42,292 nucleotides of DNA, taken from Pyrinomonadaceae bacterium (GTDB lineage: Bacteria > Acidobacteriota > Blastocatellia > Pyrinomonadales > Pyrinomonadaceae). Below the pieces are notes generated by a model that saw nothing but the letters and a program-made list of their open reading frames with translations, was not told the DNA's origin and made no database searches. The stretch's first letter is position 1. Every line of letters starts with the position of its first letter. The stretch covers positions 1 to 42,292 of the forward strand of contig DASUPR010000210.1 of the NCBI GenBank assembly GCA_036281015.1, in the 5' to 3' direction. Position numbers and translations under genes: made by a program. Below, in pieces: positions 1 to 42,292 of this stretch.

Positions 1-568
1 TCAGTTCGGGAGTCGGCCGATTTGGCTTGGCACTCGCGGGCGAAAGAATCGTGTTCAAATTGGCCGCAGGATTCTTTCGAAGTGCCTGCGCTTTGACAAA
101 CTCCCACGGTGCGACCGGATCCTGTGCTTGCCACAAGCCGCGCCGTTCACTACGCGCGGCCTGCTCGGACTGCTGATAGACCTCCCTATCATCAACACTC
201 AAACGCCCCTGATTACCGGCATCGAACCACGCTGCGCCATCGCGAATCATCTGCGCACCGATATCGGTTTTTTCCAGCGTAACGCGTCCGACGAGACTGC
301 CGTCCGCGGCAATCCCCCAGTACTCAACCAAAACCGACTTGTCGTAAACGAGCGCGGAAAGATGTTTCTTCGCGACGTCGCCAAAAGCCTGATCGGCTTC
401 CGGCGCATCTACGCCCATGAGTTTGACGCGCACCGGCCGATTCAGATTGAAGACAGTAATGACGTCACCATCGTTGACTTCGATGACACGTCCAAACAGC
501 GTTGCTGCTTCAACGCTCGTCGAAAAAAGCGCGATGAGAAGAACACCCCAAAGAGCACGACGTTTCAT
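1..568 (-). CDS. Thermonuclease (staphylococcal-nuclease/SNase-like) family protein, secreted; C-terminus runs off the left edge
   Basis: Missing from the ORF track because it is open-ended. Hand translation from the ATG (complement of 566..568, with GGGAGG 9 nt upstream) gives MKRRALWGVLLIALFSTSVEAATLFGRVIEVNDGDVITV..VRVKLMGVDAPEADQAFG..DGSLVGRV..MIRDGAAW..SEQAARSERRGLWQ. This has a signal peptide and the DGDT/GxDxPE/GLW pattern of SNase-family nucleases. No stop codon before position 1. Confidence 0.75.
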   Translation of the reverse strand, partial: MKRRALWGVLLIALFSTSVEAATLFGRVIEVNDGDVITVFNLNRPVRVKLMGVDAPEADQAFGDVAKKHLSALVYDKSVLVEYWGIAADGSLVGRVTLEKTDIGAQMIRDGAAWFDAGNQGRLSVDDREVYQQSEQAARSERRGLWQAQDPVAPWEFVKAQALRKNPAANLNTILSPASAKPNRPTPEL

Positions 569-599
569 GGTTCGAAACCTCCCTAAAATGACTTCCCGC

Positions 600-643
600 A
601 AAGGCGAAAAGACGCAAAGAAAACGAAACGTTCCTTTGCGTCT
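600..643 (-). terminator. Rho-independent terminator closing the pil/Roadblock operon
   Basis: Perfect 10-bp stem (AGACGCAAAG at 610..619, CTTTGCGTCT at 634..643) with a 14-nt loop. On the minus strand it is followed by TTTTCGCCTTTG, about 28 nt after the Roadblock stop codon. Confidence 0.7.
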
Positions 644-670
644 CTGCACCGAAAGCGGGAAAACTTATTC

Positions 671-1048
671 CTAAACAGCAAACTCTTTCGCCAGCTTCAA
701 CTCGGCTTTCCGCAACTCGAAACGGCCGCGGCCCAAATTCCCTTCAGAGTTCAACGCCAACACGACAAAGTAATCCTTACTCAACAGTCGCATCAGCATC
801 ACGGCGCCCTCGAGTGACACAACCAGCTCGCGCAAGGCGCCCAGTCCGGTGTCAGTACCCGCTCTCTGCGCACTGCGCACGAGCGACGTAAACTCCGCGG
901 CCGCGACGTCGAGGTTCAATTCCGCGCCGGCCTCCCCGAGGACTTTTTCGACAGCGATTCCGTCTGTTCCCATTATGAGCGCACCGAGGCTGCCCTCGGT
1001 GCGTTCGATAATGGATTCAAGCATCTCCTTGAACATTGTGGCCTCCAA
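671..1048 (-). CDS. Roadblock/LC7 (MglB-like) domain protein
   Basis: 125 aa. The pattern ..GSLGALIMGTDGIAVEKV.. / ..VVSLEGAVMLMRLLSKDYFVVLAL.. is typical of Roadblock/LC7 small alpha-beta proteins. Its ATG (1048) directly abuts the pilQ stop (1049..1051). Confidence 0.7.
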   Translation of the reverse strand: MEATMFKEMLESIIERTEGSLGALIMGTDGIAVEKVLGEAGAELNLDVAAAEFTSLVRSAQRAGTDTGLGALRELVVSLEGAVMLMRLLSKDYFVVLALNSEGNLGRGRFELRKAELKLAKEFAV

Positions 1049-2971
1049 TTACGGACGTTGGCCGCTCAGCGTGCCGGGGCGTGCTGCATTCGAGCCGGCA
1101 GGACTGTTGGCGGTGGGAGCACTCAGCAATTGCGGCTGAGTTGTTGGTGTCGTTTGAGGCTGCGGTTGCTGTTGCAACTGAGTCGGAGTCGGCGTGTTGC
1201 TCGGCGGGTTTCCAAGTGGAACCGGCTGAGGAATCGTGATCGTCCGTTGCTTACCATCGCCGACGGTACCTGCCGTTGGACGTCCCTGATAGTCCGGCCG
1301 GTAGATGTGCGGCGTGATGAAGAAAAGGATTTCACTGTTCTGACGCGTGGTCAGCTTGCGTTTGAAGAGGTTGCCAACAATCGGAATCGAGGCGAGTCCG
1401 GGAGTGCGTTGCTGAACTTCACCTTCGTTGTCCGAGAGCACACCGCCCATGACCGTCGTGCCGCCATCTGGAACCAGCACTTCCGACTGCATGCGCTGCG
1501 TGTCGATACCCGGCACGCCGCCGACGGCGATACCGGTGTTGATGGTGTTGTTTTCGATCGTGACGCGTAACACAACCGTGCCGGCGTCAGTGATCTGCGG
1601 CGTGATTGAGAGACGCAACGGAACCGAAACGAACGTCGTGGTCACAACAGCAGTGCCACTCGCGGCCTGCGTTGTTTGCACTGGAATCTGCGAACCACTT
1701 TCGATCTGCGCGGGACGGTTGTTGAGCGCGGTCACGCGCGGGGTCGCAACCGTTTTCGCCTGTCCGCGTGATTCAGCCAGTGACAGCAAAGACGTGATCT
1801 GAGCCGTACCAAACAATCCAGTCGTCAAACCGATCACGGTGCTTGCCGCCGCAGCAGCGAGTGATGGCAGCGGTTGATTCGTACCACCTAGGCCACCGAA
1901 CGCGCTGAACGGATTCGGACCAGGAGGCAGACCGCTTGCGGCGCCAGATCCGGAACCTGACCCCGAACCACCGCCTGATCCCGAACCACCACCATTAGCA
2001 TTGGTTTGGGTCGCGGAAAGAGTTGAGATGTTGCCCAAACCACCGCGATTCATATTCGCAACGCCCAGCGAAAGCTGCGCGCCGAGGTCGCGGCTGAAGT
2101 TACGTTGCGCGATAACGATGCGCGTTTCGATTTCCACCTGCGGCTCCGGCTGGTCCAGGATCGCGACCAACTGCCGAATCGCATCGATGTTTTCTTTAAC
2201 GTCGGTAATGATCAGCGTGTTGCTGCGGCCGTCGACTTCGATCGAGCCGCGACGCGAAAGTCTGCGCGAGATGATCGGAAGCAGACCCTGATCGCCGCTG
2301 CCGCCAGTCGCATCGCCACCAGCGCCACCACTGAAACTAAGATTCGTCGCGCCACCGGAGAACGCGCCGGTCGAACCCGCTGCCTGGGCCAACGTGCCCG
2401 AAGCGCGCGCGTAATTGAGCCTGATAAATTCGGTCACGAGCGGCGAAGCATCCAACCGCGAGTCGTTGATCACCTTCTGCGTCTCTGCCTCTTTGGCCAG
2501 AACGTCCGTCGTGGCAACGCGAAGAATGTTGCCGTTGACCTCGATTCCCAACCGGTTCGCTTTGAGCACGGCGTCGAGCGCGACGTTCCACGGCACATCC
2601 TGCACGTTCACCGTTACCGGCACCGCGGTAACCGAAGCATCGATAACGAAGTTCACTCCGTACTGCTCGGTGATGTAGTTGAGGATGTCGCGGACATCGG
2701 CATTGACAACGTTCAGGTTGATCGGCTCGCCGACGAAACCCGGTTGTCCGTACTGCCGTCCCTGGTCCGACTGTTTGTCCAGACCGCGCGCGAGACTTGC
2801 GGGTGGAGTTGGCGCCGGCGCCGCAGCGACACTCTGCTGCTGGGTTGGGTTCTGCTCGACGGTACGAGCAACAGGAACATTAGGGGCAGCCAAAGCACTT
2901 GTCGGCACGCTGACAAGCAGGACGAGCGCGGTCCAGATGGCTGATCTGACTCGAGGCTGATAAGACATCAT
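1049..2971 (-). CDS. pilQ: Type IV pilus secretin PilQ
   Basis: 640 aa with a signal peptide. C-terminal secretin signature (..TPRVTALNNRPAQIESGSQIPV.., ..GGTTVMGGVL.., ..TPGLASIPIVGNLFK..NSEILFFITPHI). AAGGAGGGAA lies upstream of the ATGATG. Last gene of the pilMNOPQ order. Confidence 0.92.
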   Translation of the reverse strand: MMSYQPRVRSAIWTALVLLVSVPTSALAAPNVPVARTVEQNPTQQQSVAAAPAPTPPASLARGLDKQSDQGRQYGQPGFVGEPINLNVVNADVRDILNYITEQYGVNFVIDASVTAVPVTVNVQDVPWNVALDAVLKANRLGIEVNGNILRVATTDVLAKEAETQKVINDSRLDASPLVTEFIRLNYARASGTLAQAAGSTGAFSGGATNLSFSGGAGGDATGGSGDQGLLPIISRRLSRRGSIEVDGRSNTLIITDVKENIDAIRQLVAILDQPEPQVEIETRIVIAQRNFSRDLGAQLSLGVANMNRGGLGNISTLSATQTNANGGGSGSGGGSGSGSGSGAASGLPPGPNPFSAFGGLGGTNQPLPSLAAAAASTVIGLTTGLFGTAQITSLLSLAESRGQAKTVATPRVTALNNRPAQIESGSQIPVQTTQAASGTAVVTTTFVSVPLRLSITPQITDAGTVVLRVTIENNTINTGIAVGGVPGIDTQRMQSEVLVPDGGTTVMGGVLSDNEGEVQQRTPGLASIPIVGNLFKRKLTTRQNSEILFFITPHIYRPDYQGRPTAGTVGDGKQRTITIPQPVPLGNPPSNTPTPTQLQQQPQPQTTPTTQPQLLSAPTANSPAGSNAARPGTLSGQRP

Positions 2972-3144
2972 TCCCTCCTTAGGGGGATTTCAGAACTCGC
3001 CGCCCGCGCACTAACGCTCGATTGCCGGGGCAACTAAAGCGCGCGCCGCACTGAACTCGGCCAGTTCTGGTTTGTCAAAGGAGCGCTGATTCTTTGCGGA
3101 AGGGCAGCGCGGTAAGGGTCCGGTTTACACATCAAACCAGAGAG

Positions 3145-3738
3145 TTACGGCTTCGCGGTTGCAACGGAGCCACTGGGCACAGGCACTGAATTCACCGGGG
3201 TTGGTTGTCGCAGTGACTTGTACTCGACACTTCTTTCGCGACGGCCATCGGTGAACACGGTCTCACGACGGAACACCAGGCGACTGTCTTCAATGGCGAC
3301 CAGTTGGCCGTCGTAGAAAGGCTCGCCCGGATAGATCACGTAAGTAAGTTTGATAGGCGTTGCTTCGACGATCGCGGCGTATCCACGCGGCGAGCGGGAG
3401 ATTCCGATCACCTGAATCTCGCTGAGCAACAATGCGGTGGTGGGCTTGGGGGCAGGCATGCGCGCACTCATCGCGGCGGCTTTCTGCGCCTTGTAATTAC
3501 TGATCCGATCCTGAATCGTCGGAATCGGCGACTGGTTCGCAACCCGCTTGAGCGTCGGCTTCGGTGGTTCGTATTTTCTGAACGGATCGCGGCCGCCGGA
3601 AGATACGCGTTTCGCCGCCGGCTTTTCCGGCTGTTCCTGGGCCATCGTCGTGACGACGATACCGCTCGTCAGCAACATCGCTGCACCAAGCAATGAAGCC
3701 GTGAACCTAAGTCTCGCAGTGTTCTTTTCGTGGCTCAT
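3145..3738 (-). CDS. pilP: Pilus assembly protein PilP
   Basis: 197 aa with an N-terminal signal/anchor and a C-terminal beta domain (LLLSEIQVIGISRSPRGYAAIVE...GEPFYDGQLVAIEDSRLVF). Position between pilO and pilQ fits PilP. Confidence 0.65.
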   Translation of the reverse strand: MSHEKNTARLRFTASLLGAAMLLTSGIVVTTMAQEQPEKPAAKRVSSGGRDPFRKYEPPKPTLKRVANQSPIPTIQDRISNYKAQKAAAMSARMPAPKPTTALLLSEIQVIGISRSPRGYAAIVEATPIKLTYVIYPGEPFYDGQLVAIEDSRLVFRRETVFTDGRRERSVEYKSLRQPTPVNSVPVPSGSVATAKP

Positions 3739-3756
3739 GATGATTCTCTTCAGAAG

Positions 3757-4398
3757 TTATTTTGCGGGCTGAGGAGCAGCAGCAGGGGCGGCGCCGCCGG
3801 ACGCGCCTTTGGCGGGCTTAGGTTGATTCTGCAAGCGCTCGGATGAGACGTAGTAAGCAGTCAGATCGAAACGCGCGTCTACGGTTTTCGTTAACGACTG
3901 CTTGTCGAGCTGCTTCAGTTCGAAATTGGTGATCGAAACGATGCGCTGATAGTGGGCCAACTGTTCGAAGAACGCGCGCAGACCGGCAAAGCCGCTGACG
4001 ACGCTGACTTCGATCTTCTTGCCACTGTAGTTGTCCTGCTGAATGTCTTCCTTCGGATTGAAACGGCTAAGCACCAAACCGTTGCTCTTCGCGCGATCCT
4101 GAATTCCCTGCAGGACCATCGTCAGCTCGCGTTGTTCCGGAAGCAGTGCTTTCAGCTCCGCAAACTCTTCCTCGCGCGCTTTGTAAGCCGCTTTGAAGTT
4201 GTTCAGGTTCTGCGAAACGATTTGCGCCTGGGCATTCAACGGCCGCAACCGCTCGATCTCGGCGGTCATGGTTTTCGTCTCGGCGCGCGTGCCACTGGTG
4301 ACGAAGTAATAAAATCCGCCGTACATCAGGCCGCCGATGAACAGGAAGGCGACGAGTCGCAGGTACCAGGGAAGGCTTGGAAGCTTGCCTAATTTCAT
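3757..4398 (-). CDS. pilO: Type IV pilus biogenesis protein PilO
   Basis: 213 aa with a single N-terminal TM, a coiled coil, then the ..LPEQRELTMVLQGIQDRAKSNGLVL..ITNFELK.. pattern. Synteny with pilN and pilP. Confidence 0.8.
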   Translation of the reverse strand: MKLGKLPSLPWYLRLVAFLFIGGLMYGGFYYFVTSGTRAETKTMTAEIERLRPLNAQAQIVSQNLNNFKAAYKAREEEFAELKALLPEQRELTMVLQGIQDRAKSNGLVLSRFNPKEDIQQDNYSGKKIEVSVVSGFAGLRAFFEQLAHYQRIVSITNFELKQLDKQSLTKTVDARFDLTAYYVSSERLQNQPKPAKGASGGAAPAAAPQPAK

Positions 4399-4444
4399 CT
4401 CATTGATCCTTTGGTTTCAGTAGGTCTCCGGATGCAGTTGAAAC

Positions 4445-5146
4445 TTACTTCTTCATCGCGACCTGATTCGCCGAGGCAGGAGCGGACTGTTGCGACTGTG
4501 CTTTTGGCGTATCGAACTTCGCCTTGACTGTGAACACGACCACTTCCGGCTTCACGACGTTCGGATCGTTTGGCGCCGCCGCCGCTGCTCCCGCAGAAGA
4601 CCCGGCCTCGGTCGACTGCTTGGCAACTTCTCTTTGCGTCTCGATATTCAGGTTGCTGAACAATCCGCCGGAGAACTCCAAACTCTGTCCAAACTTCGTC
4701 ACGGAATACTCGTTCGGCGACTCGCCTTTAATCGTGACTTCGCCGTCCTTCTGTTCGATGGCGGTCAGATAAAGACCAGGCACGGCGTCGAAGCGCGCTT
4801 TAATTTCCTGAAGCACAGCGCTCGGTCCCTGCTGCGACTCACGGAGTTTCTTGATCGCATCGATACGCGCTTTGATCTCTTCGGTCTTCTTCTCGAGTTC
4901 CTTCTGCTCTTTTTGCACGGCGAGCATCTGCTGGTTGATCCGGTTCTGGTTCTCGAGTTCTTTCTGCGCCGCGGTGTAGGCCATGTTTGCACTGACGTAG
5001 TCGTAGCCCATCGCGAGGGTCATCAAACCAAACACAGTCAGCGCGAGCAGTGCTGTCTGCACACGCGGGCTGGCGACTTTGTCTTCAACCGCCGCGACAC
5101 CCTGTGGCCGATCCGTAACTGACTCGAGCAGGTTTACCTTGATCAT
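4445..5146 (-). CDS. pilN: Type IV pilus biogenesis protein PilN (fimbrial assembly)
   Basis: 233 aa. Opens with the characteristic MIKVNLL, followed by a TM helix and coiled coil. Its start overlaps the pilM stop by 4 nt (5143..5146). Confidence 0.85.
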   Translation of the reverse strand: MIKVNLLESVTDRPQGVAAVEDKVASPRVQTALLALTVFGLMTLAMGYDYVSANMAYTAAQKELENQNRINQQMLAVQKEQKELEKKTEEIKARIDAIKKLRESQQGPSAVLQEIKARFDAVPGLYLTAIEQKDGEVTIKGESPNEYSVTKFGQSLEFSGGLFSNLNIETQREVAKQSTEAGSSAGAAAAAPNDPNVVKPEVVVFTVKAKFDTPKAQSQQSAPASANQVAMKK

Positions 5147-6201
5147 GCTTCCACTCCTCTCAGCGCGAGACCGACGGCAACTGCCATCTCGGGCACGATT
5201 TCTCGCATGTAGTCCGGATCAAACTTTCTCGAATCAACTTCGATCTGCCGGAAGGGATCGAAAACCTCAACCGGGATTTCAAACTTCTGTCCCAGAAAAT
5301 CAGCCAAACCCGGAAGCTTGGAACCACCGCCGGCGAGCAGGATCTTCTGTATACCCGCTTCGTCCTGAGCAGTGGCGCGATAGAAGTCGACGGTCTTCTT
5401 AACTTCGAGCGCGAGCGCTTCGGAAACCGTTTCAATGATTGGTTGGATCGGGCGGGGCTCGGTGCCTTCTGGCAACGGCATACCACGCTTCACGCTCTCG
5501 GCCTGTTCAAAACTGAGACCGAGCTCTCGTTGCAGCAGACTGGTGTACTGGCTGCCGCCAACTGAAGCGTCGCGCGCGAACACCGATCGGGTGCCGTTCA
5601 GGATGTTGATGTTCATCGTGGCCGCGCCGATATTCAGCAGCGCGACGATCTCGCCGGGACGCGGGCGATAGTTGATCTCGTAGCAGTTCTGCAACGCGAA
5701 GGCGTCGACGTCGATGATCACCGGCTGCTTGCCGGCAAGTTGAATCGCCTGCTTCACGTTTGCGATCTTGTCGCTCTTGCAAGCGGCCATGAGCACGTGC
5801 AACGCGTCTTCAGAGCGGCTCGTCAACTCGTAATCGAGATTCACGTCGGCGATGTCGAAAGGGATGTGCTCTTCGGCGTGCCAGCTAAACGACTCCTGCA
5901 ACTCTTCCGAGCTCATTTGCGGCAACACGATGTTCTTTACAATCACGGAGTGACCACTGACGCCGGCACAAACGCGAGTGGTGCGAATCTGGTGTTCGCT
6001 GAAAATTTGCGAGATCACGTTGGACACGTTGTTGAGCTCCATGATCTGGCCGTCAACAATCGTGTCGGTCTGAAGGTTTTCGAAGCCGAGGTTCAGGAGC
6101 TGCAAGCTTGATCCTTTCTTGCCGAGCTCTACTGCCTTGACGGAGCTGGAGCCGATGTCGAGACCGACGAGGTTCTTTTTGCCGGAGCCTTTTTTGAACA
6201 T
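5143..6201 (-). CDS. pilM: Type IV pilus assembly ATPase-fold protein PilM
   Basis: 352 aa. Actin-like fold motif LVGLDIGSSSVKAVEL near the N-terminus and ILLAGGGSKLPGL near the C-terminus. First gene of the pilMNOPQ order. Confidence 0.92.
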   Translation of the reverse strand: MFKKGSGKKNLVGLDIGSSSVKAVELGKKGSSLQLLNLGFENLQTDTIVDGQIMELNNVSNVISQIFSEHQIRTTRVCAGVSGHSVIVKNIVLPQMSSEELQESFSWHAEEHIPFDIADVNLDYELTSRSEDALHVLMAACKSDKIANVKQAIQLAGKQPVIIDVDAFALQNCYEINYRPRPGEIVALLNIGAATMNINILNGTRSVFARDASVGGSQYTSLLQRELGLSFEQAESVKRGMPLPEGTEPRPIQPIIETVSEALALEVKKTVDFYRATAQDEAGIQKILLAGGGSKLPGLADFLGQKFEIPVEVFDPFRQIEVDSRKFDPDYMREIVPEMAVAVGLALRGVEA

Positions 6202-6641
6202 GATTAGTTATTCCTCACCGCGGCAGCGCGAAGTTTGTTTTGCTGACGAAGGCGAACGCGGGCCTTTCGCGCGCGGGGCAGTTGTCGTTTGACGACTTTC
6301 GTCGTGGCTGTAGAGTTCATTCGGATCAAGTTAATGGTCCCTTTGTCGGTAAGGTTGCTCATATCGGGCGGGCGTCAACACAAACGGCTGCGGAGATCAG
6401 GTAGGGCAGGAATTTAAGCTCATCGCGGGACTGACCGCTGTTGAAACCAGGTAGGCACCCAATCAACGGCAAGCGCTGGCCGTCGACCTGAGTGAGAGTA
6501 CCTTAATGGGCCAAACAGTGTCAATCCTTATTTTTCACTGTTTAACTTGTTGCAGACAAGAGACTAAGAGCTGAACCGCGGCGCGTGCAAAGGCTCGTTT
6601 CTGGAACAAAAGCGTAGTTGTTCCAACTTTTAGCGCGCGGT

Positions 6642-7403
6642 TTACTGGTCTTTGACTTTGGCCGTTTTGGCGGGAATGCCGACTACGATGTGGTTTGGTT
6701 CAACGTCGCGTGTGGCCACGGCGTTGGTCCCGATCATTGCGTTATCGCCGACCTGTATTCCGGCCAAAACGGTGGAGTGGTAGGTCAGACGGACGCCGTT
6801 GCCGATGCGCGTCTCGGGTGTTGAGACTTTGTGAATGTCGTAGATGTCGTGACTGTGGGAATAGATATTAACGTAGTCTGAGATCGAGACGTCGTTACCG
6901 ATCTCGATTCCGCCGCGGTCGTCAAGCAGCACATAACGATGCACTACGACGTTGTCGCCGATCGAGAGGTTGTAGCCAAACGACCACTCGACGAAGTGCC
7001 AGCACTTGAAGTCACTGCCGACGCGGCGAAAGATTAGTGGCGCGAGCATCTGGCGGAAACGGTGACCGAGCAGCGCGTTTTGTCCGAGCGGCGAACGATC
7101 AAACATCTGCCAGAGCCAGATCATTGGCTTGCGCTCGAGATAGAGCTTCGAGTCGATGTCGGTGTAGTACTCGGGCTCGGTGGTGATGTTGCGCGGGTCG
7201 AACGTGTGGTAAGTCGCGCGTGCTGCGAACGGGAGATCTGTCGGATCGACCCGTGTAGCTCCGTAATAAATTTGGAACAGTGTGTCGCGAACTACGTCAT
7301 TGGGATCGGTGGTTCCGTCGGTTAGCGACTTTTCGAGTTCAGTTAGAAAACTGTCGTAGTCCCCTTCGGCCAGGGCCTGTGCAGACAATTTGCGGTAAGT
7401 CAT
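6642..7403 (-). CDS. Left-handed beta-helix (hexapeptide-repeat) acyl/acetyltransferase
   Basis: The C-terminal half shows LbH hexapeptide periodicity (IGDNVVVHRYV..IEIGNDVSISDYV..IGNGVRLTYHSTV..VGDNAMIGTNAV..VVGIPAK). The track ORF begins at a TTG (7430). I prefer the ATG at 7403 (MTYRKL..), but the start is uncertain. Confidence 0.7.
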   Translation of the reverse strand: MTYRKLSAQALAEGDYDSFLTELEKSLTDGTTDPNDVVRDTLFQIYYGATRVDPTDLPFAARATYHTFDPRNITTEPEYYTDIDSKLYLERKPMIWLWQMFDRSPLGQNALLGHRFRQMLAPLIFRRVGSDFKCWHFVEWSFGYNLSIGDNVVVHRYVLLDDRGGIEIGNDVSISDYVNIYSHSHDIYDIHKVSTPETRIGNGVRLTYHSTVLAGIQVGDNAMIGTNAVATRDVEPNHIVVGIPAKTAKVKDQ

Positions 7404-7478
7404 AAGCGGAGTCGAGTCAAAGTAACACAAGTATTCCCCAGCTTGCCAGTCGTTGATCGGGAAGCTAGGATTCGCCCA

Positions 7479-9191
7479 ATGAAGTTTCTTCGTATCGCTC
7501 TGGTTCTGGTCCCGCTCGGAATCCTGATAGCGGCGGCCGGGCTATGGTTCAACCTTCCTGTCAAAACCGATCTCGCAGATTACGCGCCTGCGGATGCAAT
7601 CGTCTACGTGGAATTCAACAGTCTGGCGGATGTGGCGCGCACCATTCAGCACACAAACGCGTGGAAGGCTGCGGCGCCGATCACAGGCAACGGGCCGGAT
7701 GGTGACAATCGACTGCTCATCACCGCGGCTCGCGCCGGACTGGCACCCGTCGAGAGCGTGCTGTTTGCGCGCACTCAGGTTGCGCTGGTTGTGGTTGGCT
7801 TGAGCGCTTCGGAGCAGGAAGACACGTTGAAGGTCAGACCGGACATCGCGCTGATTGCGGAAACGCATACGTCTCCGTGGCGTACGAAACCGGTGATGAT
7901 CGACAGCGTGAAACGTCTGGCGCAGTTTGCGTATGGCGCGTCGTCGTGTATTGGACCAACTGGCGATGGCGATCGTTTTGAATGTTCGATACCGGGAAGC
8001 GATCGGAAGCTGGTCGGCGCGATTAACGGCACCACTGTCATTCTGGCGAATAGCGACAACGCGTTGAAGAGTTGTTTGGAGGTGCGCGCCGGCACGCGTC
8101 CGAGCATTGGCACGGATGCTGAGTTTAAGCAGATGCGCTCGAGCGTTGCGACGGGTGAGTCACTTGGCTTTGGTTACATCTCGGCGGCCAATTCGGCGAA
8201 GCTGTTTTCGTGGACTGCTCCGCTGCTGATGGGCATGGCGCCGGGCGATCAGCAGTTGCAACAACTACTCACGTACAGTGCCGCGAAGATTCTGCGCGGC
8301 ATTGCGTGGACGTCGGTGCCGTTAAATGGTGGTATCGAAGATCGTTTTCTGTTTTCGCTCGAGCCGGGAGTTGTGGAGCGGTTGCAGCCGGCCTTTCAAA
8401 CGTCTCAGCGTGATGAGAACTTTTGGAAGCTCGTGCCGGGAAATTTTGAGTCGTTGACGATCTATCGCAGCCGCGAACCGGCGAAGGCGTGGAACTCGCT
8501 TGATGCGGCGGTGGCGTTCAAGCTCGATGCGTTGCCGGCGGTGTTGTTTGGTTCGGTGTTGCAGTCGAGTCTGTCGGTCTATGGCATCAACAATCCGAAA
8601 GAAGCGCTCGCGGCGTTGAGTCCGCCGTTGTTGACGATGAAGCCGTCGACGGGTGTTGACGGATCGGTGTTGGTGGCGCGCGTCAGCGATGAAGCAGCTC
8701 TGCGCAACTCGCTGCAGCAAATAACAGGAAAAGCGACACCGCCGCAGGTTCTTGAGGGGCTGCAAGCCGATCCGGATCCGGCGCAGGAATACTCCGCAGT
8801 GTTTGTGGATGGTTATGTGCTGCTGGGTAAGACTGAAAACATGCGGCAGTGCCTGGCTGAGTTGCGCAAGAGTCAGGCGGCGATCACGGAAGAGAAGAAG
8901 AACGTGCAGGACTCGGCGCGTGAGAACACGGCGGCGATCGTTACTTACGCGAACGATGAAGCGCGTCTGACGAATTTCATCTCGACGCTGTTGCTTATTC
9001 AGGGTAGGCGTTTGTCAGGGGATGAGATTTCGCGGTTGCAGAATACGTTGGGCCGTTCGACTTTTGCGGAAACCGAGACGCGCTTGAGCTCCGCCGGCAT
9101 CGAGCGCAAGACACGTTCTGCGTTTGGGCAGTTCAGCACGTTCATCTCGCTGCTAAGTCCCAGTCAGCCTAATTTCGCGCCTAACCAGTGA
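7479..9191 (+). CDS. Hypothetical membrane-anchored protein
   Basis: Long ORF. The preferred ATG at 7479 gives MKFLRIALVLVPLGILIAAAGLWF (N-terminal TM anchor). I recognise no catalytic motif. Confidence 0.6.
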   Translation: MKFLRIALVLVPLGILIAAAGLWFNLPVKTDLADYAPADAIVYVEFNSLADVARTIQHTNAWKAAAPITGNGPDGDNRLLITAARAGLAPVESVLFARTQVALVVVGLSASEQEDTLKVRPDIALIAETHTSPWRTKPVMIDSVKRLAQFAYGASSCIGPTGDGDRFECSIPGSDRKLVGAINGTTVILANSDNALKSCLEVRAGTRPSIGTDAEFKQMRSSVATGESLGFGYISAANSAKLFSWTAPLLMGMAPGDQQLQQLLTYSAAKILRGIAWTSVPLNGGIEDRFLFSLEPGVVERLQPAFQTSQRDENFWKLVPGNFESLTIYRSREPAKAWNSLDAAVAFKLDALPAVLFGSVLQSSLSVYGINNPKEALAALSPPLLTMKPSTGVDGSVLVARVSDEAALRNSLQQITGKATPPQVLEGLQADPDPAQEYSAVFVDGYVLLGKTENMRQCLAELRKSQAAITEEKKNVQDSARENTAAIVTYANDEARLTNFISTLLLIQGRRLSGDEISRLQNTLGRSTFAETETRLSSAGIERKTRSAFGQFSTFISLLSPSQPNFAPNQ

Positions 9192-9832
9192 ACAACGTAT
9201 CCCAATGCCCTTCACTGCTGCTCGGCACGCGCAACCCGGGAAAGGTGCGTGAGATTGCTGGTATTCTCGGCGACGTTCCGTGGGAGATTCGATCGTTGCA
9301 GGAGTTTGAAAGTATCGAAGTGCCGGCTGAGACCGGCGCGACGTACGCTAACAACGCAATCATCAAAGCGCAATTCTATGCACGCGCAACTGGTCTTTGC
9401 GCGCTTGCTGATGATTCGGGGTTGGAAGTTGAAGCACTCGGTGGCGCACCCGGAGTCCTTTCGGCGCGTTATGCCGGAGCGGGTGCTTCCGACGCGGATC
9501 GACGAGCCTTACTTCTCTCTGAACTTGCTAACGTACCCGCCGAGCAACGCCGCGCACGATTTGTTTGCGCGGTTGCAATCGCACTACCCAACGAAACCAT
9601 CCTTAATCTTTCAGAAGGCACCTGCACCGGAAACATCATCTTCGATCCACGCGGATCGGGCGGCTTCGGCTACGATCCCCTATTCATCCCCGACGGCTTC
9701 AATCAATCGTTCGCCGAACTCGCGGACACCATCAAAAACCAACTCAGCCACCGCGCCCGTGCGCTTCTCAAAACACGCGAGTTCCTCCTATCTCACCGCC
9801 GCCCACTTGCCCCATCAACCCGCCCTGCTTGA
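9188..9832 (+). CDS. rdgB: RdgB/HAM1-family non-canonical purine NTP pyrophosphatase
   Basis: Motifs LLLGTRNPGKVREI, ..ALADDSGLEVEALGGAPGV.SARY.., ..GGFGYDPLF.P...SFAEL....KN..SHR. The GTG start overlaps the upstream stop (GTGA). Confidence 0.88.
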   Translation: MNNVSQCPSLLLGTRNPGKVREIAGILGDVPWEIRSLQEFESIEVPAETGATYANNAIIKAQFYARATGLCALADDSGLEVEALGGAPGVLSARYAGAGASDADRRALLLSELANVPAEQRRARFVCAVAIALPNETILNLSEGTCTGNIIFDPRGSGGFGYDPLFIPDGFNQSFAELADTIKNQLSHRARALLKTREFLLSHRRPLAPSTRPA

Positions 9833-9888
9833 CCATCCACAACGCGGCTCTTAGAATGCCTCAGCTTTTCACTCTATTGAAAACTCAA

Positions 9889-9968
<80 letters not shown>

Positions 9969-10058
9969 ATAAAGTCAATAGTTTACGGCTGTCGTCATTG
10001 GCGGCCGTATTTCATTTGTGGGCCAAATTTGGCGCATGGTTGTCTCCTCACATAACTG

Positions 10059-10964
10059 TCAGTAGGTGAAGACTGGTGTTAACCACCATTTTTGACTCCG
10101 ACTATCAGCCTCAGACATCTGTCTAATGCCTCGTTCGGTTTCTGCCATGTATCGTCCGCTATGTTTGGCGCGCAGTTTGTAAGAGCAGTCTTTTTGGAGC
10201 GCCAAGGCCCATTTCTGATTTTCTCCGTTTTGAAACTCCCACTGATGGATCTTCGCCTGTTCCGCGGTTGAGTTGCCTTCCACGTCTATGCACTGACCCG
10301 TATGCGAGGACACGATGGCGTAGTATCGTTTCTCGACTTGATGGCAGTACCAGATCTCCTGTTCCTCACCGGAATAATTACCCACCTCGAGTAGTTCGCC
10401 ATTCTTGTGTGGTACGCCCAATGCTCGAAGAACGGTAAGTGTTTTGACATTGATAAGATGGAATGCTTGAGCACTGGCTGGTGGGCCCACCGGCTTGGCC
10501 TTGCTCTTGAGTCTCGGCTCCAGGTCAGGCCACCACTTCTCGAAACTCCGACGAATCTGTTGGCCAGACAGGACGATTTCACTTGCGGCGTTCAATGACC
10601 TTATCAATTCCTGCGTCCCCTTTTCATCAGCCTTAGCAGCTTGGAAAAACCACAACGGTTGCGGCAGATCCTCGGGCTCCATGTCTATCAGGTAGGGACA
10701 AACGGCTGCGTTTTCTAGAACCTTGGAAAGAGCTCCTGCCTCGAACAATACCCACGGTTTGATACAGTTGTCTTTTGTTAAGCAAAGAATACCGAAGTTG
10801 CTCTTTTCAAGCTCCGAGCGAAGGACGTGGACCGACTCCTTTCCTTTCTCGATATCGCTTGAAATAAATGGGACCACCGAGTGAATCACGTCCGGAAGCC
10901 AATCTTTTAACGCTTCAGCAACTTCTTTGCTTCTCGGACCAGACCAGCCTATAAACACTTTCAT
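10059..10964 (-). CDS. TIR domain protein fused to a C-terminal ricin-B-type (beta-trefoil) lectin domain
   Basis: The N-terminus (MKVFIGWSGPRSKEVAEAL..DWLP..PFISSDIEKG...ILCLTKDNCIKPWVLFEAGAL) matches the bacterial TIR layout, including the W-x-x-E catalytic-Glu motif. The C-terminal ~130 aa has QxW-type repeats (IHQWEF, NQKWAL, SQKWWL). GAGGAGG lies 5 nt upstream of the ATG at 10964. Confidence 0.75.
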   Translation of the reverse strand: MKVFIGWSGPRSKEVAEALKDWLPDVIHSVVPFISSDIEKGKESVHVLRSELEKSNFGILCLTKDNCIKPWVLFEAGALSKVLENAAVCPYLIDMEPEDLPQPLWFFQAAKADEKGTQELIRSLNAASEIVLSGQQIRRSFEKWWPDLEPRLKSKAKPVGPPASAQAFHLINVKTLTVLRALGVPHKNGELLEVGNYSGEEQEIWYCHQVEKRYYAIVSSHTGQCIDVEGNSTAEQAKIHQWEFQNGENQKWALALQKDCSYKLRAKHSGRYMAETERGIRQMSEADSRSQKWWLTPVFTY

Positions 10965-11018
10965 CACAACCTCCTCATCATTTGTTGGGCCTCCGAACTA
11001 AGAAATCTCGCCGCAGGT

Positions 11019-13964
11019 TCATCGTCTCCTAGCCACCCTCCGGAACTTGGCTATTCGGCCCTCCTTTTTCAAAATGGCACCCAACGTTTCATTTATTTCC
11101 TTTGCTGTTTCCTCTTCTGTTTTTTTTATATTGTCAGAATTAAGCTCAGCAATACGTCGCCGAACTTCTGCATCAATATTGGTTGCACGGCAGCTTCTGG
11201 CATCCTCAGGTTCAGAAATAAGGTGATATAGGTATTCGTTTAGCAACTCCTGACTGTACCGCTTCACGGTGGTCCAGCGTTGGTGATAAGCCGCTTTTGA
11301 AAAACTAGAACCGTACACACCAATACCTGTCTTCAGAAACTTCTCAAACGAGGATTTGGAGGTGCGGGCTTTGAGCTGAGGCGACAACCAACGGCATAAC
11401 GATAAGATTGCCAGGTACGGCCACTTCGCAGTTTGTTGGGCAATCATCCGATGGCATTCCTGCGCTTCCTTGTTACTGAGACGCGCCTTTTTTAATTTTT
11501 CATCCAACTCGCCAATCGCAATTGCCATACGACTCATGAAGTCCGGATAGACCACTGGTATCGACGCATCAATTCTGCCCTTTCTAATCAATGCAGAATC
11601 GATGTTCTCCACATAGTTTGTTGCCAGGACAAAGCAGAGTTCCTGCCGCGGGCAAGCGCCGCGCAGATCAGCTAATCGATTCAACATTGCAGGGACCACC
11701 AAATCCATGAATCGGGGACGCTCGCCGTCGAGATTTCGTTGACGTAAGAGGTCATCGATCTCATCAAAGAAAATGGTGACTGCTCGAACACCGGTTATAA
11801 GATCGAAGATTGCGCGGGCCTCTGAGTCAAGACGATCTTCGCCCATACGAGTAAAATCAGCCGGAGTAATTCGTATGAGCCGGTTTTCTCGTGGTCCCCA
11901 CCGACTACCGAACTTCCACATTTCAGCAGACAGCGCTTCGGCTAACTTGGTCTTGGACGAGCCGGGTGGTCCATGCAGCACGAGAGAATACTCCGCAGCT
12001 GAATGCGCGTTCTTTGCTCGATAAGTCATCTGCTCCAGCCGGCGATGGAGACGCCTGCTGTGCTCGGCTCCCAGATCAACCGGATCTATTTCTCGTAGTG
12101 GTTTATCTATAGAGGCAACAGAAAAGCGCTTCTTACAGAGTTCCCAGAGCCGATACTCGACCAGATCACGGATTTGTAGTAATGCGTTGATCGAATAAGC
12201 AGTGGTGCCGAAGTGAATTGTGCGGCGATCTCTCAGCCGCTCCGAGGCCCAACCGACATACTCACGCGACAGAGCTTTACTTGCATCAGACTCAGGGGCA
12301 TTAGTAGCTTGTAATTTTATTTGGGTGCGCTCTAACCAATCGACGAAATTGAAGAACTCTTTATCTGCGTCCTTAACTCCAGGAAACTGTTCTATCGCGC
12401 TAGTTAGAGTGCCGACTATGTCGGAGGTAGCGGCCCAAATGCCAAATGCATGATCGGGAGAATAAAAAGGCTTGCCTGACCGCCAGCTTCCATCCTTACG
12501 CGCTCCGGCAATCGCTTTGGTTACCGCGTCAGAAACCTGAAGCGACGTGGACATCAGGTTCCAACCGACCGCGACTGCAATGGCGCTAACCAACTCACTC
12601 GGATCGAATTCAGTAAAGTTTTGCGCGCTAGCATGAGCAATCTCGCGATCTACGACGTTTCGACACCAGAGTGCAGCGGGTAGAACCGGCTTGTTCAAGA
12701 CATCTTTAACTTTTCTGTTTGCGGAAGCGAGTTCTCTCAGCGCTTTGTTAATACGCCGCTGAAGTCTTGCGGGACCAGCTAATCCCTTGACAGGGAGATC
12801 CGGGCAAATTTTGCAGGCGGCCTTAAGCTCCCCTAGAGCATTCTCGCAATATCCAATACTTTCGTGCGCCGCGTCGGCCAGGTATTTCCAGTAATCGCTG
12901 TCGCCAGTGTGTTCCTTCGCGAACCGTAACATCAGTGGCCTTTTGTTGAGCGAATCGTCCAGCTTGGCCCTGTCTCCGGAGCGAAATGTGTTTCTTTCGT
13001 TGGTCCTGAGTGGTTCGAGTATGTTGGTCTTAATGCGCTCTACAACGGCACTTGCATCTTCGAGAACTTGCTTGGAAGTATCTCTAATTCGTTTGAGCGC
13101 AACCTCAAGAGATCCAAGGATCTTGTCGTAAGTGGCCCTAGGATCGTCAGTTGTTGGTAACTTTTGAATCGCTCTGGCACAGTTCTGAAAAGCCTTTTGA
13201 TCGATGGATAGCTGAGATAGATGTGAGAGATTCGCGCATAGATCGTCAACTTCAATATTGAATAACCAACGGTGCTTTGGATTGTTTCGATCGCGATTTG
13301 CTTGAAGTTCGGCTAGCTTGGCGAGATTGCGTGCGACGTCATCGTAAAGCCGGGTGCGCTCCTCGATAATTCTTTGCAAATCTCTAATAGGCAGCAGGCA
13401 TTTCGCTGTCACATAAGCAGTAACCTCCCAGGGTTCTATGCGGGCACCAACCGTTAATTGACTGGGGAAGCGGCGGCATAACGGCCAGATGATGGAGAAG
13501 AAGGCCAGAAAACCTATTCCGCTGTGGGCGTTCCTTTCACCAGCGTTCAGCAGAATGCGAAAAACTTGTGAGGCCGTCAAAGGATTTAGACCACCAAAGG
13601 TCTTACTATCAAGGAGTCGAGCGCATTGGTCGAACCCAAGACGCTTTGGCACATACCTTCCCGCGAGCTCTCTACGGACCTCTTTGAGTTGCCCGATCGA
13701 TGCGTTATTAAGCCACGAAAAGCGGCGTCGGAAACGCCACACCTTTTGTAAGGTGGCGCAGCAGACTGCCTGCGTCAGACGGCTGTCTTCCTCTATTGTT
13801 TCGAGTTCCGGCGAGAACCAGGTCGGAATACTTCCATGCTCCGCGATCGAGATCAAACTCTTGACAGGTCCTTCAACGATCTTGTCGATCTGTCTTATGC
13901 GGGCCAGGTAGAGCGATGTCTCTTCGTCGAGATTCGTTGTGGGAGTCGGTATATTCTGTGACAT
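11019..13964 (-). CDS. Large (981 aa) protein: ~650-aa uncharacterised N-terminal region plus one classical-clade AAA+ ATPase module and a helical tail
   Basis: Walker A GPPGSSKT (11949..11972), Walker B IFFDEIDD (11751..11774), and second region of homology VLATNYVENIDSALIRKGRID. I moved the start to the ATG at 13964 (MSQNIPT..) because AAGGAGG sits 7 nt upstream; the track's 14081 start has no such site. Confidence 0.8.
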   Translation of the reverse strand: MSQNIPTPTTNLDEETSLYLARIRQIDKIVEGPVKSLISIAEHGSIPTWFSPELETIEEDSRLTQAVCCATLQKVWRFRRRFSWLNNASIGQLKEVRRELAGRYVPKRLGFDQCARLLDSKTFGGLNPLTASQVFRILLNAGERNAHSGIGFLAFFSIIWPLCRRFPSQLTVGARIEPWEVTAYVTAKCLLPIRDLQRIIEERTRLYDDVARNLAKLAELQANRDRNNPKHRWLFNIEVDDLCANLSHLSQLSIDQKAFQNCARAIQKLPTTDDPRATYDKILGSLEVALKRIRDTSKQVLEDASAVVERIKTNILEPLRTNERNTFRSGDRAKLDDSLNKRPLMLRFAKEHTGDSDYWKYLADAAHESIGYCENALGELKAACKICPDLPVKGLAGPARLQRRINKALRELASANRKVKDVLNKPVLPAALWCRNVVDREIAHASAQNFTEFDPSELVSAIAVAVGWNLMSTSLQVSDAVTKAIAGARKDGSWRSGKPFYSPDHAFGIWAATSDIVGTLTSAIEQFPGVKDADKEFFNFVDWLERTQIKLQATNAPESDASKALSREYVGWASERLRDRRTIHFGTTAYSINALLQIRDLVEYRLWELCKKRFSVASIDKPLREIDPVDLGAEHSRRLHRRLEQMTYRAKNAHSAAEYSLVLHGPPGSSKTKLAEALSAEMWKFGSRWGPRENRLIRITPADFTRMGEDRLDSEARAIFDLITGVRAVTIFFDEIDDLLRQRNLDGERPRFMDLVVPAMLNRLADLRGACPRQELCFVLATNYVENIDSALIRKGRIDASIPVVYPDFMSRMAIAIGELDEKLKKARLSNKEAQECHRMIAQQTAKWPYLAILSLCRWLSPQLKARTSKSSFEKFLKTGIGVYGSSFSKAAYHQRWTTVKRYSQELLNEYLYHLISEPEDARSCRATNIDAEVRRRIAELNSDNIKKTEEETAKEINETLGAILKKEGRIAKFRRVARRR

Positions 13965-14363
13965 TCTTGCTCCTCCTTGAGTGGGAGAATTCAAGCGAGT
14001 GTGCAGGTAAGCAGAGGCTCGTGAGAGTACAGACTGTCGTCTGAACGCGGGGACAATATTCTTGTCTTTAAGAAAAGTCAACGCCGAATTGACTTGTGTA
14101 AAACCCCAAGTTGAAATGTCACCCGATTGCGCAAAGTAAAAATCTCACCTACTTGCAGGATACAAAGCTCACCGCGGCGTTCGTTGGCCATGTGCGTCTG
14201 CAACAATCTGTTATTATTTCTTCCATTGAGCGTGTCCCAGGGAAGCATTGCGACTAGATGTGCTGAGGAGAATGTAAATTGAAACCTAACAGCAGGGTTC
14301 ACCCCATCGTCGTGTGACCAATTTGTGGACACAATTTTTTCGACTCGCAAAGCGCGATGCTTA

Positions 14364-14396
14364 TTGACCTGACCCGGGTAAGACGTTATCTTACCC
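14364..14396 (+). promoter_or_regulatory. Putative vapBC promoter with an overlapping palindromic operator; the transcript may be leaderless
   Basis: TTGACC (14364..14369), a 17-nt spacer, then TATCTT (14387..14392), with the vapB ATG 7 nt further on and no SD. A perfect inverted repeat (GGGTAAGA at 14376..14383, TCTTACCC at 14389..14396) spans the spacer and -10. Confidence 0.45.
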
Positions 14397-14399
14397 GTC

Positions 14400-14651
14400 A
14401 TGAGAACTACCGTTTCAACAAAGGGTCAGATCATCCTTCCGGCTGAGATTCGGCGTGAGGATGACATCAAATCCGGACAGGAGTTTGAGATCGAACGGAT
14501 CGATCGCGGTGAATACCTCCTCAAGCGAACGACAAAACCGCGAAATAAAGGGCTTGTAAAACTCTTACTTTCATGCCCCGTGAAGGATTGGTTCCAACCA
14601 CTAGAGCGCACCGAAACCACTGATGACATTAAGCTGCCTAAGCTCGGATGA
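14400..14651 (+). CDS. vapB: AbrB/MazE/SpoVT-family antitoxin (VapB-like)
   Basis: 83 aa. MRTTVSTKGQIILPAEIRRE is the swapped-hairpin AbrB-type motif. Overlaps the PIN gene by 4 nt. Confidence 0.85.
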   Translation: MRTTVSTKGQIILPAEIRREDDIKSGQEFEIERIDRGEYLLKRTTKPRNKGLVKLLLSCPVKDWFQPLERTETTDDIKLPKLG

Positions 14652-15055
14652 TCTACCTTGTTGATGCAAACGTGCTTAGTGAGCCGACGAAACAGGCGGC
14701 CGACAGCAGGGTTGTCATGTGGCTCAATGCAAACGAATCCAATCTGATCGTTGACTCGATAATAATTGGCGAACTGCGAATCGGCATTCTTGCGCTACCG
14801 CGCGGACGCAAGCGTGATCGGCTCGAACAATGGTACGCAACGGTGGTTGAAACGATAGATTGCATTCCATGGGATGCAATGATAAGCCAACGATGGGCAG
14901 CTCTGGTTGTGGAGTTGAAACGAAAGGGAGAGACCGTACCACTGCTTGATGGAATGATTGCCGCAACCGCTCTTCAACATGACCTGATCGTTGCCACACG
15001 TAACACTCGCGACTTTCAAAAAACAGGCGTGAAAACGTTGAATCCTTTTGAGTGA
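14648..15055 (+). CDS. vapC: PIN-domain ribonuclease toxin VapC
   Basis: 135 aa. MIYLVDANVL (first acidic residue), ..SIIIGELRIG.., ..DGMIAATAL.., ..LIVATRNTRDF.. give the typical VapC layout. Confidence 0.88.
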   Translation: MIYLVDANVLSEPTKQAADSRVVMWLNANESNLIVDSIIIGELRIGILALPRGRKRDRLEQWYATVVETIDCIPWDAMISQRWAALVVELKRKGETVPLLDGMIAATALQHDLIVATRNTRDFQKTGVKTLNPFE

Positions 15056-15096
15056 TGAAATAGCCTGGTCTTAAAACTCGTCCGTGTTGTGTTGCG

Positions 15097-15117
15097 TCGA
15101 ACCCTCTCGCCCCGACC
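15097..15117 (+). repeat. Direct repeat copy 2 (attR-like): displaced 3' fragment of tRNA-Pro
   Basis: TCGAACCCTCTCGCCCCGACC matches 20 of 21 positions of tRNA-Pro 9947..9967. Weaker resemblance extends upstream (AGCCTGGT at about 15063 versus the D-loop AGCCTGGT). No foldable tRNA remains. Confidence 0.75.
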
Positions 15118-15339
15118 GATTAGAGTCTCCTGCGACACCAATCTCCACTAGCCTCCTCCACGAAACAACGCCGCCTTATTGACTCCGCGCTTCGTTTTGT
15201 AATAAGTATACGCACCTCGCTTTCCATCAAGCCGGCCGCATAGACGGTGATCTCGTGATCCGATGTTCAATAAGCCGTCTTTTGACTCACGGGGTCTCAT
15301 ACGAATTCAAATCGCGCGACTCACTAAGGAGAGAAATAA

Positions 15340-15642
15340 ATGGACTCTACCCACCGTGAAAAAGAGACCTTTCAGTACGAGGACTTGCTGATTTGTTATG
15401 AGCGAGTGGAGCCATTATCCATGGGAGGGGGCGGCGGCGGTGGTGGTGGCGGCCCAATTTCCCCGAAAGGCGGCGGCAAGGGCGGTGGCAAAGGCGGAGG
15501 CGGCGGCAAGGGCGGAGGTGGTGGCAAGGGCGGAGGTGGTGGCAAGGGCGGAGGTGGTGGCAAAGGCGGAGGTGGTGGCAAGGGAGGCGGTGGTGGCAAG
15601 GGAGGCGACGGCCCAATCAGTACTATCTCCATCAGATCGTAA
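15340..15642 (+). CDS. Gly/Lys-repeat peptide; candidate RiPP precursor (leader-like N-terminus plus a G10..(G3K)2(G5K)6 core)
   Basis: AAGGAG lies 8 nt upstream of the ATG. Sequence: MDSTHREKETFQYEDLLICYERVEPLSM-G10-PISPK-GGGK-GGGK-(GGGGGK)x6-GGDGPISTISIRS. Co-directional with the YcaO gene and 36 nt upstream of it. Confidence 0.6.
   Translation: MDSTHREKETFQYEDLLICYERVEPLSMGGGGGGGGGGPISPKGGGKGGGKGGGGGKGGGGGKGGGGGKGGGGGKGGGGGKGGGGGKGGDGPISTISIRS
15487..15606 (+). repeat. 18-bp tandem repeat (about 6.7 copies), in frame, encoding GKGGGG units
   Basis: The units at 15505..15522, 15523..15540 and 15541..15558 are identical (GGCAAGGGCGGAGGTGGT). Flanking units differ by 1-4 nt. Confidence 0.95.
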
Positions 15643-15678
15643 CCGCGACGATTAGCCCGTGGCCCCCGAGAACAGCGC

Positions 15679-17040
15679 ATGCCAGATCATCAGGTAAGGT
15701 CTTTATCGGACCTCTTCAATCGACCTCCTTTTTACTTAGCAGGCGCTTTTCATATTCATCCGAAGATTTCTTCTGTCTTACGACGAATTATTCGGGTTCC
15801 TCACCGCTATGCGTACGTTTATTCGTGCTCGGTTACGGATGAACAGTTGTCGGCGCTGCAACCGAAAGCGGGATTTGAGAGCGTCCTCGAGGGACAAGGC
15901 TGTTCGATAGAAGGTCCTTTGGAAGCGACTTTGATCAGCGTCTACGAAGCGACCGAGCGTCTCTTCAGCCTCCATGTCGACACCGCTGCACTTGTCAGCG
16001 GTTCATTCGTCGATCTCCAACCTTCTGCCGTTCATCCGGGAGAGTTCATATTGCCGCGCACATGGGAGTACGAACAGTGTTCCTACCCTTATGTTCGTTA
16101 CCGCGATACGTTGAAACTGCACTGGCTTCCCTGCTACCAAATTACAAAAGACGAGTTGATTCCGCGCTTAATCCCTGCCAGCCTGGCAGTGACGGGATAT
16201 TCGTTGCAACATGCGGCTGAACGATTTGTTCCGATCTTATCCACAGGTTTAGCTGCAGGCACTCGACTGGCCCAAACGATCTTGAGAGGCATTTATGAAG
16301 TTGTAGAACGTGATGCGTTCATGATTACCTGGCTCAACAGACTTTCATGTCGACGCTTGCAAGCTCAGTCAACCTCTCTGCCCGTTGGAGATTCATTGAG
16401 CCAGCTCTTCGAAGACGGGTTCTCAGTTGATTTTGTTGACCTTACAACCGATCTGGGAATTCCCGTTATCCTGACCGTTATTGAGCATCGTGTTCCGGAG
16501 CTTAAACCTAACGGCTCTAAGATCTTCGGACTGGGTTGCCACCTCAATCCGGAACGAGCACTAGTGAAGTCTTACATTGAAGCCCTACGCTTATTGCTCA
16601 ACTACTACGAGTTTGACGAAGACGATGAATTGAATGTGCGGAGAGTTGATCTTTACTCCGAGAATCGGTTTTTTGACGAGAGTTATTTTCAAAAGACCGA
16701 CTTCCTGAACGAATCGGAAGAGTTTGTGGAGCTCGAGCAAATGTCTGCAGATCGCGCTGCCGACGATTATGAGAGTGAGTTGCGCGCTTGCCTTACTGCT
16801 TTGAATGGTAAAGGAGCAGATCTCTTTTTCGCCGACTTCACTCCAGAGGAACTGCGTGATGCGTCTTATTCCTTAACGCGGGTGTTCATCTCAAAAATGC
16901 AACCACATCTTTATGAGCACGATTTTTGGAGGCTGGACAATCCGCGCATTACGGCTGCGCCAGTGGCAATGGGATACCGTCAGGTTCCTCTTAATGAGAA
17001 GGATCTCAATCTCTTGCCGAACCCTTTTGCACTCCGTTGA
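15679..17040 (+). CDS. YcaO-domain protein (ATP-dependent backbone amide-activating enzyme)
   Basis: 453 aa. Motifs ..GQGCSIEGPLEATLISVYEATERL.. and ..LSTGLAAGTRLAQTILRGIYEVVERDAFMITW.. match the YcaO core pattern. The Pro-containing C-terminus (..LLPNPFALR) resembles the PxPxP tail of active YcaOs. No obvious SD. Confidence 0.8.
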   Translation: MPDHQVRSLSDLFNRPPFYLAGAFHIHPKISSVLRRIIRVPHRYAYVYSCSVTDEQLSALQPKAGFESVLEGQGCSIEGPLEATLISVYEATERLFSLHVDTAALVSGSFVDLQPSAVHPGEFILPRTWEYEQCSYPYVRYRDTLKLHWLPCYQITKDELIPRLIPASLAVTGYSLQHAAERFVPILSTGLAAGTRLAQTILRGIYEVVERDAFMITWLNRLSCRRLQAQSTSLPVGDSLSQLFEDGFSVDFVDLTTDLGIPVILTVIEHRVPELKPNGSKIFGLGCHLNPERALVKSYIEALRLLLNYYEFDEDDELNVRRVDLYSENRFFDESYFQKTDFLNESEEFVELEQMSADRAADDYESELRACLTALNGKGADLFFADFTPEELRDASYSLTRVFISKMQPHLYEHDFWRLDNPRITAAPVAMGYRQVPLNEKDLNLLPNPFALR

Positions 17041-17048
17041 GAATTCAA

Positions 17049-17870
17049 ATGGCCGATCGTTTTCATCGAGAAGGACGAACACTGCAAGGTCGCGTCGCAC
17101 TGGTGACCGGTAGCGTCGGTGATGGAATAGGCCGCAGCACGGCACTCGCACTCGCTAACCTGGGAGCTGATGTCGCACTTAACTACGGCACTGGCCGCGC
17201 ACAGGAAGAGGTCGAGTCCAACGGCAAATGCGTGCAGGCGGCGATCGAGGAAATGGGATCGCGTTCCGTGCTTATCCGCGCTAATACCGGAGATGAACAA
17301 GAAGTCATCAGTCTCTTTCAACAAATACGGAAGGATTTAGGAAGCGTCGACATCCTCGTTAATAACGCCGGCAGCGTGTGGTTGGAACAAGACTTCGCCG
17401 ACATCTCAGCCGAGAGATGGGAACGAACGATTGCCGCGGAACTAAATGGCGCCTTCTACTGTATGCGCGAGGCTTTGCCCGCAATGAGGGAAAAAAGGTG
17501 GGGGCGCATCATCAATATTGTCGTTGATCCTACTTCACTTAACCTTCTTATAAATGCCCAGTATGGGCACGTTCTCGACAAATACCCACATGCCTTCGCT
17601 GTCGGCAAGGCGGCGAGAAAATCTTTGACCCACACTCTCGCCTTTGCCGAGTTAAAAAACAAGATCACTATAAATAATATCCTCCCAGGCATTATCGAAG
17701 ACATTAGCCTTGATGAAGCAATCCGTGACGCCACTACTGACCCCGACACTAGAGTCGCTACCCGACCATCAGATGTTGCGCGAGTTATTGCCTTCCTGTG
17801 CCTGGAGGAAGGCGGCGTTATTACCGATAGTGACATAGTGATACCGGGTAACCTCTATTCGCGTCTCTAG
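17049..17870 (+). CDS. Short-chain dehydrogenase/reductase (SDR) family protein, atypical active site
   Basis: Rossmann motif ALVTGSVGDGIGRSTALALANLGADV and NNAG are present. Where S...YxxxK is expected the sequence reads IINIVVD ... FAVGK. The ATG at 17049 is preferred over the TTG at 17037. Confidence 0.7.
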   Translation: MADRFHREGRTLQGRVALVTGSVGDGIGRSTALALANLGADVALNYGTGRAQEEVESNGKCVQAAIEEMGSRSVLIRANTGDEQEVISLFQQIRKDLGSVDILVNNAGSVWLEQDFADISAERWERTIAAELNGAFYCMREALPAMREKRWGRIINIVVDPTSLNLLINAQYGHVLDKYPHAFAVGKAARKSLTHTLAFAELKNKITINNILPGIIEDISLDEAIRDATTDPDTRVATRPSDVARVIAFLCLEEGGVITDSDIVIPGNLYSRL

Positions 17871-17906
17871 GACACCTGAGTCAGGTCGGCAAGGAACAGC
17901 AGCAAC

Positions 17907-18989
17907 ATGGGACTATCACTGCCAGTTCTTCAAGATCCAAAGAAGAAGTACTCGCGCTGTCCCGGCAGCACGCTTTGTCCGTCATGCCCGCTCTTTGTCG
18001 AAAATGAAGGCCCATGCTCCGGATGCACCAATAGCTACCGCGAACGTTGTTTACAGGGCCGTTGTTATTCCCGCTGCAACCGATGCGGCGGCGGATTGCA
18101 TGCGGTCGTGCCCGCGTCTTGTGGTCGTTCACCACTGCGTGATGAATGGGCCAAGCTAATCCTGCCGCCGCTTAAACGTTATCGTCCGGCGCCTGTAGAC
18201 ATCTCGACTCCGTTGATTCCGGTAATCTATTGCCAGAAGGACGCTCGGCATATTCCACGGAAATTTCCACACATTGACGCCTGGGCCATACCTGTCCACA
18301 AGGCTATGAACTTGAAAGGAAGATTTCGTTCGGCAGACATGAAGGATTATCTGGGACTGATGCCCGGTCAGAAACTGATTCTATCAACTGCCGGGCCGGA
18401 TGATTTCATGGAGTTGCTTTGGGAGAAAGGTGATTCGTTTGACTATCGGAAGCATGGCTTCGATTACTGGTTTCCCGCCCACTTTTCAGTCTATGACAAC
18501 GATAGTAAGTTCTATCAGTTCTTTAATGCGCGGCGTCAGCAGATTCACGCTCGCAAGTGCAAGAGTCAGTTTGTGTGGTTTCGACTCGGCGAACACATTC
18601 CCGTCAGTTGGCTTGGGCCCATTCGAAACTGTCCGTCAGTATTGATCTCGTGCCAGCAGATGTACCAAAAGTTCAATAAGGAGTTATTAGCTCGAGAGAT
18701 GTCAATTGCCGACAATCTGTTCCCCTTGACGACAGACTTTTTTCTGCTGGGGTCAGGCTACGGTATCCCCATTCGTGACGGCCGCAGAGTTCACGAGATC
18801 CATTCACGCTGGATAGTCGGGGCCCTCAAGGGATATGACATAAAACATGTTCCTCATCCACGACTAAGTCGACGGCAACTTCTTTCGCGAAATCTACGAG
18901 AACTTTACCTGGCAGTTTCCAAGCGGCGAGTAAAGGATTCCAGTAGCGGCGGGAAGCAGCGTGGTGAGAGAACCAGGCAAGTGGGATAA
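17907..18989 (+). CDS. Cys-rich protein of unknown function
   Basis: 360 aa. The N-terminal ~60 aa hold 13 Cys (CPGSTLCPSCP..CSGC..C..C..CNRC..). The remainder has no motif I recognise. Same strand as the SDR gene, with short gaps on both sides. Confidence 0.6.
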   Translation: MGLSLPVLQDPKKKYSRCPGSTLCPSCPLFVENEGPCSGCTNSYRERCLQGRCYSRCNRCGGGLHAVVPASCGRSPLRDEWAKLILPPLKRYRPAPVDISTPLIPVIYCQKDARHIPRKFPHIDAWAIPVHKAMNLKGRFRSADMKDYLGLMPGQKLILSTAGPDDFMELLWEKGDSFDYRKHGFDYWFPAHFSVYDNDSKFYQFFNARRQQIHARKCKSQFVWFRLGEHIPVSWLGPIRNCPSVLISCQQMYQKFNKELLAREMSIADNLFPLTTDFFLLGSGYGIPIRDGRRVHEIHSRWIVGALKGYDIKHVPHPRLSRRQLLSRNLRELYLAVSKRRVKDSSSGGKQRGERTRQVG

Positions 18990-19010
18990 ATCGATCTTTG
19001 GAGGTGAGGC

Positions 19011-19268
19011 ATGAAGTGTGTGGCGTGCGGAAGTACCGCGCTTGTCGAAGGGACGTTGATGGATATTTCAAGTGGATTCAAGCCGAAGGAGTATTCCGAT
19101 TTGAAAAGTATGCTCGGCATTGGCACGCGCGAAGTCCGCGCCTATGGCTGCATCCACTGCCAGCACTTGCAACTCGCCGTCAGCTTTACCGAGAAGGACT
19201 TACAGCGTTACCAGCAGTTTGAAGGCGAGCAACCGGGTGTACTGGAACGAATAAACTCAGAGCCGTGA
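19011..19268 (+). CDS. Small zinc-ribbon-like protein
   Basis: 85 aa. MKCVACGS...GCIHCQH gives a CxxC...CxxC arrangement. A strong GGAGGTGA lies 4 nt upstream of the ATG. Confidence 0.6.
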   Translation: MKCVACGSTALVEGTLMDISSGFKPKEYSDLKSMLGIGTREVRAYGCIHCQHLQLAVSFTEKDLQRYQQFEGEQPGVLERINSEP

Positions 19269-19491
19269 GAGTTTGAGCCGGCCCTGGGATTAGTATTGTT
19301 TGAACATCTTTTGGCCTGGACCGGGTGCAGTTGTCCTCACCGGACCAAAAGAGCACCCAAAAACGCGTCGAACCCCCAAAAAACCTAGCGGAAATGCTGG
19401 TTTTGTTGAAGACTTTGCCGCTTGAGTGTGATATACCAATGTCCGACGTGCTTTACAATTCTAGTTCTCGTTGGAGGTGTCACACCAGACT

Positions 19492-19806
19492 ATGGCGACC
19501 AAAGCCGCTGCAGGCAAGAAGCGCATGACCCAATCGGAAGTTGTCAACTACTTCTCTGAATCTACCGGAATGAAGCGAGCGCAAGTGAAGGAGTTTTTTG
19601 AAGAGTTGTGCTCACTCGCGGCCCGTGAAGTTAAATCAAACGGCGAATTTGTTCTCCCCGGCTTCGGAAAACTTGTGAAATCAGAGCGCAAGGCCCGGGA
19701 AGGTCGAAACCCAGCGACCGGCGAAACCATCCAGATTCCTGCGAAAACAACGTTGAAGTTCCGTGTCGGCAAGGGCATGAAAGATACCGTGCTGCCAAAA
19801 AAGTGA
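19492..19806 (+). CDS. hup: HU-family nucleoid-associated DNA-binding protein with a short Lys/Ala N-terminal extension
   Basis: MTQSEVVNYFSE..GMKRAQVKEFFEEL......G.FVLPGFGKL....RKAREGRNPATGETIQIPAKTTLKFRVGK is the classic HU/IHF fold signature. The ATG at 19492 is preferred over the TTG at 19471; the ATG at 19525 is also possible. Confidence 0.85.
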   Translation: MATKAAAGKKRMTQSEVVNYFSESTGMKRAQVKEFFEELCSLAAREVKSNGEFVLPGFGKLVKSERKAREGRNPATGETIQIPAKTTLKFRVGKGMKDTVLPKK

Positions 19807-19946
19807 AGTCCCGGCACTATTATTTTTCAGCAAACGGCGCCGCCCCTTACCTTTTCCGGGAATTCGGGCGGCGTCTTTGTCCGTAAACCTCCCAATCAAC
19901 CCAAAACCTCAAGAAAACGAGCGTTTCTGCGTCCCTTAAAAATTTC

Positions 19947-19975
19947 TGGACGTAGCGACGTGTCTCCAGTATAAT
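19947..19975 (+). promoter_or_regulatory. Putative sigma-70-type promoter
   Basis: TGGACG (19947..19952), a 17-nt spacer, then a perfect TATAAT (19970..19975). This implies a ~170-nt leader before the GTG at 20154. Confidence 0.4.
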
Positions 19976-20153
19976 TTCGCGTTTCGCTGAACACCCCTGC
20001 GGCAAGCGTCTTAAGCAGCCTTTTGTTTTTGGGGTTAACTCCCCAGAATCTAAAGCTTTGTGTGGGGGGAGGGCTGCATCCTAGAGGGTAGCGGTAGCAT
20101 CTATAGTTTATACATTTGAAACGCAGATTCTAATTGGAGGAGTTGAGGCAATC

Positions 20154-20399
20154 GTGACTTTTGATACACACCTGCCGCTAAATGAGCGGCTTATGAGAAT
20201 CGATCATATCCAGGCACGCCGATTTTCGAAGCTGAACGGCGAGGCTCTCGAGATAGCGACCGAGGGCATCATCAGACATCTCAAAGCGTGCGACCGAATG
20301 GACGTTAACCCGGAAACCTCGGCAGTGCGCGAGATCATCGACGATGCGCTGAATGGTCGTCGCGTGTTCGCAGAGACACAAGAATCCCGCGCGGCCTAA
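20154..20399 (+). CDS. Hypothetical small protein
   Basis: 81 aa. GTG start with GGAGGAG 12 nt upstream. Followed by a strong terminator. Confidence 0.5.
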   Translation: MTFDTHLPLNERLMRIDHIQARRFSKLNGEALEIATEGIIRHLKACDRMDVNPETSAVREIIDDALNGRRVFAETQESRAA

Positions 20400-20426
20400 G
20401 CGCTTTCTTCCTGGACTTCTTAAGAA

Positions 20427-20457
20427 AGAGATCGCCCCGTTCGGGCGATCTCTTTTC
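20427..20457 (+). terminator. Rho-independent terminator
   Basis: Perfect 11-bp stem AGAGATCGCCC / GGGCGATCTCT, 5-nt loop (CGTTC), then TTTT. Confidence 0.85.
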
Positions 20458-20553
20458 ATTTGCTCTTTGAACCTTTTTTGGCAACGGCACAGAAATGGCA
20501 CGCGGTTGACCAGATCAACAGCGAGGGTTAACATGCGAAGCCATTGAATTGAT

Positions 20554-20901
20554 GCCCCTGTAGCTCAGCGGATAGAGCATCTGCCTTGTTGGAGCCTTGA
20601 TGGGGAAAGTCTGGAACCCATTAAGTGGACGACCCTGTATGCGGGGACGCCCTGAGAGCCTCCGGTACTTCGCTCGTTTCGAAGTAAAAATCCGTGAGGA
20701 TTGGGTAATCCGCAGGAAACCTTTAGTCGCAAATCGTAAAACGCGGCGTCGATAAGGGATCCTCAGAGACTATACGGGTCGGGACTGAGAGGTCCAAGAT
20801 ATAGTCCAGCCAGCAACCCCAGCTTTGACGGGCGGTCAGGGAAAGCCTGATGCTGGAAGCTAAGCAGAGGGCCGCAGGTTCGAGTCCTGCCGGGGGCACC
20901 A
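20554..20901 (+). tRNA. tRNA-Arg (anticodon TCT) interrupted in the anticodon loop by a group I intron
   Basis: Joining the 5' exon (20554..20587, GCCCCTGTAGCTCAGCGGATAGAGCATCTGCCTT) to the 3' exon (20860..20901, CTAAGCAGAGGGCCGCAGGTTCGAGTCCTGCCGGGGGCACCA) gives a 76-nt cloverleaf. Its anticodon loop is CTTCTAA. As I recall E. coli tRNA-Arg(UCU), it closely resembles that sequence (..CCUUCUAAG..GGGCCGCAGGUUCGA..). Confidence 0.8.
20588..20859 (+). ncRNA. Group I intron (IC3-like, tRNA-anticodon-loop type), about 272 nt, with no internal ORF
   Basis: The 5' exon ends in U and the intron ends in G. Conserved R/S elements ..CAGAGACTATACGG.. and ..AAGATATAGTCC.. form P7 (GACTAT at 20768..20773, ATAGTC at 20801..20806). 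The 5' region TTGGAGCCTTGA..TTAAGTGGA resembles cyanobacterial tRNA-Leu introns as I recall them. A P1 helix is possible between exon CCUU and GGGG at 20602..20605. Confidence 0.75.
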
Positions 20902-20913
20902 CATCAAGAATAT

Positions 20914-20991
<78 letters not shown>

Positions 20992-21020
20992 ACCAAACAT
21001 CACCGAGGAATTATTCACAA

Positions 21021-21287
21021 ATGCCTGACGAACAAAGAGTAGCGAACAACTCTCAGACCTATGTTGCGGACGCGGATGATTTTGAGTTTGAGACGTTGGA
21101 ACAGAAGAATGGTCAGGCGACCGTGATCAGGTTTCGGCTGGAGGATCCGAAGTATCACGCGGGCGACGTGCTCGTCGTGTTGAGTGGGAGTGAGATTCAC
21201 TTCCACGGCATGATTGGCAAACTCGCCGATGGTTGGGCCGTCGCCAGCGATCACCGTGGATCGCTGCTCGCCGCTACAGTCCAATAA
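21021..21287 (+). CDS. Hypothetical small protein
   Basis: 88 aa from the ATG at 21021 (GAGGAA upstream). The track's longer ORF would start inside tRNA-His. Confidence 0.45.
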   Translation: MPDEQRVANNSQTYVADADDFEFETLEQKNGQATVIRFRLEDPKYHAGDVLVVLSGSEIHFHGMIGKLADGWAVASDHRGSLLAATVQ

Positions 21288-21288
21288 C

Positions 21289-22266
21289 TCACCTTATATA
21301 ACCGGCAGGAAACGTAACCCTCACGCCCGGCGTCACCGATTTCACTTCGATCCGGTGAAAGCCTTTGTTCAAGTGCGTCGATAAGAACGTCAGCGCGACC
21401 TGCTTTTCCAGCGACACATCGAGCTCGCGAAGAAACGGCTCAAAACTCACCGGCGTTCCCAGTCCCTGAAAGAACGCGTGCCCGCCGGTTTCATTTGACA
21501 ACCGTAACAGCGAGCTCTGCGCATTCGCGATCAGTACTGGATTCCCCTGGGCGACAACCGACGGCGCGTAGAACCCGTAAATCGCCACGCCACGCCGCTG
21601 CGACTCATTCACCGCACGCTGCAAATCAATACTCTGCGTCGGCGCGGATGAATCAACTCCACGCGAAATATCCAAACCGTCCGAAACCAACAGAATAGCC
21701 CGGCGTCCCAGCGGCTGTGAGTCAAACTTCTTCAGTGCTTCAATCACTTCAACATACGGGTTGTACGGACCGGAATTCGCAAAACCACTCGGCGGGCGCA
21801 AAGCGTTCGCCGCTTTATCGAGATCGCTGGTGAACTTCTGTTTGACCTGCAAACTGCCGGTTCGCAGGTACCCGATCATCACGCGCGAGTTCTTCGGCAA
21901 ACCGGTTATGAACTCACGCAGCGACTTGATCTCATTACCGACCGACGGTACGAGGTCTTCCTGAATCAGCACTGCGAGCGTGATCGGCGAATTGGTGCCG
22001 ACGCCGCGAATCGAAAGGATCGTCTGCGGCTCGCCGTCTTCGTTGACGGTCAGATCGATGTTTTGCAGCTCAGTCTCTGGTTCCAGTTGCCGATCTTTGA
22101 TCTTAATCGTCAGCGGAATCGTAACTGGTCTTCCGGGGTTGCTACGCGTGGAGTTTGCTCCGTTGATGGCGGGTGTCTGAGCAGCCACCATCTGTGCGGC
22201 AAACGCAAAACCAGCCAGTAATGCCAGAGTCCATAAGAAGGAGAACGTTCGTCGGACGGTATTCAT
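21289..22266 (-). CDS. Secreted von Willebrand factor A (VWA) domain protein
   Basis: Signal peptide, then a VWA-like layout (..ITLAVLIQEDL.. and ..RRAILLVSDGLDISRG..). The ATG at 22266 is preferred because of an AGAGAGGA SD. Confidence 0.6.
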   Translation of the reverse strand: MNTVRRTFSFLWTLALLAGFAFAAQMVAAQTPAINGANSTRSNPGRPVTIPLTIKIKDRQLEPETELQNIDLTVNEDGEPQTILSIRGVGTNSPITLAVLIQEDLVPSVGNEIKSLREFITGLPKNSRVMIGYLRTGSLQVKQKFTSDLDKAANALRPPSGFANSGPYNPYVEVIEALKKFDSQPLGRRAILLVSDGLDISRGVDSSAPTQSIDLQRAVNESQRRGVAIYGFYAPSVVAQGNPVLIANAQSSLLRLSNETGGHAFFQGLGTPVSFEPFLRELDVSLEKQVALTFLSTHLNKGFHRIEVKSVTPGVRVTFPAGYIR

Positions 22267-22332
22267 TAGATCCTCTCTCATTGAGTCGGCTCATTATACA
22301 AGCTAAGATCCCGAACTAAGGAGCACGGAACG

Positions 22333-23139
22333 ATGCAGATGTCCCTGAGTCAGCCCGAAGGGAAACTCTCCACCAAAGACGCGACGACGGCGCGAGTGTT
22401 GAAGTTTGCCCCATGGATCGCCGTTCTGGTCACTTCGATCCCGGCTCCACTTCTCTTCCTGGTACTGTTCGTAACGGCGACAGCTACTGATTCGGCCGCG
22501 GTTTTTCTACTGCTGGCGGGCCTTTCCCTGACCTTGGGATTCGCCCTCGGTGTGGTGATTGCTGCCATTCTCCTCATTTACCGCCGAAAATGGCTCTCAA
22601 AATTACGCGACCGGTTAGCATCGGATGGAATCACGGCCAATGAGGTTGTCTGGTTTCGTTCAGAGCTGACCTCCGCCGAGCGAGCCGCGCTCAAGGAAAT
22701 GGAGCAAGGTAATCCGTTACTGGCGGACGCCTACATGGAAACACTCGCCAACCGGCTGACTGCCTCCCGCATCATCGCCCGTTCAAAACGCGAACTGTTG
22801 CGCGTCGAACGACGCTTGAATCGAGCCCGCACGCTGGGCACGCCGGAGTCAAAAAAGCTCCAACGAGACCTTTCCGAAGATCACGATCGCTTGAAACATC
22901 TACTGGGTCAGGCCAATGAGCACCTGAGCAATGCAAAAACGCGTTTGCAAGTGATCGAAGCTACGGCGAGCCGGAAACTCAGCCAGGGCGATACGGATCT
23001 GATGATGCAACGTCTCGGAAGTGCTCAGGACCAGTTGCCGCTGGTGCTGGAAATTGCCGAACTCGAGCGGCAGATGCTCACCGAAACCAGCGATTCGCTA
23101 ACTAACAAGGAGCTGACTCAAGGTTCCGCTCAAAATTAG
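22333..23139 (+). CDS. Hypothetical membrane protein with a coiled-coil C-terminal half
   Basis: 268 aa. Two hydrophobic helices near the N-terminus, then charged heptad-like sequence. Confidence 0.5.
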   Translation: MQMSLSQPEGKLSTKDATTARVLKFAPWIAVLVTSIPAPLLFLVLFVTATATDSAAVFLLLAGLSLTLGFALGVVIAAILLIYRRKWLSKLRDRLASDGITANEVVWFRSELTSAERAALKEMEQGNPLLADAYMETLANRLTASRIIARSKRELLRVERRLNRARTLGTPESKKLQRDLSEDHDRLKHLLGQANEHLSNAKTRLQVIEATASRKLSQGDTDLMMQRLGSAQDQLPLVLEIAELERQMLTETSDSLTNKELTQGSAQN

Positions 23140-23941
23140 CCAGACGATAAATACCCGGTCCAAGCCGCTCCGCAAACCCTTCGTCAACCAGGGCCCAGTT
23201 TCCCAAACCCGCTTCCGGTGAGCTCAACCCGGTTACCCGAGCCAGTTCACCACGAGGCGTCATCCCCGCGCCCGCCAGATAAGCGCGCGCAATTTCGCGC
23301 AGGGCCACTTCCCTTTCAACCTTTTCCTTGAGCTGATCCGGAAAACGAGCTTCGGGAATCGACCAGATGTAAGTAAACGTCGGCTCGTAAAGCACATCGC
23401 TCGGAATGATCTTCAGCGCTCTTTGCAACTGGACCATTGCGCGATCGAAGCGGGGACGGTCAGTGATACCACTCTCTTCGCGCAGATCGCGCGTGGCCAT
23501 TTCCCACTCGCGCCGCATGATTTTCAAAATCGCCAGCGCATCCGGAGAAAGAACCTGCTTCTCGCGCCGTTGCGGCACTCCCCAAAGCGCGTTGAAGAAC
23601 GGCAACAAACGCGGCGTGATAAATGTCGAACGGCCTTTGATTAACTTGGCGTAAAAGCAGCGGCCGCGGCGCATGACGTCGTCTTTGATAGACCACGCAA
23701 GGCGGCTTTCCGGATCCTTCTGCACATTTCGCGGCATGTGCGCATCGCGACGCCCGCATACGGCGACGTAAAGCGATGGTCCAGGCCGGCGGGAATCGGT
23801 CAACGCCTCGCAAAATCCCACGTCCTCAATAAACCGTTCCGCCGCGTAAACATCCTCCACGCGAAACTCAGGATCGCGCCGCCACATGCGATCGCGATGG
23901 GCCTCAATCTCTTCCGGAAGCATGGCGGGGCATTCTATCAA
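23102..23941 (-). CDS. Hypothetical protein (possibly winged-helix, YcaQ/AlkZ-like; not verified)
   Basis: 279-aa ORF with typical local codon composition. The family assignment is only an impression. Confidence 0.45.
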   Translation of the reverse strand: MIECPAMLPEEIEAHRDRMWRRDPEFRVEDVYAAERFIEDVGFCEALTDSRRPGPSLYVAVCGRRDAHMPRNVQKDPESRLAWSIKDDVMRRGRCFYAKLIKGRSTFITPRLLPFFNALWGVPQRREKQVLSPDALAILKIMRREWEMATRDLREESGITDRPRFDRAMVQLQRALKIIPSDVLYEPTFTYIWSIPEARFPDQLKEKVEREVALREIARAYLAGAGMTPRGELARVTGLSSPEAGLGNWALVDEGFAERLGPGIYRLANFERNLESAPC

Positions 23942-24129
23942 AGTGATTTAGCCAAACAGTCAAAGTGCCTTGATCGGTCAGCCTCCAAACCTCGGTGAAT
24001 TTCGCCGCTAACTCCGTAAGTTGTTGCAGCACAGCGACGTAAGTGTTTCAACAGCTTTGGCACGAGCCCTGCACATGGGTTTTCGCCCCACTCTTGTGGG
24101 CGCAGAACGAAAACCCCAGGTTGACGGAG

Positions 24130-26184
24130 ATGACAACGGTGAAATCGATGAAGCTGACAAAAAGGTTCCTGACGCTGGCGCTGCTGGCGAACCTCTCTTT
24201 GGGACCAACCCTCGCCAGTGGCATTGCAATGGCCGCCGGCAAGGACAAGAAAAACAAGACTCTTAAAGGTCTGAAACACGACAAGATTACCTCGGACCTG
24301 CGTGAGAAGCTCGTTACGAAGAGTGGCAGCAGCATGGTTAAAGTGATCCTGCAACTCGACGGAAAACCGAGTGGTCCACTGAACGCCCTGTTAGCTTCCA
24401 ACGGCGTGAAAATCAGAAAGCAATTCACCAATCTCGACTCTTTTGCCCTCGAATTACCCCTCAACGTTGTTAATGCCCTGTCTCAGTTTCCCGAAGTTGC
24501 CTCCGTCTCGATCGATAGTGAAATTAGAACGCTTGGTGGCCATGTGGCCCATACTTCAGGCGCCGATAACGTGCGCACGATGAGTGCCGATGGCACGCTC
24601 GACGGCAGTGGTATCGGTATCGCAATTCTCGACTCCGGTATTTACGGAGCCCATACTTCATTTCTCGACATCCAAACAGGTCAATCGCGCGTCGTCGTCA
24701 ATCTTGATTTCACCGGCGAAGGCCGCACTGACGATCCATACGGTCATGGAACTCACGTAGCTGCCGCGGCTGCCGGCAACGGCATGATTTCGCGTGGCGA
24801 ATACATCGGTATCGCGCCGCGCGCAAAACTGCTGAACCTGCGTGTACTAAATTCGAAAGGCGTCGGTTCGGTTTCGGGTGTGCTGGCCGCGCTCAACTGG
24901 TTGATGCAATCTGGCGCGAACTACAACGTGCGCGTCGCCAACCTGAGTCTCGGCATGCCCGCGGTGACTTCCTACAAATTCGATCCACTGTGCATCGCCG
25001 TCCGCAAGCTCGTCGATCACGGCATCGTGGTCACTGCCGCAGCCGGCAATAATGGAAAGAACAGCGCCGGTCAGAAGATCTACGGTCAACTTCACGCGCC
25101 CGGCACCGAGCCGTCAGCGATCACGGTCGGAGCAGTTGACACCAAGGGAACAGACACGCGCGCTGACGATTCAATCGCGAGCTACAGTTCACGTGGCCCG
25201 TCGCGCAGCTTCTGGACCGACGCAAACGGCGTCAAGCATTACGACAACCTCGTCAAACCCGAGATCTCGGCGCCTGGCAACAAGACCGTATTTGCTCAGT
25301 CGCCAAACAACTACCTCGTTTCACAGAATCCGGCGCTCGACGCGGGCGTCAGCAATAATCCGACTCGCCGGCAAATGAGACTGAGCGGTACGTCGATGGC
25401 GGCTCCGCTCGTTGCGGGCACGGCCGCTTTGATGTTCGAGGCGAATCCGACTCTGACCCCGAACCTGATCAAGTCGCTCATGATGTACACCGCGCAGCAG
25501 CTTCCGAACTTCAACACGTTGGAGCAGGGTGCAGGCGAATTGAACATCGACGGCGCGGTGCGTCTCGCGAAACTCGTTCGCACTACCATCAACAGTTCGA
25601 CGGCGCTTGGCGCTTCACTGCTGACAACCACACCCCCGACCCCGCAAACCACCATCAGCATCAGCGGCGGCTCCACGACGTTCACGTGGGCGCAGGGCAT
25701 CATTCTCGGTCACACCTACGCGACCGGTACGGCGCTCATCACCAACTACCAAAAGATTTACGGCAATGGAGTGCTGCTTGGCGATGGCGTTTTGGTTGGT
25801 GACGGAGTTTTGGTTGGCGATAGCCTCGGCGTCCTCGTCGGCGATGGCGTGCTGGTTGGCGATGCGCTCGGCGTGCTCCTCGGCGATATCACCATGATTT
25901 CCGACGGCGTCCTGTTGGGCGACGCACTGCACGTCAGTAACGGCACTAGATTTGGACAGGGTGTGGTCTTCATTCCAACCGGCGTCTTGGTCGGCGACGG
26001 CGTCTTGGTCGGCGACGGAGTGCTGATTGGCGACGGCGTGCTGATCGGCGATGGTGTCTTGATAGGCGATGGCGTGCTGATCGGCGACGCAATCCTGCAA
26101 GCGTTCAACTCGATGCTCAACGGCGATCAGACCACCGAAATGGCAATCGTTCCCGACGACGACACAGACTACCTGGGCTACTAA
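24130..26184 (+). CDS. Secreted S8 (subtilisin-family) serine peptidase with a C-terminal GDGVL[VI] hexapeptide-repeat domain
   Basis: Catalytic triad motifs IAILDSGI (Asp), HGTHVAAAAAG (His) and SGTSMAAPLVAGTAAL (Ser). Signal peptide after the ATG at 24130. The last ~115 aa are hexapeptide repeats. Confidence 0.88.
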   Translation: MTTVKSMKLTKRFLTLALLANLSLGPTLASGIAMAAGKDKKNKTLKGLKHDKITSDLREKLVTKSGSSMVKVILQLDGKPSGPLNALLASNGVKIRKQFTNLDSFALELPLNVVNALSQFPEVASVSIDSEIRTLGGHVAHTSGADNVRTMSADGTLDGSGIGIAILDSGIYGAHTSFLDIQTGQSRVVVNLDFTGEGRTDDPYGHGTHVAAAAAGNGMISRGEYIGIAPRAKLLNLRVLNSKGVGSVSGVLAALNWLMQSGANYNVRVANLSLGMPAVTSYKFDPLCIAVRKLVDHGIVVTAAAGNNGKNSAGQKIYGQLHAPGTEPSAITVGAVDTKGTDTRADDSIASYSSRGPSRSFWTDANGVKHYDNLVKPEISAPGNKTVFAQSPNNYLVSQNPALDAGVSNNPTRRQMRLSGTSMAAPLVAGTAALMFEANPTLTPNLIKSLMMYTAQQLPNFNTLEQGAGELNIDGAVRLAKLVRTTINSSTALGASLLTTTPPTPQTTISISGGSTTFTWAQGIILGHTYATGTALITNYQKIYGNGVLLGDGVLVGDGVLVGDSLGVLVGDGVLVGDALGVLLGDITMISDGVLLGDALHVSNGTRFGQGVVFIPTGVLVGDGVLVGDGVLIGDGVLIGDGVLIGDGVLIGDAILQAFNSMLNGDQTTEMAIVPDDDTDYLGY
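25762..26097 (+). repeat. Two blocks of in-frame 18-bp tandem repeats encoding G-D-G-V-L-[VI]
   Basis: Examples are GGCGACGGCGTCTTGGTC x2, then GGCGACGGAGTGCTGATT, GGCGACGGCGTGCTGATC and GGCGATGGTGTCTTGATA. The blocks run about 25762..25917 and 25978..26097. Confidence 0.9.
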
Positions 26185-26236
26185 GTTATACGCCCTTAAC
26201 TGGAACCCCCGGAACTACGGTCGGAGACGCAGACGA

Positions 26237-27154
26237 ATGTTACACGTACGCACAGCACCCAGAGCCAACGAGTTCAGCCACGAACTGGCGCCGAAGGTCG
26301 ACACGATTTCCGTCGATTGCCTCGTGAACGACGACGAACGAGAGGTGCTCGAGTTCCTGGCCCAAAGGCCGATTCACACCGTGACGATGATGAGCATGAT
26401 TCACGACAACGGCATCGTCAGCCCGCTCAACCGCGGAACGTTCTACGGCTGCCGCGACATGAACGGAAAGCTCGAAGGCGTCGCACTCGTCGGTCACGCA
26501 ACGTTGATGGAAACAGTTTCAGATCGTGCGTTGGCGGCGTTGGCCCAGGTGGCCCAGCAATGCGCGAACACCCACATGATCATGGGGGAAAAAGAACGCG
26601 TCGCCGATTTTTGGGGTCACTACGCGGCGGCCGGACGCCGGCAACGGCTTGCCTGTCGCGAGTGGTTGTATGAGTTGAGCTGGCCCATCGAAGCGCGCAA
26701 ACCGGTTGCGGGTTTGAGACGCGCGACGTCCGCCGAGTTGGAACTGGTGATGCCCGTTCAGGCGGAGCTCGCGTTCGTGGAAAGCGGAGTCAACCCCTTG
26801 CAGGTTGATCCGGAAGGTTTTCGCAAGCGTTGCTTGCGTCGTATCGAACAAGGCCGAACCTGGGTGGTCGTTGAAAACGGCGAATTGATCTTCAAGGCAG
26901 ACGTGATTTCGCGCACCCGCGAAGTCAACTATCTCGAAGGCATCTGGATCCGCGAAGAGCGCCGCGCCGATGGTACCGGTTTGCGCTTCATGTCTGACCT
27001 GATGCGTCGCCTGCTCCAAGAGACCAAATCGATCTGCCTCCTCGTGAATGAAACAAACAAGCTTGCGCAAAGTTTTTATCGCAAGTGCGGTTTTCACTTT
27101 CGCGCCACTTACGAAACCATCTTTCTCCCAAGAATGGAGCAGGCGCAAAACTAA
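26237..27154 (+). CDS. GNAT-family N-acetyltransferase (two-domain)
   Basis: 305 aa. The C-terminal acetyl-CoA-binding-like region ..RADGTGLRFMSDLMRRLL...ICLLVNETNKLAQSFYRKCGF.. fits the family. Confidence 0.6.
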   Translation: MLHVRTAPRANEFSHELAPKVDTISVDCLVNDDEREVLEFLAQRPIHTVTMMSMIHDNGIVSPLNRGTFYGCRDMNGKLEGVALVGHATLMETVSDRALAALAQVAQQCANTHMIMGEKERVADFWGHYAAAGRRQRLACREWLYELSWPIEARKPVAGLRRATSAELELVMPVQAELAFVESGVNPLQVDPEGFRKRCLRRIEQGRTWVVVENGELIFKADVISRTREVNYLEGIWIREERRADGTGLRFMSDLMRRLLQETKSICLLVNETNKLAQSFYRKCGFHFRATYETIFLPRMEQAQN

Positions 27155-27221
27155 ATACTCTATTCCCCCGATCTGCCCTGATTAAGGTAGCCCAGAAGCC
27201 TCACCTTGATCACAAATCGCA

Positions 27222-29201
27222 ATGTCAGACCTTGGCACCACAAGAAACAGATTCTTCGGGCCATTCCTCTGGGTCGTAACTGGAACCGGCTGCCTCGCTT
27301 TTCTCTACTCCATCGCGCGACTCGACCTCGCGGCGATTGACTCCCGTTTCGGCCTGCTCGTCGCGATGACGTTGCTGCTGACCTCACGCATCACCATTCC
27401 GATTCCCCGTTTCAGTTCGCAGATCTCGGTTTCTGACACGTTTGTATTTCTGATCCTCCTGCTTTACGGCGCGCCGGCGGCAATCATCGTGGGCGCTATC
27501 GAAGCTTTCCTGTCGTCGCTTCGCTTCACGCGCAAATCGAAAATCATAGCGTTCAACTGGGCCAGCGCTGCAGTGTCGATCTTCATCACCAGCAGTGTGA
27601 TCGAAGCGCTGTTTGGCCATGTGGTTGCACTGCGTGCGCATCCGTTTACCGTGCGTTTTGCGACCGCCATCGGCACGATGGCGCTGACGCATTACGCGGC
27701 CAATTCAGGCATCGTCGCGATTGGCGCCGCACTGAAAACAAATCAGCCGATCTGGCAGACCTGGAACAAACACTATCTCTGGACTTCGATTACCTACTTC
27801 GCCGGCGCGTTCGCGGCCGGCGTGATCACCGCACTGGTCTACTTCATCGGCGCGTACGCGTTTGTCGTGACCCTGCCCATCATCGCCATCGTCTTTCTCA
27901 CCTACCGCACCTATCTCAAACACGTCGAAACCTCAGCCGCGCAGGCAGACCTCGCCGAGAAGCACGTCAAGGAACTCTCGCACTACATCACCGAACAGGA
28001 ACGCATCCGCGAACAGTTTTCTCAAATGGAAAAACTCTCCGCACTCGGCGAGCTTGCTTCCGGTGTCGCACACGATTTCAACAACACACTCGCCGGCATT
28101 CTCGGCCGCGCTCAACTACTCCAACGGACCGACGACCCGGAAAAACTCCGCCGCGGTCTCGACATCATCATCAAAACCGCCGAAGACGGCGCGAAGACCG
28201 TAAAACGAATTCAGGACTTCGCGCGCCAGCGGCGCGATCACAATTTCGAGCTCGTCTCGATCGACCAGATCCTGATGGACGCGAGCGAGATCACGCGGCC
28301 ACGCTGGAAAAACTGCGCCGAAGCCTCAAACATCCACATCAGTCTCGATCTGGAAATCGATTCGAACGCGATGGTGATGGGCGACGATTCGGAGTTGCGC
28401 GAAGTGCTCGTCAACATGGTCTTCAACGCCGTCGACGCGATGCCGGAAGGCGGGACGCTGACGTTATCCAGCCGCACGGCCGGCGAACAGGTCGTGATCA
28501 AAGTCGCGGACACCGGCGTCGGCATGTATCCCGAAGTGCGTTCGCGTATCTTCGATCCGTTCTTCACTACAAAAGGCACAGCGGGTCTCGGGCTGGGTCT
28601 GGCTGTCAGTTTCGGAATCATCCGGCGGCACAGTGGCAACATCGAAGTCGAGTCGCAATACGGCAAGGGCACGGAGTTTCGCATCTCGCTGCCAGTCGCG
28701 AAGATCGCCGAGACACCGATCGTCAAACGCGAACTGGCGGTTGAAACTCCCGAACCGACGCCCCTCATCGCGGCTACGTCAACGGCCACACTTCCACCCG
28801 CAAGATTGCTCGTCGTCGACGACGAAGACTTCGTGCGCGAACTGTTAAGTGAGATTCTCGAAGGCGAACACTGCGAAGTCGAGTTGGCCCAGGACGGAAC
28901 TGAAGCGCTTGCGCTCTTCCGTGAACGAGAGTTTGACGGCGTGTTTACCGACGTCGGTATGCCGGGAATGAGCGGCTGGGAACTGGCGCGCGAGATTCGC
29001 CAGGTCAACCAGACCATTCCCATCGCCATCATCACCGGCTGGGGCGAGATCGTCGGATCAAATGAGCAACGCGCCGCGGGCGTCGATTGGGTAATCGCCA
29101 AGCCGTTCACGGCAGATCGGATCGCGGAGCTCGTCCGCGAGATCAATTGCCGTCAAGCCGCAGCCGCGCGGGTAGAAAATGTCTCAACTGTAGCGGCTTA
29201 G
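27222..29201 (+). CDS. Hybrid sensor histidine kinase / response regulator with a multi-TM N-terminal sensor
   Basis: About 6-7 TM helices. H-box ELASGVAHDFNNTLAGILG, N/G boxes (NMVFNAVDAM.., DTGVGM.., GLGLGLAVS), and a C-terminal receiver (LLVVDDEDFV...FTDVGMPGMSG..). Confidence 0.88.
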   Translation: MSDLGTTRNRFFGPFLWVVTGTGCLAFLYSIARLDLAAIDSRFGLLVAMTLLLTSRITIPIPRFSSQISVSDTFVFLILLLYGAPAAIIVGAIEAFLSSLRFTRKSKIIAFNWASAAVSIFITSSVIEALFGHVVALRAHPFTVRFATAIGTMALTHYAANSGIVAIGAALKTNQPIWQTWNKHYLWTSITYFAGAFAAGVITALVYFIGAYAFVVTLPIIAIVFLTYRTYLKHVETSAAQADLAEKHVKELSHYITEQERIREQFSQMEKLSALGELASGVAHDFNNTLAGILGRAQLLQRTDDPEKLRRGLDIIIKTAEDGAKTVKRIQDFARQRRDHNFELVSIDQILMDASEITRPRWKNCAEASNIHISLDLEIDSNAMVMGDDSELREVLVNMVFNAVDAMPEGGTLTLSSRTAGEQVVIKVADTGVGMYPEVRSRIFDPFFTTKGTAGLGLGLAVSFGIIRRHSGNIEVESQYGKGTEFRISLPVAKIAETPIVKRELAVETPEPTPLIAATSTATLPPARLLVVDDEDFVRELLSEILEGEHCEVELAQDGTEALALFREREFDGVFTDVGMPGMSGWELAREIRQVNQTIPIAIITGWGEIVGSNEQRAAGVDWVIAKPFTADRIAELVREINCRQAAAARVENVSTVAA

Positions 29202-29202
29202 A

Positions 29203-29577
29203 TCAGCCGCTTGTTCTGTGCCGGTATTCGACGGCGCGCTTCACACTTTCCTCCACCACTTCTAAACGAAACGGTTTCAGCAGGTAATCAAACGCGCCGA
29301 GACTGATCAGGCTTTGCGCCTGCTCCTGATCCGTCAATCCGGAAACCATGATTACGGGTGTGCCGGGATAACGCTCCAGCACGCGCGTGAGTAATTCGCT
29401 GCCACTAAGTCCTGGCATTGTAATGTCTGTCAGAACAACGTCGAAAGATCGGGCTTCCAACTTTCGCAGTGCGTCCTCTGCGGTGTTTGCCTGCTCGCAG
29501 TTGTGGTCCACGGCAAGCAATTCGCAGAGGGTGTCGCGGATCACATCGTCGTCATCCACGACCAGGATATCAGCCAT
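29203..29577 (-). CDS. Single-domain (CheY-like) response regulator
   Basis: 124 aa. Motifs ILVVDDDDVIR.., ..DVVLTDITMPGLSG.., ..SGL.., ..GAFDYLLKPF. Confidence 0.88.
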   Translation of the reverse strand: MADILVVDDDDVIRDTLCELLAVDHNCEQANTAEDALRKLEARSFDVVLTDITMPGLSGSELLTRVLERYPGTPVIMVSGLTDQEQAQSLISLGAFDYLLKPFRLEVVEESVKRAVEYRHRTSG

Positions 29578-29750
29578 GTTTGGCCCTCCACTGTTTACCC
29601 AAGGCGTCCGCTGGGCAACGGAGGACGTCGAGACGTCACCTTGATCTGTTTTTTCTGTGAGGCAAACTTGAGGGGTCGCCGCGCGCGAATGATAACACGA
29701 AACGCTACGGATGTTTCTGCTTGTGTTATGCTTCCGCGGGAGTTTGATGG

Positions 29751-30188
29751 ATGACGACGACGAAAGCGGTAGTGAAATTCGTTGAAGACGATCTCTTTGT
29801 CGGCATCACGCCCGGCGGACGAGCGATCGTGCTCGATACAAACTCGCAACGCTCATCCGGGCCATCGCCGGTCGAACTGCTGCTCGTCGCACTCGGCTCG
29901 TGTACCGCGACAGACGTTGCTTCGATTCTCAAAAAGAAACGTCAGCACGTCACGAGTTACACCGTCGAGATCACCGGCGAACGCCGCGACGAGTACCCGC
30001 GCAGTTACACGTCGATGAAGGTCCATCACATTCTCACCGGCCGCTCGATCTCCCCGAACGCCGTCGCGCACGCGATCGAACTTTCCGAAACGAAGTATTG
30101 CAGCGTCGCCGACACGCTGAGACCGAAAGTAGAAATCCAAACCACGTTTGAAATCATCGAAGAACCGCGTGAATCATCCGGGGAGTAA
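29751..30188 (+). CDS. OsmC/Ohr-family protein
   Basis: 145 aa. PSPVELLLVALGSCTATDV and ..SETKYCSVADTL.. supply the two conserved Cys. Confidence 0.8.
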   Translation: MTTTKAVVKFVEDDLFVGITPGGRAIVLDTNSQRSSGPSPVELLLVALGSCTATDVASILKKKRQHVTSYTVEITGERRDEYPRSYTSMKVHHILTGRSISPNAVAHAIELSETKYCSVADTLRPKVEIQTTFEIIEEPRESSGE

Positions 30189-30197
30189 ATCAAGCAA

Positions 30198-31607
30198 GTG
30201 TTGAAGAAGATTGCCGCCGTTTTTAGTCTTTCTCTCCTGGTAACAGTACAAAGCTCGTCGCAGTCGGCTCGTGATACGACGCTGTCGAACGTGCGGCAAA
30301 GCGACGCTGCCGGGCGTTCTGCTGACGGAAGTGTTCCGAAGCTTGCGCCGGCCGAACACATGCGCCGCGCGAGTGTTTACCTCGGGAACCGCGCGTTTCC
30401 GGAAGCGCGCGCCCATTGGCAGGCGCTGCTCGACAACTACCCGCAGGACCCGCGTGCGGCGGAAGCGTTGCTCGGCATCGGCCGCTCGTACTTCCTGAGC
30501 AAGGTCTATCAGGACGGCTACGTGGTCTTCAACGAGCTGGTCCAGAAGTATCCGGGCACGAAAGAAGCGCGCGAGGCTTTGAACTACAGCGCCGCTTCCC
30601 TGCTGCGCATGGGCAAGTTTTCCGAGTCCGCGGCGCGCTATGAGGAGTACATCAATCGTCACCCGAACGGCGAACGCATCGACACCGCGCACCTGAACAT
30701 GATCGACACGTTGCGCGAAGCGAATCGTCCCGCTGACGCGATGGTCTGGGTTACAAAGACGAGACAACGATTTGCCGGCAGCGCGACGGAGACGAACGCG
30801 ATGTTTGGGGCGCTGCGTCTACACGTTTCCGAAGGCGAGTGGTCCAAGGCTGTCACGATGGCTGACCAGTTGTCGCAACGAACGTTTGCGAAAGCGGTGC
30901 AGACTTCGCGTTCGGAAGTCGCGTATCTCAAAGCTTTCAGTCTCGAACAAGCGGATCGGAAAAACGAAGCGTTCTCGGCGTATCTCGCCGTCCCTGATTC
31001 GATCGACTCGTATTACGGTTGGCTGGCGACCCAAAGGCTTGCAGCATTAGCGGGCAAAGAGCGGTCGGAGCTCGTGAGCGAGCGTGAAGCTCGGGTGAAC
31101 TCCGCAATTGCCAACATCGCCAACACGTATCCGGCGCCGTATCGACAGGCGATACTCAGCGCCTCAAAAGTGCGCAAACTCGATCCACGTTTCATTCTCG
31201 CGCTGATGCGGCAGGAGAGTGTCTTCAAGCCGTTCGCAAAATCTCCGGCGGGTGCACGCGGACTTTTGCAACTCACGCTCGATACGGCCCAGAAGTACGC
31301 GCCGGCCGCAGGTCTGAATTCATTGCGTGAGAATCAGCTCTACCAACCCGAAACTTCGATAATGCTCGGCGCCGAGTATCTCGAACACCTGACGCAAATG
31401 TTTCCTGACATGCTCGAGCCTGTGGCCGCGTCGTACAACGGCGGCGAAGACAACGTCACGCGCTGGCTCGAACGCGCCGGGCACAAAGACCGCGGAGTTT
31501 TCACGGCAGAAATTGGGTTCGACGAAACCAAAGGCTACGTCCAAAAAGTGATGTCGAACTACCGCGTCTATCGCCAGCTCTACACCGCGGACCTAATCCG
31601 CAGGTAA
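30198..31607 (+). CDS. Lytic transglycosylase (Slt-like) with N-terminal TPR-like repeats
   Basis: Signal peptide. C-terminal SLT domain: ..ALMRQESVFKPFAKSPAGARGLLQLT.. (catalytic Glu) and ..AASYNGGEDNV.. Confidence 0.82.
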   Translation: MLKKIAAVFSLSLLVTVQSSSQSARDTTLSNVRQSDAAGRSADGSVPKLAPAEHMRRASVYLGNRAFPEARAHWQALLDNYPQDPRAAEALLGIGRSYFLSKVYQDGYVVFNELVQKYPGTKEAREALNYSAASLLRMGKFSESAARYEEYINRHPNGERIDTAHLNMIDTLREANRPADAMVWVTKTRQRFAGSATETNAMFGALRLHVSEGEWSKAVTMADQLSQRTFAKAVQTSRSEVAYLKAFSLEQADRKNEAFSAYLAVPDSIDSYYGWLATQRLAALAGKERSELVSEREARVNSAIANIANTYPAPYRQAILSASKVRKLDPRFILALMRQESVFKPFAKSPAGARGLLQLTLDTAQKYAPAAGLNSLRENQLYQPETSIMLGAEYLEHLTQMFPDMLEPVAASYNGGEDNVTRWLERAGHKDRGVFTAEIGFDETKGYVQKVMSNYRVYRQLYTADLIRR

Positions 31608-31625
31608 TCGGCTTTTGATTCCCGG

Positions 31626-32399
31626 TTACGGCTCCGGACAGAAGCGCCCGTCACGGGAATACTTATATCTAACAGTCAACTCTGCGGCCGGGTTGGAATC
31701 GAGATCCATATCGATACTTCTAACGTCGTGTCTCACGGAACGTCCGATTCCGGTTGCAGCCTTGCTGTTTCCTGTCGCGGCGGCGCGATCGCGCGATGCC
31801 TCGGCACGTAATTCCGGTTCCGCAGCCGGGACCGGCCCGGAAGTGTCGACCTGTCCTCTCGTGATCGGTATCCCTCGCCTTCGTTCACGGAAAAACACCG
31901 CCGTGATCACGCCGATGTTAGCTTTCCTTCCCAGCTTCGCCGCATACGAATCGCGCTCGGTCGTGAAGTAAAAACGCCGCGCCCGTTCAGAGCTCATCTG
32001 CCAGCCACTGATCGTGATCGTTTGGTACGGTTCGATGACCCACTTGCTGGCGTTCCACGCGGACGTCTGTTCCGCGTCGATCGTGTTGAGCCCATCAACC
32101 GAAAGCGCGACAGCCACGCGATCCGGCAACGGATTGCGCAGGCGCAGTTCGTACTCCGCGCCTTGCAGTGCATTCACGTACACGCGGCCACTTTCGCGAT
32201 ATTCGGTCAGTGGCCGACCATCGACCACTATGTCCAGCTCAAAGTTCGGATACCGGACGCGTTTGCCGGTGATTACGCGTTCGGATTGTGAGCCCTGCGG
32301 GGCCGCCCGGGTGCTCCGGAGCAGGACGGCAGTGCCGGCGCCAAGTAGCGCAGTCAGTAGAAATGTTGCTCCGGCCAGGGTCCAAAGAAGTCGCCTCAT
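31626..32399 (-). CDS. Hypothetical secreted protein
   Basis: 257 aa with a signal peptide (MRRLLWTLAGATFLLTALLGAG). No motif recognised. Confidence 0.5.
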   Translation of the reverse strand: MRRLLWTLAGATFLLTALLGAGTAVLLRSTRAAPQGSQSERVITGKRVRYPNFELDIVVDGRPLTEYRESGRVYVNALQGAEYELRLRNPLPDRVAVALSVDGLNTIDAEQTSAWNASKWVIEPYQTITISGWQMSSERARRFYFTTERDSYAAKLGRKANIGVITAVFFRERRRGIPITRGQVDTSGPVPAAEPELRAEASRDRAAATGNSKAATGIGRSVRHDVRSIDMDLDSNPAAELTVRYKYSRDGRFCPEP

Positions 32400-32622
32400 G
32401 AGACCTGTTCCTCCGTGAAAAATTACCCATCAAACCAAAGAACGGCGCTGTGGAGCGGTTCTTGCGGGTAAAGGTTGCCGGAGGTCAATAACTGTAAGTA
32501 TTGTCAGTGTTTGGATTTTCGGTTGAGTAATGATGGCCGGGACGCTATTATGGCCCGAGCCAATCCGGGATGAAATAACTGACAGACGAATCCGTAACTG
32601 AGGTGAGGCTTAAGAGAAGCTC

Positions 32623-33273
32623 ATGGAGTATGCCTTAACTGCAACCAAAACCAAGGCTCGCGCGGGCTCTTACTACGACCGGATCGCCCGGTTCTATGAT
32701 CTGACCTTCAAGTTGAACGGTTACGGCCGCGCGCTGGATCAGTACTTCGAGACTCATCCGCTGCCCGTTTCCCGGGGCGCGCACATACTCGACGCCGGCT
32801 GTGGCACCGGGTTGTTGACGCTCGCTTTATTGCGTGCGATCCGCTTTCCGGTAGCGCTCACGGCGCTGGATCTTTCGTCGACGTCAGTTGCCGCAGCGCG
32901 CAAGGCGCTCTATTACAGTCCGGGAAGAAAACGCGACGTCACTTTTGCTCAAGGCAATCTCTTGTGCCTGCCGTTTGCCGACGAGTCAGTCGACCTGGTG
33001 GTCACTTCAGGCGCGCTCGAATACGTGAAGCTTGAGGATGGGCTGACAGAGCTCGCGCGCGTGATCGCGCCCGGCGGTCATCTACTTCACCTGCCGATCC
33101 ATCCGAGCGCGGTTGGCATCCTGCTCGAGATCCTATTCCGCTTCAAGAGTCATCCGCCGAAGGAAGTGAAGGAGCAGACTGAAAAGCACTTCCGCATCAT
33201 TCATCAGTATCGCTTCCCGCGTAAGGAAGCGATCGGCTGGAGCAAGACCGCGATTCTCGCGCAAAAAATTTAA
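32623..33273 (+). CDS. Class I SAM-dependent methyltransferase
   Basis: Motif I ILDAGCGTGLLTLAL; later ..VDLVVTSGALEYV.. and ..LKPGG-like (IAPGGHLL). Confidence 0.8.
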   Translation: MEYALTATKTKARAGSYYDRIARFYDLTFKLNGYGRALDQYFETHPLPVSRGAHILDAGCGTGLLTLALLRAIRFPVALTALDLSSTSVAAARKALYYSPGRKRDVTFAQGNLLCLPFADESVDLVVTSGALEYVKLEDGLTELARVIAPGGHLLHLPIHPSAVGILLEILFRFKSHPPKEVKEQTEKHFRIIHQYRFPRKEAIGWSKTAILAQKI

Positions 33274-34419
33274 TTAAGATCCCGCGGGTACCAACCTCAA
33301 TATTCGATCGTCATCTGTGGCCGGCTTTCCACGTCCGTCTCGATTCGACGTTGAAAAATACAAATACCCATCCGGTCCTTCTTCTACCTCACGAATGCGG
33401 CCGTAGTCTTTAATTAAATCTTCCTGACGAACAACGCGTCGTCCGTCCAGCTCAACTCGAATCAATCTCTCGCCACGCAAACAGCCAAAGAAAAAGTTTC
33501 CCTTGAAACGCGGTAACGCGTCGCCGCGATAGAACGCGCCGCTCGCAGGCGCGCACGCCGGTGTGTATTCGAGCAGCGGCGGTTCGGTTCCGGCTCGCGT
33601 CTCCTGGTGATGGACCAGCGGCCAACCGTAGTTCTTGCCGCGCTCGACGATGTTGACTTCGTCTCCGCCTCCCGGGCCGTCGAACCCGCTTGGTCCATGT
33701 TCCGTCTGGAACATCAGATTGGTGCCCGGTTGCCAATCCATTCCCTGTGCATTGCGATGACCGTAGGACCAGATTTCCGGCCGGGCGTTCTGTTGTCCGA
33801 CGAATGGATTGTCTTGCGGTACTGAGCCGTCGTCGTTCAGTCGTAACGTTTTGCCGGCAAGTGAATCGAGACGTTGGGCCAACTGGCGATCGGTTGCATC
33901 GCCGGTCGTGATGTAGAGCTTCCCATCGGGACCGAAGCGAATCCGGCAACCGGCGTGATACTGCGCCGCGGGAATGTTCTCGATGATGGCCGTGCGATCG
34001 ACAAGACCTTCGGGCGTCTCTCGGTAACGGGCGACGCGTACCTTGTCGACTGCGTATGCATACGCGATGTAGATGAAACGATTGCTGTTGAACTGTGGAT
34101 GCAACGCGAGACCCATCAAACCACTCTCGCCCGTCGATTCAACGTCCGGCACAACAAACAACGGCTGCGGCCGCAGAGTTCCCTTTTCGATAACTCGCAC
34201 TCTTCCCGGCCGCTCCGTGAAAATCAACCGGCCGTCTGGCGTCCAAACGAAGGACCACGGCACTTCCAGGCCACCGGCGACCTTCTCAACTTTGAAACTG
34301 GTGTTTGCTTGTGCGGAACTTACAACTTCGCCTGCGCCGCGTCCCTGAGGCGGTCTGTCGCAAGCCAGGCAGAAAACGACTGTGAGGGCGAAAAGAAAGA
34401 GCCAATTGTTTGATGACAC
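33274..34419 (-). CDS. PQQ-dependent sugar (glucose/sorbosone) dehydrogenase, beta-propeller, probable lipoprotein
   Basis: Motifs ..GGLEVPWSFVWTPDGRLIFTERPGRVRVI.., ..ESGLMGLALHP.., ..HAGCRIRFGPDGKLY.., ..YGHRN.QG.. I trimmed the start to the GTG at 34419 (VSSNNWLFLFALTVVFCLAC lipobox, AAGGGG SD). The longer track ORF would overlap the CBS gene. Confidence 0.8.
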   Translation of the reverse strand: MSSNNWLFLFALTVVFCLACDRPPQGRGAGEVVSSAQANTSFKVEKVAGGLEVPWSFVWTPDGRLIFTERPGRVRVIEKGTLRPQPLFVVPDVESTGESGLMGLALHPQFNSNRFIYIAYAYAVDKVRVARYRETPEGLVDRTAIIENIPAAQYHAGCRIRFGPDGKLYITTGDATDRQLAQRLDSLAGKTLRLNDDGSVPQDNPFVGQQNARPEIWSYGHRNAQGMDWQPGTNLMFQTEHGPSGFDGPGGGDEVNIVERGKNYGWPLVHHQETRAGTEPPLLEYTPACAPASGAFYRGDALPRFKGNFFFGCLRGERLIRVELDGRRVVRQEDLIKDYGRIREVEEGPDGYLYFSTSNRDGRGKPATDDDRILRLVPAGS

Positions 34420-34435
34420 GAAAACCCCTTGGTAC

Positions 34436-34921
34436 CTAGTGCTGAATGTACTCGTGAAGCAGCTTGAGCTCGTCTCCCTGTTCGCCGACCTCGACGCGCA
34501 GCAAATCACGCATCGAAAGCATGCCGACCCAGCGTTCGCCGTCGACCACCGGCAGGTGACGAGTACCAAACAGCTCCATCCGTTCGAGGGCCTGATGGGG
34601 AGTTTCGTCACACTGGATCACGGCTCGCAACTCGCTGGTCACGTCTCCGACTCTGACCGTTTGCGGGTCACGGTGCGCGACGACGATGCGATTCAAAACG
34701 TCACGCTCGGAAAACACGCCGAGCAGTCTGCCTTCATCGTCCATCACACAGACCGCGCCAATGTTTCGTGCAGCCATAAATTCCGCGGCCTCCTGCACGG
34801 TGGCAGAAGCCTTTGTCGAATAAGGCTCGCGGTTGCGTATCACGTCGCGGATCAGCATCGCATTTGCCTCCAGATTTTGGCTGTAGGGGTTGGCGCCATT
34901 ATAGAGAAAGCGAGGGCACAT
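34436..34921 (-). CDS. CBS-domain pair protein
   Basis: 161 aa. Two CBS-like repeats (..IGAVCVMDDEGRLLGVFSERDVL.. and ..RHLPVVDGERWVGMLSMRDLL..). Confidence 0.8.
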   Translation of the reverse strand: MCPRFLYNGANPYSQNLEANAMLIRDVIRNREPYSTKASATVQEAAEFMAARNIGAVCVMDDEGRLLGVFSERDVLNRIVVAHRDPQTVRVGDVTSELRAVIQCDETPHQALERMELFGTRHLPVVDGERWVGMLSMRDLLRVEVGEQGDELKLLHEYIQH

Positions 34922-34940
34922 GTCTCTAGTTTTGATTCAA

Positions 34941-35957
34941 TTAAAACAGGCTGGCCTGTGCGGTCGGGCGGCGGAACGTGGTGTTCGCGGCAGTTTCGTG
35001 AGTCCGTTTCTTGTTAAAGCCCAGCCGCGCGCAGTGGATTTTGAAGAGACGCTCGGTAGCGGCCCAGTACTCGCCTTTGCCTCGCATTCGTTCACCAAAG
35101 ACGCTTGAATTCAGCTTTCCGCCGCGTGCTTCGCGTATTCGATTCAGAATTCGATCGGCTTTGGTCGGCAACTTCTCGCGCAAGCGTTCTTGAAAATAAG
35201 GGGCCACATTGCCCGGCAGCCGCAACATGTTGATGAAAGCAAACTGCGCGCCTGCTTCTTTGGCGCGTTTCAATAAAACCGGAATGTCGGTCGTGAGTCC
35301 CGGAATGACCGGCGCGATGCCGATGCCGACCGTGATGCCTGCGGCTGCGAGTGCTTCCATCGCATGAAAGCGCGCTTCCGGCAACGGCGCGTAGGGCTCC
35401 ACCGCGCGTGCGGCTTCCACGTCCGTGAACGGAATCGTGAAGAAGACACCGAGATGCGCGTTGCGCGACAACTCCTGCAACACGTCGATGTCGCGGCGGA
35501 TCATTGCCGACTTCGTGATGACGCCAACCGGTTGTCGAAACTCAGCGCACACTTCGAGACACTGCCGCGTGAGTTTGTAGTTTGCTTCCAACGGAATGTA
35601 CGGATCGGAAGTAAACGAAAAGACGATCTCATCGCCTTTCCACGACGGCTTCATCAACTCTTCGCGCAACAGTTTCGGCGCATTCACTTTCGCGATGATC
35701 TTCCGGTCGAAATCCGTGCCGGCGCCGTAGCCGAGATACTCGTGCGTGGGACGGCTGAAGCAGTAAGTGCAACCGTGAATGCAGCCGCGATAGCAATTGA
35801 CGGTGTAGTCGAAACCGACGTCCGGGCTGTCGTTGTGCGTGATGATGCGGCGAGTTTCAGTCTCTTCGAAGACTTCAAGCTTCGTTTCCGGTGGTTCGCC
35901 AATCCATTCGACGGAATGCGTTAACCATGGGTTGGGCGGGTTAGCAACGTACTGCAT
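34941..35957 (-). CDS. Radical SAM protein (SplB / PA0069-like family)
   Basis: 338 aa. CxxxCxxC cluster motif in ..[15 protein letters not shown].. Confidence 0.78.
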
Positions 35958-35975
35958 ACTTCAAACTTCAAGAAC

Positions 35976-36191
35976 TTAGTTAGTGTCCACGTTCGCCGCC
36001 ACCGACTCGATCGCGATAAAAAAGATGAAGACGGTTTGGCTATCGACGCCGTCAGTTTCATTCAGGCAAACGTAATCGTTGGTGATCTCGACAACGCGGC
36101 CGGTATAAATGCCGCCGGAGATCGTTTTAAGATTGATCTTCTCGCCTTTGAAGCGGCGAAAGAGATTCTCGACGTGTTGTCCTGCCATCAT
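35976..36191 (-). CDS. Small hypothetical protein (possibly an Sm-like fold)
   Basis: 71 aa. ..INLKTISGGIYTGRVVEITNDYVCL.. 4-nt overlap with the upstream VOC gene. Confidence 0.45.
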   Translation of the reverse strand: MMAGQHVENLFRRFKGEKINLKTISGGIYTGRVVEITNDYVCLNETDGVDSQTVFIFFIAIESVAANVDTN

Positions 36192-36550
36192 TCACTCCAG
36201 GTTACAAAGAAAAAGCGATACTTATCAGGATCTTCCAGGGTTATGAAACGCCCGCCCCAACCTTCGTCGACCGGAGGCAGGACGTCAGCGCCTCTTTCAA
36301 TCACTTGCTCGTAGAATCGATCGACATCTTCCACGCCGATGAAGAAGTGAACGCCGCGCCCGCGGCGCAGCATCGTCTCCAAATGTTGGGCCAACGTGAT
36401 TTTCAGTTCACCGCCACGTAGCCGGGCCATCGGCGGTTCCGAGTCCAGACTAATCGATTCAACCTCGAACCCGAGCACGTTTTCATAGAACGCTAGCGAC
36501 TCTTCGAGACTATTCACTTCGAGAAAGAGCAGGTCCAGACCCTTGATCAT
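36188..36550 (-). CDS. VOC (glyoxalase/bleomycin-resistance/dioxygenase) family protein
   Basis: 120 aa. ..FLEVNSLEESLAFYENVLGFEV.. and ..FFIGVEDVDRFYEQVIERGADV...W.GR...LEDPD... Confidence 0.78.
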   Translation of the reverse strand: MIKGLDLLFLEVNSLEESLAFYENVLGFEVESISLDSEPPMARLRGGELKITLAQHLETMLRRGRGVHFFIGVEDVDRFYEQVIERGADVLPPVDEGWGGRFITLEDPDKYRFFFVTWSE

Positions 36551-36560
36551 TCAACGCCCT

Positions 36561-37163
36561 TCATCCATACACCAGCAAATAAATAACCCCGTATCCGCTG
36601 GTAAGGATCACGGTCCAGAAGGCGAACTCCTGAAGTTTCGTGTGCCGCTTCAGAGGATTAGTGGCCGGCAAAGAGTCGTTCGCCGCCACCATCGCAGCGC
36701 GGGCAAGCACCACGCCAAACAGAACCACGAACACGGCAATGATCGCGAGCGGCCACAAAAACTCGACATACTGAAAGCGCACCACAAACAGCAAAAACAG
36801 TCCGATCGTCAGGCACAGGAATGCGCTCAGGCTTTGGCCCATCACGCCGACGTCGCGCACGGACGGTGTCGTGTCTGGAACAAAGTTGTCAACGTACGGG
36901 GTCCGTGTTGTTCGTGACTCATCGTATTCGCGGCGCAATATAGCGTCTTTCAAAACACCGTACGCCTCGTTTACCGACTTCATTCGTTCTTCGCTGCCGC
37001 CGCGGTCCGGATGATGCTTCGCGGCCTGGCGTTTGTGCGCGCGATCGATCTCGCGCTGCGAGGCGTGCTTGTCGACGCCCAAAACGCCATAGTAGTCTTT
37101 GTTTGCATCGAACTGTTTCATTGCGCGAGCCCTGATTCTAAGAGCACTGTTTTCGTTTGGCAA
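36561..37163 (-). CDS. J-domain (DnaJ-like) membrane protein
   Basis: DYYGVLGVDKHASQREIDRAHKRQAAKHHPDRGG (HPD motif), followed by two C-terminal TM helices. Confidence 0.82.
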   Translation of the reverse strand: MPNENSALRIRARAMKQFDANKDYYGVLGVDKHASQREIDRAHKRQAAKHHPDRGGSEERMKSVNEAYGVLKDAILRREYDESRTTRTPYVDNFVPDTTPSVRDVGVMGQSLSAFLCLTIGLFLLFVVRFQYVEFLWPLAIIAVFVVLFGVVLARAAMVAANDSLPATNPLKRHTKLQEFAFWTVILTSGYGVIYLLVYG

Positions 37164-37175
37164 CGTCGATAATCT

Positions 37176-37529
37176 ATGCCCGAATTTGAAGCTGGTGATG
37201 ATCTAATTTTTCAACTCGAAAGTGCGTTCGGGTTGTTGCGTGTGTTGGCTGTGGAGGGCGAAGGCGCCGAAACTGTGTGGCACCTGCTGGCCTACGACGA
37301 TTTCTTTCCCGACGTGGAATCAGCCGAAGCGGCGCTGGCCAGACCGGCGCGTTTGCCGGTGCGCAGGGCGCACATGGCTTTGACGAATCGCGCCTTCGAA
37401 CGCACGCCCGCGGCGCGCCTCGGCAATCGACCGGTTCATGAAGATGAGTTGGTTGAATATCGTCAGTGGCTCGATAGTGAAAGAGTTGTTTCCGATCGTT
37501 CAGCGCTATTGATGTTGGGAATCCGCTAA
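37176..37529 (+). CDS. Hypothetical protein
   Basis: 117-aa ORF. Its stop overlaps the start of the M1 peptidase (TAATG). Confidence 0.45.
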   Translation: MPEFEAGDDLIFQLESAFGLLRVLAVEGEGAETVWHLLAYDDFFPDVESAEAALARPARLPVRRAHMALTNRAFERTPAARLGNRPVHEDELVEYRQWLDSERVVSDRSALLMLGIR

Positions 37530-39349
37530 TGCACCGTTCACATCGCTTATTACAAATCTCGATTTTCTTTTTATTTGTCTTTTATCCCTGCTCCTTGTCG
37601 TTCGCCGTGCGGGTCGAACGACTCATTGATACTTGGCAACCAAAACACTACGTCGTCAACATCACGCTCAGCGATCGCCTTTCCGAGATCTCTTCCGCCA
37701 CCGCGCGCATCGACGTCTTGATTCTTAAACCGACTTCACTTATCGATCTCGACTTTGGCGAACTCGCGATCGACGCGGTCACAGTAAATTCCAACACCGC
37801 TACCTACACTCACAAAGAGCGCAAACTGAAAATCGATCTCCCAGGACCCGCCTCGCCTGGAACTCAGTTACAAGTTTCCATCCAGTATCACGGCAAGCCG
37901 AAAGACGGCTTGATACTCACAAACGATAAAGACGGCAAACCGTCGGCGGTGGGCGACAACTGGCCGAACCGCGTTCATCACTGGATTCCGACGTTGGACC
38001 ATCCGTCAGCGAAAGCGACCGTAACGTTCAACATCACTGCGCCTGCCGGTAATGAAGTCGTCGCGAACGGAAAGCTGGACCACGTGCAAACAACCGCAAA
38101 CGGCACCCGCACCTGGACCTACTCGGAGGGCGTGCCGATCCCGCCGTACTGCATGATCATCGGCGTGGGCCAGTTTGCGCGTTTCGAACCGAAGGAGCGT
38201 TCGTTGACGCCGCTTTCGTATTACGTTCCGCAAAGCGACGGACCGTTTGCGATCAAGGGTTTCGCGCCTTCGATTCCGTCGTTAGCGTATTTCAGCGAAA
38301 CAATCGGGCCGTATCCGTACGAGAAGCTCGCGATGATCGTCGGCGCGACGCGCTTTGGCGGCATGGAGAACTCGAGTGCGATCGTGTTTACGAGCAACTT
38401 GTTTGCGCCCAGACCGCAGGCGAAGGTCAGCAAGACGTTTGGCATTCCGGTCGGCACGGTGAGCTTGATCGCGCACGAGATCGCGCATCAGTGGTTTGGC
38501 GATTCGGTGACTGAATCGACGTGGGCCGACTTGTGGTTGAGTGAGGGATTTGCGACTTACTTTGCGGGTCTGTTTTTGCAGCGGTATGAAAGCGAAGAAG
38601 CGTTTCAGGAGTACATGAAAGACGCGGCCGCATCGGCGCTCGCGTACGAAAAGAGTAACCGCATCCCGATCCACGATCGCGACACCGAAGATCTCTTCAA
38701 GCTTTTAAATGGCAACAACTACCAAAAGGGCGCATGGGTGCTGCACATGCTCCGCGCGCGTCTCGGCGACGATGCGTTCTTTCGTGGCATTCGCAGTTAC
38801 TACCAGGCGCACACCAACGCGACCGCGACTACTGAAGATCTACGGGCCGCTTTAGAAAAATCTTCCCGTCAGAGTTTGCGCGAGTTCTTCCAGCGCTGGG
38901 TGTACGACAGCGGCCATCCGCAATACGAGCTGTCGTGGCGGTGGTCGCGCAACCGGGAACTACGATTGACCCTAAAGCAACTTCAACCCGGCAACGTCTT
39001 TCTCGATCCGGTGCCCGTGACAATCAAAACGTCTTCCGGCTCACGCGACATCGTGTTGAAACCAACCGGCAACATAACAGTCGAAACCATCCAACTCCGC
39101 GACCAACCCTCGACGATCGAAATCGATCCGCGGAACACACTGCTGAAAGAAGCGAAAGTCATCGCCGTCCAAAGCACAACCGCACGCGTGAATCAAATTG
39201 TTACCGGTCATTTTTCGAAAGCGATGTTGTCAACCACGACCGTGCCTTTCTCGATTCTGCACTTTTCGCAGGTCACACCGATCTGCACTGAAGTCAGTTT
39301 CTTCAAAACCTCGCGCTTCAAATCCAAGCGAGTGGCCCACTCCGGCTGA
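37529..39349 (+). CDS. M1-family zinc metallopeptidase (aminopeptidase N-like)
   Basis: GGMENSS (GAMEN-type exopeptidase motif), HEIAHQWFGD and WLSEGFATYF (HExxH-x18-E). Signal peptide present. The 3' ~140 nt overlap the convergent gene, so the true C-terminus is uncertain. Confidence 0.85.
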   Translation: MHRSHRLLQISIFFLFVFYPCSLSFAVRVERLIDTWQPKHYVVNITLSDRLSEISSATARIDVLILKPTSLIDLDFGELAIDAVTVNSNTATYTHKERKLKIDLPGPASPGTQLQVSIQYHGKPKDGLILTNDKDGKPSAVGDNWPNRVHHWIPTLDHPSAKATVTFNITAPAGNEVVANGKLDHVQTTANGTRTWTYSEGVPIPPYCMIIGVGQFARFEPKERSLTPLSYYVPQSDGPFAIKGFAPSIPSLAYFSETIGPYPYEKLAMIVGATRFGGMENSSAIVFTSNLFAPRPQAKVSKTFGIPVGTVSLIAHEIAHQWFGDSVTESTWADLWLSEGFATYFAGLFLQRYESEEAFQEYMKDAAASALAYEKSNRIPIHDRDTEDLFKLLNGNNYQKGAWVLHMLRARLGDDAFFRGIRSYYQAHTNATATTEDLRAALEKSSRQSLREFFQRWVYDSGHPQYELSWRWSRNRELRLTLKQLQPGNVFLDPVPVTIKTSSGSRDIVLKPTGNITVETIQLRDQPSTIEIDPRNTLLKEAKVIAVQSTTARVNQIVTGHFSKAMLSTTTVPFSILHFSQVTPICTEVSFFKTSRFKSKRVAHSG

Positions 39350-39900
39350 TTGAATGAATCGAGTTTAAGTTTGTAGGTATTGAAGCCCTCTTGCACGCGG
39401 ATGTCAGCCATCGGATAGCCGCCCTCCAGATTTGCACCATGGCCGCGAGTAACTAATTCGACGCGGATCATTCGCGGTCCCTTCGCGAACAGTCGGAACG
39501 TGATGTATTTGTATTCGCTAACGTCGTCGGCAACGAGTTTCCCGTCTTTCTCCGGCTGACCAAATACTTCCATACTTACTCCCTGCCACTCGTTTGGTAT
39601 TCGCATTTCATAATCGAACGCTGCGGCTCGATCTTCGTCAGTGACTCGCGCGAGTGCCGGCGCGGGAGGGTCTGTGTTTTCCATTCCACGGAATTGCGGA
39701 GGATTGGCGGAATTCTGTGAATACCGATTCAAGCGAGTCTGGCCGCCGCGTTTACTGACCGGCCGGCCGTTTTGTTCGTTCTGGAAGTCAGCATAGATAA
39801 GTTTCGACTCGTTTGATGTCTCAGGCTTTAACGGATTTTGTGCAGCGAGTGACGGCGCGAAGAATAGCAACAGAGCTGCCGTCAAGAACAGACGGTCCAT
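39208..39900 (-). CDS. Hypothetical secreted protein
   Basis: 230 aa with a signal peptide (MDRLFLTAALLLFFAPSLAAQ). No motif recognised. Confidence 0.5.
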   Translation of the reverse strand: MDRLFLTAALLLFFAPSLAAQNPLKPETSNESKLIYADFQNEQNGRPVSKRGGQTRLNRYSQNSANPPQFRGMENTDPPAPALARVTDEDRAAAFDYEMRIPNEWQGVSMEVFGQPEKDGKLVADDVSEYKYITFRLFAKGPRMIRVELVTRGHGANLEGGYPMADIRVQEGFNTYKLKLDSFNQPEWATRLDLKREVLKKLTSVQIGVTCEKCRIEKGTVVVDNIAFEK

Positions 39901-40054
39901 CGCGTTTCTCCTTTTGTAAAATTTTTGGGTTTAAAGAAATATTAAGCGACGTATCGTTGAAAGTTGAACGCAGAGTTCCCAATGATGTCGGGACCTGTCC
40001 AAGTGCAGGCGAGGACGCTCCGGTCTCGTCCTCGCCTGCTTCAAGTCAAACGCA

Positions 40055-42292
40055 CTATGGTGCGCGGTTGCCACGACCCCCTCCACTCGTTTCCTCGCGG
40101 CTGCGTCCGTTGTGATAGTTCGGATAGGCCGGCCGCTTTGTCGGTTTAGGTGGGTTCTTCTGAAGTGCTGCCATCGCCACTTCAATAGCCTTTTCGAGTT
40201 GCGGATCGCGTCCCTGGCGCCAAGCCTTCGGGTCCATTTCCACCTCAATGTCGGGCGAGACACCGCGGTTCTCGACCTCCCACTCGCCTTCAGGGCTGTA
40301 GAAGGCAAAGTGCGGCGCAGTCACCGAGCCACCGTCTATAAGCACGGGATAACCACCTATACCTACCAACCCACCCCATGTCCGCTTTCCGATGAGCGGG
40401 CCGATGCTATGCCGGCGAAACATCCAGGGCATGTAATCGCCGCCACTGCCGGCATACTCGTTAATGATCATCACTTTGGGACCGGGGAGTGTACCGAACG
40501 GTTGGCGAAAATCTTCGCCGTCGCGCACTGCCCAGTAGCTGTTGAGCGGCTTTCTAAGGTAATCGATGATGTAGTCTGCCGCGTGGCCGCCACCATTGAA
40601 GCGCTCGTCAATTACCGCCCCCTGCTTGTGAAGCTGTGCAAAGTAGTAGCGGTTGAAATTGGTGTAGCCGCCTCCGGCAGTGTCGGGCAGCCAGACGTAG
40701 GCCAGCTTGCCGCCGCTCATCTGGTCCACTTTGCGACGATTCCCTTCGATCCAGGCCAGCGTACGCAAGCCGTTTTCATTCGCCACCGGCACGACGGTGA
40801 CTTCGCGCGAGCCGGCGCCGTCCGGGTTTGGTCCGACGCGGATCACGATCTGCTTGTTGGCCGTATTCTGAAAGAAACTGTAGACGTTCTCATTCGCCGT
40901 AAGATTGCGACCATTCACCGCGAGCAGGTACTCGCCTGGTTGCACGTTTACCCCCGGTTGCGTCAATGGAGCGCGCAGTTGTGGGTTCCAGTTTTCGCCG
41001 TCGAATATTTTGGCGAATCGATAGCGCCCGTTCTCAATCGCATAGTCGGCGCCCAGCAATCCTCCGGGCACGCGCTTCGGATCGGGCACGTCGCCTCCTT
41101 GCACGTAGAGATGGCCCACCGTCAGCTCGCCGAACATTTCCTGAAAGAGATAACTCAGGTCAGCACGGTGCGTAAGCGCCGCCAGGTAGGGCTCGTATTT
41201 TCGGGCCGTAGCTTTCAAGTCGAGGCCGTGATAGTTCGGGTCATAGAAGAAGTCACGCTGAATGCGCCATGCCTCGCGATACATCTGTTGCCACTCGGCT
41301 CTCGGGTCGACATAGACCTCCATATCTTCGGTTTTGATTTTTCCTTCGCCGGGCTTGATTGGCTGTGTGGTGGAAGCAATGAACCAGCTGTCGCCGGTTG
41401 TGGAAGTCGGGGGCGCGGCCAAACGGAAGAGCATCTTTTCACCATTGGCCGAAAGGTCAAAGCTGCGGACGCCGTCAAGCACTTTTTCGAGCTTGCGCTT
41501 TTCCATGTCGAATTTGTGAACCGTAGTTCCTGTCACACCGGGTGAAGCCGGCAGGACTTCAAAAAGAAAGATCGTATTCGCTTTGGCTGTGGCCAGTCCG
41601 ACGAAGTTGCGGGCCGGTATAGGCAACGCAAGTATGCGCTGGCTGATGCGATCGAAATCAATGTTCACTCGCGGCGGTGCTTTTTTATCATCGGGCTTCG
41701 GGCTCGGCTGCGCAGCGGCCGTTGCCGGATCGGCGTTCGGATCACTTTCGGCGGGCTTGTTGCTCGGTGCTTCACCTTTCTTTTCGTCGGCTGATTTCTC
41801 TTCATCGCTTTCGGGTGCGAGCGGTGAAGGGTCGGTTTTCTTCAGCACCATCACGTATGTGCTGCGCGTGGGTTGATGCGGATAGCTCGACATGTCGAAG
41901 CCGGAGAGCTTTGGACCAATGTCTGTGCTCGCCATGAAATAGAGGTGCTTGCCATTCTTGTCGAAGGCGGCAGAACTCGCATCACTCAGGCCGTCAGTTA
42001 CCTGCTGCGACTTCGCTTCCTCGACCGAATAGATAAAGACTGCGCTGTACCACGACTCGACCGGTCTTGTGTAAGCAATCCAGCGGCTATCCGGTGACCA
42101 ACTGGCGTTGAACCCGAAGCCCCGCTTAGAGGTGTCAACTTTAATTGGCGAACCCTTGTCGATGTCCACGTACCACAGGTTGAGCCGCTTGTCCGCGAAA
42201 GCAATCTTTTTGCTGTCGGGTGACCAGTTGGGCGCGTAGAAGAACGATGGTGGGTTGCCAAGGTTGATCTTCTTGACCTCCCCCATCCCGCT
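40055..42292 (-). CDS. Tricorn-like protease (beta-propeller plus PDZ plus S41 peptidase domain), N-terminus off the right edge
   Basis: WSPDSKKIAF / WSPDSRWIAY propeller repeats, and a C-terminal S41 region (..VMIINEYAGSGGDYMPWMFR...IGKRTWGGLVGIGG..). The frame stays open to the window edge, and tricorn homologues run to about 1070 aa. Confidence 0.8.
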   Translation of the reverse strand, partial: SGMGEVKKINLGNPPSFFYAPNWSPDSKKIAFADKRLNLWYVDIDKGSPIKVDTSKRGFGFNASWSPDSRWIAYTRPVESWYSAVFIYSVEEAKSQQVTDGLSDASSAAFDKNGKHLYFMASTDIGPKLSGFDMSSYPHQPTRSTYVMVLKKTDPSPLAPESDEEKSADEKKGEAPSNKPAESDPNADPATAAAQPSPKPDDKKAPPRVNIDFDRISQRILALPIPARNFVGLATAKANTIFLFEVLPASPGVTGTTVHKFDMEKRKLEKVLDGVRSFDLSANGEKMLFRLAAPPTSTTGDSWFIASTTQPIKPGEGKIKTEDMEVYVDPRAEWQQMYREAWRIQRDFFYDPNYHGLDLKATARKYEPYLAALTHRADLSYLFQEMFGELTVGHLYVQGGDVPDPKRVPGGLLGADYAIENGRYRFAKIFDGENWNPQLRAPLTQPGVNVQPGEYLLAVNGRNLTANENVYSFFQNTANKQIVIRVGPNPDGAGSREVTVVPVANENGLRTLAWIEGNRRKVDQMSGGKLAYVWLPDTAGGGYTNFNRYYFAQLHKQGAVIDERFNGGGHAADYIIDYLRKPLNSYWAVRDGEDFRQPFGTLPGPKVMIINEYAGSGGDYMPWMFRRHSIGPLIGKRTWGGLVGIGGYPVLIDGGSVTAPHFAFYSPEGEWEVENRGVSPDIEVEMDPKAWRQGRDPQLEKAIEVAMAALQKNPPKPTKRPAYPNYHNGRSREETSGGGRGNRAP

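Follow-up and report, generated by a model that had tools for sequence, protein, structure and literature searches.

A gene that fuses a TIR domain to a ricin-type beta-trefoil lectin (TIR-ricin) lies beside a gene for a large AAA+ ATPase in the window analysed here, a stretch of 42,292 nucleotides from a Pyrinomonadaceae bacterium (contig DASUPR010000210.1). Their adjacency is lineage-specific and bears no signature of an obligate two-gene system. Because the linkage is limited to one lineage, the reading that we favour, albeit at slightly under even confidence, is that TIR-ricin and the AAA+ gene are separable modules sharing one islet, with a vapBC pair as the third module. Either large gene may have a defence role.

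A repeat-bounded islet with three modules

The islet measures 5.1 kb at 50% GC, and its cargo consists of TIR-ricin, the AAA+ gene and vapBC (Table 1). The GC content is 0.498 in positions 9971-15096 versus 0.57 in the flanks, and is even across the three modules (0.495-0.502 each). The AT-rich islet in a tRNA and vapBC context, as described by an earlier sequence-only reading, was thus recovered, including tRNA-Pro, tRNA-His and vapBC. Its borders are new here: a 24-nt direct repeat, with 22 of 24 positions matching between the copies, encloses exactly the three modules. The repeat unit comprises the final 22 nt of tRNA-Pro and the next 2 nt, and a pattern search allowing up to 2 mismatches returned these two copies only (0 expected in shuffles). 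We tentatively regard the islet as a mobile element that integrated into the tRNA-Pro 3' end. Since it holds no integrase gene, it would be either a remnant or reliant on an integrase supplied in trans. The islet is also devoid of small membrane-protein genes. The vapB and vapC genes overlap by 4 nt and, with their antitoxin and PIN-domain matches, qualify as a VapBC type II toxin-antitoxin module, which we provisionally take to be an ordinary pair of this kind.

Table 1. Features of the islet and its surroundings (positions within the window)
Feature	Position	Strand	Remarks
tRNA-Pro (TGG)	9892..9968	+	ARAGORN; probable islet integration target
Repeat, left copy (attL-like)	9947..9970	+	Repeat search and pattern search
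TIR + ricin-type beta-trefoil lectin gene	10059..10964	-	301 aa from ATG 10964
Intergenic spacer, 54 nt	10965..11018	-	Holds the GAGGAGG ribosome-binding site of TIR-ricin
AAA+ gene, 981 aa	11019..13964	-	ATG 7 nt after AAGGAGG
Sigma-70-like promoter match (TTGACT, 17 nt, TATTGT)	14053..14081	-	Consensus match only; ~90 nt upstream of the AAA+ start
vapB-type antitoxin (AbrB/MazE fold)	14400..14651	+	Pfam MazE_antitoxin, NCBIfam AbrB-family model
vapC PIN-domain toxin	14648..15055	+	Pfam PIN, NCBIfam VapC models
Repeat, right copy (attR-like)	15097..15120	+	22/24 identical; starts 41 nt past the vapC stop
tRNA-His	20915-20991		

Both large genes are on the minus strand with the AAA+ gene upstream. 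The two co-oriented genes had been placed 51 nt apart, which is correct if TIR-ricin starts at a GTG (ORF 10059..10967); the ATG at 10964, which stands 5 nt after GAGGAGG and gives a 301-aa protein in agreement with the homologues and the public gene model, is the more likely start, and leaves a gap of 54 nt. No terminator-like or promoter-like site was found in this spacer, and the two genes are probably co-transcribed here. The same operon-like layout speaks for the main rival reading, which we hold less strongly than the separable modules: the AAA+ and TIR-lectin proteins would form a facultative two-gene module, cooperating in this lineage while each can exist alone.

The TIR-ricin protein

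The protein is composed of a TIR domain (~aa 1-158) and a beta-trefoil (~aa 170-300). The TIR call had been made conditional on HMM thresholds and passes the Pfam TIR_2 cut-off narrowly (29.9 bits versus 28), while the PADLOC TIR model PDLC03016 ('TIR-TM') matches aa 2-158 with an E-value of 6.6e-54, covering model positions 1-159 of 293 only. The Pfam ThsB_TIR model gave no match. As previously proposed, the catalytic Glu is retained within a PWVLFEAG motif: this residue (E76) is invariant in 18/18 homologues. In alignments with two plant TIR chains, 7CRB (deposited as NAD+ hydrolase) and 7XOZ (deposited as ADP-ribosyl cyclase/cyclic ADP-ribose hydrolase), it falls on the Glu of their WCLDEL motif. 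With a curated-model match over threshold and this Glu in place, the domain classifies as a NADase-type TIR.

The assignment of the C-terminal half to a beta-trefoil lectin with QxW repeats also held. RicinB_lectin_2 scores 99.5 bits (cut-off 25.6) over three stretches, the ThreeFoil protein 3PG0 matches with an E-value of 2.3e-27, and the QxW motifs are NQKW and SQKW, with a degenerate first repeat; the threefold repeat, QxW motifs and curated models together identify an R-type (ricin-type, CBM13) lectin. The full sugar-site pattern is kept by the middle repeat only, whose invariant residues are D228, V229, W243, N250, Q251 and W253.

Judging from its sequence, the TIR domain most likely cleaves NAD+, and the beta-trefoil is most likely a ligand-sensing or clustering domain that turns the TIR on. 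Under the separable-modules reading, TIR-ricin would be a self-contained sensor-effector, in which a ligand bound at the conserved sugar-type site of the trefoil would switch on the TIR. The outcome would be NAD+ depletion and growth arrest rather than signalling, the former being likelier because no ThsA-like receiver gene is adjacent.

The AAA+ protein

The 981-aa protein is made up of an all-helical N-terminal region (aa 1-645), an AAA module (~aa 650-830) and a helical C-terminal region. The AAA model PF00004 scores 64.4 bits over aa 662-803, and in PDB and NCBIfam the protein is matched best by CDC48 (p97), AFG2, VAT, FtsH and PAN. All 86 homologues share Walker A K671, Walker B D734/E735, sensor-1 N783 and R794/R797 without exception, so that Walker A and B, sensor 1, two SRH arginines and CDC48/FtsH/PAN relatives bear out the earlier assignment to the classical clade. 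Pore loop 1 is atypical (DFTRxGE). The N-terminal 645 aa yield a confident predicted model with no relative or fold match in PDB or BFVD. PADLOC returned weak IetA/TRIP13 matches confined to the ATPase core and places neither this protein nor TIR-ricin in any system, consistent with the sequence-only reading. In 8-9 representative clusters the family is fused to CBM48-GH13-DUF3459, a TreZ/GlgB-like architecture. On balance, and with reservation, we consider the protein to be a predicted active, ring-forming classical ATPase of a rare orphan family that is usually without a conserved partner.

Linkage of the two genes in other genomes

The pair was found elsewhere only in the same Pyrinomonadaceae lineage, in contigs with 99% or 86% identity, TIR-lectin identity never falling below 86%; the gene order is kept in those lineage contigs in which it was readable (99%, 86%), which counts in favour of the facultative module. 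Against it, the five more distant TIR-ricin orthologue loci, representing 4 independent contexts, all lack the AAA+ gene within 6-8 kb. These solitary orthologues (65, 63, 56 and 37% identity) lie amid unrelated genes, some of them housekeeping genes, and one has an upstream spacer of ~330 nt. The TIR subfamily (PADLOC 'TIR-TM') is large and mobile, being found on small plasmids and viral contigs. In a 4.7-kb Serratia plasmid, a full-length 'TIR-TM' match is the sole cargo beyond replication and mobilisation genes, and the plasmid members match model positions 1-280. At least 96 viral loci in IMG/VR carry this TIR subfamily, and neither this AAA+ nor a ricin domain occurred within 6 kb in any of the 80 that were fetched.

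The view from the AAA+ side is similar. In ~45 AAA+ family loci, tblastn and a subfamily HMM detected no TIR-ricin neighbour, and in the 79% identical orthologue no TIR start is present in the 214-nt downstream tail. Also weighing against the facultative module, ~43 of these 45 loci have no TIR-like or NDT-like neighbour, relaxed HMM searches included. The neighbours are mixed (GcvT, CheA, peptidases, TonB receptors, a kinase, ankyrin, glycosyltransferases); many distant members lie amid housekeeping genes, and glycosyltransferase or GlgA-like genes are near two members. Close relatives adjoin SIR2, TPR-CHAT, FGE-sulfatase, IS110 and antitoxin-like genes. A SIR2_2 gene adjoins the 70% identical orthologue and a TIR_2 gene lies 4 kb off at another locus (L021, ~40% identical); both can be cited for the facultative module, but defence genes cluster, so that such neighbours may arise without functional coupling.

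Thus, of the novel two-gene system put forward earlier, the genes themselves are real and unusual, whereas their linkage as one conserved system did not survive the wider comparison, being found in one lineage and largely absent elsewhere.

The same neighbourhoods bear on a third reading, which we find improbable, namely that both genes serve carbohydrate-related or stress physiology and not immunity. The lectin-TIR would then be a glycan-responsive NAD+/nucleotide-processing enzyme and the AAA+ a remodeller tied to alpha-glucan or trehalose metabolism, as might be suggested by the CBM48-GH13-DUF3459 fusions, by the housekeeping surroundings of distant AAA+ members and of some TIR-ricin orthologues, and by the glycosyltransferase or GlgA-like genes. 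However, the islet that holds the two window genes is att-bounded, has a foreign GC content, includes a toxin-antitoxin pair and contains no glycan-metabolism gene; members of the TIR subfamily are typically found on plasmids and in proviruses; and close AAA+ relatives keep the company of SIR2, TPR-CHAT and the other genes listed above.

Analogous pairings of the AAA+ superfamily

This AAA+ superfamily is recurrently encoded just upstream of small N-glycosidase-type genes. At locus L009, a 62% identical AAA+ orthologue is followed 13 nt downstream by a gene non-homologous to TIR-ricin, which comprises a carbohydrate-binding module (levanase CBM-like, E 0.003; DUF6250) and an NDT-like N-glycosidase-type module (DNPH1/Rcl-like; PADLOC TIR effector model, E 1.5e-7). 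The occurrence of two independent CBM plus N-glycosidase genes directly 3' of orthologous AAA+ genes is hard to ascribe to chance. In a sister clade, a DUF4406 (NDT-like) gene lies directly downstream of the AAA gene in all seven loci (3 plasmids, 4 proviral contigs). The homology of the sister-clade AAA to the window AAA+ (hhalign probability 99.95%, E 6.6e-38, aa 420-900 of the window protein) extends from the pre-AAA domain through the AAA module into the C-terminal region. These loci form a conserved AAA-DUF4406-457-aa trio of proteobacterial plasmids and proviruses, exemplified by the Burkholderia gladioli BSR3 plasmid bgla_1p, with the third gene fused to DUF4406 in 3/7 loci; against PADLOC models, the trio proteins gave weak ATPase-core matches or none.

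The L009 parallel, the trio with its truly related AAA, and the CBM48-GH13 fusions, which make a second link to a carbohydrate-binding module, are the further points in favour of the facultative module. If this possibility applied, the AAA+ superfamily would be a recurrent partner of TIR, NDT/Rcl-like and DUF4406 proteins, its ring would keep the effector off, load or switch it on in response to a trigger, or take active assemblies apart (compare TRIP13/HORMA), and the role of the lectin would be glycan sensing or docking of the effector. No homology is detectable between TIR and DUF4406 (hhalign probability 0.4%), and the shared theme is therefore an analogy and does not amount to a conserved partner. 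A bolder proposal, that the window pair belongs to an undescribed modular immune class in which a small effector of the N-glycosidase type (TIR, NDT/Rcl-like, DUF4406), often fused to a glycan-sensing CBM, is under the control of a distinctive AAA+ made of a pre-AAA domain and a classical AAA module, with the trio and the L009 pair as other members, we regard as rather doubtful.

If the separable-modules reading is true, the R-type lectin is a new type of C-terminal sensor in a widespread mobile bacterial TIR family, a rare orphan AAA+ family with a 645-aa N-terminal region without known fold is added, and both genes become reasonable single-gene candidates for defence screens. Should the two genes instead be facultative partners, they would represent a new control of NADase/nucleosidase effectors by a classical AAA+ ring, with glycans as a possible infection cue; to our knowledge, such cues have barely been explored in bacterial immunity.

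Comparison with known systems

The N-terminal TIR of TIR-ricin is clearly homologous to 'TIR-TM' (PDLC03016), yet the C-terminal half of that model (160-293) is replaced by the ricin-type beta-trefoil, so that the likeness is not full-length. PDLC03016 probably represents the TIR protein of the 2TM-1TM-TIR system (Rousset et al. 2022).

In Thoeris, ThsB resembles TIR-ricin in joining a TIR to a non-TIR C-terminal domain, a possible infection sensor, and TIR chemistry on NAD+ is expected for both. In contrast to Thoeris, the neighbour of TIR-ricin is an AAA+ ATPase. No ThsA-type gene (SIR2-SLOG or Macro-TM) is present among the neighbours or in the islet. The plant TIR NADases (RPP1, 7CRB; 7XOZ) are the top solved-structure sequence matches to the window TIR, but the similarity is distant (E 5e-4) and there is no NLR context here. 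Plants also combine TIR with a lectin, in TIR-PP2 fusion proteins, although the lectin is PP2 there and ricin/CBM13 in TIR-ricin.

IetAS, type III CBASS and RADAR each couple a ring ATPase to an enzyme effector. For IetAS, the IetA matches (E 1.3e-7 at best) extend no further than the AAA core or a brief segment, the NCBIfam IteA model reaches 26.9 bits versus a cut-off of 510, and no IetS subtilase/protease gene is adjacent. In type III CBASS, TRIP13 resets HORMA proteins; here the TRIP13 match is weak and restricted to the core (E 2.6e-5), and cyclase, HORMA and effector genes are absent from the islet. RADAR (RdrA ATPase plus RdrB deaminase) is the closest analogy for a large ATPase with a nucleoside-modifying enzyme, but no RdrB gene is found here.

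The AAA-DUF4406-457-aa trio differs from the window pair in having DUF4406 (NDT-like) in place of TIR as the partner, in its extra conserved third gene, and in an AAA without the ~420-aa N-terminal extension of the window AAA+. It shares with the pair a truly related AAA and a small N-glycosidase-type gene directly 3' of it. Compared with the window pair, this plasmid- and provirus-borne trio is the cleaner and more tractable starting point.

The gene pair and its islet

All that could be checked in the sequence-only reading of the two paired open reading frames proved right, down to the PWVLFEAG motif and the QxW repeats. The upstream ORF starts at the ATG at position 13964, behind an AAGGAGG, and encodes a 981-aa AAA+ protein; the downstream ORF encodes TIR-ricin, a TIR protein with a ricin-type lectin, whose likely start (ATG 10964, 5 nt past GAGGAGG) gives a product of 301 aa, equal to its homologues and to the public gene model. 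No terminator-like or promoter-like site is present in the 54-nt spacer between them. The gap between the AAA+ promoter region and vapB is taken up by a 107-aa ORF without a family match; it runs 2 nt into the start of vapB and is unlikely to be a real gene.

The last 22 nt of the tRNA-Pro gene, together with the next 2 nt, are repeated 41 nt past vapC (22/24 identical), and no such match arose in 100 shuffles. The 5.1 kb within these repeats consist of exactly TIR-ricin, AAA+, vapB and vapC, have a uniform GC content (0.495-0.502; flanks, 0.57) and contain no integrase gene. This combination of tRNA-Pro repeat, GC drop and absent integrase points to a probable islet integrated at the tRNA gene and either decayed or mobilised in trans, in which the TIR-ricin, AAA+ and vapBC modules plausibly came in together. 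Between the islet and tRNA-His, GC is likewise reduced (0.519), though this stretch forms a unit of its own. AAA+ family genes at four comparison loci (L084, L003, L019 and L080) lie 0.2-2.5 kb from tRNA genes (Lys, Asp, Val, Ala); a search for att-like repeats derived from the tRNAs at L003, L080 and L084 found none.

To the right of the islet, a 100-aa ORF whose product is almost all Gly/Lys repeats (GGGGGK-type, from seven tandem units of 18 nt) precedes by 37 nt a gene for a YcaO/SagD-type cyclodehydratase (Pfam YcaO, E 5.8e-54). Next come a gene for a short-chain dehydrogenase and one of 360 aa without a family match. Together these genes may form a RiPP cluster, whose glycine-rich precursor would be an unusual one.

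Positions of the features in the window and in the comparison loci (L-numbers, loci; P-numbers, homologous proteins)
Feature	Sequence	Positions	Strand	Other loci or proteins
tRNA-Pro	window	9892-9968		
TIR-ricin/AAA+ pair, two ORFs	window	10059-13964	minus	
107-aa ORF	window	14078-14401	minus	
Second copy of tRNA-Pro repeat	window	15097-15120		
Reduced-GC unit as far as tRNA-His	window	15121-20914		
Gly/Lys-repeat ORF, YcaO gene and genes after it	window	15340-17040 (on to ~18989)		
315-316-aa gene beside TIR-ricin orthologues	L075	8924-9874		
315-316-aa gene beside TIR-ricin orthologues	L076	2881-3828		
Conflict-system-like cluster	L009	1181-11488		
AAA+ family gene near tRNA gene	L084	4782-7946		
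AAA+/CBM48-GH13-DUF3459 fusion	L023	4966-9876		P0263-P0265, P0267, P0269, P0270, P0276, P0285
AAA+/CBM48-GH13-DUF3459 fusion	L026	2-4417		
AAA-DUF4406-457-aa trio	L089 (Burkholderia gladioli BSR3 plasmid bgla_1p)	5167-9749		L091, L093, L176-L179

The TIR-ricin protein

The earlier call of a TIR domain with its catalytic Glu motif retained was borne out. In Pfam, TIR_2 scores 29.9 bits, barely over its 28-bit cut-off, and RicinB_lectin_2 scores 99.5 bits; the PADLOC TIR model "TIR-TM" matches aa 2-158 (E 6.6e-54), but only over model positions 1-159 out of 293. All 18 TIR-ricin homologues compared (32-86% identical) keep E76, the Glu of PWVLFEAG. Among solved structures, the TIR sequence matches plant TIR chains only, namely 7XOZ (deposited as ADP-ribosyl cyclase/cyclic ADP-ribose hydrolase), 7CRB (deposited as NAD+ hydrolase) and SNC1; in the alignment, E76 falls on the Glu of the plant WCLDEL motif. 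The trefoil is similar to lectins of the CBM13 type (ThreeFoil 3PG0, E 2.3e-27); the full sugar-site pattern is kept in the middle repeat only, with D228, V229, W243, N250, Q251 and W253 invariant. From these features we infer NAD+ cleavage and ligand binding. We regard TIR-ricin as a TIR protein carrying a novel, putative sensor domain.

The TIR subfamily extends to mobile elements without this AAA+: one member is the sole non-backbone gene of a 4.7-kb Serratia plasmid, and the subfamily is common in (pro)viral contigs, with at least 96 IMG/VR loci at 30-46% identity over the TIR. These proteins have diverse, non-TIR C-terminal halves, and their median length is 278 aa; none of the 80 loci fetched (L096-L175) contained a window-type AAA+ or a ricin domain within 6 kb.

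The AAA+ protein and its family

Pfam finds one AAA module (aa 662-803). Walker A/B, sensor 1 and the two arginines of the SRH show no variation, and the nearest solved relatives are AFG2, VAT, p97, FtsH and PAN, which confirms, as judged from residues and relatedness, the proposed placement in the classical clade and predicts an active ring ATPase, despite an atypical pore loop 1. The family is uncharacterised and rare, since the N-terminal 645 aa retrieved just 152 representative clusters among 1.84 billion; 88 near-full-length homologues were found among 5.8 billion proteins, and none in IMG/VR viral contigs. AlphaFold gave confident models of the full-length protein (pLDDT 90.5, pTM 0.91) and of aa 1-645 (pLDDT 91.1, pTM 0.92), the latter being all-helical. 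A fold search with the full model returned AAA modules and nothing else; for the N-terminal model, PDB and BFVD yielded nothing at E <= 0.001.

Fused effector domains were sought in longer homologues and rejected, the inserts being helical or low-complexity, with the exception of one subgroup. In 8-9 representative clusters, about one tenth of the family's, the whole AAA+ is joined to CBM48, GH13 alpha-amylase and DUF3459 (TreZ/GlgB-like) in proteins of 1,470-1,590 aa. These fusions link a classical AAA+ ring with alpha-glucan chemistry in a manner that is unexplained. A non-immune, carbohydrate-related role for the window genes is a third reading, which we consider unlikely.

Linkage of the two genes in other genomes

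By the criterion set with it, the proposal that the two genes form one conserved system was largely refuted. At ~45 AAA+ family loci, drawn from genomes, metagenomes and exact-protein look-ups, neither tblastn nor a subfamily HMM detected a TIR-ricin homologue, and the 214-nt tail downstream of a 79% orthologue contains no TIR start. The neighbours are mixed (GcvT, CheA, peptidases, TonB receptors, a Ser/Thr kinase, an ankyrin protein, glycosyltransferases). Conversely, no AAA+ was present within 6-8 kb at the five loci, in four independent contexts, of TIR-ricin orthologues (65, 63, 56 and 37% identity), several of which are set among housekeeping genes. The pair was found again only in the window's own lineage, on 99% and 86% Pyrinomonadaceae contigs at the same rdgB-proximal site.

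The 65% orthologue loci contain, directly after and convergent to TIR-ricin, a 315-316-aa gene without a Pfam match, the first 130 aa of which show weak similarity to PADLOC models of type II methyltransferases (E 4e-10). The window lacks this gene; the 86% relative (P0114 contig, 6305 nt) has a counterpart judged by size and position only.

We tentatively prefer to regard the islet as a set of separable modules, probably on one transcript: a self-sufficient TIR-lectin NADase-type sensor-effector, an orphan AAA+ ATPase and vapBC.

AAA+ genes beside N-glycosidase-type and carbohydrate-binding proteins

The main rival, to which we give somewhat less weight, is a facultative partnership of AAA+ proteins with N-glycosidase-type proteins, in which the ATPase would gate or reset the effector. 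At L009, a 298-aa gene, non-homologous to TIR-ricin, lies 13 nt downstream of a 62%-identical AAA+ orthologue, flanked by genes for a TPR-CHAT protease and an FGE-sulfatase-domain protein. One domain of its product resembles a carbohydrate-binding module (DUF6250 over cut-off; levanase CBM, E 0.003). The other, with the motif NVYYEAGFA, is an NDT/Rcl-like N-glycosidase domain (PADLOC TIR effector model, E 1.5e-7; DNPH1, E about 0.06-0.1). The locus as a whole resembles a conflict-system cluster, its sulfatase-domain and TPR-CHAT (caspase-like) proteins measuring 828 and 993 aa. A SIR2_2 gene adjoins a 70% AAA+ orthologue, and a TIR_2 gene lies 4 kb from the ~40%-identical AAA+ of L021.

A sister clade has its pre-AAA domain, AAA module and C-terminal region in common with the window AAA+ (hhalign 99.95%, E 6.6e-38). 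Its ATPases (730-850 aa) occur in a conserved trio on three plasmids, of the conjugative type, and four proviral contigs, with NDT-like DUF4406 directly downstream, plus a 457-aa gene that is fused to DUF4406 in a single ORF at 3/7 loci. The 457-aa protein ends in TSHxADVVRKAGxPA, which we take to be reminiscent of PEP-utilising enzymes; its homology to the AAA+ N-terminal extension, examined as a Rosetta-stone test, was rejected (hhalign probability 0.5%).

Together with the CBM48-GH13 fusions, these cases point to a recurrent affinity of the AAA+ superfamily for small N-glycosidase-type proteins and carbohydrate-binding modules. As profile comparison detected no homology between TIR and DUF4406 (probability 0.4%), this would be a recurring theme or analogy and not a conserved partner, and defence-gene clustering could be part of its explanation. 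Relaxed HMM searches revealed no cryptic TIR-like or NDT-like genes beside the other AAA+ loci. Separable modules in one islet remain our preferred, if tentative, reading.

Comparison with known systems

Literature searches on TIR-TM, DUF4406, TIR with ricin and anti-phage, and AAA+/TIR conflict systems found nothing relevant. Membership in Thoeris, IetAS, type III CBASS, RADAR and SPARTA was rejected, the defining partner genes of each being absent, and the TIR-ricin/AAA+ pair is not demonstrated to be a new system. The most promising lead lies outside the window, in the conserved AAA-DUF4406 trio, which gives only weak IetA/TRIP13 core matches in PADLOC and may represent an undescribed mobile-element system.

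Follow-up and report, generated by a model that had tools for sequence, protein, structure and literature searches.

The locus raises the question of what a YcaO enzyme acts upon when the gene directly in front of it encodes a peptide of glycine and lysine repeats. It lies in a window of 42,292 nucleotides (the whole stretch of DNA that was analyzed, contig DASUPR010000210.1) from a Pyrinomonadaceae bacterium. Five open reading frames are found on the + strand at positions 15340–15642, 15679–17040, 17037–17870, 17907–18989 and 19011–19268, with gaps of 36, −4, 36 and 21 nt, exactly where an earlier sequence-only reading had placed them. The features of the region are as follows.

15097–15117, no strand: att-like direct repeat of the 3′ end of tRNA-Pro (9947–9967), 20/21 nt identical
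15167–15339, + strand: conserved upstream non-coding region (putative promoter and 5′ leader), with the ribosome binding site at its 3′ end
15340–15642, + strand: precursor-like peptide gene, 100 aa
15679–17040, + strand: stand-alone YcaO, 453 aa, SagD/LynD-like
17049–17870, + strand: atypical SDR, 273 aa from the ATG at 17049 (the ORF opens with TTG at 17037)
17907–18989, + strand: Cys-rich protein, 360 aa, member of a large unannotated family
19011–19268, + strand: zinc-ribbon mini-ORF, 85 aa, adjacent and co-directional, outside the conserved cassette

Comparison with related contigs shows that the conserved unit consists of four genes, i.e. those of the peptide, YcaO, SDR and Cys-rich protein, at window positions ~15167–18943. 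DNA homology with one of these contigs, L095, covers exactly 15167–18943 and the flanks are unrelated. A further locus, L090, is a deletion-decayed copy of the cassette with the same ends. Over the range of 65–87% YcaO identity the genes stay in the same order with short gaps, as a single DNA unit whose ends are shared. In the upstream region, a stretch of ~95 nt is almost unchanged in L095 and survives in the decayed copy L090; neither a consensus sigma-70 promoter nor an Rfam family was found in 15167–15339. The ribosome binding site is strong for the peptide gene and weak for the enzyme genes. The unit carries no protease, exporter or immunity gene. The att-like repeat is 50 nt before the cassette, at the point where an adjoining TIR/AAA/toxin-antitoxin segment of 5.1 kb ends.

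The zinc-ribbon mini-protein, which had been counted as a member of the operon, falls outside of the cassette. This is because the L095 homology ends at 18943, the same position is occupied by a second SDR in L095 and by an integrase in L005, and the mini-ORF has no similarity to the small ORFs that follow other Cys-rich genes.

The peptide gene has the sequence AAGGAG 8 nt ahead of its ATG, and both this strong Shine-Dalgarno sequence and the peptide sequence are exactly as first described. The peptide displays a 28-aa acidic leader, G10, PISPK, (G3K)2, (G5K)6 and the terminal sequence GGDGPISTISIRS. Its parts, defined from alignments and, for the glycine run, also from the G10-linker precedent of McbA, are:

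15340–15423, + strand: leader, aa 1–28, MDSTHREKETFQYEDLLICYERVEPLSM
15424–15468, + strand: Gly10 run (aa 29–38) and Pro/Lys hinge PISPK (aa 39–43)
15469–15609, + strand: variable array (aa 44–90), (G3K)2 (G5K)6 GGD
15610–15639, + strand: C-terminal tail GPISTISIRS (aa 91–100), candidate modification site

Five independent homologous versions of the peptide were found, of 72–100 aa, and all have the same frame, leader and tail. The leader has the conserved core F-[QR]-Y-E-D-x-x-I-x-Y-E, and the poly-Gly run is of 7–11 residues in every version. The array, which in the window corresponds to an 18-nt tandem repeat (15484–15602, 6.6 copies, 92% matches), differs in length and unit between lineages, the units being G2K, G3K, G4K, G5K, GGSK and GGSGGS; over the five versions it has 33 Lys and 0 Arg. 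In the versions linked to YcaO the tail has the consensus P-I-x-x-[IV]-S-I-R-[GS]. Pro92, Ile93, Ser97, Ile98 and Arg99 do not vary, residue 96 is either Ile or Val, and after Ile-Arg there is always a single residue, small and variable (S/G). The tail has only 2–3 hydroxyl residues, and a hydroxyl at positions 94/95 is invariant. Two GPIS motifs had been thought to bracket the array. The first is not conserved (PAPPK, KPPK, GPKPGK and so on in other versions), but the C-terminal tail is. As only the tail is invariant, conservation favours the tail over the Gly/Lys array as the target of the YcaO.

Glycine codons are GGC-rich in the window and GGT-rich in L001, and the leader and tail show synonymous changes; both show that selection acts on the peptide reading frame. 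The gene is at a fixed location, 11–59 nt before the YcaO gene. Wherever a close relative is intact and its upstream DNA is available (the window, L095/L096, L001 and L005/L002/L010), the peptide gene and YcaO are inherited together, as the pairing proposed from the window alone had implied.

The assignment of the 15679 ORF as a YcaO was borne out by Pfam PF02624 (184 bits, cutoff 25.7). The ATP/Mg motifs are intact, S87-x2-E90-x2-E93-R94 and E207-x2-E210-R211, and the E-x2-E-R motifs do not vary among 27 homologues. TIGR03604 (SagD) is covered over the full model length at 213 bits, just below the curated cutoff of 219.25. The best PDB sequence matches are MusD, LynD and TruD and the best structural matches LynD (TM 0.74) and MusD (TM 0.73); MJ1094 and the M. 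kandleri YcaO are second-tier matches, and TIGR03266 scores 69 bits against a cutoff of 365. From these sequence and model comparisons the enzyme is nearest the azoline-forming heterocyclases and closer to them than to thioamide enzymes. The YcaO domains of the cyanobactin/muscoride heterocyclases LynD, TruD and MusD have the ATP/Mg motifs and the C-terminal P-x-P-F motif in common with it (P-N-P-F in the window protein). However, LynD, TruD and MusD are ~750-aa fusions with an N-terminal E1-like/RRE half that binds the leader, whereas the window protein matches only the YcaO half, and its structural model is without an RRE domain.

SagD-type azoline-forming YcaOs normally need an E1-like/Ocin-ThiF partner with an RRE. 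The whole 42 kb window contains no gene of the ThiF/E1-like, TfuA or nitroreductase type, so that the absence of canonical partners reported earlier stands, and the lack of an RRE-bearing partner counts against azoline chemistry in this cassette. Bottromycin YcaOs are stand-alone and RRE-independent, recognize the peptide directly, and perform chemistry beyond azoles (thiazoline, macroamidine). The window YcaO is similar in having no E1/RRE partner. Bottromycin precursors, however, have a follower peptide and Cys, and the pathway has other partner enzymes and neither an SDR nor a Gly/Lys array.

The SDR passes both PF13561 and PF00106. Its start is most likely the ATG at 17049 and not the TTG at 17037, judging by where all homologues have their start codon. 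It keeps the Rossmann motifs TGSxGxGIG and NNAG, and Asp164, Tyr183 and Lys191 are invariant, but the canonical catalytic Ser and Tyr are replaced. The best NCBIfam matches are TmpR and FabL, and the subfamily resembles SDRs of the enoyl-/C=N-reductase type. YcaO and SDR remain adjacent from 87% to 45% YcaO identity. No precedent for an SDR acting on azolines was found in the searchable literature. SDRs of the ElxO type (adh_short_C2 type) tailor ribosomal peptides in lanthipeptide pathways (PMC10783134, PMC8120280), where they reduce the N-terminal 2-oxoacyl group that arises from Ser/Thr dehydration. Unlike ElxO, the SDR here is paired with a YcaO, has no canonical Ser/Tyr, and is without lanthionine machinery.

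The Cys-rich protein is a TIM-barrel enzyme. At its N-terminus it has a metal-binding region with 10 Cys, C53-x3-C57-x2-C60 among them, and behind this lies the (beta/alpha)8 barrel. It belongs to the four-gene unit, but is not a YcaO-specific accessory, its family having more than 145 proteins that mostly stand alone. The best fold matches are weak ones to tRNA-guanine transglycosylase/DpdA-like TIM barrels (PDB E-value 6e-4, TM 0.42; phage proteins 3e-5, TM 0.44). Like the Cys-rich protein, these are zinc/Cys-containing TIM-barrel enzymes; however, they have no sequence similarity to it, the Cys cluster is N-terminal here and the zinc site C-terminal in TGT, and no queuosine or 7-deazaguanine genes are near the Cys-rich gene.

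Loci without the full gene set bear on which enzyme uses which part of the peptide. L097 is a natural subtraction experiment, albeit a single locus. Here a Cys-rich gene of 67% identity lies beside a gene with a strong ribosome binding site for a diverged peptide, which has G10 and a Gly/Lys array. The locus has neither YcaO nor SDR, and its peptide tail, LPLEGGVRA, is without any Ser/Thr. Thus the array seems to go with the Cys-rich enzyme. An FQYED leader and a tail with Ser/Thr are confined to loci that have YcaO-SDR, and both are altered where the pair is absent. In a clade of ~45% YcaO identity (L003, L004, L094) the YcaO-SDR pair is present without the peptide or Cys-rich gene and with nothing else conserved, hence the substrate of the pair need not be this peptide.

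The best reading of these patterns is that YcaO and SDR modify the C-terminal tail and that the array belongs with the Cys-rich enzyme. The first gene, with its strong predicted translation, would give a 72–100-aa precursor composed of leader, poly-Gly, Pro/Lys hinge, array and tail. The stand-alone YcaO would bind the leader directly, with no RRE/E1 partner, and would spend ATP on activating one of the backbone amides of the conserved tail, most probably for cyclodehydration of the invariant Ser97 and the neighbouring Thr/Ser to a (methyl)oxazoline. The SDR may then carry out NAD(P)(H)-dependent redox chemistry on the YcaO product, either C=N reduction or, alternatively, hydroxyl oxidation. 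The poly-Gly and Gly/Lys segment would be a flexible cationic spacer, functionally tied to the Cys-rich TIM-barrel enzyme and not to YcaO. The comparisons show which genes are there, how they are conserved and co-inherited, to which families the enzymes belong and that the ATP site is intact; from these, the binding of the leader, the modified site, each chemical step and the part played by the Cys-rich enzyme are inferred.

This layout has a parallel in microcin B17 (McbA/McbBCD). McbA consists of leader, G10 linker and core in that order, and its processing depends on linker length (PMC6722960). In both systems a leader of ~26–28 aa is followed by ~10 Gly before the region that is processed, or here presumed to be; the core is Gly-rich, and a YcaO (McbD in microcin B17) performs the ATP-dependent chemistry. 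McbD itself is only a distant structural match (TM ~0.53). Unlike microcin B17, the peptide core here has no Cys and only 2–3 Ser/Thr, neither McbB (E1-like/RRE) nor McbC (FMN dehydrogenase) is represented, and a long Gly/Lys array, an SDR and a Cys-rich TIM-barrel protein are found instead.

A different account, to which we give a minor but real chance, is that there are two independent modules, the peptide serving the Cys-rich enzyme only and the YcaO-SDR substrate (a protein or small molecule) being encoded elsewhere. L097, the ~45% clade, the mostly stand-alone Cys-rich family and the lack of an RRE are all in keeping with this. It does not account for the restriction of the FQYED leader and Ser/Thr tail to YcaO-SDR loci, nor for the shared-end unit held over 65–87% YcaO identity, and a peptide gene directly before a YcaO gene is the standard arrangement for a substrate.

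Somewhat less probable is chemistry on the array itself, which the earlier sequence-only reading had put forward. YcaO would activate Gly amides, Lys epsilon-amines would form amidines or a sulfur donor thioglycines, the SDR would reduce the product, and the conserved tail would serve only for recognition or export. Lys is used strictly, which hints at Lys chemistry, since AAG to AGG is a single transition and Arg never appears; modification of the tail leaves this unexplained. Gly amides are known substrates in the thioamide branch (YcaO-TfuA thioamidation, as in McrA thioglycine and the thioamitides), to which the TIGR03266 and MJ1094 matches belong, and an SDR resembling TmpR and FabL would suit such a reduction. 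Nevertheless, neither spacing nor unit composition of the array is conserved, and an enzyme that forms rings should require a definite spacing. In addition, L097 retains the array although it has no YcaO/SDR, no TfuA or other sulfur-delivery gene is present, and the YcaO is closer to the azoline-forming enzymes.

Processing at the C-terminus is a long shot and purely conjectural. YcaO would phosphorylate the amide between Arg99 and Ser/Gly100, and hydride from the SDR or water would cleave it, removing the variable last residue, so that a polycationic carrier would end either in an argininal, a warhead like that of leupeptin, or in a trimmed acid. The invariant Ile-Arg with its one small terminal residue would fit, the SDR is a plausible hydride donor, and one of the nearest relatives, MusD (7u58), is a YcaO of solved structure that acts as an ATP-dependent peptidase. 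Yet L097 retains a [V]-R-A end without YcaO/SDR, so the feature is not YcaO-specific, Ser97 and the hydroxyl at 94/95 are left unexplained, and the searchable literature gave no example of an amide activated by a YcaO and then cleaved reductively. Finally, the Gly/Lys frame might be open by chance only, within tandem-repeat DNA of high GC content, and the YcaO might lack a peptide of its own, as low-complexity DNA open in several frames and the peptide's absence from protein databases could suggest. This is effectively refuted by the in-frame leader and tail of five lineages with their synonymous changes, the Gly codon usage that differs between lineages, the strong ribosome binding site and the fixed position before YcaO.

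Nothing resembling the system turned up in Pfam, in NCBIfam, among 1.84 billion representative proteins or in the searchable literature, in agreement with the first impression that it has no described counterpart. On computational grounds throughout, we give slightly less than an even chance to the best reading as a whole, a RiPP-like cassette of a type not yet described in which YcaO and SDR act on the peptide tail. The cassette is conserved, rare and mobile, an accessory unit that moves between genomes, and it looks as if it may encode a modified peptide of a new kind.

The sequence-only reading had proposed a five-gene YcaO operon headed by a Gly/Lys-repeat peptide, and five co-directional open reading frames are present in the window:

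15340–15642, + strand: Gly/Lys-repeat peptide of 100 aa
15679–17040, + strand: YcaO protein
17037–17870, + strand: SDR
17907–18989, + strand: Cys-rich protein of 360 aa
19011–19268, + strand: zinc-ribbon mini-protein of 85 aa

Only the first four genes form a conserved unit. The DNA homology between the window and its closest full relative, L095, spans positions 15167–18943 at 85% identity, with unrelated sequence on either side. A deletion-decayed copy of the cassette (L090/L091) displays the same outer ends, with pieces that correspond to window positions 15176–15253, 15776–16632 and 18438–18928. These limits define a unit of approximately 170 nt of upstream sequence and the peptide, YcaO, SDR and Cys-rich genes. 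The zinc-ribbon mini-ORF (19011–19268) was rejected as a conserved partner; it is outside of the L095 homology, and its position is occupied by a second SDR in L095 and by an integrase in L005. Of the genes that the sequence-only reading suggested looking for next to YcaO homologues, the SDR and the Cys-rich gene belong to the unit, and the zinc-ribbon gene does not. The second SDR of L095 (positions 11122–11853, 243 aa) is 3′ of the Cys-rich gene and is unrelated to the first.

The peptide encoded in the window is MDSTHREKETFQYEDLLICYERVEPLSM-G10-PISPK-(G3K)2-(G5K)6-GGD-GPISTISIRS, and its gene has a ribosome binding site, AAGGAG, 8 nt ahead of the ATG. At the DNA level the array consists of 6.6 tandem copies of an 18-nt unit (92% matches). 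Gly/Lys open reading frames precede the close YcaO homologues: at every intact close locus with upstream DNA available, a homologous small ORF is found 11–59 nt 5′ of the YcaO gene. A fifth version, P0154, was obtained by a protein search with the trimmed peptide alignment as query.

Versions of the peptide other than that of the window
L095/L096: YcaO identity 87%, peptide 83 aa
L001: YcaO identity 75%, peptide 75 aa
L005/L002/L010 (Blastocatellia MAG): YcaO identity 65%, peptide 72 aa
P0154: peptide 82 aa

All five versions display the leader core F-[QR]-Y-E-D-x-x-I-x-Y-E, a run of 7–11 Gly followed by a Pro/Lys hinge, an array of Gly/Lys(/Ser) with a lineage-specific length and repeat unit, and the tail P-I-[S/T/A]-[T/A]-[I/V]-S-I-R-[S/G], which ends at the stop codon. 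The five arrays together have 33 Lys and no Arg. There is no Cys after the leader, and the Ser/Thr residues are the two or three of the invariant tail (S94, T95, S97) plus an occasional Ser in some arrays. The Gly codons are lineage-dependent, e.g. GGC-rich in the window and GGT-rich in L001, and the leader codons of the window and L095 show seven synonymous and four non-synonymous differences. Because Gly codon usage differs and the leader has sustained synonymous changes, it is the peptide frame that is under selection, rather than the Ala/Val-rich or Pro-rich frames that overlap it.

None of the exact peptide sequences is present in a collection of 15 billion proteins, and P0154 was the sole peptide match in an exhaustive profile search of 1.84 billion representative proteins. 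Protein databases effectively lack the peptide family. Pfam, NCBIfam, PHROGs and PADLOC give no match for the peptide, for the 360-aa Cys-rich protein or for the 85-aa mini-protein. The locus has the general features of a RiPP precursor cassette, i.e. an adjacent, co-inherited small ORF with a conserved leader and tail and a strong ribosome binding site, present in five versions. By these features the peptide gene is precursor-like, and the modification itself is putative.

Approximately 95 nt 5′ of the peptide gene (window 15167–15260; L095 7287–7380; L090 462–536) are better conserved than the coding regions, being near-identical in L095 and retained in the decayed L090. An antisense mini-ORF (window 15148–15300, minus strand) overlaps this element, with the common motif KRGAY[TS]YYKTKRGVNK. 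Rfam, Pfam and consensus-promoter searches of the conserved region gave no match; it may serve in regulation.

The 15679 open reading frame scores 184 bits with the YcaO profile PF02624, against a cutoff of 25.7, and covers profile positions 8–324 of 325; its assignment in the sequence-only reading is therefore upheld. The ATP/Mg2+ motifs S-x2-E-x2-E-R and E-x2-E-R are present, and E90, E93, R94, E207, E210 and R211 do not vary among 27 homologues. Of the NCBIfam models the best is TIGR03604, a SagD-type thiazole/oxazole maturase, which matches over its full length (positions 8–377 of 377) at 213 bits, narrowly below the curated cutoff of 219.25; TIGR03266, the YcaO of McrA-glycine thioamidation, gives 69 bits against a cutoff of 365. 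The closest solved sequences are MusD, LynD and TruD, of which only the YcaO halves match. In the AF2 model (pLDDT 85.3) the YcaO fold is confirmed, with the best Foldseek superpositions to LynD (TM 0.74) and MusD (TM 0.73), followed by thioamide YcaOs, E. coli YcaO and McbD. A built-in RRE at the N-terminus is rejected on the same model: residues 1–25 are predicted to be disordered, the later strands belong to the YcaO fold and no wHTH domain is seen. The C-terminal motif of TOMM/LAP D proteins is Pro-rich, of the PxPxP type. An invariant C-terminal L-P-N-P-F aligns with the terminal P-M-P-F of LynD, and three more residues (ALR) follow it in the window YcaO.

The absence of the usual YcaO partners, noted earlier by eye, is borne out by Pfam scans of all larger window ORFs, which find no E1/ThiF-like, TfuA or nitroreductase-type gene in the 42 kb. 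An RRE-bearing E1-like/Ocin-ThiF partner is likewise absent from the cassette and from L001, L005 and L095. There is no FMN-dependent azoline dehydrogenase (B protein) in the window, and the SDR occupies the adjacent position.

The SDR scores 122 bits with PF13561 and 116 bits with PF00106, and its Rossmann motifs TGSxGxGIG and NNAG are invariant. The homologous SDRs all begin at a Met that matches ATG 17049, 9 nt past the YcaO stop codon. Alignment to FabG and hydroxybutyrate dehydrogenase (HBDH) structures shows that the Ser and Tyr of the catalytic Ser-Tyr-Lys (YxxxK) are replaced, with NIVVD in place of NISS and FAVGK in place of YATTK. The Lys is kept (Lys191); Lys191 and Asp164 are invariant, and there is an 11-residue insertion with an invariant Tyr183-Pro184.

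The YcaO and this SDR subfamily remain adjacent down to 45% YcaO and 51–52% SDR identity. The relatives at this distance form a sister clade of two-gene YcaO-SDR operons with 44–48% YcaO identity (L003, 6877–9307; L004, 3777–6207; L094, 5929–8487). Their YcaO proteins have an N-terminal extension of about 80–120 residues with two predicted membrane helices, i.e. an anchor. No Gly-rich ORF and no Cys-rich gene is nearby at these three loci, and the flanks are unrelated housekeeping genes; a motif search of the clade for diverged peptides, with tblastx at two loci, showed nothing conserved beyond YcaO-SDR. The most distant clade member is on a Peregrinibacteria contig (L093, 1539–3982; 38% YcaO identity) that ends within the YcaO gene. 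Two GNAT-like acetyltransferase ORFs precede this YcaO, the second of which overlaps its start.

L097, a Thermoanaerobaculia MAG locus, serves as a natural subtraction: it has a Cys-rich gene of 67% identity and no YcaO or SDR. An 80-aa ORF with a strong ribosome binding site (GAGGAG) and mixed Gly codons is located 38 nt upstream of the Cys-rich gene. Its sequence, MEELVYGEPRSGLEFTWPRWA-G10-SKQGKGGKGGQGGSGGSGGGSGG-REPKGDHNDDKFDDLQGLPLEGGVRA, aligns as a diverged member of the peptide family in which Y13, E21, the Gly run, P92 and R99 are retained. The FQYED leader core is lost, and the tail has no Ser/Thr. From this pattern the poly-Gly and Gly/Lys part would go with the Cys-rich enzyme, and the FQYED leader and hydroxyl-bearing tail with YcaO-SDR. 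This division of the peptide between two enzyme modules is suggestive, coming from one locus; the cassette has the appearance of two modules joined together, YcaO-SDR and the peptide with its Cys-rich enzyme.

The Cys-rich family has more than 145 matches of 40–90% identity in Acidobacteriota, Aminicenantes, Nitrospinales and WOR-3, none of them named. In the confident AF2 model (pLDDT 90.6) a (beta/alpha)8 barrel is preceded by an N-terminal region in which ten Cys are conserved. The ten Cys fall within 55 residues (residues 18–72; window 17907–18150) and include C53-x3-C57-x2-C60. This is the radical-SAM spacing, but the cluster belongs to an N-terminal region of its own, some 45 residues ahead of the first strand of the barrel. 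A radical SAM assignment is not supported, as PF04055 is detected in none of 61 members even at E ≤ 1 and the Cys loop does not follow beta-1. A transposase assignment also has no support from Pfam, PHROGs or PADLOC. Binding of Zn or Fe-S by the Cys cluster is plausible. There is no PDB sequence match and no Pfam match in any of the 61 members. Considered as a TGT/DpdA transglycosylase, the protein gives a weak fold match (TM 0.42–0.46, E 6e-4 to 3e-5): tRNA-guanine transglycosylase is matched with E 6e-4 and TM 0.42, and phage proteins that are unnamed or TGT-like with E 3e-5 and TM 0.44.

At about 50% identity the Cys-rich gene stands alone (L006/L007). In a WOR-3 genome (L008, 3251–5753; L009, 339–2772) about 1.6 kb of DNA with a Cys-rich family member (45% identity) and a Lys/Pro-rich zinc-ribbon ORF of 97 aa interrupts an EamA transporter gene, leaving pieces of 193 aa and 96 aa. 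This points to a Cys-rich gene capable of moving as a small insertion; a search for terminal repeats around it was negative.

The YcaO relatives are few, i.e. 33 matches in 5.8 billion clusters, about 11 of them close. A genome-contig scan gave one close locus, L010, which is on the same contig as L005; the other 79 loci are generic YcaOs of 22–32% identity, of which none has an SDR beside the YcaO, and the Cys-rich gene and Gly/Lys ORFs are likewise absent from them. Searches of IMG/VR gave no YcaO or Cys-rich relatives, and those of plasmids and phages no Cys-rich relatives. The decayed copy shows that some lineages can do without the cassette and are losing it: what remains in L090 (1–1960, with L091) is the upstream element together with 310 aa of the YcaO and the last (3′) third of the Cys-rich gene, and the peptide gene, the SDR and the remainder are missing. 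The L092 peptide gene carries an in-frame stop and a 5-nt deletion at its 3′ end, from either decay or a contig-end error.

A 21-nt copy of the tRNA-Pro 3′ end lies 50 nt ahead of the window cassette, which is located in a lower-GC stretch between tRNA-Pro and tRNA-His. This setting fits an accessory, horizontally moving cassette. The tRNA-Pro 3′ end itself is at 9947–9967 and is repeated 5.1 kb downstream at 15097–15117 (20/21 nt). The segment between the copies has no integrase and carries defence-type and toxin-antitoxin genes; with the YcaO cassette it looks like tandem islands at a tRNA site. This small defence-like island (10059–10967, minus; 11019–14081, minus; 14400–15055, plus) adjoins the cassette and encodes a TIR-domain protein fused to ricin-B lectin repeats (PADLOC ‘TIR-TM’, E 6.6e-54; Pfam TIR_2, RicinB_lectin_2), a 1020-aa AAA+ ATPase with weak IetA/IteA-like matches, and a MazE/PIN toxin-antitoxin pair. 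The Cys-rich gene of the Blastocatellia MAG is followed, after 98 nt, by a tyrosine integrase and phage-like genes (L005, 9193–10452, minus; L002, 3564–4769, minus), a second hint of a cassette at integration hot spots.

Beyond the cassette, window positions 20554–20901 (+) contain a tRNA-Arg(TCT), detected by ARAGORN in intron mode only, whose anticodon loop is broken by a 272-nt group I intron. The Rfam Intron_gpI match (20581–20822, E 9.7e-8) scores 38.4 bits, which is below the gathering score of 50. Given the intron-split tRNA, the open reading frames called across these positions are spurious. A tRNA-His follows directly (20915–20991).

In its workings the system is comparable to a YcaO-dependent RiPP pathway, with a precursor layout like that of microcin B17 and a YcaO domain like that of LynD/MusD. 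Unlike TOMM/LAP clusters it has no E1/RRE partner and no FMN dehydrogenase, it narrowly misses their curated HMM cutoff and its core is almost without Cys/Ser/Thr; unlike thioamide YcaO-TfuA systems, it has no TfuA. The Gly/Lys array was one of the candidate YcaO targets in the sequence-only reading. The likely target is the C-terminal tail and not the array, which L097 keeps without YcaO-SDR while its tail has no hydroxyls. The stand-alone YcaO would bind the leader directly and, with ATP, activate an amide in the tail, most probably converting the invariant Ser97, and Thr95 or Ser94, into oxazolines by cyclodehydration. The SDR would then carry out a redox step on the YcaO product. The Gly/Lys array would be the concern of the Cys-rich enzyme, and the poly-Gly run may be a spacer comparable to the G10 linker of McbA, on whose length McbA processing depends (PMC6722960). 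We would give this tail-oxazoline model as a whole somewhat less than an even chance. It is weakened by the lack of an RRE/E1 partner and of a protease or exporter in the cassette, by the non-canonical SDR active site, by the YcaO-SDR pairs that occur without a peptide, and by the strict Lys of the array, which it leaves unexplained.

The peptide-free pairs of the sister clade agree with the alternative that there are two unrelated modules and that YcaO-SDR acts on another substrate. The small ORF 5′ of YcaO at every intact close locus speaks for the peptide as substrate, and this alternative is rather unlikely. Lys-amidine or thioamide chemistry within the array would give the Lys residues a role; the array of L097, which exists without a YcaO, and the low TIGR03266 score make it a poor prospect. 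A reductive or hydrolytic cleavage of the Arg99-Ser/Gly100 bond has an analogy in the ATP-dependent peptidase activity deposited for MusD (7u58), R99 being retained also in L097, where there is no YcaO; this reading is improbable. That the peptide is a chance ORF can be dismissed almost entirely in view of its five versions and conserved frame. We consider it doubtful, though conceivable, that YcaO-SDR carries out a backbone chemistry not yet known in ribosomal peptides, i.e. amide activation/azoline formation followed by NAD(P)H-dependent reduction to an oxazolidine, reduced amide, amidine-derived ring or C-terminal peptide aldehyde. The precursor would then be of a new class, and its poly-Gly/Lys segment would be acted on by a new family of Cys-rich metallo-TIM-barrel enzymes.

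YcaO enzymes are the main known route to activation of peptide backbone amides. To our knowledge each new YcaO partner (E1/RRE, TfuA, hydrolase-like proteins) has so far led to new chemistry. The SDRs of RiPP pathways in the searchable literature are only ElxO-type reductases of N-terminal oxoacyl groups (PMC10783134, PMC8120280). The searchable literature, which mostly leaves out subscription journals, gave no description of a YcaO-SDR-Gly/Lys cassette; the proposal of an undescribed RiPP-like system headed by a Gly/Lys peptide stands. The cassette is real, conserved, rare and unannotated, and the YcaO-SDR system could prove categorically new if its chemistry is unprecedented.

The cassette provides a clonable test case of 3.8 kb for a new YcaO-dependent modification, in which a YcaO is stably paired with an atypical SDR, there is no RRE partner and the conserved nucleophiles of the precursor are confined to a 9-residue C-terminal tail. 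It also reveals two unannotated families, i.e. a precursor peptide essentially lacking in protein databases and a widespread Cys-rich TIM-barrel protein. Should the product prove bioactive, uncultured Acidobacteriota would be the source of a polycationic Gly/Lys peptide that bears a modified warhead at its C-terminus.
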